From assembly GCA_964016885.1 (NCBI GenBank), contig OZ024742.1, positions 95,108,001 to 95,172,000 of the forward strand: a DNA stretch of 64,000 nt. Direction: 5' to 3'. The DNA comes from Eledone cirrhosa. Its lineage: Eukaryota. The position numbers were made by a program, and so were the translations under genes. The notes below the pieces were generated by a model. That model was not told the DNA's origin. It saw nothing but the letters and a program-made list of their open reading frames with translations, and searched no databases. This document shows positions 1 to 64,000 of this stretch, piece after piece. Every line of letters begins with the position of its first letter. Within the stretch, counting starts at the first letter, position 1.

Positions 1-128
1 CATTTCTTTAAGTTCTATTTATTTGAATATTGAGCACCCACTGGATGAAGTCAATTATACATGAGAGAATGAGAAAAAAGGGAGAAAATGGAAATAATAG
101 CACATATACATACAGATTGTGTGTGAAT

Positions 129-3100
129 CATCATCATCATCATCATCATCATCGTTTAACGTCCATGTTCCATGCTTGCATGGGTTTGGACAGGAGTTTT
201 CCCACTTGAGGCAAGAGTTATTGTCTTGCTCGCATAGGACTGTCTGGCGGGTTTTCTACAGCTGGATGCCCTTCCTAACACCAACCAAATTTACAGTGTG
301 GGACTGGGAGGTTTTTACCGTGTTGCCTACACGCCCACATTACAGCGTGGACTGTGTGTTTTTTTTGTCATGACACCTACACGATCTCATTTGTTTCGGC
401 CTGGATGTTGTGGCACCAAATTAACTTTACATTGAAGGGAGCGGTGTGGATGAGGTGGGGGTGGTGGGACGGGGGTGTATTTTATTAGAGATGCCTACTG
501 ACTGTAGTAGGTTTTACTTTGTATTCAGGTAAGGCGGGTCTTCTCTATTACTGAGTACCGCCAAAGATCTCGGTCCAGTGACATTGTCTTGGAGAGGTGT
601 AAGTGTGTGAGGTCGGAATTTATCAGGTCGTCCCAGGTTTTTCTGGGTCTGCCTACTCCGTGGCTACCGTCTATCTTTATTGCCCTGCACTTTTTTTATA
701 CAGCTGTCGTCTTTCATGCGCATCACGTGACCATACCAATGTAGCCTTCTCTCGAGTAAACAACATCTGATCCCTCTTATTTCTAATTTTTCCCTTAGTT
801 CGTTTATGCTTTGCCGTTCGCGTATATTACTATTACACATCCAGCAGAGCATGCAAACTTCGTTCCTCTCTAGTCGGCATATATCCTCTGCACACAATGC
901 CCAGGTATCACTGCCATGCAACATTGCTGTTCGTATGCAGGCATCATACAGCCTGCCTTTCATTTTTAGGGAGAACCCTTTAGCAGCTAATAGTGGTATA
1001 AGCTCTCTGAACTTTTTCCATCCAGTTCTGACTCTAGCTACTGTACTTTCAGAGCACCCTCCCCCACTGCTGATTTTGTCACCCAGGTAACGGAAGCTGT
1101 CCACTATTTCTATAGAACCCTCTGCGCAATTGAAAGAGCAAGTATTTTGTGGGCACTTGCTGCTACTTATTGCACCAGAGCACCGGCCACATGTAAAATC
1201 TCTGTTCTTAGTTAACTTACCTGTGATCCCACTACATCTTTTATGCACCCATACTTTGCATTTGGGTCATAAAATGGAGTTTCTACCTACGCCTTTCCTA
1301 CACACTGAGCATGGCCATTTCCCGGAAGGGACCGGTGCTTCATTTTCTTTCCTACAAACTAGAACTTTAGTCTTAGCCAGGTTAATTTTAAGGCCTTTTG
1401 ATTCTAGGCCATGCTTCCATGTTTGGAATTTCTTCTCTAGCTTGGCCATTGATTCAGCTATGAGCGTTAGATCATCTGCGTATAGGAGTTCCCATGGGCA
1501 GCCAGTCTTGAACTCCACTGTTATAGCCTGAAGGGCAATAATAAATAGTAGGGGGCTAAGAACAGAGCCCTGATGAACACCAACTTTTACGCTGAACTCT
1601 TCACTATATTCGTTGTTAATTCTAACCTTGCTGACCGTTTCTTTATACATGGCTTGTATAGCTCTCACAAGCCATTCATAAACACCTAGTTTTCTAAGAG
1701 CCCACCAGATAATGGAACGGGGGACTCTGTCGAAGGCTTTCTCCAAGTTAATAAAAGCTAAGTATAGGGGTTTACTTTTAGCTAGGTACTTCTCCTGTAG
1801 TTGTAGTACAATGAAAAGAGCGTCTGTGGTACTTTTGCCTGACACAAACCCGAACTGCATTTCATCTAGATCAGTTCTCTCTCTGATTAGTTGCACTATT
1901 ACTTTTTCCGTGACCTTCATGACCTGGTCGATTAATTTAATGCCTCTATAGTTACTCCTATCTAGGGCATCTCCTTTACCCTTGTAACAGTTAATGATGA
2001 TGCTGCTACGCCAGTCCTTCAGAAGAACCCCATTCTGTATGACTTGGTTTACAATCCGGGTGACCATGGTGTGTTCCACCGTTCCAGAGGCTTTCAGCAT
2101 CTCAGCAACTATTTCCGAAGGCCCAGCCGCCTTACCCGTCTTCATATCTTTGATTGCCTTACTTATTATACTACCTTCAACTAACACTGCTGGTCCCTCT
2201 ATTGGGTCGATGTGGGGGAGACTGTCCTTCTCCCATTTATTCTCCTCATTTAGTAGCCTTTCATAGTGACACTTCCAAGCTACCTTCTTATCAGCGTCAG
2301 TGATGGCAAGTACGACATCATCATTTAGTACACACTTCTCCCCGACAATATCACGGTTATCCTTGACACATTGCCTAGCAATCCTGAACACCTCACGTTT
2401 TTGGTCCTCGCGTTGTAGAACATGCTTGAACTTTCTTTCCTCTGCTTCCCTTCTTGCGAAGTACACTTGTCTCCTAGCTTCCCTCCTGGCCACTTGATAG
2501 TCTTCTCTACTTCCCCCATCCCGCCATACTTTCCAAGCCTGCTTTTTGGCCTTAATCGACTCCTCCACCTTACTGTTCCACCACCATATTACTCTCCTCC
2601 TGCCTATAGGCCTGCTCCGGCCACAGACTTCGTCTGCCGCCATCAGCAGGTTTGCTTTCGAGAATTCCCACTGTTCCTCTATATTGTACGACTCTAAATG
2701 CTCTTCCTTACTGTCGAAAGCATCAAGTAATATGCTTTGAAATTTATTTCTGGCTGTGGGGTCCTTTAGCTTCCATATTTTCTCCTGAGGATAATCCCCT
2801 TCTCCTGACGAGTACGTCTCATCCTGACTATGAGGTCGCTAATTATCAGTCTATGTTGGGAGGTGCATTCTTCATGGGGGAGGGATTTAGTGTTTACAAC
2901 AGACACTCTGTCACGTCTTCTGGTAAGGATATAATCTACCTGGCTGGTATGTTCCCCTGATCTGTAGGTGATCAAGTGATTGTCTCGTTTTTTAAAGTTA
3001 GTGTTACAGATTATTAGGTTATTTGCGTCACAGAATTCCAGGATTCTGTAGCCTTCCTCATTTCTAGTACCAAACCCATAGCCTCCGTGGATTCCATCAT

Positions 3101-3512
3101 AGCCGTCACAATGTTGTCCAAAGTGACCATTTAGGTCGCCAGCAATAATTATATAGTCACTGTCGGTTATTTGGGAGGTAGTGAGCATCAGTGTCTCATA
3201 GAAACTGTCTTTTATAGCGCCAGGCAGACCGGATTGGGGCGCGTACGCAGATATTATCGTCACAGTAGTTCTATTTAGAACAAGTCTTATTTTAATTATT
3301 CTGTCGTTTACTCTATTTACGTTTATTATCTTATCTACCCATTTTTCTGCTAACATGATTCCTACCCCACCCAGCCCATTGTCATTTTCCACCCAGAAAA
3401 GCTTATAGCATCGTTTTTTACTCACAATGAATCTAGCCAGCCCGCCCCTCCACCTGGTCTCTTGGATACAGCAGACATCAACCCCCTTACGTTCAAGCAT
3501 TTCTACAACCTC
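129..3512 (-). mobile_element. RTE-clade LINE, copy A (slightly 5'-truncated; APE endonuclease + RT + PHD-like finger; frameshifts at ~2780 and ~690, stop at 1267)
   Basis: ORFs 2766-3563, 1267-2643 and 664-1248 give IQETRW, SAYAPQ, GDLNGH, QVDYIL, SQHR (APE) and NYRGIKL, LEKAFDRV, HQGSVLSPLLF, LYADD, FRYLG (RT). (GAT)n tail at the left end. 7-bp TSD tgtgaat at 122-128 and 3513-3519. Confidence 0.95.
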
Positions 3513-3550
3513 TGTGAATATATATATATGTATATATATATGTATATACT

Positions 3551-3746
3551 GTGTAGGTAACACGGTAAAAACCTCCTAGTCCATACTGTAAACGTGGTTA
3601 GTGTTAGGAAGGGAATCCAGCTGTAGAAAACCTGCCAGACAGTCCTATACAAGCGAGACGACCAATCTTGCCTCAAGTGGGACAATTCCTCTCTAAACCC
3701 ATTCTAGCATGGAAGATTGACGTTAAATGATGATGAGGATGATGAT
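3551..3746 (+). mobile_element. Short 5'-truncated 3' end of the same RTE family
   Basis: Colinear with 53730-53930 (aacacggtaaaaacctcc...ttaggaaggg..tccagctgtagaaaacc...gcatggaa...gatgatga). Confidence 0.85.
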
Positions 3747-3763
3747 ATATATATATATATATG

Positions 3764-4020
3764 ATCATCATCATTTCATTTTACGTCTGCTTTTTCCCTG
3801 CTTGCAAGGGTGGGACGGGAACTGATTCTGGCTTGATTTCTACAGCTGGATGCCCTTCCTAACACCAACCTCATTTACAGTGAGTGCTGTGTGCTTTTTG
3901 GCTGTGGCACCTCCACGACCACTTTACAGTGGAATGATATGGACCCCTGTCCCTATCATCTCATTTCTACAGCTGAGTAAACTGGAGCAATGTGAAATAA
4001 ACTGTCTTGCTCAAGGAAAC
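3764..4020 (-). mobile_element. SINE-B (CORE-like body + RTE-derived tail), 5'-truncated
   Basis: Reverse complement of 49660-49920; both copies translate to nearly the same spurious peptide MPFLTPTSFTVSA... Confidence 0.85.
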
Positions 4021-4054
4021 TACAAATATATATATATATTAACACTATTTTCAC

Positions 4055-4537
4055 TGGGATAATTGCTGACCTTATGCCAAAATAGAAACAATTATTATTA
4101 TTATTGCCAGTATAAGTAGAGCGTCAGACACCATGTTTTGCAGCATAGAGTTATGGCCTTTTATGTTCTGAGCTGAAATCAAGCCATGGTTAGTTTGCCT
4201 TTCATCCTTACAGGGTCGATAAAATAAAGCACCAGTAACATATTGGGGTTGATTTAATCGACTTTCCCCTCCCCTTTAATTACTGGCTTTGTGCCTATTG
4301 TAGAAATCATTATTATTATCATTATTTATTTATTTAGGGTGGTGGATTGGCAGTATCGGTAGAGGGTCGGACGCCATGCTTTCCAGCATAGTTACGTCCC
4401 TTTACGATCTGAGTTCAAATCCCGCCCAGGTTAACTTTGCCTTTCATCCTTATGGGGTCGATAAAATAAAGTACCAGTAATGCACTGGGTAATTGCTGGC
4501 CTTGTGCCTAAATTAGAAACAATTATTTATTTATTTA
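4055..4537 (+). mobile_element. Tandem stack of SINE-A copies (3' fragment, long form ~4103-4320, short form 4337-4521)
   Basis: A box tggcagtatcgg, B box gagttcaaatcc, central tttgcctttcatcctta.ggggtcgataaaataaagtaccag (resembles Nin/Deu-type domain), end ccttgtgcctaaattagaaaca + (ATT)n. 16-bp TSD attatttatttattta at 4321-4336 and 4522-4537. Confidence 0.9.
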
Positions 4538-5264
4538 TGTTCATACACGAAACAAATATGATACCTAAGATTTCGAGACTCAATATTGACCATAGAAACC
4601 ATCCTAATGCTGATAAAAATCATTCATAATGGATAAGATCAGATATGTTACAGTACATAAATGATGAAGAATAGGTGAGCTGAGAGAAAATCTGGAGATA
4701 CGAGATGACAAAAGAATGCAATAAAAGGAAGCTCTGCTGGAAAAGATCTTTCCTTCCAAACTGTTAAAACATGGCAAAATAGATTTAAAATATTGATGAT
4801 TATGTTGATGAGGGTAATATATATATAACATTATATTAGGTGCCAATCGTAGTTGAAACTGCCATATAGCAGGTACTAATCGAGTTGTTCAAGGCAATCA
4901 CAAACCACTCAATAGTGCAGTATGTTAATACATTACTGTCTGGAGTAGACACAACAGATGAGGTGCTGCTGTTGTTAAAGATGTAAACATTTTAAACCAT
5001 ATCCAAACAAGTTTCAACTAAATGATACACTCATCAAAGTATTTTAAGCCTTAATTCACAAACATATTTCCTTTCTCTCTGCTGCTTTTCTGTTACTGCA
5101 TCATCTTATTACTTAATTAGCAATAGAAAGAGCTAAAGTTTTTTATGCAGAATCTGTGAGACAAGAGAGGGAATGTGTCAAGGAAATGATGACACAGGCT
5201 GGAGACCTCAGACTGGTCTGAATACTTGAAGCAGAGCACACTTTGCTAAAGCAACACCTTAAAG

Positions 5265-6025
5265 ACTGCATGATGGTATTAAGATAGGTGATGATTTAAA
5301 TGTACATGGGGCTCACATCTTACATGCTCAGTTGATTAACAATCCCTATATAATTGAAAAAGCTCATATATTCAAGGCATTTATATAACTTTATATATGT
5401 ATGTATATCCAAAATTAAATTAAAGGTATCATGTCTGAGAGACATGCGCCATATCCACTGTAGAATATTCTCAAAGATTCCAATGAATAGATCCAAGCAT
5501 TTTATATCAACTGTTTTATGTGTTTATTTTAGATATATATATATGTCAATCACTTTCTAGTTGATATATGTATATATATGTAAAACTATGCTATAGTGTT
5601 AAACAGTGATTTTTTAAGTGTACTTGGGATGCACATCTAACTTGGCCAGATAGTTTTGATTCTCTGCATTATTGAAAAAATTGTTCACAAAATGTTTTTT
5701 TTTAAATTAAAGTACCTATGTATATATATATATATGTAAGGCTATGTGATGATATTATACTGGGTGGTATTTTAAGTTCACAATGAGCTTACATCAAACA
5801 TGCTCAGTTGGAACCCTATTCCACTGCATTATTAAAATAATTCTTATATTCAAGGCCTTTATATAAAAGTAGATATGTATGTATATGTAAGGCAATCTGA
5901 TGGTGTTAAACTGGTCGATAATTTATTGGTGCTCATATTGAATATGGTCAGTTGGTTTCCTTACCTTTGCAGTATTGAAAATGTATATATTCAAAGCTCT
6001 TATATAAACGAGACTATGTATGTCA
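5265..6025. repeat. Degenerate ~150-bp tandem repeat, 4-5 units
   Basis: Recurrent motifs gtaaggc.at.tgatg.t.tta, catgctcagttg, gcattattgaaa, tattcaagg..tttatataa, tatgtatgtatat at ~5265, ~5580, ~5735, ~5886. Confidence 0.6.
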
Positions 6026-7079
6026 ATGTTTTGGGGAAGAAAAAGGTATATTAGGTGCTTTGGAGTTTGTGAAAACCCAGGAAAAGAATGAAATAAACTA
6101 CTTATGTGTTTAATTTTATTTTGAAAATAATCAAGAATAACTGTTTTCATTATTACACTTCATGATAGAAGTTTTTATATAAATACATACACTATCAAAC
6201 AGACAGTTGTATACAATAGAACCAAATGATGATGGTTTCTGATGGTTTTGTATCAAAAGATTTAAAAACATTTGACTCAGCATTGCACTATTTCTCAGTC
6301 TTTAAGTAATTATGTTGAAGATGTTATGTTGCTGCTGACGATGTTAACAATAATGATGATGAGGAGAATTACAATGATGATGATGATGATGAAGTAACTG
6401 AAATATACCTGGTCGGATTACATTTCACATAATCTTGTTTGGACTTAAAATACTAATAAAACATTGATGAACATTTTTTTATATTTACAGACAAAACTGA
6501 GATATTTTTAAAGAAACTGAAGTTGACAGCATTGGTTCTGATGATGGAAACTTAAAACACATCATCGTCATAGTTTTTCATATAGTTAACAATCTGATTC
6601 TGAAGAACTATGCTGATGGGATTAAATATTCCAAAAACTAAAAAAATGGTAGGGAAAAAGAAAAAAACAAAGAGAATTTGTTTACGTCATTCCAAAATTT
6701 TATCTGCAAAGATGAAGTCTTCACAGGGTTAAGGTTTGAAAAGAACAAACAACATCACAGTTATTATTATTGGGAATAGTAGTAGTAGTTGTTTCACCAT
6801 TAGAAGTAACAATAACAAGTATAATAGTTTCTTTATCTCTTGCAACAGAAAAACAAAATAATAAACGTTAAAAATAAAAGCCTTATAAAGTATAACAGGC
6901 AAAACAAAGTGTGAAAAAATAGTATTTAAGTGAAACATGATTATAAATTCCACCAAAATAATAGAAAAATGGAATAGATCATTATTCAGACAGGATTTGA
7001 CATTTCCAAAAACATAGGGTACCCTTCTTGTAAGATTGTATTGTATTTTCTAAGCTTAGCTTGCTTGTTCAATTTAAAG

Positions 7080-7445
7080 GCGAGTGGTGGTAACATGCCA
7101 AAATGCACCCAGTACATTCAGTAAAGTGGTAGTGTTGATACTACAATAAAATGTAACCAGTAAAATTTTGAATGTGGGACTGCTGATAACTCAATGCATT
7201 TCACCCAGTACACTCTGTAAAGTGCTAGTACTGGATCCATACTAAAATGAAACCATCAAAATTTGTAAAGTAGTTGAGTTGGTGTTATGATGGAATGTAC
7301 CCTGTACATTCTATAAAGTTGGCATTAGGAGGAACATCTGCCATAGAAATCAAACTAAATATTTAACATATAGGCCAGACTTGGTTCTTTGACATGTCTA
7401 GTCTTGGAAAAGCATGGAAAATAGGTGTAAAACGATGATGTTGAT
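7080..7445 (+). mobile_element. Old RTE 3'-UTR remnant with ~45-bp internal tandem units
   Basis: Repeated cacccagtacactctgtaaagtg units, then ggcattaggagg..catc..gccatagaaa and gcatggaaaa...gatgatg. Confidence 0.65.
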
Positions 7446-7639
7446 AAAAATATTTTTTCTCAGATATACATGCTTTTCCTATTCTGATTCAGAAAATCTT
7501 TCTAAATTCATGCCCCTCTCTCTCTTTCACTATATATCTATCATTAATCGATACTTGAAGCAGAAGACATAGAGTTGTTAGCCCCCAAAACACATGTTGT
7601 TCTTTCAGTCCCTTCTATCTTATTCTCTATATGGCATAT

Positions 7640-7995
7640 TTACCCCTTTCATTTTGCTGGTGACATGATAAATAAACTCCAGTCTACCTTGTAAGTGTAG
7701 TGCTGGTGCCTGAACAAAAAGCATCCATTCAACCATATAAGGTTGTAGTGTTGGTGCCACAACAAAACACACCCAGTCTTCTCTGTAAGGTTGTAGTGAG
7801 GGTGCCACTATATAAGGTGCTAGTGTCAGAGTCATGATAAAATACTCTCAGTATAGGCTATAAGGTAGTTGCTGTTAGGAAGAGAATCCAACTATAGAAA
7901 CAAAGTCAAAAATGGTATGTACAAGCAAGACATAATCACCTGAACAGTCTAGCCTCAGTACACGACAGATTGTATAATCCATGCATATGTTAAAT
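7640..7995 (+). mobile_element. Old RTE 3'-UTR remnant with ~45-bp internal tandem units
   Basis: Repeated taaggttgtagtg..ggtgccac units, then gttaggaagagaatccaactatagaaac. Confidence 0.6.
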
Positions 7996-8744
7996 GGTAT
8001 GGTATAGCATGGACCCAGAACTTGTAGTGGAGTTATAGGGGTACCATAGTGGCATACAGCATTGCTTTGGGCATTTTAAGCTTGGCAGAGCTCCTTTCCA
8101 GGTCTGAACACAGCAGATTTCTTCCTAAGAAGGATTGAAAGGAAGAAAAAGATATAGAGAAAGAGTCAATCCCAGTACTGGTCTGGTACTTTTTTTTAGA
8201 GACCTCAGAAAAATGAAAGGCATTGTTGATCTCACCAGTATTTGGATTCAGAGAGAAGAGAACTAGAAGAGATATTGCAAAGCATTCTATCCAGCATTCG
8301 AACGACTACCAATTTGCAAATTAAATAGTGAAAATTATTATACCAAACCACCTGAAACTGATACTGATTCTATGATGCAAAACTGCACATTATAAAGTTT
8401 TCTTATTTAAATTTAAAGTATCCATCATCATTTTGTCTTAGAAACTTTCATTACTTAATGGGTGGGCGAACTTAATCAATCATCCAGTTTAACTCTACCA
8501 CCTAGTCCTTGTGTACCTTTAGCAGAGTCTATTTTGCTGTAAATATTTGAAACAGGTCTCTAGTTTGAAGATACTTTCCTCCTTCTCTCTCTCGCTGCCC
8601 ACCTATGTCTGAGCCCTTGGAAATGGTCATGGAAGCTATCTTTCCTTACTGACTAAACAGTGGAAGAAAACAAAAAGATCTCTGAGTCTCATGATTAATT
8701 CAAATCTTCATCTTGGTTAACCGTTTCATTCTCACTGTTATTTT

Positions 8745-8970
8745 CTTTCAAACTTTTATTGGTTCACATCACTAGACAGTGGCCATGCTGGGAAACTACC
8801 TTGATTTAGTCAATTTTATGGACCCCCATAACTACTTATCTTTTCAAGTCTGATACTTATTTTATCATTTTTTTTTTTGTCAAACTGCAAACTTACATGA
8901 CATAAACACTGAAGGAAACACAATCATAAATATAGACATTGATATATACACACACACACAGATATATATA

Positions 8971-9001
<31 letters not shown>

Positions 9002-9420
9002 ACAACAAGCTTCTGCAGCTTCTATCTACTCTCAAGATATTAGTTAATTCAAGGCTATAGTAGAAGACTTTTCCCAAAGTACCTCTCAGAAGGTGTGTGG
9101 GTTAGTGGTTAGAGAGCTGGATTCACAATCATGAGGTTGTGAGTTCAATTCTTGGACTGGACGATGCATTGTGTCCTTGAGCAAGATATTTTATTTCACA
9201 TTGTTCCTTCTGCCAAGAGTTTCAGCTGATAGATAGTATCAACAGTGGAAAGACCAATGGAAGCATTGTTTCCTTGGTCTGATTTGACGAGGTCCACCCC
9301 ACGTGAATGCGGTCTGGGATCTTGTGGATTGATCAGAGTGAGCGACCACTCAGAGGACTGAATCTGGAACCACATGGTTCTAAAGCAAACTTCTTAACCA
9401 CACAGCTATGCCTGAGCCTA
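8745..9420 (-). mobile_element. SINE-D (tRNA head, CORE-like segment, internal CA/TA microsatellite) interrupted by an insert at 9091-9344
   Basis: Same layout as 20520-20840: tagactgtggccatgctggg...gaggctatagtagaagac..ttgcccaag...gaaccacatggtt...cacacagc. Confidence 0.7.
9091..9344 (+). mobile_element. CORE-SINE head with an unassigned 3' part
   Basis: ttagtggttagag..., gagttcaattc, gtccttgagcaagatattttatttcacattg as in 49580-49700; imperfect 10-bp TSD acctctcaga / accactcaga. Confidence 0.65.
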
Positions 9421-12400
9421 TATAATAAAACTTAGGATATGATTAGAACTCAGAATTTAGAGATATGAAAGCTGCCAGTGTTGTAATAATGTATTTAGCC
9501 TGAAGTTCTCAACTAAACCTTTAATGAAATAATGATTTCTTTTGACTAGTCACAAGGCCAAAATCTGTCTTTTTCCTGTCTTTTATATTCCTGTCTTTTT
9601 CACCCATCATTTTTTTCCTGTTCTTTTTTTGTAAATATTTTCCACATTACCCTTCCTTCCCCCCTTATCATCTCTGTCATGACAACTGGTTTCCTGGAAT
9701 GATTTGACAAAAATGAATTCCTATGCCAGCTTCTCTTGTATTTCAGAGAAAGATCTCTATTTCCATTAATATTTCATTAATGATTTTGTTTTATATTTTT
9801 TGTGTTAGGGGTGTTAGTGGTGTATGTTCTGGTTTATATTTATTTATTTGCTTGCTTTTCTCTTTTTACTTTTCAACATTTTGTAAATAATAATAATAAC
9901 ATTAATAGTAATGATAATAATAATGGTTACAACAATAATATCAATAATAATGTAATATGTTATCAGCATTATTACTATTATTATTATTATTATTATTATT
10001 ATTTTTGTTGTTATTATTATTATCTATTTTGTATTATCTTTTTCATCTTTGTTTTTCCTTCGCTAACACCGATCCATCACTTTACTGAAATGAATGTGGC
10101 GCAGTGATTTTGAGGAGTAGGGGAGACAGTTTTCTGTTACTGCTTGAGATTCGATTCTGTTTTTCTTACTTTATATATACATTTAATACTTTACTTGGTG
10201 TCTCTCTCTTCCCCTTCACTTATATATATGTGTATATATATATATATATATTGAAGGGTATATGTGTGTGAGTTTATGCTAAAATGTAACTGTGTACCAA
10301 TGTAAATGTATGCATACAAATATGCAAATATATACTTCATATATTTGAATCTCTATTTCTCTCTCTCTCTCCCTATATATATATATGTATATCATGCATG
10401 GAAATGTGTGCATAAATCTGTGGTGTTTCTCATTCCACATACTCATGCATTTTTCCTTTTCACTCTTTCTTTCCCCAGAGAAGCTTTTCTTAAGCAACTA
10501 CTACCAAACTGACTCTGCTCTGTTATAATATCGAATATATTTCTGTCTTCTGTTTTTCCACTTTCTTTATCATCAATTTTTAAATAAAAGCTATTTAGCT
10601 GCCATGTTTGAACTCTATAACAGTGGCCATCTTGTTTGACATCAGGCTTTTTCCAGGAAGGAAGAAAGTGTCTGCATATCTCTTCCATTTCACATTACAA
10701 TTGTCAAGTTGATGTGAAAGGAAAACTGATTTTTTTCAATATATTTTCATTTTATTTTGTTTGTCTTTCTCTTTTCCTGATAGATTCTCCATTTTCCCTC
10801 TTTTCACTTTGTCCTCTCATCCCTCATTTTCACAGAAAAAAAAAACAACACAAGTAAGAAAAACCACATCACCAAAACATTTCATCTTTATTTTAATTTT
10901 CTTTTACAATATCTAGTTCATTTTATTTTAACTTATATTTATATTTCATTTTTTATTTTATTTTTTGTGAATTGGCAGGGTTTTCAGAAAGAGTGGACCT
11001 ACTTGATTTTTTTTTTTCCAGGGAAAAAATGAAAATAATATCAAAAGAGAAAATAAGAAAACAAAAAAAGCACCCTTTCTCCCTTATCTTTGTTATCGAT
11101 GTTTAAAGGGTAAATAAGGGTATAGATAGAATCTAGATAGAGAGGCTCCCTCAATTGGTATTTATGTTGATTCAGGTCTTAAGCACACCAAATAGGTAAT
11201 TGAAAATATGAAATATGGATGAATAAATCAATATAAATTCATGAATAACTTTAGAAATAAATTAGGAAATAAAGCAATAAAAATTCACATATGTATTTGG
11301 GGAATATGTTCTTCTAAACTTAGGTATGTGTGTGTGTGCATTAAATCATGCTGTACCAAAGAATACAGGACATATATATAAGAGAGAGAATGAAAATAAT
11401 ATATACTGTTTTATGGGTTTCAGTCATTTGACTGAGAACACTTGAGAAAAAAGAGGATGCTACTAGAGTAGTACTGAAGTGTTGGTTAGTGATAGAGTGT
11501 TGTGCTACATTGAACACCTCACTATTGTCAACATCCCATTAGTCATCCTGTAAAGAAATACCCAATCAGTCACCAGTCACCACCAAATGTCACATAACAG
11601 AGAACAGTGTCTTACAATCCTAAGCAAAGGAGAAAGAAAAGGAGTCAATCATCAGCTCAGATGAAGAAATCAATGTTTTCATTGGTCTTTGCTGATACTA
11701 TTTGCTGGTGGCAATTCCTGTAAAAAAAAAAAAATGATGGGCTCACAACACCATGCCTGATCATAGTTGATTCCTTCCAGCTAAAGAAAGAATCAATTCC
11801 ACTATTGGACTGATACTTTTTTCATCACTCTCAAAATGATGAAAGGCAAAGTGGACCTTAGTGGGATTTGAACTTAGATTGCATAGATCTGGAATGGGCA
11901 CCACAAAGCATTATTTCTGATGTTCTAATGACTCTGCCTATTTTTACTGCCAATAGTCTGGTTAATGTTTTTATTCTTTCACTGGTAACAAAAAAGTTGA
12001 ATAACACATGTTCCAACAGTATGAAAATACACATTTTACAAAATCCTTATTTTGTCTGGAAATACAATATAATACAGAAAATTATATCAACAAAAATTTT
12101 ATACAAAAATATTCCTCCATCGATATGGTAAACAGAGGTTCCAAATGTCCCATGATTATAAGATTTATCTGGCATTGTTCTATTATTGTGTTTTTCAAAG
12201 CTAACAATACCTGGAATCAATGCTTTTTTATGGGAATACTGTAGCTCATTCAGGTTTGCACCATCTTCCAACCGTAATCTTTTTGGTGGCGTAGGAGTGA
12301 AAGTCAATTAAATCGACCCCGGTGCATTACTGGTACTTTTATCAACCCCATAGGGATGAAAGGCAAAGCTAACCTCAATGGTATTTGAACTCCAGTTTAA

Positions 12401-12727
12401 TAATGATTTCTTTTTGGGCCTCTCAGGCCATGAGATATTTTGTTACATTAAGAAATCCCTCCAAATTCTTTATTATTTTCAAAATGATTTGAAAATTTTA
12501 AGTGACTGCTTCAAAGATTCATTCAACAATCTTAGCCATAGTCTCTTACTTCAGGTATCTGGGTAGATGGCAGTAACAATTGATTAAATTATCCCAGTAC
12601 TTGACTGGTACTATATTTTAATGGCATTGGAAGGATAAAGGGAAAAAATAACCACAGGTGGATTCAAATTCAAAATGCAAAGAGTTGTGATGGCATTTTA
12701 CACAGTATTCTAATATTTCAGCCAACA

Positions 12728-13600
12728 TTCCTCCTCCTCCCCTTCCTTCTTTTCCTTGTTCTTGTTCTTCTCCACCCATTTATTCCTATCAAGTTCGTGG
12801 GGGCATGTCTTCCAGTGGATCCTATAACATGCAACTGTCTCCAATTCATTGGGCTTGATCTCCAAGAAAGACCAGCCCATATCCTGGATGTTACTCAACC
12901 ACCTTGCTCATGGTCTCCTTGTTGGTTTTTGCCCATAAAATCTGTCCTGTGTCCTCTGATTATTTACTGAGTTATACTACCCACATGTTCATAATATTGG
13001 AACTATGATATCAATTCAAAGAAATAGAGGCTCTGCCTGGAGTGACTCCCTTATTGCTGAGCTACACACTCTATTGAGTAACATTACTCCAAAGACCATT
13101 TGGGGTAACCCTATTCCAGCTGCTGGTGTTCACAATAATATTATTTTGGTCATTACCCAAGATTCATGACTATAGGTAACTCCCTTATTTTGTTGACAAA
13201 ATGCTGATGGTGGAGCACTACTGCATTAGCTTCTGCAAATCTTACACTTAATTCACCCGCATGCATTTCCTCACTCATGAACACAACCTCAGGATACTTG
13301 AAATTCTCCACCTGTTTTGGTAGAACTCCATACACATGTAGAGTGCACTGCATAGGCTTCCTTGAGATGACATTGTATCTCAGACTTTTTAGCACTGATT
13401 TTCTTTCCTGCCATGCAGCACTCAGCAGTAAAACTATTAAGTGCATGTCTGAGTTCACCTTCTGATGAGTTAAGTAGTACCATGTTGTTTGTACATTCTA
13501 GCTGACTGATCCTACTCCCATCAGTCATGATACCACTTTCAACTTGGCTTTGGGATTCAGAACACTGAAACTCATGAAGGGGAAGATGAAGGAACACACC
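12728..13600 (-). mobile_element. Expander/Rex3-type RTE 3' remnant
   Basis: Degenerate peptide ...RKPMQCTLHVYGVLPKQVENFKYP...; inverted homolog of 22650-23140; (GAA/GGA)n tail at the left. Confidence 0.7.
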
Positions 13601-14951
13601 AAATGGAGGGAAGATATACTTTGATGATATTCATGAAACGATGGTGATAACTCAAATGGTTCAGCCATAATAATGTGCAAAATGTTGTCATAAATGTATA
13701 GTTAACAAAGAAATGTTTAATGTTTCTTGAATTCCTATCAGCTTAATCTCTTGTTTAGAATATTACACTGTTATCTTCTTAACATTTGGTATTTTACATC
13801 TTAACTGCTCTCCAAAATTGGGAATTGATGTTTTAAGACAACAGCTAATGAAACATCTTTTAAATCTTGCTCTCCTTATATCTCTCTCTTTCTCTCTCCC
13901 TCCCTCTTCCACACACAGACATGATTTCTATGTAGCTTAGCTTTCTACAACTATAATTATCCTTTATTTTCTCTCGCTCTCTGTCCTCCCCCTTCTCTCT
14001 CTCTGGTTTACACATACAGACACACACATGCTTTCTTTCACTCTTAGTGTCTATGTAGCTTCATTTTCTACCACTATAATTATCTTTTTCTTGCTCTGCC
14101 TCTTACTTACTCTCACACTATTGATCTTTCTCTCTTACTCTTTATTGCTATCTCTTTTTCTCCCAAGCTCTTCCTCTCAATTCAATAATATTGGATAACT
14201 TCTCTCCTCTTCTTCTGAAATTTACTCTTCTCTCACTCCCCACTCTATATTCCTCTCTCCAATCATTTCTCATTTCCCAACATTCAAAATAAACATAACT
14301 CCATTAAATCACTCAGCAGTCCCTCTTAGCTAACCATTGAGCAAGCTTTTATAAATTTCCACCCAATATCCTCACAGTACTCCATCTTTCAATTATAAAC
14401 CACGTTTCATGTCAAAGAAATGTGTACAGCCATAAATATAACTGATATCTTGCATCATAGTGTTATGCTCTCAACTCCTGATGGAGCTATATGTTTGCGT
14501 CCAGAAATTGTCTTGAATATTTCAAACCTGGTGGAATCCATCGTTCCTTATGTCTGAACATAGTCGATTTCTTCCATAGGAAAGAAGATAGCTGGAAAGA
14601 AAGAGAAAGAGAGATAGTTGGGTAATAAAATCAAAAGGATGAAAGGCAAAGTTGACTATGTTGGGATTTAAAATCATAGTGCAGTGAGCGAGAGCAAATA
14701 CTAAGACATGTAATTTAATGCCCAGAATCTCTGCTAATTCATGACCTTGCATCATAGTCAAATCATTAATAGTTCATCTCACCTGATGCTCTGATACTAC
14801 TCTAAACTAAGATTTCATTTCATCAACCCCAACAGAATAATGACAAAGTACAACTTAACAAGATTTGAGATACTGTCATCTGATCTATAGCTACACAATG
14901 TGGTAACACACCTAATTCATGGATGCATGGAAAATAAATATAACACAGTGG

Positions 14952-14982
<31 letters not shown>

Positions 14983-16370
14983 AGGATCATTCAGTTTGAC
15001 AACTGCTCTTGTGTACTTGATAGAATTATGACCATACATAAGCAGTTTGTCTGCGATATCAGTAGCCTCGCTTCAGTACTGACTTAATTAAACTAGACCC
15101 ATCCAAGCCTTGCCTGCAGGTAAAGTAGATAATAATATATATATATATATATATATCAGAAAAGGTGTGGCAAAATACCAGGTGGACCATAACCCACCAG
15201 AGAACTAGATACTTGGGGTAGCAGAATGGGTAATATGAAAACATTCAGGACCCCAACTACTGACCTCCGGCCGTTTTGACAGCTAGATCCGAACTGAATC
15301 TCCAGTCTTCGAATGGAGGCAATCTAGCTGAACTTATCAAGGGGTACAGTCCATATATGGGCATACAGTCAAGGCAAAAAACAAAAAATAAAAAAAATCT
15401 TAAGAGTTTGTTGTTTTCTAGTTTTTCTCGGGGTTATCTTAGATCAAATGGCTGGTGTAGTCCTGCTAAATGTCGTTTATTTTATTTATTACATTCTTAG
15501 CACCGAGAGGCTAGACATGCAAAAGTGAAAGGGGAGTGGGTAGGTAGATTAATTGACCTGAAAGTGCCTAGCTAGTCAGCTGCACACAAAACTATTAAGA
15601 GAGATTTAATCTTTATCAACTATTTCCAATCTGTAGAGGTGTTTTGTGGTAAACTTCATTTCAAGAGAGAAAGAAGCTCAACGAGAGAAAATATATTTTC
15701 AGCATAATTAAGTCAAAATGAATTTATATTTTTGCTTTATCTTTACACTTTGCTAAAAGGCTAAGCATTTATAATTTATTATTATTTCTCCTCATCATAG
15801 AGAAATCTAGTTATCGATAGCTCCATGGCACGAGAAGAGTGCTTCATTCACTAATTAACATATTTTTTTATTTTACTTGTTTTCAAACACCCTATATCTA
15901 CCCTTAATCTTAAAGATAGTACTAGCTATTTCATATCTCATACTATTGTAAGTTAGCTAAAGTTCTATAGTAAAGTATATTCCTCAAAGTGCCTCCAAGT
16001 GCGAATTTAACATGTACATTAAATCCCTCGCCAATCATGGACAAAAGGATGTAATAGAAATAAATGTTAGTTAATAGTTTTCTTTAACAATTCTGATGCC
16101 ATAGTAAGTGATGGTTCTTGCACACTTGCATAATATAAGTTTATATGCCAGTACACATTAGCTCTATATACCATGCCTGCCATAGTAAAAGTCCGGTAAT
16201 AGCAATGAATAAGTTTGTGCATCATGGTTAAACTATGGGTAATAGGTCTAGTAAAGTGTCACAGCTATCAATTCAGCTGGCAATAAGTATAGTTTAGCAA
16301 GAATGAAAGTATTCTATTTCTACCTAAGGAAATTCAGGGAATGTTTACCATAGAGAAAATATATATACAA

Positions 16371-17276
16371 CTAGCAGTGGTACCCGGCGTTGCACGGGAT
16401 AAGGTATTTTGGAACGCCAGCCGCCAACAGACCTAATCGTGAAAAAACCGCATGCGTAGACAATATGTAAAGAAAATAAACCGAATACTCTGATGGCTGG
16501 ATAATCTTTAAGATTTTCCTCAATGAAGCAGGAAAAATGCAGGTTTTCACCTAATGCAGGCCCTATGGGGATCAAGAAAATGAATTTTTTTTTTATGTAC
16601 ATTGAAATTTCGGGAAAATCGGCTAGACATAACGCCTCAAAAGAGCCCTAAAAAGCAGAAAAAATGAAGTTTTTCACCTAATGCAGGCCTTAGGCCATAA
16701 AAAAGTTGCTCACGCTATGAAGAAGAGACTAACTAATACTTAGTTACAATTTCAAGGAAATCAGTCTGACATAACAACTAAAAAAAAACCTAAAAACCTG
16801 AAAAAATGCAGTTTTTCAAATTATGTGGACCCTAGGGGATCAAAAAGTTGAATTTTTTATGTGCATAACACTCCCTGAAACATAAGTAATACACATATAA
16901 ATTTGAAAAAAGTCGGTTGGGTACTTCTCGAGTTTTAGGGATTCAAACTCACAGACACACACACACACACATCCTCAGGGAAGTGACGTAATGCAGACTG
17001 TCAGACATACAGATAGATATTATAAGGGCATGACGTTATATGTATGTATCTATCTAAAAAGAGAAAGACTAAGAATTATCGAGAGAGATGACTAAATCGC
17101 CTAATGCGGTCCCTAGGGCATTGACAATTTAAAATTTGTTTTGCTCAGAACACTCCTTGAAACATAAGTATTACATGTGTAAAGTTTGAAAACAGTCGGT
17201 TGGGTGGTTCTCGAGTTTTAGGGATTCAAACTCACACACATACACAGACAGACATCCTCAGTTTTATATATATAGA
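16371..17276 (-). mobile_element. Non-autonomous Helitron family H1 with a duplicated 5' module
   Basis: On the minus strand starts TCTATATATATAAAAC and ends CCCGTGCAACGCCGGG..CTAG (subterminal hairpin + CTAG). 16830-16978 is repeated at ~17100-17261. Second copy at 37794-38435. Confidence 0.85.
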
Positions 17277-18204
17277 CTAGCAGAAAACCACCCGGTGGGC
17301 GGTTTTCTGTTAGTAAATCTAGTGTATATACTGATATTGTTGAGATTTGGATGAGAAATTTTTTCGGCACCACATGTTCACCGTCTCTCGGTGTGTCTTT
17401 TATGCATGTATAAATATATATGTTATCTATACGGTGAAATCTTTGAAATAAATATATGTTAAAACGAAAAAGGAGAAAATAAATAACTGGCGGTTAGAAA
17501 AAAATATTCCTATGAAATTTTAATCATACCATTAGGTGTGAATAAGGAAATATTTTTTTATTGTCAAAACAAATGTTCAAAAGTTAAACTTCAATTTTTT
17601 TAATTATTTCCAATTTTTTCATGAAATTGAACACTGGACATTGGCTGCTGGAAATGGAAATTAAATCGTATTTAATTGTATTTAAATTTCTAACCTTATT
17701 TTATTATTTATATTTTTTCAATAAGAAATAAAAAAAACAACAACAAAAATTGAATAAAAAAATTGAACAAATCAAACGTAAGTTATGGAACTGCGCAATC
17801 TGATTAATAAATTACCTCATCAGCAGCAACCTTCTTCAAATGGTCCTTATTATCAGCAGCAAGAACCACAAATTCAATGGCACCTTCTTCGCATGGTGTC
17901 AAGTCAGAACCACCTCAAACTGGTTACTTCTGGCTTGTGCAAGGTGTCTCTATAGCAACCAGCGATTCCCTCGGCCTCAGTCACCAAAGTCAGTGGAGAG
18001 GGGAAGGTAATGTTTCTATAAAGGAAGGGGAAGGTAATATTTCTGTAGCACGTGTTTTAGCATCTATTCACTCTCTCTCTCTCCCTCCCGCTATCCCCCT
18101 CTCGTAGTCTGTCTCTTTCTTTCACTCTCACTCTCTCTCTACGCACGTGTTTCCACTGTTGGATAGACAGACAGAGTAATTGCTGGTTATATATTATAAG
18201 GAGA
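17277..18204 (-). mobile_element. Non-autonomous Helitron family H2, joined head-to-tail to H1
   Basis: Minus strand starts TCTCCTTATAATATATAACC and ends ...GGTTTTCTGCTAG; hairpin at 17277-17313; the combined H1+H2 block sits between a16370 and t18205 with no TSD. Confidence 0.75.
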
Positions 18205-18939
18205 TAAGGAAAATATACAAAGTTCTATCTAAAAATGTTAGGGAAGAGTTAACAATAACAAAAATATTCAATTTCTACCTAAAAATGCTTAGGGTTTCCT
18301 CTCTCTAAGTGTGTAATTGGGAAGGATATTAAAGCCAAGATCTACCCACCTGGGTCGTGAGGGGGTTTGAAAGTAAGATATGTCTTCTATATTCTGTGTT
18401 TACATGAAGTAACAATTGGTCCTTTGCAAACAGCATCTGGTTTTTTCCTCCAACCATAAATTGCATGGATTGCATCCTCCCGATTAAGACCACATTTTAT
18501 TTATAAATTCCTTTTCTTTCACAAGTCACTAATGACCAATTTTCTTATCAGATAGATAGAGATAAATGTTTAAGTTTGTGTGCTGGAATGTTGAGTCCAT
18601 GAGAAAGGGTCAAACACTCGGTAAAATATATTGTGATGTACCCCTGAAAAACGAAGATGTTTCAGTTTGTCTAACTTTATTGAGTCATTAGTAATAGAAT
18701 AGTAACCAACATGACAAAATATCGAATGACAATCTGACAGAGTTGTTAGTAAATAGGACAAAATGTTTTGTTGTATTTGTTCTGGCTCTCTAAAAACTGA
18801 GTTCAAATCCCAGTAATGTCAAATTTCACTCAAACAGGCATTGATCAAACCAAAATTATAGTAATGACACTTGCATAAGGGGCCATACAGTGGAAGGAGC
18901 AAATCCAAACCATGTGGTTGTGATGCAAACTCTTTAACT

Positions 18940-19075
18940 ACACAGCCATGTCAGCATCTATATGCCACTATGGCCAAACTTAAACCACACAGCCATGTCA
19001 GCATCTATATGCCACTATGGCCAAACTTAAACCACACAGCCATGCTAGCATCTGTATCCCCCTATGGCCAAACTG
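18940..19075. repeat. 47-bp tandem triplication at a SINE 5' end
   Basis: cacagccatgtcagcatctatatgccactatggccaaacttaaacca twice, plus a third diverged copy. Confidence 0.85.
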
Positions 19076-20519
19076 CTAACAAACTTTGATTATTTAACAT
19101 GACATTTTAATTTTAAATCAAAAAATAAACACAAAATCTTTCGAGATGAGTTTGTGTTGAAAGACATCTAAATTGGTAAAAAGATAATCTATCACAGGAA
19201 TTTAAAATATTTAATTGAAAATGTCTACAGCTTATCCTGTCTACGATAGAACAAAATATTCATTAAAATCCAAGTAAATATATATATTAATTAGATTTTG
19301 GCTTCTTTATATTTTCTCTTAAGGGAATAAAACAGTTAAGTTTTTATATAATTTTAAACAACACATGATTTAAGTTTTTGTTTCAAAAAGTACTGAAAAA
19401 AAAAAAAAAAAGAAGGGAAGTAAAGAAAGAAATGGAAGAATAATTATTTTCTTTATGAACGTGTATATATATCATCTGCTTCATTCAAAATAGTGTACTT
19501 ATTAACACATTCATGATCATATTTGAAATGATATATACTGTATTCTAATCAATTGAAAAAGAATTTGGAGGAATTTACTAAAATTATGAATTGTTTTATT
19601 AATAAGGTGTTAGTTGATAATTTGGCAAAGTCATTAAAATGTTGAATAGAATGGTTTGTGTATTTCTTTTTACTGTCAGCTCTTCAGTTCAAATCCCACT
19701 GAAGTCTAATTTGCTTTTCATTCTTTTCAGGTTAATAAATAATTTTCCAGTTCCTCCTCTATATCTCTTTCTCAATTCCTCTCTATCACTCTCTCTCATT
19801 CTCTGGATGAAATCAAGCTAGGGATCCGTATGTACATACAACATTAAGATGGTGTTAGAAACATGTTAAATTAAGTTGGAACATATTAATTTAAGTAGGA
19901 GCTCTTTAAAATCGGTGGCTTTGTGCAGGTTGGTATTAAAAGGATAAATTAATATGGTTCAGGGGATAAATTTTGTATATTTTGTCAACTGTCCAGTATT
20001 TTTGTCTTGATAAAATGTCCCATGTGCACTCTTGAAGATGCACTTAGTATATTCTGTAAAGTAGTAGTGCTGATGACAAGATAAAATATACCTTGTGTAT
20101 TTCGTAATGTTGTAGTACTGGTACCACAATAAAAGGCACCCAGTACACTCTGTAAAATGGTAGTACTGCTACTACTATAAAATGCATCCAATACACTCTC
20201 TAAAATATTTGACATTAGCAAAGTTATCCAGCCATAGAAACCTTGCCAAAATATGTAATGTATGCATAAGACATATTTCCTTGAACTAGCCACAGTCTGT
20301 GATGACCTTTCTAACCTATGTCAGCATGGAAACCGGACATAAAATGATGTTGATTTTTGTTATATGAAAAGAATATATCACTAATTTAGGGAGATGATGC
20401 ACAAGATAATTCTACATCTTTGAACAGGTATTATAAGGAGAAAGAACTCTACCAACAAGTCAAAACTCCCATCTACATTGAGCTCATAATCATACTTTAT
20501 TTTTTAACTGGTTCTCTTT

Positions 20520-20840
20520 TATTCTTTTACTGATTTCAATCATTAGACTGTGGCAATGCTGGGACACTGCCATAAATGGTTTAGCTAATCATATTGATTG
20601 CAGTAATAATTTTTTCGATAATTTATGGATATTTTATTTTTGTGAAACCACTAATTTACAGCACATAGAGACATACACACACACAGATGACAAGTTTCCA
20701 CAAAGTCTGTCTACCACACAATGCATTGGTCAACCTGAGGCTATAGTGGAAGACACTTGGCCATGGTGACACATACTGGAACTGAACTCAAAATATATGG
20801 TTCTGAATTGATGTCTTCAACCAATCAGTCATGCCTGCAC
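20520..20840 (-). mobile_element. SINE-D copy
   Basis: cattagactgtggcaatgctggg...(CA)n...gaggctatagtggaagacacttgg; related pieces at 38640-38775 (-) and 44910-45065 (+). Confidence 0.7.
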
Positions 20841-21372
20841 CTCTTTTCAAAAATATTTTGTTGATTTAGAGAGCCACTAGAGTTTTTATATTCAAGATAT
20901 TTCTGCTTTTATTCAGGGCATAATTTGTTTATTGGATTTAAACAAGAAGTGCATCCTAGTGTAAAGCACTGCTTAAAAAATCTCATGATGACTATAAGCT
21001 TCTCAGAATGTGTGCAAAGCTAACCTTTGCTTTAGCAGGGAAAATAGCCTTAAAACGATTGTAGCTTTTGTTGTGATTTATATATAAATTTGATTATTTG
21101 AAAAATATAGTCAGTGTATTTTATTAGAAATATGGTAAAGAAATGTTTAAAGTGTTTATATTTATCTAAAAAACATTCCATCATAATGTTATGCAAGAAC
21201 ATTTGTCAAGCTGTTTCAAACACAAATTGATAATAAGAAAGTTAGTTATTTAATAAGATCCAGCTTAATTTTTAATTGTTTAAAAATTATACTGTTTTTC
21301 ATAAGAAATATGGTAACAAAAGAGTTAAACATTTTTACTATCAGCTGTAATGTTAGCTCCAGCATGAAATAA

Positions 21373-21477
21373 TCACCACCACCACCAGTACCACAACCAC
21401 CACTACTACCACCACCACCACTACCACCACTAACACAACTACCACCACCACCAGTACCACAACCACCACCACAACCA
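21373..21477. repeat. (ACC)n-type trinucleotide tract
   Basis: Directly visible; explains the Gly-rich ORF 21246-21482. Confidence 0.9.
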
Positions 21478-22039
21478 TACATTTTGGAAACTAAGAATCA
21501 AAATCTGTTTTCTAAAAGTGACAAAGGAATGCAAATTTCATGAGAAAATCTTTGGCAAGTAAAAACACCCCACAAACTTCACAACCACACAAATAGGCGC
21601 TCACACATATACAAACCTATACATACACATACAAACACACTCATACACCTACTCTCCATCACACACAAAACCCCCATACACAAACATATTTCTTTGAATA
21701 TATAATATATCACTATGGTGTTGTTGATTCACTGGAACAAAGAAAACATCAAATTTATATTCCTGCCATGAATAACAATAATAATAACAATAACAACAGC
21801 AACAATACTTGAAGAATTCTGAAATTACTTTGGATGAAAACTAAACATTTCAGCAAGCAGAAAAATTTTAATATGATTTCAATTTCATGAGACTAGAATC
21901 TTATTATATGTGTCCTACCATTTTCATAATGATGGCAGATTCATAAACTCTCTTGAAATTGCTACTTCTATCTTAGACAAAGTAAAAATGAATTTCTTGT
22001 TAATTGAAATGCGATTTATATTATATATTTGTTACAGTA

Positions 22040-23515
22040 ATTTGACCCTTTTGTTACAATATTTCTAATGAAAGGCACTGTCTTTTAGGTTTTGAAAAAG
22101 TTGGAAAATAATTAAGAATTTGAAGGGATTTGGTAATAACTTTTTCATTATTAAGTTGGTATTTGAGACATAAATTAGCAAATGTTCTTATATAAAATTA
22201 TGCTGGGATGGTTTTATATTAATTTGAATATGTTAACCCATTTCTTACCATATTTCTAATGAGACACTACCTTCTGATTTTCAATTCAATTTAAAATAAT
22301 CAAGAATTTAGAGTGATTTAGTAATCTAATTAACTTTCTCAACCAAATATTCACAATACAGCAGATCTTCAAGACATCATGGGAGTATTGTCAAGAGGTG
22401 TGTCCTTGTTTTGTCAACCTTGAAAAGGCATATGATTGTGTTCTGCGGGACCTGTTCTGGAAGGTTGTGCTGGAGTACGGGATCAATGGTTAGCTTTTTG
22501 CTGCCTTGATGTCTCTATATGAATACCCAAGTATTTGTTTAGATGACTGGTGATACATCAAAACCAATCAATGTGGGAGTCAGACTCTGCCAAGGATGCA
22601 TACTGTCACCTCTCCTGTTCATTATTTACATGAACAGGTTTGACATGCACAGGCGGAATGGAAGTGGTATCATGACTGGTGGGTGTAAAATCAGTTAGCT
22701 AGAATTTGCAGACAACATTGTATTACTTAACTCGACAAAGGTGATCTCCAACTTGCACTTGATATATTTGATGCCAAGTGTTGCATAGCTGCAATGAAAA
22801 TCCATGCTGCAAAAGCTGAGACACTCGTCCTCTGAAGAAACCCTGTGCAGTGCACTCTACATGTGAGTGGAGTTCCAGTGAAGCTGGTAGAGAAGATCAA
22901 GCATCTCTCATGGCCATGTTCACAAGAGATAGAAGGCAGAGGTCTGAATTAAGTGCAAGAATTGCAGAAGACCCAGGGTTAGACCCGAGCAAGATGGTTG
23001 GATAAGATCCATGAGTTTGGCTGGTCTTGCTTGGGGATCGAACCGGATTAGTTGTGATGGTTGCTTCTGATATGACCCACTGGAAGGAGTGTTTGAGTAC
23101 TCTTCCCCCACGACCCTCTCAGGAATACATAGGTGAAGAAGAAGATTAATTTGGTTTATGGAACACAACTTAACACAGGTTCTTAAATAATATTAAAATG
23201 GAAGGGTTTTAGATAGATATAAACTTTAAAACAAACAGTTTATATTGTGAAATTAGAGGACGGGTTTAAGGCATTTTGGTATCAAAATATTTCAAACTTT
23301 GATACGAACCCACTCAAATCTAGCTGTTTCAAAACCTCCCATTTCAAAGAGTTTCTATTTGAATTAAAATCTTCCACCATAATTTGATATAAGTATCATA
23401 AGTTACTATCATAGTAAGGAAATAATTAATAATTTTAGGTAATCCCTCAACATTCTTCATTAATTGATTGAAATATAATGTACTTCATTAGAAATATGGT
23501 CATAAAAAGGTTAAA
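22040..23515. mobile_element. Cluster of TTAA-ended MITE-like elements (piggyBac-like termini), one interrupted by an RTE remnant
   Basis: Ends ttaaccc(a/t)tt.ttaccatatttctaatg (22040, 22233) and agaaatatggt...aaaaggttaa (23490). Similar termini at ~6265, 21125, 21303, 24260 and 53970-54215. Confidence 0.5.
22340..23140 (+). mobile_element. Expander/Rex3-type RTE remnant (RT fragment + 3' end)
   Basis: Degenerate WEYCQEVCPCFVNLEKAYD, QGCILSPLLFIIYM, LEFADNIVL. Confidence 0.8.
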
Positions 23516-24699
23516 GGCGATTGATAAATATAGTGCTGCAGGGACCATAGTGGAATATACATAAGAAATAGTTATTGCTATTGGCATCAAATGTTTATCT
23601 TCCCTATCTTTGTTTTGCAATACAATCTATCTGTCTGAGTTATTATAACATTAGATATTCATTCCAGCTCTCTGCAATCTGAGATCAAATCTTGTTAAGG
23701 TTCACTTTGCCTTCCATTTTTTGGGGAGAATCAATAAATAAAGTACCAGCCATATGCTTGAATCAGCCCTGTCTCCTTTCAGCTGTAACAACCCAGCTGT
23801 TCCACTGGATCAAGGAAGGGAGGGCCGAGAGGGTATCTGAGATTGCTTATGACTGCATGGGCACAAACTTCTTTAGCCAAAGCACTGGAAATATTATGAA
23901 GTCATACTCTATTGTGAGTGACACCTCTGACGTTTCAACATTTAGCATTCTAGGATCTCACAATATATATGCCTTTACATATTTAGGAGCAATAATTAAT
24001 AACCCTGTAGTTGAGAGAGTATTTTCACTTGTATGATTAGTCATAGTAAATGTCAGAAATAGAATGCAGCTTAACAATTTCGCGACTAGTGAAGAATTTT
24101 GAGAAATTTACTACAATTAATAATTATTTGATTATTATGATACTAAAATAATATATGATTCTTGTATATGGAAGAATTTCATTTTACTAGAAATCCTTTA
24201 ACATACATGTTTTTTTTTTCATAGAACCAAGACTGGTTTTGGGTGTGTTAGTATCAAAATGGTTAAATGAATGTTTTAAGGAATTACTCTCTCTTAAAAT
24301 GCTAAAAGATTTTATATCTCATGAATTCTATTTTGTAAATTCTACTTGTTTCAATGTGGATGGCACTGATAGAAAGGAACATGATGTACATATCAGTACC
24401 ATTGTTTCCTCTACAAATATTTTGTCAAATTCCCTCCCACTCTCTACCATTATTACCTTGCGTCACCCTACTGAGTGATCTCCCTTGTATTTGGTTTATG
24501 ATAAATTACATATAGTATACTGTGTAACTGGTAGTATTGGTGCCATGATAAAATTGCATTATACTGTAAAGTGGTCATATTGATGCTATGATAAGATATG
24601 CCCAGTAAACTCAGTTAAATGTTAGTAATAGTGCCATGATGTGATGATGACGATTTTGAATTTTCATGTATTATTAGTTGGCTTCACAATTAGCTTTTG

Positions 24700-27062
24700 A
24701 TCCGGCAAACCTGCCTTCACCCAAAAGTGATTTGAACGAATCACAAGAAGAAGTTTTTTTGTGACATACTTATGACCATGTCAACACTTCTGCTTGGTGT
24801 TGTTTATCGACCCCAAACTACCAGCAGGACACACAGCTTTGTGATATCCTCAGAGCTGCTGCCAGGAAAACAGCCACTTATGTATTTATTGCAGGTGACT
24901 TCAATCATCCTGAGATCGATTGGGAAACCTTTCGTTGGCCACAAAGTGAAAACGATTTCCTTGAGCTAGTGCTGGACTCAAACTGGTCACAAGTAGTCAC
25001 CTCTCCAACAAGAGGTGACAACACTTTGGACTTGATCTTCACCACTATTCCTGAAGTGGTTATCAGTTGTACTACTGAGGAACCTATAGGCGACTCTGAT
25101 CATTGCCAATCTGGCTCTTGCGTGCAGCAACAAAAACCAGAACCATCTCCAATCTGCCTGCTTTGATTGGAAGAAAGCGGATTGGAACTTGTACTGCACT
25201 GAGCTACAGCGCCCAAACTGGCATGAGTTCTATAACTCTGGAGATGTGAACACTATACTCCAGAGCATCCTGGACTCAATATGGATAGCGTGTGCAGCAT
25301 CTGTGCCACGTAAGTAGAAAAAATAACCACCCCAAAAGTGAAATTTGGGAAACTTCAGCGGTCCTACTTGCCAGGAAAGAATGTTGGAACGCTGAACGGG
25401 AATATAAACTGCATAAATCAGATGCCAACAGAAAAAAGCAGAATACATCTTCCAATCATCTCAAGCATGTAACAAAAATGGCAGTGCTTGAATTTAAACA
25501 GTGCATAGCAACCAATCCTGACAGTAAGGTGTTCTGGAAATATGTTCATTCAAACAGAGACCTCACTCTGCAGTTGGTCCTCTTCGCAATCCCCACATAA
25601 GCCAGATCGCTGACAATCCCAAAGAATGCGCAGAACTCATTGTTGAGTGCTATGCATGCATTTTTACTGTTGAAAACCAGAATGTACCATCTCCGCCATC
25701 TCTAACATCAAATTCCATAACAACTATGGAATTTACACCTGCAATGTTGCGATGTCACCTTAAGAATAAGTGCAACTATGCCTGCCCTGGTCTTGATGGT
25801 GTTACATACCTGCTTCTCAAACGTGGCGGGTACTTCCTTTTGCACCAACTTTCTTTCTTCTTTCAATACTGTCTCAACAATGGTGCTACTCTGGGGCAGT
25901 GGAAAACTACCAGTCATCCCTCTGTTCAAAAAGGGCGACTGCACGTCACCTGTCAACTATCGTCCATCAGTCTTACTAGCTGTATTGCCAAACTGATGGA
26001 ATCCTGTGTCAGAGAAACAATTTGGAAATTCTGGAGCTCTCACAGCCTCATCCGGCCCTCACAGTTTGGATTTATCCCTAACTCCAGCTGCTGTGATCAG
26101 CTTATCGAGTTCCTTGAAGACATTACCCAGATCACTGACAGTGGCTCATGGGTGGATGTTGTTTACCTTGACTTCGCTAACGCTTTTAATTCTGTGCCAC
26201 ACAAAAGACTTATGGCGAAACTCTCTGCAATGGGTGTGAGGGATGATCTTTTTAACTGGTTGAAATCCTTCATTCTCAACCGAAAAGAGGTAGTCACGGT
26301 TCTAGGACAGCATTCTTCACCATATGAGATGTCATCTGGTGTACCACAGTGATCTGTTCTTGGTCCCCTTTTGTGTGTGGCATATATTAATGACATAGAT
26401 GCCAACTTAAAGAATGTCACGGTACTGAAATATGCAGATGACATCAAGCTGTACCTTGAAATCAAAAGGACTGATCCTGAAATCTACAACTCTTTCCTAC
26501 AATCAGACCTGGAAAACAATGCAGCAATGGATCACAGACTGGCAACTGAAGCTGGCTGTGGACAAGTGTACCACCATGCATTTTGGGAGGAAAAATCCAG
26601 CGTCCACATACTCCCTCCACAACTCTGATATCAAGAAGTCCTCTTGTGAACGTGACCTGGGCATTACTGTCAGCAGAGATTTGCGTTGGACAAAGCATGT
26701 CTCTAAATTGTTAAGAAGGCCGAGGCTGTCTTGGCATCACTCAGCAAGACCTTTGTTAGCCGCTCTCCAGCCATCTATTTAAAGCTGTATACAGCTATGG
26801 TACGACCACACTTGGAATTCGCATCATCAGTCTGGAACCCCTATCTTGATCAGAACATTGACCTCCTGGAAACTGTTCAGAGACGTGCAACCAAGCACAT
26901 ACCCTCCATCAGACACCTACTATCCATCAGACACCTACCATACTCTGAACCCCTTGCTTCCCTGGGCATGGATTCATTGAAACTCCGACGTCTGGCAATG
27001 GACTTGGTAAACACCCACAAAGTTATTAACAATCTCGCCAACAACAATCCTGAGCACCTTTT
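24700..27062 (+). mobile_element. CR1-group LINE ORF2 remnant (APE + RT), truncated and disrupted
   Basis: GVVYRP, GDFNHPEIDW, PTRGDNTLDLIF, SDH, PGLDG, NYRP, YLDFANAFNSVPHKRL, GVPQ*SVLGP, YADDIKL, RPHLEFASSVWNPY across several frames. Confidence 0.9.
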
Positions 27063-27331
27063 TAATGGTACTGAGGTTTGTGGCCAAAGGGACTAAGCTG
27101 AAGCTGGAGAACATGTCACAGGTTGTCGCTTGTGTGTGAATTAAGGAAAAGGAATTCTCATTTTATTCTTTAGATTATATATTTGTGTGTGTGTGTGTGT
27201 GTATTTTAGAATGTGCACATGTTTGTTTCATCATCATCACAGAGTTATGCCTATTTTCCATACTTGTATAGGTTAGATGGGTTGTCACATTCTGAGACTA
27301 GACAACTCAGATGACCATGTCTTAGTTATAC

Positions 27332-27492
27332 ATCATTAAATTATGCAAGACAATTTGCAAGAGAGAATAAGAGGGATAACAAATATATACCTCAGACTAA
27401 ATAACTGAAACATATATATATATGTTGTCTGAGGTATATATATGTTATCCTTCTTATTCTCTCTTGCAAATTGTCTAGCATAATTTAATGAT
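27332..27492. repeat. Fold-back inverted repeat with 66-bp arms
   Basis: 27332-27397 is the reverse complement of 27427-27492 with 3 mismatches; 29-nt spacer. Confidence 0.9.
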
Positions 27493-27640
27493 TACACAGT
27501 TATATTTGTCATTAATTTATTTTTCCTCGTTACTAGCACATTCTCCCTTTGCTTGTTTTCTGGACAGTTGCTGGCATAATTTCCCCAGTAACCGTGGCAT
27601 ATTCTGGACATTATTGTGACCAGTCTTAATATATGGGTTG

Positions 27641-28100
27641 ATCATCATCATCATCACCGTTTTACGTTCATTCTTCCACTTTAGCATGGGTTAGATGGGT
27701 TGTCCTGTTATGGGCAGTGCCAGGTTGGGTGATCTTGTCTTGCTAATACAGGAACTGATTTTGGTTAGATGCCCTTCCTAACCCCAACCTCATTTACAGT
27801 GAGTGCTGGGTACTTTTTTCCGTGGCACCTACATGACTACTTTACAATATGGGCTGGCTGCTTTTTTGTCGTGACACTTCCACAACCACTTTGCAGTGGG
27901 AGGGGTAGGGCATATTGTTTATATGCTTCAGCTTTGGCTTCTACCCATGGGAAGTCGGGTCTTCTGTATTACTGTGTGACGCCAGAGGTCATGGTCCTGT
28001 GTCATCACCTTTGAGAGGTGCAATTTGGTAAGGTCAGCTTTTATCATCTCATCCCAGGTCTTCTTGGGTCTCCCCACTCCAAGGCTTCCATCAATTTCCA
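27641..28100 (-). mobile_element. RTE 3' fragment (second subfamily)
   Basis: Encodes GRPKKTWDEMIKADL...; 3'UTR with tandem units; (GAT)n tail. Confidence 0.8.
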
Positions 28101-28199
28101 TCGAGTCATAAATAATTTTCTTTTTTTAAAAGCAAGTTAATACTACACATTTCAAACTTCCAATGTTTTAAATGCCTGAGAGATGCTTCATCAGTCATT

Positions 28200-28565
28200 C
28201 TTATTTCATTAGTGAAAGAGTGTGCATCATAATATAATCTATAATTTCATGCCCCTAAAATGAAGGAACTGAAAGTGCATATTTGACATGCAATCGACTG
28301 AAACAGCTAAGAAAATGTATAGTGTTTATGGCCAAGATGTCATTACTGACCACCAAGTCTTAAATTGATTTGTTATTTTGTCTCTCCTTTGTTCTGTCCC
28401 GCACCATCTTGTTTGTTTTTTTTTGTCACAAAATGAATATGGTGTAGGACAGAACAAAGGGGAGACATAAAATGACAAATCAGTCACTGAGGTGGTCACA
28501 GAAAGTGTGATTAAATATATTTGACAATAAATTAAAAAAATCATCCGGGTATTGAACCAACCAAC
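28200..28565 (+). mobile_element. Decayed mariner-like transposon fragment
   Basis: Degenerate peptide ETAKKMYSVYGQDVITDHQV.N.F resembles the mariner N-terminal HTH region; TIRs not clearly intact. Confidence 0.4.
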
Positions 28566-29094
28566 TGGAAATATGTAATAAATTGAAATAAAAACCTACA
28601 GGTGCATGTGTTTGTATTGGCAGCATGACCCTCCTAAAGTATAACAATATCTATATATGTAGTGTAAAGACAATCTGAAATGAAATTTGTGGTAGTTTTC
28701 CTCCTTTCCTCTAAAATAAATATTCATAACTTTCCAGCAATATACACACTTTAAATTATAGATCACCCCATCTGCCTCCACTTTCACCGCTTCTTTTTTT
28801 TCATTTTTCATCTAAATACGTGAATTTTGTGTGTCTTAATTTCTTTCTGTAGATATTGATATATATATCTTTTGAAATTTGTTTACCTATTAACATTTTT
28901 CTAACTTTTTTTCCATGTTTCCCTTTTTGGCTGACTTTGAGAGAAATACCATCAAAACGCCTGAACATATCAATGTGATAGGTACCATTTCTTCTTCTGC
29001 ACTGACTCAAATGTGGTTTCTTTAGTTTTTTTATTTATTTATTTTACCTTCACTCTGTTTCATCTCCAGTGTCTATTTGATTATTATTATTAAA

Positions 29095-29277
29095 TGGTCG
29101 ATTGGCAGTATCGGTAGAGGGTCAGACGCCATGCTTTCCAGCATAGTTACGCCCCTTTATGATCTGAGTTCAAATCCCACCGAGGTTGACTTTGCCTTTC
29201 ATCCTTACGGGGTCGATAAAATAAAGTACCAGTAATGCACTGGGTAATTGCTGGCCTTGTGCCTAAAGTAGAAACAA
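29095..29277 (+). mobile_element. SINE-A short form
   Basis: Near-identical to 4337-4521; flanked by attattatt on both sides. Confidence 0.9.
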
Positions 29278-31298
29278 TTATTATTGTTGTTGTTGTTGTT
29301 GAATATTTTCGGAAAGACTGATACTACTTTAATGTATATAGCTTCATCCTGATCATCATTATAGTCATCACCACCACCACTATCACCTTCATATCTACTA
29401 TCATCATCACCACCAATATCATTATCATCACCATCATCATCCTCTCAACCCTTATAACCATCGTCACCACCACTTCTATCCTCATCTTCGTTATCATCAT
29501 CTACAACTCCAACATGCTTTTTAAGGACAAACACAGTCCTCAAGAATATCTAGATTAGTCTCTCCAATAGAGTGTATGTTTTCTTCAATATACTCTTCAA
29601 GGGCATCCAATATGTTATTTCCATTTCTCTGTCTTCCATCTTCACAGACACATTATCTAACAAAACCAATTTCACTTAAAAGTTTTTTTTCTTTTTTCTT
29701 ATATTCTTTGTGAATATTTTGTTACTTTTTCTACTTAACTTGTTTTTCTGTCATCTGTTGAGTTACCAAAACGACTAGTCATCTGCTACTGATATACACA
29801 GACATTAGCCTTCATGCCATCATCATCATAATCATCACCATCATCAACATTTTGTCTTTGTTTTCCATGCTGACATGGATTAGAGAGGTCATAGCAGTGA
29901 AAGACTAAACTGGTTGGAGAACCATATCTAGCTCATATGAGGGCTGGCTGACCAAGGTACTCTCATGGAATGAGGTTTATTTTTCAACGGAGTACCCAGA
30001 AAGGAACAATGCAGTTATTAATTATAAGAGTTGAAATTAGTGCATGCAAGATTTCACAGATCTTGCATCACTCCTTTAAAGTCGGCCTATACACTTTTCA
30101 GCCCACCCTTGTACATTCCATATTTGGCATGGTTTCTACAACCAGAATATACTGGGTGCATTTTATCATGGTACCAGCACTACCACATTATAGATTGTCC
30201 TGGATGTATTTTATCATGGCAACAGGACCAACAATTTACAGAGTTAAATAAATTGACACCAATACATAACTGATATTGAAAAAGAAATAGTAATTTCAGT
30301 GGATTGTGAATGCAGAATGAAAGGAAGCAAAACTCAATAGTACTAGTCAATAGTATATCCTGGTGCTCTATCTATTTTGCACACCCACAACCCAATGATG
30401 ATGATGATAATGACAATGATGACAACGCCGATGATGAAAGTTAATCAGATGGATAAAATGTTTTGCTTTTTTCCATAAATCTAAGTTATTTCGTCAATAT
30501 TCCAATATTTTAGTTTATCTTGAAAATCTTGCAAGATATTGGAAAGACATCATTTAATTTTGCAGCAATGTTTGTCCAACCATGTCAGCTACTGGAAATC
30601 ATGTCGATAGTGATGGCTATAATGATGGTCATGACGACAGACAGAATAATGATGGGGAAGATAAAATTAAGTTATGATGATGATGATGATGATAATGATG
30701 GAAATGGATGTAGTTGTTATGGCAGGGATGATGCTAATGATGATGTTGTGATGGCTGTGATGCTGGTGATGGTGGCAGTGATGGTGAAAATAGTGGTGCT
30801 AATGATGATGATTTGGTAATGATTAGTGGATGATATTTATTTCGTGTTTGAGTTGTTGACAAAGATATTTGGAGAGATATTGATGATGATGATGATGAAG
30901 ATGGTTTAGAGCTACTTACTCAAGATCTTCAAACTGATTACTGCAGAGAGGAAAGAGTGACAACTTCCTCTACCTTACAAAATTGTTCCAGTTTTTTCCT
31001 TAAAAACAGTCTCAGCCAATAGTTAAGATATCCATTTTGATGAATATTTTCTTTCTCAACAACATAATAATTATTTCTAATGCAGCCACAAATTCAGAAC
31101 TTTGGGAAAGCGGAACAATTGAGCTCATTCACCCATGCACTTGGTAGGTATTTTATTTTGTTGACTCAAGAAAGATGAAATGTAAAGATCGCTTCAGCAC
31201 GATTTGGACTCAGAATCTAGCCATTTTGTTTGACCCTCTAATCATCATCATCACTGATTTTTACAATCTATCACATATTTTGATAATAGTATAATAAT

Positions 31299-31628
31299 TG
31301 TTTCTACTTTTGGCACAAGGCCAGCAAATACCCAGTGCATTACTGGTACTTTATTGTATCGACCCCGTAAGGATGAAAGGCAAAGTTAACCTCGGCGGGA
31401 TTTGAACTCAGACCGTAAAGGAATGTAACTATGCATGGCGTCCGACTCTCTACTGATACTGCCAATCCAATATTATTATTATTATTATCATTATTAGAGT
31501 GTGGTGGGCTGGTACAACTGTTAGTGTGTTGGATGAAATGCATCACAGTATTTCATTATAGTCTGCTACATATTGGAATATTGACGAAATAACTTAGATT
31601 TATGGAAAAAAGCAAAACATTTTATCCA
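31299..31628 (-). mobile_element. SINE-A insertion (31299-~31469) with ~160 bp of locally templated extra DNA at its 5' junction
   Basis: 18-bp TSD tgataatagtataataat at 31281-31298 and 31629-31646 encloses the SINE plus inverted copies of 31737-31833 and 30449-30508. Confidence 0.85.
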
Positions 31629-33204
31629 TGATAATAGTATAATAATGGCTTGGGGAAGGGGAAGGTCAATTACAATGACCCACCATGTGGGTAGTACTTT
31701 ATTTTATCATCCCCAAAAGGATGACTTGGAACCAGAATGTAGAGGACTATAATGAAATACTGTGATGCATTTCATCCAACACACTAACAGTTGTACCAGC
31801 CCACCACACTCTAATAATGATAATAATAATAATTTATTTTTCCTTTTGTAAGGTTTCTCTAGCAATAAGTTATAAGGTGAAGTGTGTTAATTTACCATCA
31901 GTCCCTGATCTCAGAGGCTCAATAAATAGCATAGGATTCTGGCAAAGCCAGCGATGGTAATAGTGATGATGATGATGATGATGATAATAATAATATAACA
32001 GTTATAATGATTTCTAAGATAGGTACAATGTACTAGGCTCCATAATAAAAAAAATAAAGTCAAGCATCACAAGATTTTAACATACATTTATTTCCCCTCT
32101 CTACTGATTCATATATTATTATTGTTATTATTATCATTTAAGAGTAATGGATTATCAGACTTAGAGCATTGGACAAAATACTTTGCAGTGTTTAGTTACG
32201 TTTTGAGTTTAAATTCTGCTGAGGTTAGCTTTTCCTTTCATCCTTCTGGCATTGATAAAAAAAGTACCAATTAAATACTGGTGTTGATAAAATTGACTTT
32301 CCCCAATATCAAAATATTATTGGCTACGTTCTTAGATTGGAAACAATTATTATTTTGTTGTACTTTGGTAGGGCCATACTGCCAATGAAAAACACATGCA
32401 CCTGTTGGTTTCACTTCAATTTATTATTATAATTTGCTAGTCAGTTAGTTTCATTAACAGCTGGTTGTTTATTTGTTGATTGACAAAGTTCTTAAGTAAC
32501 ACATTCTGTGACTATCTTTGTTGTTATTTTGTATCTTTTATTTGTTCTGTTTTATACTGTCTTAATTTCTTCTCTTTACACCTTATTTTGTCATTCTGGA
32601 TTGCTAGATAATAACCTGTCTTCTGCAGCCTTAGGTATCCACCACGTTATGTATGGTTCTTACTGTGCCAAGTTAACAGGTTTTCTTAAGAGTCTGGAAA
32701 TCCATGTCAATACCCAATATCTTCAACCAACCATCCAAAATTCAATTCACTTTCCCTATGGCTCTAAATACAATTGGGATGATAACAAATTTGCAACAAT
32801 TTTAGAATATTTGTAGTGTACATTCCAAGTCTTGATACTTTTCTATTTTCTTGCATTCTTTGTCACCCACTCTAATATCAAATGGACAATCATCATCATC
32901 ATTTCACCTTTTGACTTACATTTTCCATGCTAGCATGTGTTAGACAGGAATCAATATTGCTTAATCTACAAACTCTTTTCTCTTTACTGAGTGTAAAAAT
33001 ATCTGAGTGTGAAGACTCTCTTTGCTTATCTGTTTCAATCTTCATGCCCATAATACTTTTATATGGTTGTTTGCAATAATACATTCTGGTTTGTGGTCAT
33101 ATCTTTCCATTGCATGTTCAAATTCGAACTATTTACAAATTCATCTATTCAAGATTGTGACAACTTTTTTGTCTCTAGTTCTTATAATAATTATGAGGAA
33201 ACAT

Positions 33205-33572
33205 TATTTGCAGCATAGAGTTATGGCTCTTTACCTTATGAGTTCAAATCCCGCTGGGGTTAACTTTGCCTTTCATCCTTATGGAGTTGCTAAAATAAAG
33301 CAACAGTAATACACTGGAATAATTGCTGGCACTTCTGCCAAATGTAGAAGCAATTAATATTATCATTTTTGTGTGGTGGATTGACAGTATCGACATAGAG
33401 TTACGGCCCTTTACGTTCTGAATTCAAATCTCACTGAGATTAGCTTTGCCTTTCATCCTTATGGAGTCAATAAATAAAGCACCAGTAATGCACTGGGGAA
33501 GATTTAATCAACTTTCCCCTCCCCTTCAAATTGCTAGCCTTGTGCCTAAATTAAAAACAATTATTATTATTA
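33205..33572 (+). mobile_element. Two tandem SINE-A copies (short, then long form)
   Basis: B box, Nin/Deu-like core and ccttgtgcctaaattaaaaaca(att)n end. Confidence 0.8.
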
Positions 33573-34950
33573 TTGGTGGTCATGGCGAAAGAGATTGTGT
33601 GGACACTACTGAAAGGTTTGAAGACAACCACTTTCCTCTTCAGCGAAGCCCTGATTAATTGTTTCAGGTTTCACCAGAAGAGAAAAATAAGGTTGGTGAT
33701 GAAAATGCTGCCTTCCAGCCAATTTATTAAAAGGTGAGAAGTTTACTTGATTAACATTGAGTCCTCAGTTCAATATCATTGTGTTTCATTTGAGCAAGTG
33801 TCATTTGTCATGGCCTTGGGTCATTGCATGCTCTGGGAGTAAAATTGGTAAGATGGAAGCTGTTTGGAATCCCATCAGATGGACTCTACCCATAATTCAA
33901 ACGGCTAGCCTTATCCCATACTGTCATGCTGAATCTCCATGAAAATCACATTAAGATTACACCTTCGTGGAATACTCAGCCACTTACACAGTAATTTCAT
34001 GAGCAGGCCAATCCATTGATTGAACAACTGGGATACTCAATCCTTTTAAAGAATGCAGGAGTATTTCAAATAAATGTTTAACTTGCCAACATAAATACCA
34101 TCATCATCATAATTGTTACAGTCGTTTTGGCCTCCTTAGCCCTTGCCCTATTAACATCCCTCGAAGTGCCTTTTCTTCAACCTCGTCTAACATTCCAAGA
34201 AAGCAAAGTTAAAACCCTGAAAACCTTTCTAAGACAAAGAGATTTGCCAATTAGGTGATGGCATTTCGAATTTCTAATTGTCATTAGACGTCAATTTTAA
34301 ATTTAATATGCAATGCATTGATGCTTCAGGGCAATAGTTGATGTAGGAGTTGAATCTTACTTGTTCAATAAAATGATTGCTTTTCAATTAGCAATAAGTT
34401 ATTCTGACATCTTTTAAAATGTTCAGAAGACACCTTGAAATATTATTTTAATGGTTTTAGTCATTATATTGTTGCCAAGCTGGGGCATAGCCTTTAACGA
34501 ATTTAGTCTAACATAACTTGATTTTTCAAGTCTGGTACTTATTTTATCGATTTCTTTTTATTGCAGTCAAATATGTATGTATGTGAGCAAAACAAGAAGA
34601 AGAAAAGGGAGAAACGACACAATAATAAATTGGATCGACTAATATAATGAACGGACTATGTCATGCTACTAATATAGCCTTTTTGTTTTGTATATATGTG
34701 TATATATATATATATATGATCAATTGGAATGACTGCATGGATATTCAGCTGAAACTCATCTTTTGAATTGTTGTTTGCCCCTATCAGGACTCAGTTAAGT
34801 GGTATATATGTATATATATATATATATATATATTAGAGTGTTGTAGTTTGCTTGAAGCATTTTTGAATAGAAAACACAAATTTAAATAATTTTGAAAACC
34901 ATACAATGCACTAGAAAATTAAAATTGCTAAGATAATAATAGAACCTTAC

Positions 34951-35049
34951 CTTGGCAAATTTAATAATTCCAAATATTTTCGGTTTTAAAAACCTATTAT
35001 CAAGGGAGAATCCCTGTGAGAGACTTAAAGGATCGATCGGAGATAATTT
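34951..35049 (-). CDS. Candidate 99-nt phase-0 exon (KLSPIDPLSLSQGFSLDNRFLKPKIFGIIKFAK), gene unidentified
   Basis: Acceptor ...ctgccttcccaagcag|, donor aag|gtaagg; only one frame open; length divisible by 3; could instead belong to the adjacent Penelope 3' region. Confidence 0.4.
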
Positions 35050-35367
35050 CTGCTTGGGAAGGCAGATTAAAGTTAAATGTAATGAAAATACTTTAAAATT
35101 TCGAGCATGCACTTTGTGAAATGTCTAGGAAAAAGTGCATGATGCATGCATATGTGTGTGTGAATGGTGAATGTAAGTGTGCTTAGCAGGATGTATGTAT
35201 GTGTGTGTGTGCATGAATGTAAGTTTATGTAGTTTAAGGTGTGTGCGAATATGTATATAATAAAAAGGGAAACGTGTGTGAGTCTAAGTGTGTATGCCTA
35301 GTGAGGACATACATTTAATTTGAAAGAGAGAATGAAACAGGCCACTGGGATGTTGGAATACAGGCTT

Positions 35368-37610
35368 TTAAATTAGCTGTTCTGGTGCACTTCTTTCCAT
35401 TTGATTATTGATCCTAGGTTTTAATTGCTTGATCAAGAGGGCTTCCTTAATTCTTAGCGTGCCTATACTGCATTTGGTAGCTAAGACTGTGGTGGTAATG
35501 CTGTCCTGGTTTCCGCATTTGATGATGTGTTTGCAGAAGGAAGAGGAGTTGGTGTTAACTTGCTCTTTAATACAGAGATGTAACGGTCGAATAGTGCTGC
35601 CTATGTAAATTAGATTGCACTTCTATACATTCTAGCCTGTATACTACTTAAGTACATAGGCAACAATTAATGTTGTGGATAGGGAAATTAGCTAGGGTGC
35701 ATCTGTTATCTTCATTGGGGTGGGGGGGGGGGTTCCTTGTGAAGAGGCATCTTCGTAGGGAAGATCCAGAGTGAACTAGTTTGATACTGAGGCCCTCTCT
35801 TCTGATAGCTTTGTATATGGAATTGGTGGTTTCCTCGCAGAGATGTGGGAACTTGGAGAAGCAACTGTTATTTGAGTTGGTCCAGTCTCTGAGTCTGGGG
35901 TTTTGTTGTGGGGTGGAAAAGGAAGCTGGGTAGCTGTTAATCTCTAGCACCCTGTGCAATCATCTGATATGAGTGGCTCTATTAGCAACATCGCTGCATT
36001 AGTTGCATATGTGAGCCATTCAGTTGAAGATGTACCCTCTTTTAGAGCTGTTGGGGAGGGCAGATTTGTAATTCACAAACAGATCCCTGCTGGCCACTTT
36101 GCAGTAGAAATCAATGTGGATTTCACCACTATCAGAGTTTCAGTCTGAAATCAAGAGCAAGCGACTCGGAGCCGGTAGGATGTTTGATGCTGAACTTGAT
36201 GTTATTGTCAGCATTGTTGAAAGATTCAAAAATCTTGTTGGCATTCTCCTTGGTGGATGTGAGAATATCATCCACATATCTAGTGAAGAAAACGCAGGTG
36301 TCACAGGAGCTGAGTACTTGGCATTCTAGTCTGTTCATATACAAAATGGCCAGTAAAGCCGAGCGACTGGATCACATGGGTAGTCAAGAGGTCTGTCAGT
36401 AGGTTTGTCCCAGGAAATTGTAAAAGGCATTGTTTACAATGATGGATAGGAGCTGGTGGATGTCGGTGGTGGTGAGGCCGAAATGATACAGGTCGCTGAA
36501 ACCAACACATTCCGTGAGTATCTCCCCTGCCAGGAGTGCAGGTACCGATGTGTAGAGGGATACTACATCTAGACTGAAGGCATACCTGTTGAATTTGAGA
36601 GTGTCAAGTCCTAGTTGGTTGAGTCGCTGGATGACATCATCCAAGCTGTAGACGTGGCCCAACAAGGTTGTCAACAGGGGTTTGAAAATCTTGGACGAAA
36701 GCGAAGAGATTTTATAAGATGGTCCTTCTTATTTTCAGGTTGGGTCCTTCTTTGTGGGTTTTGATCAGGTGGTAGAAGTTGGGCAGCCTGCTGTTTCTCA
36801 TTATGTAATTGTACCAGAATCTCTTTGGGAGCCTTCATAGGTTGCAGATGCTGGTCTAGGCAGTGTTGATCTGGTTCTCTATCAGTGCGGGTGTAATTCC
36901 AATGACTTCCAAGTACAGACTGTCCTCGTTGAGATTTTGGTGGGCTAGGTTGTTGTAGGCCAGTCTGGTAATAACACAAAACTCTTTTCCCTTGTCTGAT
37001 GAGAGGTATACAATGTTCTTAGATCTGAGGTAGCTTAAGGTAATGAGTTGTGATCTGAAGAGGTTGTGGTGAGTATGTGTGTGTGTTTGTAGGATGTTAG
37101 AAATGGTAAATTTTACCCATGAGACTTTAGTTTCGAGATCACGGTTGGTGGGTGAAGGGTGAAGTAAGTTGTCGAGATGGTAAGTGGGGAATTTTGAGTT
37201 CATTGTGGAAGTCTTGGAAATGTCGATGAAAGACAACCACTTGAGCTTGTAGGTAGCTCTGTAGAAATTGGCTTCAATGTCGTGTCTGAGCCTGCCATCG
37301 AATTCATGCATTAGGATCAACTTGGGTCCGAGATGGAAGAGTTACATTTCATCGTTGGAAAGAAACCCAGTTAAATTTGTGATAAGGTATATGTTGTCAT
37401 TCATCTGCAGGTCAAGGATAGTGGTGTTCATAGAGTTGGTGGGGCTGGTTAGTGTTATCGTGTTTGTGGCGTTCAACATGTTTGACCCCGACTCCATTAG
37501 TGTTAGAGGTGCTCTGGTAGGGAGGAGCGTTGTCATCATGTTTAGCACTATTCCTAGCTTTAGTCTGCCTTTTAAGAATCCAGTCGAATTTATGTTTGAG
37601 GCGTTCTTTC
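35368..37610 (-). mobile_element. Penelope-like element (RT + GIY-YIG endonuclease), degraded
   Basis: SSDKGKEF, FSLDVVSLYTSVP, FFTRYVDDI (PLE RT); VVYRLEC...YIGSTIRPLH (GIY-YIG, ~35570-35650); C-terminal LRIKEALLIKQLKPRIN. Confidence 0.9.
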
Positions 37611-37793
37611 TCAAATATATATATATTTATAAAAGTGAAAAAGTGAAGTTAAAACTGCACAGAAGTATATTTAAAGATTATCTTTCTTTAATCAGATAGA
37701 ATGAATAATTTTATAATTGTTGTATTACATATAATTGGTTTCAATTGGTATAACAATCCTATCAAATATTAAATATTTAAGAAATATTATATA

Positions 37794-38435
37794 CTAGCAG
37801 TGGTACCCGGCGTTGCACTGGATAAGGTATTTTGGAACGCAGGCTGCCAACAGACCTAATCGTTGAAAAACTGCATGCCTGGACAATATGTAAAGAAAAT
37901 AAACCGAATACTCTGATGGCTGGATAATCTTTAAGGTTTTCCTCGATGAAGCAGGAAAAATGCAGGTTTTCACCTACTGTGGACACTAGGGGATCAAGAA
38001 AATTAATTTTTTTTATGTGCATAATATGCCTTGAAATTTCGGGAAAATCGCCTAGACGTAACGTCTCAAAAAAGCCCTAAAAATCTGAAAAAATGAAGTT
38101 TTTCACCTAATGCGTCCCTAGCCCATAAAAAAGTTGCATTTTCTTTGCTCACGCGATGAAGAAGAGACTGACTAATATATAGTTACAATTTCAAGGAAAT
38201 CGGTCTGACGTAACGCCTCAAATAACCCCTAAAAAGCTGAAAAAACACAGTTGTTCACCTAATGCGGGCCCTAGGGGATCAAAAAGTTGAATTTCATGCA
38301 TAACACTCCCTGAAACATAAGTAATACACATGTAAAGTTTGAAAAAAACCGGTTGGGTACTTCTCGAGTTTTAGGGATTCGAACTCACAGACACATACAC
38401 ACACAGACAGACATCCTCTGTTTTATATATATAGA
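37794..38435 (-). mobile_element. Non-autonomous Helitron H1, second copy
   Basis: Highly similar to 16371-16978; 5' TC and 3' CTAG; inserted at an A|T site within TA repeats. Confidence 0.85.
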
Positions 38436-40841
38436 TATATATATATGTGTGTGTGTGTATGAGGGTTTATATATTTCTATATATATTTGCACATGTGTGT
38501 GCGTGATGATAATATCATCATCGTTTCTACATGTGGCTTGAGTTGGACAGGAGTTTCTGAAGCAATGTTTTACAGCCAGATGCTTCACTTCTTACATCAT
38601 GCTGGATGGTGGTAATAGGCTTATGCTTAATTTCTGTTCGCCATATTTCATTTACAAATCATTGGTCAACCTGAGCCTATAGTTGGAGACATTTTCTCAA
38701 GGTGCCAATTAGTGAAGCTGAATTTGAAATCACGTGGTTCTGAAGTGACCCACTCATCCACATAGCCCTGCTTGCACTTGTTTCTCATTAAATGACATCT
38801 AAGCTGTAAATATATTCTGATGCAGTAGAATTCAGGATCCTTTCTATTTAGCATCACTATCTGCCTTATAGGCACAGGATATATGGAAATAGGTGACAGA
38901 GTTAAATTCAAATATTAATTATACATGTTTTGCAGACTTTTGAGAGATAACAGGGAAAGTTGGCCTATGAAGAATTTGATCTCAGAACACTGGCAAAATA
39001 GATCACCTAAAACAAATAATTAGGATGTTTTCTGACAGTGCATAAAGTGGAGAGCTCTTTTTCACCTTGTGGCAGACAAGATAACTCCTCTAATATTGGT
39101 ATTGTGATAAAACACACCCAGTTTACTCTGAAAATCGTTGGTGTTAGGAAGGGCAACTAGCCGACGAAACCATCACAATATTTTGAATGTATGAGTGAAA
39201 ACTACCCAGACCCAATCTATCATGGAAAGCAATAATTTTTAATAATATTGTAATGACTTGCCCAGCCTATGCCACTATTGAAAGTAAACTTGTAATGTTG
39301 GTGTTGATGATGACAAAATAAAGGTATTTTGGTTTCTTAAATGAGCATATTTGGTTGAATCAACCATGGTAATGTCATTTACTATTATGATTTGTACTCA
39401 CATAACAACAAACAAACAAATCATTTTACACCTATTTTCCTTACCAAAGCAGAAGTTAACCTTGTGGAACCAATGACAAGCTACATATTTTATGGATTAT
39501 TTTACAAAATGTGACATTCATTAAACACGAAACTATAAATGGCAAATACTTGCCAATGTGTTTCAGTCCTTTTTCTTAGTCATTGCTCTTCCAATACTGT
39601 CTTCTCTTTCTATTCACCTTGGATATTTCTTTTCACTACTGTCATACAAAAATATTGAATTCCTGACACCAAAACTTTGACTCTAAATATATGTAGGCAT
39701 ACATTGAAATTATTCTTAACTAAATACACATTGTACATTGTAAAGTGGTTGGTGAGAGGAATCGCATCCAACTTTGAAAAATGTACCAAACAAAGGGTCA
39801 AAAGAACTTTCCAGCTGTGTTAAAGACATTATAAACTTCCCAGTGCTAGTGCCATGGTAAAATACACATGGAAAAGCACAGGATAGTATGTAAGGGAGAT
39901 GTGGTCCCCCTGCTCATCTCAACACTTGATACATTGCATGGAGGGGGGGGGGGGAATATGAATACAAGATGCAGCATGCTCAAGCCCCTCTTCCCAACAT
40001 GCACACACTTGACCCATCTGAATAGTCACTAGCTCCACTTGAGTATTGACCTTCTTGTGACAACCTGTCCAACTTATGCTAGCAGGGAAGATGAATGTTT
40101 CACAATGGTGATGACGATGATGAAGTCCCAGATTTCTATTGTGGAGTGAAACTAAAAATTCTTTGGCCTTTGCCCATTTCACAAAAGCACACGAGATACA
40201 TTAAACACATTAGGAATCTAGTTTAAGCTAAGGAATCTAGACTATGCTATTCTGTCAGTCTACTGTTCACTTAAGTTCATCAGACCATTCCATGTGGCAC
40301 CCTAACACCAAACAATATATTTAAAAAACAACATCAAATCAAAACAAAATAATTACCACATCACATCCCTTTGAAATATTTATAAAATAATAACATTGAA
40401 AAAAAACTAATAATAAATGGACAAATAAATGTATAAAATTGGGCATTCTTTTTTGTTATTTTCCCTATTATTTCTTCCAATCTAATTCATTATATTATTT
40501 GGTATTGTTTCTTTTCTAAATCTGCCACATTTTTAAAACTTTGTTGTTGTTATTTTTGTTGTTATTCTGGTCCTATCTTGGTAATTTTATTGGCTTTGGA
40601 ACTGAGAAGGAGGGTGTATTTGTTTTGTTTATGTAATTGTTTAGCTAAGTTGAAAGTCTTTCAGGCTAAGCTTTCTCTTTAAAGGGCCAATTTAACTTTC
40701 AATAGGGTCAGAGGTGAAACCATTATCACTCATGAAAGCTGATGTCAAATACAAATAAATTATGATGTTGCTGTGGTGGAGAAAAAAAACAATGGAAATT
40801 TTATATATATATATAAATTCTTATATATATATGCATATATA

Positions 40842-41440
40842 TTATCATCACCGCTTTACATCCATTTTCCATGGTAGCATGGGTTAGACGAGTTGTCCTC
40901 TTATGGGCAATGCTAGGTCAGGTGACCATGATTTGCTTATACAGCACTGATTTTGGCTTGGTTTCTATAGCTGGATGCCCTTCCTAATGCCAAGCTCATT
41001 TACTGTGAGTACTCTGTGCCTTTTGTTAGGATACCTCCACAACCACTTCACAGTGTGGGTTGGGTATTTTCGTCGTCATACTTACACGACCCCAATACAG
41101 AGGAATGTTTGTGTGGGCAGGGCATACTGTATGTATGCTTCAGTTTCAGCCTGTGCCCATGGTAAGTCAGGTTTTCTGTATTGCTTTATTACTGTGTCAT
41201 CACCTTTGAGAGGTGTAATTGGGCAAGGTCAGCTTTTATCACTTCATCCCAAGTCTTCCTGGGTAACCCCACTCCAAGGCTTCCATCGACTTTGTGCACT
41301 CTCTACCTTTTTAGTCAGTTGACATCCTCCATACACATCACCTGTCCATAACGTAATCTCTTGCACACAACATTTGATTCCTCTTATGCCTAGTTTCTCT
41401 CTCAGTTTGTTTATGCTTTGCTGTTCACATACATTACTAT
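40842..41440 (-). mobile_element. RTE 3' fragment (second subfamily) with internal deletions
   Basis: KTWDEVIKADLAQLHLSK C-terminus, 3'UTR and gat tail. Confidence 0.85.
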
Positions 41441-41485
41441 TAGATATATATATATATATTTACATATATATATATCTATATATAA

Positions 41486-42200
41486 TCATTATCGTTTTTA
41501 CATCCCTTTTCCATGCTTGCTTTGGTTAGACGAGTCATTCTCACCTTCTCAGCATGCATCACTCTACTTGTTATGTTCCTTCATCATCTCCTCAGCCAGT
41601 CTTCGCAATTTGAGGTCTGCTCTGACAACATCTGCCCAGATCTTTCTTGATTGTCCTCTACTGCAGCCGCCTTCCATTTGGATTTCTAGGCATTACTTCA
41701 CCCATCTGTCAGTGTCTTTGTGCATCATATGTTCATACAAACACAGTCTTCTCTCCTGCACATCATCTTCGATTCCCCTTTAATCCAGCTTCTCCCTCTG
41801 CTCATCCAAGCTCTGCCATTCTCTCATATTTACGTTGCACATCCAAGAAAACATGGTTTCTTCATTTATCTCCAGTCTACACATGTCCTCTGCAGTCACA
41901 GCTCATGTTTCACTACCATACAACATCGGGTGCCACACATAAGTGTCATACACCCTTCCTTTTTGTACATAGGGAGAAAGGTTTTGTTGTCAGCAGTGTG
42001 AGTAGTTTTCTTAACTCCTTTCATCCTATCCTTATTCTATTCTGCTCTTGACACACCCTTCTCTGCTACTAATTAGTTCACCTAGATAGCAGAAGTTATC
42101 AACCACATCTATGTATCCTTCCAGTGACTGGGAAAGATTTATATCATTAGCACTCTTCCTCTTGATTTCTCCTGTGCATCTTCTACAATCAAAGTTCTCC
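41486..42200 (-). mobile_element. Older RTE 3' fragment
   Basis: Degenerate ENFDCRRCTGEI...YLGELISS...RIRIG...LLTTKPFSL; atgc stem near the tail. Confidence 0.75.
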
Positions 42201-42239
42201 TTAGTCTACTTTAAAAAGGTGCAGGGTGCTCAAATTCAA

Positions 42240-44130
42240 TGGAAGCCATGGAATGGGGAGATCCCTGAAGACTTGGCATGAGGCGATAAAAGCTGACTTC
42301 ACTCAATTGCACTTCTCAAAAAGGATGCAACAGGACTGGGATCTCTGGCATTATTCAGTAATAAAGAAGACCCACCTTCCCATGGGCACAGGCTGAAGCT
42401 AAAGCATACATATATATATATATATACTAGCTGGCGTGTCTGGCTGGCGCCCAGCTAGGTATACCGACATTTTATCTTTTCAGGAATCCCACCTCACTCC
42501 AGTGTAAAAATACCGCACGCCCTCTCGAGTCAGCAAGGGGGAGAGAGGGTGCTTAACATGCTCTAATGTTGGGTTTGAATAGTTTTTAGGATTCCCCAGT
42601 TCAGCAGCCAGTACGTTAAAGAAAATTGATAGTTACAACAATAAAGGCTGAACAGAGAACAACTATTTTAACAAACAATAATTTGTACAACCATAATGGA
42701 AATTCCAAGTAACAGAAAATATTTAAATTACCTTGTTAGAGCCTCAGAGTATACAATATTTTTTGTTCGGCCCTCCGGAGCAAATATGAAGAGATTGTTT
42801 GGTAAGCTCACCCTAGAGCATCCTACATTCAATTGACCATGGGAGAATCACAGATATCATGGCTCGTCTCGCGGAGAAGCTCTGTAGATGTTGACCTCTG
42901 GACACTCCTGTCAAGAGCAGGTAAGCTGTAGTGACTTAGAGGCCTACCACCAATCTCCAGGACACTGTTTTCAAGACAAATGAGCGCCTCATTGAAAACA
43001 ACATTGTATGTTACATTTGGATTGTGTCTGCGTGTACGGTGGAGGATGTCCTCAGCTAGACTTTGACTGTGGTTGTTCCACAGTGCGGGAGGGTCGGTGA
43101 GATCGCAGTTGTGCAGCAGAGAAGGAACTTTAGCAGTTGCTACTTCTTGCAGGTTGAGGTCGCAATGGCTGTCATTGTGTAACAAACCATGCATCTGGCA
43201 AGCCAAACAGTAAGTGGAACATTGATGGCCATTGATGGTTCTCAGATCTTGGAAAAGCTGTGGTCCTTTGACCTCGAACTGTGACAATGACGATTGTGCT
43301 TTCGTGAAATAAATAGGTTTTTGTTTTTGTTTTTGTGTATGCAAAAATATCTGTACACGAATATATATATTAAAATAACAGATTAAAGTTTAAGCAAAGA
43401 ATCGCTGCTTTCGCCCTCAACAGGATCTTGTGAAACTAAAAGAATCTGTCTGTGAACGCAGAAGTAAATATTTCGAAAAACGTTATCTAATGCAGACAGC
43501 CGGACATACAGAGAGCTATGTATCTATCTAAAAAGACAGACTAAGAAAAAGAGGGGAATATTGTGTGACGTCATAAGAAAACGTGAGGAATGATGTATAA
43601 TCGGAAGTGTTGACATTTGAAATTTTAAAGAAGTGAATATTTAAATAATGTTTTTAATCTTTTAACAAAATTCAGTAGTTTTTACTTGGAACACGTTACA
43701 TCTATGGTGCAAATTTGGTGCTGTTTGGTCCAGCCGTTTGGCGGAAAGTTTGTTACCTACATACGGCCGTCAGCTTTGTAGTATAGATAGTATGCACCAG
43801 TCCCACCTTACCCTCCCAAACATCTCTCATGAGGAAGGCTGTAGCATACATCCAGGGAAGCCTCCAGCCCACACTGTAGAGTGGCTCTGTAGGTGTCATG
43901 ACAAAAACCACCCAGCAAACATTGTAAAGTGGTCGGGGTGGAGTAATGGCACAAAGCACCCAGCACACACTGTAAATGTGGTTGACATTAGGAGGGGCAT
44001 CCAGTCATGGAAACTAAGCCAGAAACAGTTCTATAGGACCAAGATATGGTAACCTAACACAAAATGCCTCAAACAGGACAACTTGTCTAACACATACTAG
44101 CATGGCAAAATGGACATTAAACGGGGATGA
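42240..44130 (+). mobile_element. RTE 3' fragment split by Helitron H3
   Basis: 42240-42410 encodes KTWHEAIKADFTQLHFSK..QDWDLWHYSV; the 3'UTR resumes at 43788 and ends gcatggcaaaatggacattaaac..gatgat. Confidence 0.75.
42427..43787 (-). mobile_element. Internally deleted Helitron H3 with RepHel fragments
   Basis: ORF 42829-43344 (VKGP..FQDLRTING..TY..AC..GLL.ND...DP.ALW..L.EDIL, Rep-helicase linker) abuts FSHGQLNVGCSRV...TKNIVYSEAL (Pif1 helicase C-terminus, ~42738-42847); 5' TC, 3' CTAG, A|T site. Confidence 0.9.
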
Positions 44131-44362
44131 TATATATATATATCATATAGTTGTTGTAGGGTTGCAATTAAATGTGTCCATGGGTGGTATGCCGGTTGAG
44201 CACTCGATGGTCGCGCAGAGAAGAGTATATTATTATAGATAATGAGGAATCAGTAATGCATCAAAACACAGTTTTATTAACATATCACATATGTTTCTCC
44301 ATCGATATATATATATTATGGAATACTGTTGGCTTTTTGCTACAATGTTTTCTATACCTTTC

Positions 44363-44365
<3 letters not shown>

Positions 44366-44403
<38 letters not shown>

Positions 44404-44418
44404 TACATATATATATAT

Positions 44419-44509
<91 letters not shown>

Positions 44510-44515
44510 TATATA
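44366..44515. repeat. (TA)n/(CA)n microsatellite
   Basis: Directly visible. Confidence 0.95.
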
Positions 44516-45118
44516 TTTATTTTTCCCTCTACTCTGGGCGTTTGACAAAAAGCCATGTTTGGCATTGAGAACTTAGTTAAAGGAAAAAAAAGTTTAGAAC
44601 ACTATTGTTTCATTTTTACGTCAACATTTATATATTGATGTGGGTTGGATAAAACGTTATGAGTCAATTTTATACAGCCAGATGCCTTTTGTGACACCTA
44701 CATCAACGTTTCCATGTTGTCATGGGTTGGACAGTACTTTTTGAGGAAAAGTTTTACAGATGGATATCCTTCCTTATGCCAATTCTTTTAGTCACTTCTC
44801 ATTACTTGCAGGAATGTGGTGTACCTATTTTAAATTGGATGCACACAGCCATTTAAACATTTCAATAAAAATACATTTAAGTTAATAGAAGATTCTCGAA
44901 TAAAGGCTTAGGCATAGCTGTGTAGTTAAGGTGTTTCAAAACCATATGGTTCACTCCCACTGTGTGGAAACTTGAACACTTGTATCTACTATAACCTTGG
45001 GCTCACCAATGCCTTATAGTTGAAATTTCGTAAACAGAAACTGCACAAGCTTATCGTGCATGTCTCTCTGTATGTATGTATAGGTGTTTACATTTGTATC
45101 TCTATATAATAATATAAT

Positions 45119-45309
45119 TATTTCTACTTTTGGCACAAGGCCAGCAATTATCCCAGTGCATTACTGGTACTTTATTTTATCGACTCCATCAGATGAAAGG
45201 CAAACTTAACCATGGCACGATTTGAACTCATAACGTAAAGGGCCATAATTCTATGCTGCAAAGCATGGTGTCTGATGCTCTACTGATTGATACTGCCAAT
45301 CCACTGCCT
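45119..45309 (-). mobile_element. SINE-A short form
   Basis: Family motifs; TSD aataatataat at 45108-45118 and 45320-45330. Confidence 0.85.
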
Positions 45310-45789
45310 TTGTGTTTAGAATAATATAATATAATGAAATTATTGTGTACAGTGCAATTCAAGAAAAAAAGAACGATAAGATAAGAACCAGGTTTGAAAA
45401 AATAAATACCGGTATCTCTATGATCCACTAATTCCATTTAAAGTGTATCATTGCAATCTGATGACTGAAATCAGTAAAAACAATAAAAGAGTAAGGTTTG
45501 AACTACTTCAATTTCTATGTTTTCTAATATTTCAATATACAACAGAATTATATTATAAAGAACAGAGGAGGAAATTAAAGTTTTCACAGAATTTTGTTTT
45601 CTGTTTCTGCTAATATTTGTTTGCAGTTGTCCAGTCCTGATTTGGTGTGGTACACCTCTTGAGACATGTACTGGTGCATCATTGATTCTGTATTCCAATT
45701 TCGTAGCACATTGTCAGCAGCCCTACTGTCAAGTTATTCAACATGAATGCAATTCAAGCAGACCAATAGTCTGAGCATCATTATTTTAC

Positions 45790-45943
45790 TGGACACCATG
45801 CTTTCTAGCATAGTTATGTCCCTTTACAATCTGAGTTCCAATCCCGCCGAGGTTAACTTTGCCTTTCATCCTTATGGGGTCGATAAAATAAAGTACCAGT
45901 AATATACTGGGTAATTGCTGGTCTTGTGCCTAAAGTAGAAACA
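45790..45943 (+). mobile_element. SINE-A short form, 5'-truncated
   Basis: Family motifs; near-TSD attattttac / attatttttac. Confidence 0.85.
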
Positions 45944-47010
45944 ATTATTTTACATCAACTTTTACAATGTGTGTAAGCACGACACAGTCATCTTTCTGGA
46001 AAGGTCAGTAGTTCCTAATAAATCTAACCCATGCTACTACAGAAAAGCAGACATTGAATGTTGATTAGGATGATAAAAATATTTGTTTAGAAATAATGAG
46101 AAATGGAGAGATTAGTTAAAATTTGGCTACTATTTCAGTTTGAAATCTTGTAATTAACTTCCAAAGACTCATTTTCTGCCTAACATCCTTTCTTTATAAT
46201 TCTTTTTCCATTTATTTTTATTTTTTATTTAAAAAAAGGTGAAAATGAAGTAAACTACTTGTGACACAGATAGCAATCAGCAGACTGAAATGTTGACCTG
46301 AAGTGCACTTAGTGCCAATAAATGGTCTGGATAAATGGTGGAACAAGAGTCAGAGTTTATCAGTTCTTAGGTATGATGGTGGTAGTGGTGGTGATTATTG
46401 TTATATTTTTTTCTGTGGTGTTTATGATAATGGTCGTGGTGATATTGATGGTAGTTATTATGGTGATGGTGTAGTGCTGGTTAGTGGCAGTAGTAGCAGC
46501 AGTGGTGTTTGTTTTCTTTCACTTAATTATTTCCGTATTTTATTTAAAGATCTTTGCTTCATATTTAAAATTGCTTTGATTTGTTTTTATTTAATGTTGC
46601 AAAAGATATTTTGTTTTCATCTTCCACTCTGTCAACATTCCCCATCACCATCACCCCCTACACCACCAATCACATCATTACCACCAACGCCCACATCTGC
46701 CACTACCAACACCAGACAACTCCAGTAGCAGCAGCAGCTTCATCAGTTGAAACAAAATAAGACCAACCTCTTGGGGAATCATTTAACCATTCAAGAGCAG
46801 CTATCATCACTGGTAGAAACCTAAAAAACAATCAATGGTTTAGTATCTTTGAAATGTTTAGATTTTTATGATTTGGAAATGAGATTCTTTTCATATATAC
46901 AATCAGTTTGACTAATCATGTAATGTTTTTGTAAGAAATAAACAAGGAAGGGAATTGGAAATAATCAAATAATTAGGATATTAGGTAGGTAGATGTATAT
47001 TTAAGTGGAC

Positions 47011-47695
47011 ACACATGGCTTAATGGTAAGGTTGTAAAACTTATGATCATAATGTCGAGGGTTTGATTCCTGGACTTGGTAATGCGTTGTGTTTCTTTTG
47101 CAAAACACTTCATTTCACGCTGCTCCAATATATTCAGCTGAAAATGAGTACCAGCAATAGCTGGGGGTTTAACCTTGTGATGGACTGGCATCCAGGAAGA
47201 CTTGGGATGAAGTGATAAAAGCTGACCTTGTCCAATTACACCTCTCAAAGGTGATGACACAGTAATAAAGCAATACAGAAAACCTGACTTCCCATGGGCA
47301 CAGGCCGAAACTGAAGCATACATACAGTATGCCCTGCCCACCCAAACATTCCTCTGTATTGGAGTCGTGTAAGTATGACGACGAAAATACCCAACCCACG
47401 CTGTAAAGTGGTCGTGTAAGTGTCACAACAAAAAGCACCCAGTCCACACTGTGAAGTGGTTGTGGAGGTATCCTAACAAAAGGCAAAGAGTACTCACAGT
47501 AAATGAGCTTGGCATTAGGAAGGGCATCCAGCTATAGAAACCAAGCCAAAATCAGTTCTGTATAAGCAAATCATGGTCACCTGACCTAGCATTGCCCATA
47601 AGAGGACAACTCGTCTATTGTAATCTCAGTTGCTTAACACCAAGGAAACTGGAATAAGCACCAGCCTGTTGAGTATCTGGACTCGAGACAGACTT
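47011..47695 (+). mobile_element. CORE-SINE interrupted by a tail-less RTE fragment (47192-47617)
   Basis: tRNA head and CORE-like segment at 47011-47191; SINE-like sequence resumes at 47618; the insert is a near-identical inverted copy of 40885-41262. Confidence 0.75.
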
Positions 47696-48648
47696 AGATA
47701 TATATATAGATTTGTAACTCCTGGAAGAGTCGTGTGGCTCTGTTGTAGCATATCTTGAACACTTTAAATCGGAGGGGGGGGGGGGTCATCACCGCTCCAG
47801 TTTGGAACACAGCCAATTTCTTCTAGAGAAGGAGAGAGTATGTGTGTCAGAAAGTGATAGAAAAAATTATCAACTCCCATACAAGACTGGTACTGTTTAT
47901 CTACCTCAAAATGATGAAAGGCAAAGTTGATCTAAAAGGGATTTGAACTTAACGAGTGCAAAGATCTGGAATGAATACTGTAAAGTATTCTATTCAAAAT
48001 TCTGATTCTGCCAATTTGTTGCACGTAGTTAGATCTGGAAAGGAAAGAAATAACTAATGTATTCATACATTTGTTCTGAATTGTGTGTTTGTATTCATAT
48101 ATGCATTAATTACATGTAACACTAACAATGTGATTCAGAATTGAGGCGTATATGGAAACATATATAGTATGTTTATGTATAACAAACATACACAAGTCTC
48201 ACTGTGGTATTTTAATCTGTGAAAATACCATATACTAGTATTTCAAGATTTTTATTCATCTTCAGTTATGTGTACTCACTAGTTACTCAGTCAAAATAAG
48301 CTTTTATAAAGATTGGTGGAAATGCTCATTTGCATATAGTGCATGCTTGACATGTTGGTATTAATTAACACTAGCAATAACAGTGTGTAGTATTTAACAT
48401 TGTTTTTATCCATATATTGAGATAGCAGTGATTATGTCAAATATTGAGATAGCTGTGATCATGTGAAATACCCATAGTAAGAGTATGTTTATTATGCATA
48501 AATATGTTGGATAAGCTTCCATATACACCTTTGTTATATATTTATGTATATTCTTTACATTTTGCAGTTTTATAGACATCCCAACCTCATGGTATAAACT
48601 GCAGTAGTATAGTAGGAATTGCAGTTATCCTCAGAGGGTTTTAGTTCT

Positions 48649-48684
<36 letters not shown>

Positions 48685-48831
48685 GTATATATTCTAATCT
48701 TGGTTAGTTTGAACAATTTGGTGTCATAACAAAGGGCATCAAGTCTACACTATAAATGTGGATAGTGTTAGGAAGTGCAACCAGCAATAAAAACCAACCC
48801 AGAGTATTGGACATTAAATGGTGATTATAAT

Positions 48832-49019
48832 TGTTTCTACGTTAGGCACAAGGCCAGCAATAACCCAGTGCATTACTGGTACTTTGTTTTATCGACCCCA
48901 TAAGGATGAAAGGCAAAGTTAACCTTGGCGGGATTTGAACTCAGAATGGCAAGGGCCGTAACTCCATGTGTCAAAGCATGTCATCCGACCCTCTACCGAT
49001 ACCGCCAATCCACCGCCCC
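48832..49019 (-). mobile_element. Full-length SINE-A short form
   Basis: 13-bp TSD tggtgattataat at 48819-48831 and 49020-49032. Confidence 0.92.
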
Positions 49020-49112
49020 TGGTGATTATAATGATGTTGTATATGTCTATGACTACCTCAAAGAATTTGATTGGTATCTGCCCTATAGCAGCTACAAGTT
49101 CTGTTTATACTT

Positions 49113-49579
49113 AATATAATATATATATTTGTGTATATATATATGTATATGTATGTATATATGTGTATATATATGTGTATATGTATATATGTATGTATAT
49201 ATATATGAGTATATGTATGTATATATGTGTATATATACGTGTATATGTATATTTGTATGTATATATATATATGAGTATATGTATGTATATATGTGTATGT
49301 GTATTTATATATATATGTGTATATGTATGTATATATGTGTATATATATGTGTATATGTATATATGTATGTATATATATATGAGTATATGTATGTATATAT
49401 GTGTATATGTATGTGTATATATGTGCATATATATGTGTATATATATATGTGTATATGTATATGTATGTGCATATATGTGTATATTTATTTTATATATTTG
49501 TGTATATATGTGTATATATATGTGTATATATGTGTATATGTATGTATATATATATGTGTATATATATATATACATATAT
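49113..49579. repeat. Compound (TA/TG) microsatellite with a higher-order duplicated block
   Basis: A ~90-bp block ending ...atatatgagtatatgtatgtatatatgtgtat recurs at a 174-bp offset (gagt at 49207 and 49381). Confidence 0.85.
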
Positions 49580-49921
49580 GGAGGCACATGGCTTAGTGGT
49601 TAGAGCATTGGCCTTGCAATCGAAAGGTTGTGAGTTCAATTCTTAGACCGGGTGATGTGTTGTTTCCTTGAGCAAGACACTTTATTTCACATTGCTCCAG
49701 TTTACTCAGCTGTAGAAATGAGATGATAGGGACTGGGGTCCCTATCATTCCACTGTAAAGTGGTCGTGGAGGTGCCACGGCAAAAAAGCACCCAGCACTC
49801 ACTGTAAATGAGGTTGGTGTTAGGAAGGGCATCCAGCTGTAGAAATCAAGCCAAAATCAGTTCCCGTCCCACCCTTGCAAGCAGGGAAAAAGTGGACGTA
49901 AAATGAAATGATGAAAATGAT
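49580..49921 (+). mobile_element. Full-length SINE-B: tRNA head + CORE-like domain + RTE-derived 3' tail
   Basis: A box tggcttagtgg, B box gagttcaattc, ccttgagcaagacacttt...ctcagctgtagaaatg (CORE-like), tail colinear with the RTE 3'UTR 53750-53930. Confidence 0.88.
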
Positions 49922-50599
49922 ATATGTGTATATATTTAATTGAAATTTCCAACATTATCACACACAGTATCAATTTGAATCTCCCTGAGAATCACGTTAA
50001 TGCCACAAATATCTGTTGAGCTTGCATCGTCAAAATCGACAGAGGTCCATTCTACTGGTTTATTCACCTTTATATTTTTACTATAAATCTTTCTATCAGT
50101 ATGTATTTCTATCTACCAATATATCTGCTTCTTATTCTGTTTCTTAGTCTGACACTTTTAATTCTCTATATCACTCCATCTATTGATCTCAGTGTTTTAC
50201 ACTACATCTTTTTATGTGTGATGATGGTGGTGATGAAATATTGATAGTGGTGGGGAAAGATGGAGGAGTGATGTTGGTGGGGGAATTGTAATGGTGGAGG
50301 TGTGATAATGGTGGATGGTGGAGGGGTGATTAGGGCAGAGGAGAGAGGATGTTGGAGTGATATTGGTGAAGAGATAACATTGGAGGAGTGATGAAGATGG
50401 AGGGGTGATGATGTTGGAGGAGTGATTTAAATGAAAAAAAGTGGTCGATTCTTATATTTAACTTTACAATTTAGGAAATGTAATTTCGTGTGTGTATTTG
50501 TGTGTACGTAATGATTTACGTATATGATTTCACTTTAAATTTGAATATATACACAGCCACACAGCCACACACATGTGTATTATATATATATATATATAT

Positions 50600-53542
50600 A
50601 TTCAAGAGACCAGGTGGAGGGGTGGGTCTGCTAGATTCATTGATGGTAAAAAACGATGTTATAAGCTTTTCTGGGTGGGAAACGACGATGGGCTGGGTGG
50701 AGTAGGAATCATGGTAGCAGAAAAGTGGGCAGATAAGATAATAGACGTAAATAGAGTGAACGACAGAATAATTAAAATACGACTTGTCCTCAATAGAACT
50801 ACGGTGACAGTAATATCTGCGTACGCACCCCAATCCGGACTGCCCGGTACTATAAAAGACAGATTCTATGAGACACTGATGCTAACTACCTCCCAAATAT
50901 CCGACAGTGACTATATAAATATTGCAGGCGACCTAAATGGTCACGTTGGACAACATTGTGACGGCTACGACGAAATCCATGGAGGCTATGGGTTTGGTAC
51001 TAGAAATGAGGAAGGCTCCAGAATCCTGGAATTCTGTGATGCAAATAACCTAACTATCTGTAACACTAACTTCAAAAAACGTGACAATCACCTGATCACC
51101 TATAGATCCGGGGAACACACAAGCCAGGTAGATTATATCCTTACCAGAAGACGTAACAGAGTGTCTGTTGTAAACACTAAATCCCTCCCCCATGAAGAAT
51201 GCACCTCCCAACATAGACTGATAATTAGCGACCTCATAGTCAGGACGAGACGTACTCGACAGCAGAAGAGGACTATCCCCAGGAGAAAAATATGGAAGCT
51301 AAAGGACCCCACAGCCAGAAATAAGTTTCAAAGCATATTACTTGATGCTTTCGACAGTAAGGAAGAACATTTAGAGTCGGACAATATAGAGGAACAGTGG
51401 GAATTTCTGAAAGCAAACCTGCTGTTGGCGACAGACGAAGTCTGTGGCTGGAGCAGGCCTGTAGGCAGGAGGAGAGTAACATGGTGGTGGAACAGTAAGG
51501 TGGAGGGGTCAATTAAGGCCAAAAAGCAGGCTTGGAAAGTATGGCGGGATGGGGGAAGTAGAGAAGACGATCAAGTGGCCAGGAGGGAAGCTAGGAGGCA
51601 AGTGTACTTCGCAAGAAGGGAAGCTGAGGAAAGAAATTTCAAGCATGTTCTACAACGCTATGACCAAAAACGTGAGGTGTTCAGGATTGCTAGGCAATGC
51701 GTCAAGGAAAACCGTGATATTGTCGGGGAGAAGTGTGTACTTAACGATGATGGCATACTTGCCATCACCGACGCTGATAAGAAGGTAGCTTGGAAGTGTC
51801 ACTATGAAAGGCTACTAAATGAGGAGAATAAATGGGAGAAAGACAGTCTCCCCCATATCGACCCAATAGAGGGACCAGCAGTGTTAGTCGAGGGGAGTAT
51901 AATAAGTAAGGCAATCAAGGATATGAAGACGGGTAAGGCGGCTGGGCCTTCGGAAATAGTTGCTGAGATGCTGAAGGCATCTGGCACGGTGGGACACACC
52001 ATGGTCACCCGCATAGTTAACCAAGTCGTACAGAATGGGGTTGTTCCGAAGGACTGGCATAGCAGCATCATCGTTAACTGTTATAAGGGTAAAGGAGACG
52101 CCCTAGATAGGAGTAACTATAGAGGCATTAAATTAATCGACCAGGTCATGAAGGTCACGGAAAAAGTAATAGCACAACTAATCAGAGAGAGAATTGACCT
52201 AGATGAAATGCAGTTCGGGTTTGTGTCAGGCAAAAGTACCACAGACGCTCTTTTCATAGTACGACAACTACAGGAGAAGTACCTAGCTAAAGGTAAACCC
52301 CTCTACTTAGCTTTTGTCGATTTAGAGAAAGCCTTCGACAGAGTCCCCCGCTCCATTATCTGGTGGGCTCTTAGAAAACTAGGCGTTGACGAATGGCTTC
52401 TGAGAGCTATACAAGCCATGTATAAAGAAACGGTCAGCAAGGTTAGAATTAACAACGAATATAGTGAAGAGTTTAGCGTAAAAGTTGGCGCCCATCAGGG
52501 CTCTGTTCTCAGCCCCCTACTATTTATTATTGCCCTTCAGGCTATAACAGAGGAGTTCAAGACCGGCTGCCCATGGGAACTCCTATACGCAGACGACCTG
52601 ACACTCATAGCGGAATCAATGGCCGAGCTAGAGAAGAAATTCCAAACATGGAAGCACGGCCTAGAATCAAAAGGACTTAAAATTAACCTGGCTAAGACTA
52701 AAGTTCTAGTTTGTAGGAAAGAAAATAAGGCGGCGGTCCCTTCTGGGAAATGGTCGTGCTCGGGGTGTAGGAAAGGCGTAGGTAGAAACTCCATTTTATG
52801 TCCTAAATGCAAAGTATGGGTGCATATAAGATGTAGTGGGATCACAGGTAAGCTAACTAAGAACATAGATTTTACATGTGGCCGGTGCTCTGGTGCAATA
52901 AGTAGCAGCAAGTGCCCACAAAATACTAGCTCTTTCAATTGCGCAGAGGGTTCTATAGAAATAGTGGACAGTTTCCGTTACCTGGGTGATAAAATCAGCA
53001 GTGGGGGAGGGTGCTCTGAAAGTACAGTAGCTAGAGTCAGAACTGGTTGAAAAAAGTTCAGAGAGCTTATACCACTATTAGCTGCTAAAGGGTTCTCCCT
53101 AAAAATGAAAGGCAGGTTGTACGATGCCTGCTTACGAACAGCAATGTTGCATGGCAGTGAGACCTGGGCATTGTGTGCAGAGGATATACGCAGACTAGAG
53201 AGGAACGAAGCTTGCATGCTCCGCTGGATGTGTAACAGTAATATACGTGAACGGCAAAGCATAAACGAACTAAGGACAAAATTAGTAATAAGAGGGATCA
53301 GATGTTGTTTACTCGAGAGAAGGCTACGCTGCTATGGACACGTGATGCGCATGAAAGTCGATAGCTGTATAACAAAGTGCAGGGCAATAAAGATAGACGG
53401 TAGCCACGGAATAGGCAGACCTAGAAAAACCTGGGACGAGCTGATAAACTCCGACCTCACACACTTACACCTCTCCAAGACAATGTCACTGGACCGAGAC
53501 CTTTGGCGGTACTCAGTAACAGAGAAGACCCGCCTTACCTAA
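50600..53542 (+). pseudogene. RTE ORF (APE-RT-PHD finger) with a single premature stop (TGG>TGA at 53048-53050)
   Basis: ORFs 50573-53050 and 53105-53542 are in the same frame; YADD intact; N-terminal endonuclease residues are missing. Confidence 0.9.
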
Positions 53543-53930
53543 ATACATAGTAAAACCTACTACAGCCAGTAGGCATCTCTAACAAAATACCCCCTCCCCC
53601 CCACACCCACACCATCCACACCACCCCGTTCTATGTAAAGTTATGTTGGTGTCACACCATCCAGGTCGAAACAAATGAGATCGTGTAGGTGTCACGACAA
53701 AAAAACACAGTCCACGCTGTAATGTGGCCGTGTAGGCAACACGGTAAAAACCTCCCAGACCCACACTGTAAATGTGGTTGGTGTTAGGAAGGGCATCCAA
53801 CTGTTGAAAACCTCCCAGACAGTCCTATGCGAGCAAGACAATCACTCTTGCCTCGAGTGGGACTACCCCCGTCCAAACCCATGCAAGCATGGAACACGGA
53901 CGTTAAACGTTGATGATGATGATGATGATG
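50600..53930 (+). mobile_element. RTE-clade LINE, copy B (young, slightly 5'-truncated)
   Basis: Inverted homolog of 129-3470; (GAT)n tail at 53911-53930. Confidence 0.95.
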
Positions 53931-54329
53931 AGTGTTCTACCTAGTCAGGGCAAGATTTATAACCACCTTAAAATCCTTTCATGTTCATATTTCTAATGAA
54001 AGACACTCTATTTCAATTAATTAATGAAGAAGATTAACGATGGATTTACTAAAGCTATCAACTGTTTCAGTATACAAAGATAATATCTTAGTATGTGGTT
54101 CTTATATTATATTATGTTGCAAGATTTTATTTAAATAAGAGCCCTTTCGAATGTCTGGTTATGTATAATAGAAAGAAAGTCAGTTGTGGGTGGATTGGCA
54201 TTAAAAGTGTTAAATCGGTTGGGGTCAACTTTATTGATTATAGAAGGAAGGATGTGAAACAAAAGATATGTTCCAACAATGAATTAATATCAATTCTATG
54301 AAATAATGCACTTTCCTTTAGAAATTGAT

Positions 54330-54503
54330 TACCTCCTACCAAAGCTAGACATCTTGTGCCAAAAGTAGAAACAATTATTGATCTGAGTTCAAATCCCGCC
54401 GAGGTTAACTTTGCCTTTCATCCTTACGGGGTCGATAAAATAAAGTACCAGTAATGACTGGGGTAATTGCTGGCCTTGTGCAAAAAGTAGAAACCATTAT
54501 TAT
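54330..54503 (+). mobile_element. SINE-A 3' fragment followed by a 5'-truncated SINE-A
   Basis: Two ttgtgc.aaaagtagaaac ends at ~54355 and ~54477. Confidence 0.85.
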
Positions 54504-54778
54504 TTACTGAATAATAATAATAATGATAATAATAATAATGCTTTCTTTATTAACCACAAGGGTTTACATAAAGTAGACATTAAGGACAGTACAGGACGGT
54601 ACAAATTGGCATTTATGCGTGTAAAAGCAAGAAACAGAGGATGTAATAATAGAACAATGAAAATATTCCCCAATAGGGGGGAGACTTCTGAGGGACATTC
54701 GTGGAGAAAGCCCATTAAAAAGCCACAGTGAATCTGACCACCAGGGCAAATGCCCTCTCCCAGTTTTCCACCTTTAAT

Positions 54779-57700
54779 TTACAGACACATACTCAGAGTA
54801 GGCCCACTCACTCGGGCCATTCTTGCCTCTCTCACCCATCTTTCAACAAAATGCTGGGAAGAGAGCACTTCCCTTTCTACCCTGATTTTCCTTTTTAAAT
54901 GAAATTTGAAAAAGTTAATCAGGGCATCACCGAAGAGGAAAGTGCTCGTCTTCAACACTTTCAAACATGTCCACCATACTATCTCTTTCGCCATGGCCAC
55001 CAGACAGATAAAAACTGCTTGCCCTTCCTGGCTAAAGGAAGTGGGCGGGGAAATCCTCACGATGGACTCAGCTGATAGCTAGATCCGTCCTACAAGCGAC
55101 AGCAGGTGTTCGACATAAACCCACAAGTCAGCAATGCTCGGACACTGGACGAGTGCGTGCAGAACGGTTTCGTCGCCCTGCACGCATCTCTGACATGCCC
55201 GGCTGACGGCACCTCCATGCCTGTAGAGTTTATCCCGAACTGGCAAAGCTCCTCGGTAGCACTGCCGGCCAGGGATTTCTGGAAGTTGTCCATAGGCCCC
55301 GGCACGAAAATTCTTCCGAAGAGATTGGCTAGTTGATTTTCGTCAACGCCTAGAGTTTCCCCAAGTACGTCGTCGCTCTTCCCCTTCACTAAACCTCTAT
55401 AGAACGCCAAGGTGGAGTTTCCACCGTTCACATTGCCCGATTGGTCGGGGGCTGTGAGCGCCTGAAGACATTCCAGTCTCCAAAAGCTCCCTCTCGGTCT
55501 TCGCTTGACCCAGGACTGCAGCTCCGTCAAGGAGACGAGCTGGGGAAAGAGGCGTCTAGCAAACGGCGACCACACATGATCACCGTCGAGGAAGAGGTGG
55601 AGATGTCGTAGACTGAGCGCGTGTCTGCGCATCATCAGCCACGGCATTCCCAGCCCTCCACGTAGCGGGTGTTGACAGCAGATGGACCACCTGACCATCG
55701 GAGTGCGTCCCTTCCACAAAAAGCGAAAGAGCAAACGCTCCAGCGCAGTCAGGCGGGGCTTAGGACAAGGTACGACGGTCAGGCGGTAGTAGATGACGGA
55801 CGCGATATACGCGTTAGCCACATCCGCTCGACCTTTCAGGGATAGCTTCTTCTCCGCCCATTTCTGGGTGAGAGAAGCCACCCTGATCGTCACCTCGTCC
55901 CAGTTTTGTCCGTCTGGAGATCCGGACCAAACCAGATCCCGAGCAATTTAACCGGTCCGTCCGTCCAGCGCCCGACGACGCTGTTGGACGGCATGGACCT
56001 GCCTCTCCAGGTGCCGAGCTGCAGGCCCACTGTCTTTTCCTGGTTGATCATTGCTCCTGTCACCGTTTCGTACTCTCTTAGTGTAGTGCCGATCGCCTCG
56101 ATGTGTTTGGCGTTCGACACCACTACGGTGACATCGCCCGCATATGCTGACACGGATCTTCCGCATCCTAGTTCGCGCAGGACCCACCTCAACGTTTCCA
56201 GTTTGTGCAGTAATGGCTCGAGAGTCAATACGTACAAGAGGGATGAGAGGGGACATCCTTGGCGGACCGAGCGCATGATGTTGAACGGTTCCGAAAGGTG
56301 ACCGTTCACTCTCACCACAGAGAAGATGTCGCTGTGCATGGCAGCGATCCAGCCTCTGAAGACGGGCCCAAAGCCAGCCGCCCTCAGGACTGCCGCTAGG
56401 TAACGATGGTCGACCCTATCGAAAGCTTTCGATTGATCTAAATTGATCAAGGACCCACCCGTGCCAGGTTCCCTAGCTACCCTCTCTACGATGTATCGCA
56501 TGAGGTGGAGGTTGTCGTGGATGGATCTGTCGGGAATGGCGCATGTCTGCGCCTCTCCCACCAGACCATCAACGACAAGCGCCAACCTCTTTGCTAGCAC
56601 CTTGGCCAAAATCTTGAACTCTGTGTTTAGCAGAGTTATGGGCCTAAAATTATCTATGTTATCCCCCTTGTTCGGATCCTTTCTCAGCAGCGCCACAGTT
56701 CCTCGACTCACAGAGCTGGGAATTCTCCCGTTCTGTTGCCAGTTGCAGTAGACGTCCGCCAAGAGGCCTCCGAACAAGTCTGGCATCTGTACGTAAAGTT
56801 CAGAGGGCAGACCATCCAAACCAGGCGGTTTACCCCTTGTGCAGCCAGTCATTGCCTCCCGTACTTCAGCGGCTGTTATTGGCTTTTCGCAACACTCCGC
56901 CTCAGTGGCCGAGAGCCGCGGCAGTCCGTCGAGGTAGACACTAAAGTCCATCATTCGACCCAGCCCACCGCTGTCTCCGAACAGCTGAGTGAAGTGTCGC
57001 TGAAAAGCTTCACACATTTTTCCGGGATCAAGTAGCATGCGCCCGTCGTGGTCCACCAAAGACCGGATCGTGGTTATGTTGCCACGACGCGCTTCCGCCC
57101 CTCGGGCCCATTGAACGGCTTTCGTTCCCTCGTGTCTGAGAGCACGGACCCTAGCTCTGACAACGCAGCCTTCGTGCTTTGCATTGAAGAATTGGTCAAG
57201 GGCCAATTTCGCCACAAGCACGTCGGTCGCGATGCCTTTGCTAAGCGCCTCATCTAATTTTCTAACTAGTTCTCCCTCTGCTCTATTTTTCTCTATTGCT
57301 AAAGCCTTACTAAACCTAATGGATTCTATTCTAATCGCTCTTTTCAGAGCAAACCACCACTTGTTGTTGACGATGGCCCCCGTCAACGCCCGCTTAACTA
57401 GTTCGCTAATCCGGTCTTGTAGGCCTTGCGCGCTTGTAAGGACGCGTTTAGCTTCCAGTAGCCGGGTCCTCGTCTATGAATCCTATCTAAGTCAAGCACA
57501 CAGATCACGAATTTGTAGTCCGTGTAGCTGACTATCTTGAATTGTGGACAGCCTATGCTAGACCTATCTATTTCCCTACAAAATACTCTATCTAGATATG
57601 ATCTGGATGAGCCTATGCGATTTGTCCAAGTCCACATTGGCACATTCGGGAAATCCAATCGGTACCTGTCAGACAGTTCAAAACGCCTGAGCAGGTTGGC

Positions 57701-57913
57701 AAGGCTCTTGCACCCTCCTCCCCTATCCACTAATCCCACACAGTCCCAGCGTGCATCTAAGATCCCGTTCCAGTCGCCCACTAAAGAGCGGGACGTTCCA
57801 AGAAAGGTCTCCAGACGCCGGAAGAATTCAGGCCGCCCTGTTCCTGTCGGGGCATAGACGGCCACTAGCCTGAAAGCTTGTCCGTCTCCGCTGGTCACGT
57901 CCAGCACCACCAA
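54779..57913 (-). pseudogene. Tx1 ORF2 (APE-RT-C-terminal zinc-binding region), frameshifted
   Basis: RLVAVYAP, GDWN, SRSYLDR, GPGYWKLN, PGLDGLP, NFRPITLLN, LDQSKAFDRVDH, RQGCPLS, YAGD (mutated YADD), LSLKGR, GGLGMP; the N-terminal part of the endonuclease is missing. Confidence 0.9.
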
Positions 57914-57940
57914 GTTACCTTTTTTGTGGGTTTGTTTCTG

Positions 57941-59441
57941 TTACGCTTTTTGGTGACTTTTGTGGTGTTGGTGATTGTGGTGTTGGGGTTCATGATGGTG
58001 ATGGTGTTGGTGTTTGTGGTGATGTGGTTGGTGATGCTGGTGTGGATGCTGGCATATCTGTCCTAACTTTTTTGTTTGATAATTTATTTGTTTCCCCCTG
58101 TATTTTGTTTTTGGAGGGGGAAGGAAGAGAAATTTTTCTTTTTGGGGTTCTTTTTTTCTTTTTTGGTTTCTTTTTTTCTTTTTTCCTGATACCGTTTCCC
58201 ACTCCTCGTCGTCACAATTTGTCTCCAGTTGCGATAAGCCGGGGAGTGGAAAATCCTCCACAGGCGTTGGTTTTGGTTGTGGCGTGGTGGATGGTGTAGG
58301 CGCTGGTGCTAGTTCTGGCGCGTTGGGTGGTGGTGGTGTTGGTTTTGCTACTGTTGCTGTGGTTGTTGCTGTTACAGTTGCTTCTGTTGTTGCTGCTACA
58401 GTTGTTGCTGCCATTTCTGCTGCTGGTGGTGTTTATGGTTGAGTCACTGGTGTGGGTAGGAGAGGTGGCCTCAACCTTTTAACCTGATGGCAGAAAGCCC
58501 TTAGGTGGGTTCCTTCACCACAAACGACACACCTTGGCTTTCTGCCCTCGACGTTTACGGTGAGGTGGCTGCCGTCAGTGAGGTATATTACCTCTGGGAT
58601 CTCCTCAATGCTTTTATGGTCCGCTTGGATCAGGAGCTCCATCCCAGATCCGGACCAGTTCTCCTGCTTTTCTTTTGCTATTTTAATTATCTTGGTGTTG
58701 GCCTCGCTGCCGGCGAGGACGGCAGCCATTAGCCAGGGAATTTCGATGGGCGGTGGAACGTGGAACTCCCTGATCTTCACAAGTCTCTGGCCACAATAGC
58801 TTGGGACGAATGTGAATTCGTCACTTCGTAATGGGGCCATGGAGTGTTCTCTGGCCTCCTGTGGTGTTTCAAAGAACACGTCCACGGTTCCATATTTCTG
58901 CCCACGTCTGATGTGGGTTCTTTTTGCCCACACATGTCCCAAAGCTTTTTGGATTTGGGACTCGGATGTCCGTTCCACTCAGCGCGATTTTATGTTAATT
59001 GTCCGATAAGACACGGTGCATAGGCGACGATGCTCCATTTTATTAGGTGTGTGTGGGTGGGTGGGTGGGTGGGGTGGGGGGGCTGACCCTGTACCCATCT
59101 TTCTTTACCATTCCTTTGGCTTCTTCTAATTCCTCCTGAGTTACCTGGATCGCTTCGCACGTTTTTGCTACTCTGGCAAAACTCAGGGTAGTTTTCTTAA
59201 TTTCATTGTTGCTGTTGTTGTTATCGTTATTTTTGTTATTGTTAATTTTAGTTTCAGTTGTGGTGGTGGTGGCGTCAGTGGTGTTCGGTGTGGAAGAGTT
59301 CATTTTGGTTGAATTAATTTCGATATCACGAGTTAATTTATTGTTTTCTTTTGTTTCTGTTGTCGCTGTGGTGGTGGTGGTGGCGGCTTTAACACCTTCA
59401 GTCATTGGTAATGGCGGGAAATGAACGTCTGCCTGAGACAA
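57941..59441 (-). pseudogene. Tx1 ORF1 with CCHC zinc knuckle and low-complexity segments
   Basis: VNVEGRKPRCVVCGEGTHLRAFC (CX2CX4HX4C), SFARVAK, WETVSGKKKK; broken into three ORFs. Confidence 0.8.
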
Positions 59442-59795
59442 ATTTAAAATTGCTACTGCTTACATTTCCAGTGTTGGCAAACGTAGCAATATTTACAATG
59501 GTGGTGTCGGTGTGAGGTGTTAGATTGTGAGGAAGGAGTGGCTCTGAGTCATCCCCGAATTTTCAAAGAAAAATTTTTGTTTGATAATTATAAAAAGTTT
59601 AAATGTTGGGCTCAAGGCCCCAATAATTTTGAGTGTCCTTTTCAGAAATCAATGTATGTGCACTTATATACAGTTAACAATAAAAAATTTCCATAAATGG
59701 CAATTTTAAACAACTGAAAATAACAAACCTTTGCGGAGCTCACGATGATACGATTTACTACGTAGGTCGCCAATAATAATAATAATAATAATAAT

Positions 59796-60001
59796 TGTTT
59801 CTACTTTAAGCATAAGACCAGCAATCTGAAGGGGAGGGGAAATCAATTAAATCGACCCCAGTGCATTACTGGTGCTTTATTTTATCAACCCCATAAAGAT
59901 GAAAGGCAAAGCAAACCTCAGCAGGATTTGAACACAGGATGTAATGGGTCATAGCTCTATGCTTCAAAACATGGTGTCTGACACTTCACCGACACTGCCA
60001 A
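59796..60001 (-). mobile_element. SINE-A long form whose (ATT)n tail adjoins the Tx1 5' end
   Basis: Family motifs including gggggaggggaaatcaattaaatcgacccc. Confidence 0.85.
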
Positions 60002-60326
60002 TAATAACAATATGTGTTGATCTTGCTTTAGCCTGGCGATGCAGGTTATTTAGAGACAGTGTTTCAATAAAAGCACCAATGAAGAGAGTAAAGGCTCCAC
60101 AAAAACTCTCATGGAATCATGAATGAAATAGTTAATGGCGTGAAGAAAGAATCCCAATCAATATGAGAAGGAGGATGAAAATTGAAACTTCTAGAAGACA
60201 TAACATAAACTAGGAATCTTATCCAAGCTGTTGCACTGTTTGTAGAGGAGCAAATGCAACTGAAAAACACTAAGCAGAGTAAGGTAAAAGAACCACAGTG
60301 GAAAAAAGTATCAAAAATAACATAAT

Positions 60327-60384
60327 TGTTTCTAGTTTAGGCACAAAGCCAGCAATTACCTAATGCATTTCTGGTACTTTATTT
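60327..60384 (-). mobile_element. SINE-A 3' fragment nested in the R4/Dong element
   Basis: Direct repeat tatcaaaaataacataat at 60309-60326 and 60385-60402. Confidence 0.85.
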
Positions 60385-61880
60385 TATCAAAAATAACATA
60401 ATGCAGTTAAGCCAGGATCTAAGTAAAATTGAGCAATGGTTTAGATAAAATTGGAAAAATGGGAAAAAGGCTGATCAAGAAGAACTAGACAAGACATAAG
60501 TAATACAAAAGAGTGGATTCCATACAACAATAGAGCAACTAAAACAGAAATTATCTTGGAAAGCCAGAAGATAAGGAGATATGTAAATAGAAATTAGCAG
60601 TTTGAGAAGAATAGATTGTTCCAAAATAACGCAAAATATTTATTCCGCACTTTGGAAGGGAACAATGGGAAAGATGCTACCCTTAAGGCTGAATGGGATA
60701 TGAGGAAACAGTTTGACCCTGGGAAAGAAACCAAGAGAATAGACACAATCAAGGCAGAATTGCGAGGAGGAAATATACAAAGAGATATTACTATAAACTC
60801 AGTCAATGTGAAGGATCAAGTAGCCAAGATATCAAACTGGAAAACTCCTGGACCAGTTGGAATCCCCGGCAATTGGTTGAAATGATGCAATGCAGCACAT
60901 AAAAAACTGGTAACACAACTGAATGAATGTGTCCTGAGAGGTGCTGTCCTCCATCTGGACAGTTACAGGAATGATAACACTTGTGATGAAAGATAGGAGT
61001 AAGGAGAATTCTAAGGGAAATTACCACCCTATAGCATACCTGAACATAATATGGAAGGTTCTCACTGAGATATTTGCAGGGAAGAGATATGATTTCTGTC
61101 ACAGGAAGAATTACTACCAAGGGAACAAAATGAATGTAGAAAGAGGTCCTAGGGTATCAAGGATTACCTGGATATTGATAAGACAGATTTCAGACATTAT
61201 AAGAAACATCATACAAACATGTTTATGTCCTGGATTGACTTAAAGAAGGCACATAAGGTGCCCCGTTTTTGGATTGGTGAATGCCTGCAGATGTTTGGTA
61301 TTACTCACATCACAAAGTTTATGCTGAACATTATGCCTTAGTGGAAAACCAAGTTATACTCAAGCAACGTCTTTCTGGGGGGGATTATAAATGAATAGAG
61401 GTATCTTCCAAGGAAACCCATTTCACCAATACTTTTTTTTATACCACTGATAATTATAACACTCACATTCAGAAAAATAGAAATGGGCTACCAATATTGA
61501 AAGCAAGGGCCATTCATAAACCACCATCTATTTATGGATGATCTGAAACTGTTTGAGAAGTTTACAAACGAAATAAATTCATTGGTTAAAACAGTTCAGA
61601 TATATAGCAGTGACATCGGTATGGAATTTGGGATTTCCAAATGCTCAGTACTCAACATGAATAGAGGGAAGAATGCAGCCTGTAGTGGATTACAGCTGGG
61701 AGTACCAAAAGCTAGTGGTTATAAATATTTGGGGTCCTTAGATGATATTTTGCACACAGAAATGAAAGAAAAAGTTAGAGGGATATATTTAAAAAGAGTT
61801 AAAAATGATTTTAAAATCTAACTTGAATGTGAGAAATCTGGTCACTGTGATAAATATTTGTGCAATTGCAGTAGTTAGAT

Positions 61881-62200
61881 CAGGGGTGTGCAACATATTC
61901 CATTGGCAGGCCACTTTTGAACATTGGAATAACTTTTAGGACCATTAATATTTATTAAGCACTATTCCAAAGATTCACCAAAACTTCTTTCCATAACATG
62001 GAACTGGGAAATTATAACACTCATAACCCTATCATTGAAGCCCTTTATTAAAGGTCAACTAACAGAACATTGTATTATGGTTACGAAAAAAAATTCTAAA
62101 TAAGCCTACAAGGTAAAAATTAAAAACGGTCATCTCAGGACACTCTGACTGGTTTGGCAGGCCAGATTGTGGCCCACATGCCACCTGTTGTATGCCCTTG
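61881..62200. mobile_element. hAT (Charlie/Buster-like) MITE nested in the R4/Dong element
   Basis: Imperfect TIRs caggggtgtgcaaca / tgttgtatgcccttg; 8-bp TSD agttagat / ggttagat with central TA. Confidence 0.8.
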
Positions 62201-63321
62201 GGTTAGATAGTGCATCAATTCTCAGTTGGATTGAAGAAGTAGTATCAAAACTGGATAGAAGGATGAGAAAGTTTATCACATTATATGGAGATTTTCACCT
62301 AAAGTAAATATTAATAAACTATACATGAAGAGAAAGAATGGTGGCAGAGGTCTCATCAGTGGGAATGATTGTATAAGGAGTGAAAGGAGAACACTTGTAG
62401 AATATTTGGCCAAGAGTAACACAAATTGATGTTATATGCAGCAGAAGATATGGGTATAAATACAGTAGAAATAGTTGGAAAGGAAAAGTTTAACCAAACA
62501 ATAAAAAAGATATTCTAGGAATGAGAATGTATGGTCCATTTGAGAGAAATAGATAGAATATCAAGTATAAAGAACATTGTGGACATGGCTTAAGCCAAGT
62601 GATTTCAAACGTGACACTGAAAGTCTTATGGTTGCTGCACAAGACCAATCTCTTGCTACCAATTAAATGATTAAATGAAATATAACATTACAAAACTTCC
62701 GACACCCTGAAATGCAGGCTCTGTGGAAAGAATGTGGAAATGTGACCCACAAAAAGAATACAAGAGCTGCCATGATAAAGTCTGTCTATACGTTCATTGA
62801 CTTTTGTATCTTAAATACCAATATGAAGATATAGAGAATTAATATGAGCATGTGCCTTGTAAAGTAATGGAGGAATATAGGAAAACAAGAATATTCTGGG
62901 ATTATGACTTTGAAACCGATAGAATAATTAAGCATTGCCAACCAGACATTTACTGTCAGATCATCAATGTAGCCGAACTAAATGACATGAATATTGTGAG
63001 TAAGGAGGTTGAGAAAATCACCAAGTACTCTCAATTGAAAATGGAGCAGGTAAGACTATTTGGAATGTAAGAGAGTAATGTCTAAGCAATTCCAATTGGT
63101 ATCAGGGCATTAAGATCAATCCCATTGAGGCTTCAAAACTTCTTAAAGCAACAGGTAATAACATACAGGTTAGGTGTCATACAAAAGGCAACTTGGCTAG
63201 GTCTTGCACACATTTTGCAGAAAGTATTATCTGTCTGAGCCTTGTTGTGACTTGGCAGATGACTAAATATCCCAGTGTATTATCCATCTGCACAGTGTGA
63301 CAGAGTAATAACAATAATAAT

Positions 63322-64000
63322 TGTTTCTACCTTTGGCACAAGGCCAGCAATTATCCCAGTGTATTACTGGTACTTTATTTTATCGACCCTGTAAGCATGA
63401 AAGGCAAAGTTAACCTCAGCGGGATTTGAACTCAGAATGGCAAGGGCCATAACTCAATGGATCAAAGCATATTGTCTGACCCTTTACCGATACTGCCAAT
63501 CCACCGCCCTAATAACAATAATAATTGTTTCTACGTTTGGCACAAGGCCAGCAATTATCCCAGTGTATTACTGGTACTTTATTTTATCGACCCCCGTAAG
63601 GATGAAAGGCAAAGTTAACCTCAGCGGGATTTGAACTCAGATAATAAAGGGCCGTAACTCTATGTTGCAAAGCATGTTGTCCGATGCCCTACCAATACTA
63701 CCAATAATAATAATAATAATAATAATTGTGTCTGATTTAGGAACAAAGCGAGTAATTTGAAGTGGGGGGAAATTTGATTAAATCAATCCCAGTGTATTAC
63801 TGGTACTTTATTTTCACGACCCCATAAGGATGAAAGGCAAAGCTAACCATGGTGGGATTTGAAATGAGAGTGTAAAGTACTGTACTTTTATAATAATAAT
63901 TAAAATAATGATGATGATGATGATGATGATTTATAACGATTATTATTGGATTGGCAGTATCGGTAGAGTCGGACACCATGCTTTGCAGCATAGAGTTACG
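63322..64000. mobile_element. Stack of SINE-A copies (63322-63509 -, 63526-63703 -, ~63727-63880 -, ~63947-64000 +)
   Basis: 16-bp TSD taataacaataataat at 63306-63321 and 63510-63525; (AAT)n spacers. Confidence 0.9.

What the first reader, a model, noticed from the sequence alone, without database searches (positions are those of the whole stretch)
31281..31833. SINE insertion carrying two inverted copies of nearby DNA inside its TSD (template-switch footprint)
Seen: an 18-bp TSD (31281-31298, 31629-31646) brackets SINE-A (31299-~31469). Next comes 31475-31571, the reverse complement of downstream 31737-31833 (97 bp, 2 mismatches). Then comes 31570-31629, the exact reverse complement of 30449-30508, about 0.8 kb upstream of the insertion site. 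Junctions have 1-2 nt microhomology. Both extra templates are + strand sequence, the polarity expected if first-strand cDNA kept extending after the SINE RNA ended. Inference: RT jumped onto local + strand nucleic acid (displaced DNA or nascent RNA), or Pol-theta-type repair formed the 5' junction. The result is a near-perfect 97-bp hairpin, a possible ADAR substrate if transcribed.
Basis: partly seen in the sequence, partly recalled or inferred. Interest (0 to 1): 0.7.

Follow-up and report, generated by a model that had tools for sequence, protein, structure and literature searches.

The report
SINE insertion that copied neighbouring DNA
A short jumping element (SINE) sits with two back-to-front copies of nearby DNA (97 and 60 bases) inside one pair of insertion-site repeats, likely because the copying enzyme hopped onto neighbouring DNA while finishing a single insertion; this is a clean natural example of a rare outcome already known from human LINE-1 studies, not a new mechanism.

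Summary
The structure is real. The 18-bp TSD is 18/18, the inverted copies are 95/97 and 60/60, and no other copy above 94% identity was found. Sequencing-run contigs reproduce two of three internal junctions and show doubled depth over both duplicated segments, so an assembly artefact is very unlikely. The TSD fits the family (median 17 bp), so one insertion is likely. Added here: donor A is the head of an older SINE into whose tail the young one inserted, and a hidden 9-nt match (31466-31474 = 30501-30509) points to a fold-back step with 8-nt microhomology. I favour cDNA extension about 2:1. No other such insert was found in 75 TSD-called copies. Short fold-back junctions do occur in this family. 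No empty allele, host gene or transcript was found, so RNA templating and ADAR editing are untested. The outcome is known from L1, zebrafish LINE and R2 insertions, and this scan noted similar cases elsewhere in this genome (e1-10313550, e1-10308502). Low interest.

The parts
31281..31298 (.). Target-site duplication, copy next to the SINE 3' tail (inferred first-nick/primer side)
   Evidence: 18/18 with 31629-31646; begins ATTAT directly after the SINE end, as 64 of 70 family TSDs begin ATTA
31299..31469 (-). Young ATT-tailed SINE, about 8 nt 5'-truncated, with an 8-nt internal deletion shared by 17 other genomic copies
   Evidence: 94% to nearest sampled copies
31466..31474 (+). 9-nt patch (4 SINE bases + 5 added bases) identical to 30501-30509; 31466-31473 and 31570-31577 form an 8-nt inverted repeat around the donor-A copy (inferred fold-back footprint)
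   Evidence: exact 9-nt match, the only two + strand places in the window; any of the seven junction-spanning 8-mers occurs at 3.3e-4 per site in 1.4 Mb and 10 of 9938 local sites
31475..31571 (-). Inverted copy of donor A (31737-31833), 95/97, doublet mismatch at 31564-31565
31570..31629 (-). Inverted copy of donor B (30449-30508), 60/60; 2-nt overlap with the A copy, 1-nt overlap with the TSD
31629..31646 (.). Second TSD copy (inferred reciprocal 3' overhang), full length
   Evidence: contigs 31600-31723 with 0 differences
31647..31812 (-). Older, diverged SINE of the same family whose ATT-rich 3' end was the target
   Evidence: 55/70 and 65/83 aligned identities to window copies
31737..31833 (+). 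Donor A: head of the older SINE plus ATT tract, 91-187 nt from the insertion point
30449..30509 (+). Donor B (30449-30508) and the patch match (30501-30509), about 0.8 kb from the insertion point

Best explanation
The SINE and two inverted copies of local DNA lie inside one 18-bp duplicated target site, and were likely made in a single target-primed insertion in which the new cDNA end, instead of joining at once, likely kept priming on nearby chromosomal DNA. Inferred order: (1) nick at the ATT-rich tail of an older SINE and reverse transcription of the SINE RNA, stopping about 8 nt short; (2) jump through the ATT tract onto the + strand at 31833 and copying of 97 nt, with a two-base error 6 nt before the tract ends; (3) fold-back of the 3' AT onto the cDNA's own SINE-head junction, adding 6 nt; (4) the new 8-nt end anneals to 30501-30508 on the primer strand and copies 52 nt more; (5) 1-nt join to the intact target overhang and fill-in. 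The polymerase is more likely a processive one (the partner LINE's reverse transcriptase or a strand-annealing repair polymerase) than Pol theta alone. The product is a passive scar with no shown function. Shown: the anatomy. Inferred: single event (about 0.9), direction and order (about 0.55), enzyme.
For: Anatomy and read support. TSD of family type: median 17, IQR 14-18, n=70. All added pieces sit at the 5' junction inside the TSD. The 9-nt link is unlikely by chance (3e-4 to 1e-3 per site, post hoc) and explains why a donor 0.8 kb away was used. cDNA-end fold-back is seen in this family: of 102 head-to-head SINE junctions, 15 were examined; 8 are a full SINE plus a short inverted head piece, and 2 of these (L261, L264) lie inside one 11- or 13-bp TSD. 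Mismatches cluster near where templated synthesis aborts (PMC5068794, passages), which fits the doublet at the end of the A tract in this direction. Precedent: PMC11702581 section 7 and Figs S9C and S10B captions; 10.1101/2024.08.27.596794, 22 templated insertions; PMC4245944; PMC11371274 snap-back class.
Against: The direction is not fixed by sequence: 9 of 27 fold-back sites are productive for the reciprocal-end route and 11-14 of 26 for the cDNA route. Donor A's + strand would not be exposed by resection of that end (inference). Five bases at junction 1 need slippage or untemplated addition in this route. The full-length TSD and a near-match of 4 nt offset by 2 at the last junction lean toward overhang priming. 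The copies look slightly younger than the SINE: 1-2 changes in 350 lineage-bases against 3-4 private SINE changes counted by eye (Fisher p 0.04-0.17). No empty allele was seen, junction 1 was not read-confirmed, and the partner LINE was not identified.
Confidence: 0.55

Rival explanations
1. Same single insertion, opposite direction. The target-site 3' overhang was extended, copying donor B, then donor A from its own resected strand, then folding back to make a 4-nt end that annealed to the SINE cDNA end.
For: Explains the SINE truncation point and all but one ATT unit of the patch. Fits a full-length TSD and the offset 4-nt near-match at the TSD junction. PMC11702581 attributes such inserts to processing of the reciprocal end; its Fig S9C is an inverted duplication of about 130 bp made this way.
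Against: The doublet error would then fall at the start of the tract rather than at its end (PMC5068794). Donor B's minus strand is the one that resection would remove (inference). The fold-backs seen in this family are on the cDNA end.
Confidence: 0.27
2. The reverse transcriptase used nascent host RNA spanning the site as template for A and B (jump or twin priming), with a fold-back between.
For: Both long templates are on one strand. RT switching between RNAs is described (PMC11702581 section 7). The patch can be made by self-priming, so it does not exclude RNA.
Against: No host exon was identified: 7 of 35 larger ORFs hit Pfam, all LINE-type domains. Both donors lie within 0.9 kb, as DNA templating predicts. 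The mismatches are not A-to-G.
Confidence: 0.08
3. The SINE inserted normally, and a later double-strand break at its 5' junction was repaired with templated inserts unrelated to retrotransposition.
For: The copies are slightly closer to their donors than the SINE is to its relatives (p 0.04-0.17). Local inverted duplications also occur away from SINE heads (3 others in 1.5 Mb).
Against: It needs a break exactly between SINE head and TSD that leaves the TSD intact. Family TSDs are also well kept (20 mismatches in 1146 bp, biased low). The SINE's differences may be inherited from an unsampled source copy.
Confidence: 0.08
4. Assembly or library chimera.
For: Fold-back structures are a known artefact class (recalled). 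Junction 1 is not read-confirmed, and X1-X3 may be the assembly's own sample.
Against: Separately assembled run contigs give both inner junctions at single depth and both duplicated segments at double depth, and keep the 2-nt difference between arm and donor. The TSD is of family type.
Confidence: 0.02

Closest known systems
L1 insertions with inverted duplication or templated genomic pieces near the site (PMC11702581, section 7 and captions of Figs S9C, S10B read)
   Same: TSD plus retrocopy plus short copies of DNA from within about 1 kb of the site; S9C is an inverted duplication of about 130 bp next to the L1, S10B has four local pieces
   Different: Engineered L1 in human cells there; a SINE in an assembled animal genome here, with a full 18-bp TSD, no loss at the donors, and donors on both sides
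'Templated insertions' of somatic L1 in tumours (bioRxiv 10.1101/2024.08.27.596794, passages read; supplements not seen)
   Same: Non-element templates under 250 bp copied into the insertion; rare (22 cases; the figure legend counts 3,598 insertions)
   Different: Templates there are typically within 15 bp of the site; here 91-187 nt and about 0.8 kb away, two in series
5' extra nucleotides of zebrafish LINEs derived from flanks (PMC4245944, parts 2-3 of 5 read; PMC2666801, passages)
   Same: Extra 5' sequence that originates from flanking DNA through annealing or template jump
   Different: Lengths and distances were not given in the parts read; a different element
R2/PRINT 'snap-back' 5' junctions (PMC11371274, passages)
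   Same: The cDNA 3' end primes further synthesis on itself or nearby target DNA before joining
   Different: Site-specific R2 protein in human cells; here the fold-back is only about 6 nt and is followed by a jump
Pol-theta templated insertions (PMC7165422, PMC5068794, passages)
   Same: 1-2-nt priming, repeated rounds, inverse-repeat inserts, errors near the abort point, AT-rich templates
   Different: Tracts rarely over 10 bp, templates typically within 20-30 bp, about 1 error in 30 nt; here 97 and 60 nt, up to 0.8 kb, 2 errors in 157

Membership tests
TPRT insertion with locally templated 5' junction | TSD of the element's usual length and start brackets the whole composite | tested here: met
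   18 bp starting ATTAT; family median 17, 64 of 70 start ATTA
TPRT insertion with locally templated 5' junction | Intact 3' end at one TSD, extra DNA only at the 5' junction | tested here: met
TPRT insertion with locally templated 5' junction | Extra DNA duplicates local sequence that stays in place | tested here: met
   donors present, no other copy above 94% found; doubled depth
TPRT insertion with locally templated 5' junction | Empty allele has one TSD copy and none of the insert | tested here: inconclusive
   X4-X7 gave no listed contig or read at the site
Pol-theta templated insertion (TINS) | Short microhomology at junctions, repeated rounds | tested here: met
   1-2-nt overlaps, three added pieces
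Pol-theta templated insertion (TINS) | Tracts mostly under 10 nt from within about 30 bp of the break | tested here: not met
   97 and 60 nt from 91-187 nt and about 0.8 kb against PMC7165422
Pol-theta templated insertion (TINS) | Dependence on POLQ | not testable with these tools
   needs a retrotransposition assay in knockout cells
Twin-priming 5' inversion | Inverted piece comes from the element's own RNA | tested here: not met
   the inverted pieces match local DNA at 98-100%; A includes flank outside the old SINE and is not the young SINE's sequence
tRNA-derived SINE | Short, non-coding, high-copy, microsatellite tail, TSD | tested here: met
   248 copies in 1.5 Mb; over 1000 exact hits for each 3'-end pattern
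tRNA-derived SINE | tRNA-related head | tested here: inconclusive
   no Rfam tRNA match at E<=10; A/B-box likeness is by eye and from recall only
tRNA-derived SINE | 3' tail shared with a partner LINE | tested here: inconclusive
   four window LINE ends were read by eye; none shares the tail
ADAR substrate | Transcribed long duplex with A-to-I editing | not testable with these tools
   predicted fold -198.7 kcal/mol, z -21; transcription and editing not observed

The most novel reading that the evidence does not exclude
In this animal's germline the SINE's partner reverse transcriptase itself performs serial DNA-templated jumps over about 1 kb, using a fold-back onto its own cDNA to build an 8-nt primer that finds the next template. 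With well over 10^5 copies (extrapolated), the genome would hold a natural library of such junctions to separate RT-driven from host-repair-driven 5' joining.
Probability: 0.25. Interest if true: 0.45.

Novelty: new member of a known kind. Interest (0 to 1): 0.22.

Why it matters
How the 5' end of a LINE or SINE copy is joined to the chromosome, and by which polymerase, is still unsettled. One junction cannot settle it. The case shows that serial local templating, mostly described from cultured cells and tumours, also ends up in an assembled invertebrate genome, and that SINE insertion can create a near-perfect 97-bp inverted repeat. It is rare (0 of 75 other TSD-called copies, upper 95% bound about 4%), and no function is shown.

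Tried and rejected
No RNA holder listed. Host gene: 35 of 94 ORFs were scanned, and only LINE-type domains hit (7 of 35). No scan notes lie near the site. Rfam gave 10 matches, all far below gathering score. Donor A as an independent inverted SINE insertion: rejected, since it is 98% to the adjacent old copy including its flank, while other copies covering most of it are 76-85%. Other candidates were examined and dropped: L040 (an older, larger inverted duplication with later SINEs in one arm), L094 and L145 (not at SINE 5' ends). Five long TSD gaps were also dropped: L096 simple repeat, L168 and L182 SINE pieces, L185 tandem SINE, L191 two SINEs around a repeat spacer. A TSD-free test on 88 loci (2 of 90 dropped as overlapping) found inverted non-SINE matches on the 5' side in 3 loci, all outside their TSD, and on the 3' side in 4, so no 5' enrichment. 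Direction test by counting fold-back sites did not discriminate. The MAFFT divergence estimate was disturbed by the 8-nt deletion, so private changes were counted by eye. One paper search for pre-mRNA-templated insertions returned 0 papers; this is not a claim of absence.

Full report
Observation. The 18-bp duplication is exact, 31475-31571 matches the reverse complement of 31737-31833 at 95 of 97, and 31570-31629 matches the reverse complement of 30449-30508 at 60 of 60. A genome-wide DNA search (40 of 252 candidates scored) found the 60-mer only at its donor and only diverged SINE relatives for the 97-mer. The organism is probably an octopus; this rests on recall of the repeat and on a scan note (e1-9531333), not on a call of mine.

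Artefact test. In contigs of run X3 the two duplicated segments collapse at double depth (19 and 17.5). The junction contigs 31534-31599 and 31600-31692 match with no difference at single depth (9.1, 9.3), and the native donor-A branch (9.65) carries the two donor letters. X1 and X2 agree at the last junction. Limits: the three runs are one sample, possibly the assembly's own; the overlaps are 30 letters, one below the tool's bridging rule; and the SINE-to-insert junction was skipped as simple repeat.

Anatomy. The SINE is on the minus strand, ends in an ATT tail, lacks about 8 nt of its head and has an 8-nt deletion found in 18 genomic copies, itself included. It inserted at the ATT-rich 3' end of an older copy of the same family (about 31647-31812), whose head and flanking ATT tract are donor A. 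The five bases 31470-31474 plus the last four SINE bases equal 30501-30509, the end of donor B. So an 8-nt inverted repeat brackets the donor-A copy. The same head junction letters also occur at an unrelated locus (C4:190912387), so the junction sequence itself is not rare; the coincidence is its match to donor B's end.

Family context. Of 212 SINE 3' ends examined, 76 had a TSD call and 136 had none. 70 had a gap of 8 nt or less (TSD median 17, IQR 14-18, 64 starting ATTA). Six had longer gaps: this one and five explained otherwise. So 0 of 75 others carry a locally templated insert, upper 95% bound about 4%. A TSD-free test on 88 loci showed no 5' enrichment of inverted local copies. In 158 stretches (1.5 Mb), 5 of 14 near-identical local duplications were inverted; two are this finding and three are not at SINE 5' ends. 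To test the scan's note on snap-back products I searched for head-to-head junctions: 102 genome-wide. Of 15 examined, 8 are a full SINE plus a short inverted head piece, 2 of them inside one TSD; 6 look like separate insertions and 1 is unclear. Short head pieces are alike across the family, so the two TSD-bracketed cases carry the weight.

Mechanism. A single target-primed insertion is likely (about 0.9). Counting workable fold-back sites gave 11-14 of 26 and 9 of 27. For the cDNA route: fold-back on the cDNA end is seen in this family, the doublet error lies 6 nt before the tract ends, where aborted synthesis tends to leave errors (PMC5068794, passages), and an 8-nt homology explains the distant donor. 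For the overhang route: the full TSD, the explained truncation point, an offset 4-nt near-match at the last junction, and the model in PMC11702581. I put these at 0.55 and 0.27. Pol theta alone fits poorly, since its tracts are rarely over 10 bp and typically within 30 bp (PMC7165422, passages). A later repair event gets weak support from the slightly higher identity of the copies (p 0.04-0.17). RNA templating is neither shown nor excluded; no host exon was identified among 35 of 94 ORFs scanned. The 97-bp hairpin is predicted to be very stable, but transcription and editing are unobserved.

Comparison with what is known. Flank-derived 5' extra nucleotides are reported for zebrafish LINEs (PMC4245944, parts 2-3 of 5; PMC2666801, passages). 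Snap-back onto cDNA or nearby DNA is a junction class in R2 insertions (PMC11371274, passages). Tumour L1s show 22 templated insertions (10.1101/2024.08.27.596794, passages; its Supplementary Fig. 4d on distances was not seen and may bear on how unusual 0.8 kb is). Engineered L1 gives an inverted duplication of about 130 bp and a four-piece local insert (PMC11702581, passages, section 7 and supplement file 1 part 3). PMC6007223 (abstract only) links TSD starts to microsatellite tails in RTE-related SINEs, which fits the ATTAT start, but the partner LINE was not identified here. The scan has noted similar composites elsewhere in this genome (e1-10313550, e1-10308502).

Verdict. Real, well resolved, and a new member of a known kind. 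The added value is the hidden fold-back link and a first frequency bound for this family. Interest 0.22.

Noticed in passing
L040:3360-3794 and 6314-7100 (G000:C3, about 50 kb from the finding): Inverted duplication of at least 430 bp at 96-99% identity, 2.5 kb apart; two SINEs lie in one arm only, so the other arm shows their empty sites.
   Followed up: partly
L191:1339-2400 (oriented coordinates): A 20-bp repeat (19/20) brackets SINE + about 660 bp of repeat-containing spacer + SINE; possibly one composite insertion, or a chance match of a common repeat end.
   Followed up: partly
L261, L264 (and L259, L262, L265, L267, L269, L273): Full SINE with a short inverted copy of its own head at the 5' junction; TSD-bracketed in L261 and L264. 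102 head-to-head junctions genome-wide.
   Followed up: partly
L205: 44-bp minisatellite made from the antisense SINE 3' end, more than 20 units, next to a SINE head.
   Followed up: no
window 664-3575 (-) and 50528-53542 (+): Two related LINE copies with endonuclease, RT and a C-terminal PHD-finger match, ending in a GAT repeat tail; 50528-53050 is an open frame of 840 aa.
   Followed up: no
L145:7280-7315 and 7599-7684; L094:7253-7289 and 8160-8196: Short local inverted copies (36-37 bp, 94-97%) not tied to a SINE 5' end; L145 looks like part of a longer interrupted inverted repeat.
   Followed up: no
L172/L175 and L174/L176: Same SINE TSD and 5' junction at two places about 1 Mb apart on C1, suggesting segmental duplication.
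   Followed up: no

What the first reader, a model, noticed from the sequence alone, without database searches (positions are those of the whole stretch)
54510..54565. Tx1/L1-clade LINE and SINE-A share a spaced 3'-terminal motif and the same ATTAT target: candidate stringent LINE-SINE pair
Seen: in element sense the Tx1 ends CCTTGTG-gttaataa-AGAAA-gc-(ATT)n and SINE-A ends CCTTGTG-cctaaagt-AGAAA-ca-(ATT)n. The motifs, spacing (8 nt and 2 nt) and non-polyA tail are the same. The SINE-A TSDs I can read (11-18 bp; 4321, 31281, 45108, 48819, 60309, 63306) all carry ATTAT/ATAAT at the tail junction, and the Tx1 sits in (AAT)n in the same orientation as the SINE whose tail adjoins it. Established: SINEs borrow a partner LINE's 3' end, and Tx1-clade elements are often sequence-specific (some for microsatellites), whereas mammalian L1 recognises polyA. 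Inference: this Tx1 lineage mobilises the most abundant SINE in the window through a short recognition motif and an ATT-specific endonuclease.
Basis: partly seen in the sequence, partly recalled or inferred. Interest (0 to 1): 0.75.

Follow-up and report, generated by a model that had tools for sequence, protein, structure and literature searches.

The report
SINE borrows Tx1 LINE's tail hairpin
In this genome (likely an octopod), a very abundant short jumping element ends in the same 22-base signal, predicted to fold into a small RNA hairpin, and leaves the same ATTAT insertion footprint as a group of Tx1-type long jumping elements, so these likely copy it: a known kind of partnership that my searches did not find described with a shared tail for animal Tx1 elements.

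Summary
Observation confirmed; interpretation largely supported, with corrections. The Tx1 end is family-wide (26 of 29 other copies exact; 9,934 exact ends). The SINE has 151,807 exact ends. The last 22 nt of the SINE match Tx1 families at 13-18/22, but CR1, RTE, Dong and Penelope at 6-10/22. CCTTGTG is the closing pair and loop of a predicted 3-4 bp hairpin; 3 of 4 pairs are compensated. SINE and short-tailed Tx1 copies both have 9-22 bp TSDs starting at ATTAT directly after the last base; one non-repeat site is used by both. A CR1 also ends in (ATT)n but leaves no such TSD. Corrections: the motif is shared by ATCT-targeting Tx1 families, which practically never carry the SINE; the SINE 'tail' is mostly TSD; the window's Tx1 copy is broken; the hairpin is weak in full-length SINE folds. 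The scan already noted this pairing at 8 other places in this genome. New variant of the known stringent LINE-SINE pairing; trans-mobilisation is untested.

The parts
54540..59771 (-). Tx1-type non-LTR retrotransposon, 5231 bp, near full length but broken (stops, frameshifts, N-terminal part of the endonuclease missing)
   Evidence: RVT_1 hit; 89-94% aa identity to intact copy L066, match starts at ORF2 residue 155; both junctions in (ATT)n
58436..58978 (-). ORF1 fragment with a CX2CX4HX4C zinc knuckle
   Evidence: translation; no Pfam hit
54779..57940 (-). ORF2 remnant (endonuclease part, RT, C-terminal region), in several frames
   Evidence: the intact sister copy has Exo_endo_phos + RVT_1 + zf-RVT
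54552..54564 (-). predicted terminal hairpin AACC-CUUGU-GGUU; the shared CCTTGTG is its closing pair and loop
54540..54551 (-). AATAAA (Tx1 only) overlapping AGAAA, plus two terminal bases
   Evidence: sequence; conserved across Tx1 families
54510..54539 (-). (ATT)10 tract at the Tx1 3' junction (target plus tail)
59772..59795 (-). (ATT)8 tract at the Tx1 5' junction; also the 3' flank of the upstream SINE
59796..60002 (-). long-form SINE copy directly upstream of the Tx1, same orientation
54380..54495 (+). 5'-truncated short-form SINE, tail to tail with the Tx1 3' end; one stem pair mutated in this copy
29093..29276 (+). representative near-full-length short-form SINE (tRNA-like head with B box, central body, hairpin + AGAAA end), 12-bp TSD

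Best explanation
A tRNA-headed SINE and a group of ATT-targeting Tx1 LINEs end in the same 22-nt signal and have the same ATTAT-starting target duplications, so the LINE proteins likely copy the SINE, likely by binding a predicted small hairpin at the RNA 3' end. Steps. Shown: shared end, shared junction geometry, shared TSD start and length, a shared non-repeat insertion site, and conservation of the motif across divergent Tx1 families. Predicted: a 3-4 bp stem with loop CUUGU, the SINE having pair 2 flipped from C-G to G-C. Inferred: ORF2p binds hairpin + AGAAA; its endonuclease nicks the bottom strand at about ATAAT/G (top strand TC|ATTAT); the freed ATAAT end pairs with AUUAU at the RNA end and primes reverse transcription; a second nick 10-20 bp away makes the TSD. 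Inferred second key: sister Tx1 families that target (ATCT)n keep the hairpin but do not carry the SINE, probably because their nick cannot pair with AUUAU. The SINE dropped AATAAA, as expected for a Pol III transcript.
For: Tx1 end family-wide: 26 of 29 other copies exact; 9,934 exact ends, reversed-pattern control 0. SINE: 151,807 exact ends, control 0. Last 22 nt: Tx1 families 13-18/22; CR1 8, Dong 9, RTE 9, second RTE-like 6, Penelope 10; of 3,385 background sites before ATTAT none scores 15-16, and 6 score 17-18, of which 5 were inspected and are SINE 3' stubs. RNAalifold finds the hairpin unaided; 3 of 4 pairs have double changes; covariation 0.516 against 0.04-0.17 for slid partners (0.00 at +2). 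SINE TSD of 10 bp or more starting exactly after AGAAA-NN: 58 of 144; 31 of 144 after dropping pure-ATT and tandem contexts, against 15 of 1,430 shuffled pairs (p 4e-23). C at -1 in 20 of 31 against 22% background, p 4e-7; the short SINE has A there, so RNA pairing does not explain it. Short-tailed Tx1: 11 of 23 resolved copies have 9-22 bp TSDs starting at ATTAT. Young full-length Tx1: ATT runs at both ends in 20 of 20. One paralogous non-repeat site holds 1 Tx1 and 2 SINEs at the same base. CR1 with an (ATT)n tail: 0 of 15 resolved copies have a junction TSD of 9 bp or more. Ages overlap: short SINE 89-99% to consensus, median 94.5%; position-ordered Tx1 86-99% to the nearest reference copy.
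Against: The shared stretch is only 22 nt and A-rich. The stem is 3-4 bp. In folds of the full SINE consensus the hairpin has probability 0.10 (short) and 0.01 (long); it reaches about 0.9 or more only when the last 30-40 nt are folded. Covariation rests on about 13 related rows, three of them SINE, and the structure was first seen by eye. The best raw match to the short SINE is an ATCT-targeting family (18/22). 3' junctions differ in degree: only 263 Tx1 ends match a short-tail pattern against 9,934, while most SINEs have 2 or fewer ATT units. 9 of 23 resolved short-tailed Tx1 show no TSD and 3 only 7 bp. The youngest Tx1 burst (131 of 132 listed hits at 100% aa) has few equally young SINEs (2 of 81 at 99% or more); the long SINE form (median 90%) is older than most Tx1 sampled. 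Only 864 kb were sampled for rival LINEs; R2/Hero-like and further CR1 families were not followed to their ends.
Confidence: 0.62

Rival explanations
1. The ATT-targeting Tx1 does carry the SINE, but recognition is relaxed: only the AUU end pairing with the nicked target matters, and the hairpin-like tail is a relic of an old tail capture.
For: ATCT-targeting families share the hairpin yet practically never leave a SINE in their junction type: 2 of 52 candidate sites, against 151,807 ATTAT junctions. The hairpin is weak in full-length folds. No Tx1 with the SINE's own stem was found. The crocodilian SINEU/Tx1-Mar pair was argued from target, age and shared 5' heads, and SINEU ends in polyA (PMC4494074).
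Against: The motif survives across Tx1 families about 55-78% identical in ORF2. The SINE keeps loop, pairing and exact spacing with a flipped pair while the spacer varies. A purely relaxed enzyme would not need this.
Confidence: 0.25
2. Another LINE (an unsampled or extinct CR1/L2, RTE or L1-group family) is the true partner and the Tx1 likeness is secondary.
For: A young CR1 family also ends in (ATT)3-4. CR1 and RTE dominate published SINE/LINE pairs (PMC3747384). The long SINE form is older than most sampled Tx1. Sampling was 864 kb plus targeted loci.
Against: That CR1 matches 8/22 and has no ATTAT TSDs. A second CR1 ends (GTAAAAGA)n, RTE ends (GAT)n, Dong ends (TAA)n in sense. Of 140 motif-like ends in 864 kb, 115 were SINE, 7 Tx1; the other 18 were Tx1 3' UTR pieces, a SINE stub or unrelated, with no further LINE family evident. 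All 9 genome-wide hits for the SINE stem plus AATAAA(A/C/T) were SINE copies.
Confidence: 0.1
3. Chance: two AT-rich ends and a common microsatellite look alike without any functional link.
For: Short motif; (ATT)n is abundant and attracts several elements, including Dong in the opposite orientation.
Against: Match far above background; identical register; compensated stem; same TSD geometry and a shared non-repeat site.
Confidence: 0.03

Closest known systems
Stringent SINE/LINE pairs with a 3' stem-loop: UnaSINE/UnaL2, zebrafish ZfL2-1 and ZfL2-2 (PMC4176376, passages; PMC3747384, passages and Table 1)
   Same: Short shared 3' end, predicted stem-loop with conserved loop and exchangeable stem, short-repeat terminus.
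   Different: Those are L2-clade and were tested by assay. Here the LINE is L1-group/Tx1, the stem is only 3-4 bp, insertion is target-specific with 10-20 bp TSDs, and nothing is tested.
L1-clade tail-sharing pairs: maize ZmSINE2/3 with LINE1-1_ZM; Chlamydomonas SINEX-3_CR with L1-1_CR (PMC3747384, passages)
   Same: L1-group LINE with a conserved 3' hairpin showing compensatory changes, shared with a tRNA SINE.
   Different: Plants and algae, about 50-80 nt shared, polyA or polyT ends. Here an animal Tx1, 22 nt, AUU end and ATT target.
SINEU / Tx1-Mar of crocodilians (PMC4494074, passages and section 16)
   Same: A SINE assigned to a Tx1 group by shared insertion sites and overlapping age.
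   Different: SINEU has snRNA heads and a polyA tail; the passages read report no shared 3' tail. Here a tRNA-like head and a shared 3' signal.
Kibi (TC)n, Koshi (TTC)n and crocodilian (TTCC)n/(TTTC)n-targeting Tx1 families (as described in PMC4494074, passages)
   Same: Microsatellite-specific Tx1 elements with sister families on different repeats.
   Different: Targets here are (ATT)n and (ATCT)n; no partner SINE is mentioned for those families in the passages read.
Octopus SINEs OK/OR1/OR2 and the CORE and Meta superfamilies (named in PMC4824008 and PMC4758252, passages)
   Same: tRNA-derived cephalopod SINEs with a central domain; this SINE may be one of them.
   Different: PMC4824008 states that MetaSINE partners were unknown; the 1994 paper was not seen.

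Membership tests
L1-group / Tx1 clade LINE | ORF2 with N-terminal APE endonuclease, RT and C-terminal zinc region | tested here: met
   Intact sister copy, 1204 aa: Exo_endo_phos, RVT_1, zf-RVT; best solved match is human L1 ORF2p, E 2e-52, R2 much weaker
L1-group / Tx1 clade LINE | Two ORFs, ORF1 with a CCHC zinc knuckle (criterion recalled) | tested here: met
   CX2CX4HX4C in window ORF1; 714-aa upstream frame in L066
L1-group / Tx1 clade LINE | RT phylogeny inside Tx1 rather than L1 proper | tested here: inconclusive
   40% identity over the RT region to a protein named 'transposon TX1 149 kDa'; no tree with reference Tx1 elements was built
L1-group / Tx1 clade LINE | Target-sequence preference | tested here: met
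   ATT runs at both ends in 20 of 20 young full-length copies; ATTAT-starting TSDs in 11 of 23 resolved short-tailed copies
tRNA-derived SINE | Short, non-coding, high copy, TSDs, 5' truncations | tested here: met
   185 and 214 bp forms, 89 full and 55 truncated of 144; 151,807 exact ends
tRNA-derived SINE | Pol III A and B boxes, tRNA-like head | tested here: inconclusive
   B box found, strict A-box pattern not matched; no ARAGORN or Rfam hit
CORE / Meta SINE superfamily, or OK/OR1/OR2 | Central domain homologous to the published domain | not testable with these tools
Stringent LINE-SINE pair | Shared 3'-terminal sequence in register | tested here: met
   13-18 of 22 nt, ungapped, above background
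Stringent LINE-SINE pair | Conserved 3' stem-loop with compensatory changes | tested here: inconclusive
   Predicted, 3 of 4 pairs compensated; low probability in full-length SINE folds
Stringent LINE-SINE pair | Same target and TSD pattern | tested here: met
   ATT run length differs
Stringent LINE-SINE pair | Overlapping activity period | tested here: inconclusive
   Ranges overlap, but the measures differ and the youngest Tx1 burst has few matching SINEs
Stringent LINE-SINE pair | Retrotransposition depends on the 3' motif; trans-mobilisation shown | not testable with these tools
   needs a cell assay

The most novel reading that the evidence does not exclude
An animal Tx1 radiation uses stringent, hairpin-based RNA recognition with a two-key lock. 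The CUUGU hairpin licenses the RNA, and pairing of the RNA end with the family's own nicked target decides which family can copy it. A tRNA SINE has captured this minimal 22-nt key and reached over 150,000 copies on the ATT-targeting families only. It would be a tail-sharing SINE partner for the Tx1 clade, and evidence that stringent recognition persists in an animal L1-group lineage.
Probability: 0.45. Interest if true: 0.68.

Novelty: new variant of a known kind. Interest (0 to 1): 0.5.

Why it matters
Whether L1-group LINEs were ancestrally stringent or relaxed is an open question (PMC3747384, passages). Its Table 1 lists tail-sharing L1-clade pairs only for maize/sorghum and Chlamydomonas and none for Tx1. 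An animal Tx1 with a 22-nt signal, many intact young copies and a natural non-autonomous passenger makes that question directly testable. Sister families with the same hairpin but another target give a built-in control for RNA recognition against target priming. It would also name the engine of one of the commonest repeats of a cephalopod-type genome. The mechanism class itself is known, so this is a variant, not a new kind.

Tried and rejected
CR1 as partner: (ATT)n tail but unlike end and no junction TSD; second CR1 family, other tail. RTE, Dong/R4, second RTE-like and Penelope ends: no match. Search for a Tx1 with the SINE's exact stem: only SINE copies among those inspected. SINE-body/Tx1-tail chimeras as a subfamily: 3 seen, 2 exact genome-wide, so sporadic. 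High-scoring background sites as a hidden LINE end: SINE stubs inside another repeat. ARAGORN and Rfam: no hits. Sequencing runs: no RNA holder listed; laying contigs gave too little cover in the two other organisms for a cross-species test. The pattern was meant to exclude long tails but did not; it served as a total count, and one search was the corrected query. Fam6 and f1 sets from similarity searches are biased to the best hits, so their ages were not relied on. Literature searches found no paper describing this pairing; Repbase, Dfam, Ohshima and Okada 1994 and Kojima and Fujiwara 2004 were not seen, and no supplements were read.

Full report
Setting. The window lies in a 3.0-Gb assembly. 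The closest named homolog of the LINE ORF2 is from Argonauta hians at 73%, so an octopod is likely (inference). The finding is the 3' end of a minus-strand LINE at 59771-54540. This copy is broken, but a sister copy has an intact 1204-aa ORF2 with endonuclease, RT and zf-RVT domains. Its best solved relative is human L1 ORF2p, a TX1-named protein matches at 40%, and ORF1 has a CCHC knuckle. I call it Tx1-type; no tree was built.

Observation. The exact spaced motif occurs 9 times in the window against 0.009 expected. It is a family trait: 26 of 29 other copies carry it exactly and three differ by one base. Genome-wide there are 9,934 exact Tx1 ends of the ATT type and 151,807 exact SINE ends; reversed-pattern controls gave 0. 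The six cited TSDs exist. The SINE upstream of the Tx1 has the same orientation; the one at the finding's coordinates is opposite. The SINE has a short (185 bp) and a long (214 bp) form with the same end.

Is Tx1 the best match? I sampled 80 stretches of 10 kb plus the window (864 kb) and found Tx1, RTE, Dong/R4, CR1, a second RTE-like family and Penelope. Over the last 22 nt, with up to 3 nt of offset, the SINE matches six Tx1 ends at 13-18, and the others at 6-10. Among 3,385 background sites before ATTAT, with SINE and Tx1 ends filtered out, none scores 15-16; 6 score 17-18, and the 5 inspected are SINE stubs. One CR1 family also ends in (ATT)3-4, so the tail alone proves nothing. But of its 23 ends, 15 had a resolved 5' junction (two are one duplicated locus) and none had a TSD of 9 bp or more starting at the tail. 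A second CR1 ends in another repeat.

What the motif is. The genome holds several Tx1 families, about 55-78% identical in ORF2 to the young one. All keep CU(U/A/G)GU flanked by complementary arms, then AATAAA and GAAA. On 13 ends (10 Tx1, 3 SINE) RNAalifold predicts a 4-bp stem around this loop. Three of four pairs show double changes; 88.5% of cells pair; partners slid by 1-3 columns give 15-60%. The SINE has G-C where every Tx1 has C-G or U-G at pair 2. So CCTTGTG is the closing pair plus loop, and the 'spacer' starts with the 3' arm. Caution: rows are related, the stem is short, and in full-length SINE folds the hairpin has probability 0.10 and 0.01, rising to about 0.9 or more for the last 30-40 nt.

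Target and TSD. Of 144 SINE copies with usable flanks, 58 have a TSD of 10 bp or more that starts right after AGAAA-NN. After dropping pure-ATT and tandem contexts 31 remain (10-20 bp), against 15 of 1,430 shuffled pairs (p 4e-23). The target reads TC|ATTAT, with C at -1 in 20 of 31 against 22% background. Young full-length Tx1 copies sit in ATT runs on both sides in 20 of 20, which hides their TSD. I therefore took 30 of 263 short-tailed Tx1 ends. Seven ran off the locus; of 23 resolved, 11 have 9-22 bp TSDs starting at ATTAT, 3 have 7 bp and 9 none. Six of the 11 are insertions of only 23-59 nt: little more than hairpin and AATAAAGAAA. Among 227 SINE and 159 Tx1 ends, six flank clusters hold both; one is a non-repeat site inside another repeat, with 1 Tx1 and 2 SINEs at the same base. 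A difference remains: 123 of 151 SINEs have 2 or fewer ATT units, while Tx1 sets have medians of 4-12.

Tx1 families that end in (ATCT)n share the hairpin, and one gives the best raw match (18/22). Yet only 52 SINE ends genome-wide are followed by TATCTATCT, and 50 of them still read through the usual TTAT junction. The hairpin therefore does not alone decide the carrier. Pairing of the RNA end with the nicked target, or family-specific context, is a likely second key (inference).

Age. Short SINE: 81 random-sample copies, 89-99% to consensus without CpG, median 94.5%, 2 at 99% or more. Long form: 26 copies, median 90%. Thirty position-ordered Tx1 ends are 86-99% identical to the nearest of seven reference copies. 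The ranges overlap. The present Tx1 burst has few equally young SINEs, so the older ATT families probably did most of the copying (inference).

Known systems. Stem-loop recognition is shown by assay for L2 elements (PMC4176376, passages). Table 1 of PMC3747384 (read) lists no Tx1 pair, and L1-clade pairs only in maize/sorghum and Chlamydomonas. SINEU was assigned to Tx1-Mar by target, age and 5' heads and has polyA (PMC4494074, section 16 and passages). A 2026 Octopus vulgaris annotation lists active L1-Tx1 and mostly unclassified SINEs and has no occurrence of 'partner' (PMC13282606, passages). PMC4824008 (section 9, passages), PMC4758252, PMC5786205 and PMC3531059 (passages) did not show this pairing. 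Six searches found no description. Repbase, Dfam, the 1994 octopus SINE paper and all supplements were not seen and may bear on novelty.

Earlier notes of this scan. After I had formed my reading, one search showed eight notes on other DNA of this genome with the same pairing and hairpin. They are not independent support, and they make this a repeat within the scan. What I tested here beyond their summaries as shown: the CR1 control, TSDs of short-tailed Tx1, the shared non-repeat site and the ATCT-family test.

Verdict. Real feature. Tx1 group as carrier about 0.87; hairpin-dependent recognition on top of that about 0.62 overall. New variant of a known kind; interest 0.5.

Noticed in passing
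window 50528-53931 (+) and 131-3575 (-): Two copies of an RTE-type LINE with a PHD-finger hit after the RT domain, ending in (GAT)n; a similar GAT-tailed end occurs 5 times in the window and 39 times in the 800 kb sample, suggesting a second, RTE-dependent short family.
   Followed up: partly
window 25528-26349 (+); loci L142-L165: Young CR1-like family (mostly 97-99% between copies) ending in a 5-bp hairpin and (ATT)3-4, without junction TSDs; a 3' stub lies near window 45335 (-).
   Followed up: yes
L040:9000-9200; flank cluster: Tx1 and SINE often sit tail to tail in the (TAA)n tail of Dong/R4 elements: 20 Tx1 and 3 SINE ends in one cluster.
   Followed up: partly
G000:C4:357.94-358.02 Mb, C11:49.98-50.03 Mb and others: Head-to-tail arrays of young Tx1 with about 6.06 kb period; Tx1 3' ends followed by a Tx1 5' end in 18 of 159 cases.
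   Followed up: partly
L285, L288, L291, L294, L299, L309 (about 1440-1530): Tx1 micro-insertions of 23-59 nt with 14-21 bp TSDs.
   Followed up: partly
L071, L079, L088 (about 1400-1530): SINE bodies ending in a Tx1 tail, joined within the shared CCTTGTG; rare (2 exact genome-wide); template switch or a micro-insertion annealed at the shared motif.
   Followed up: partly
L046:3400-3800; L066:1-700; L042: Tx1 families that target (ATCT)n; L046 shows three different 3' ends stacked head to tail.
   Followed up: partly
window 59771 versus L066:3929: The ATT-type Tx1 has at least two unrelated 5' ends (starting GGCGACC and GAATGCC) on a similar body, suggesting 5' UTR exchange.
   Followed up: no
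window 31283-31640 (-): A 17-bp direct repeat encloses a SINE plus about 150 extra upstream bases that look like an inverted older SINE head.
   Followed up: no
L120:9580-9630 and L125: A 15-20 nt SINE 3' stub fixed inside another multicopy repeat.
   Followed up: partly
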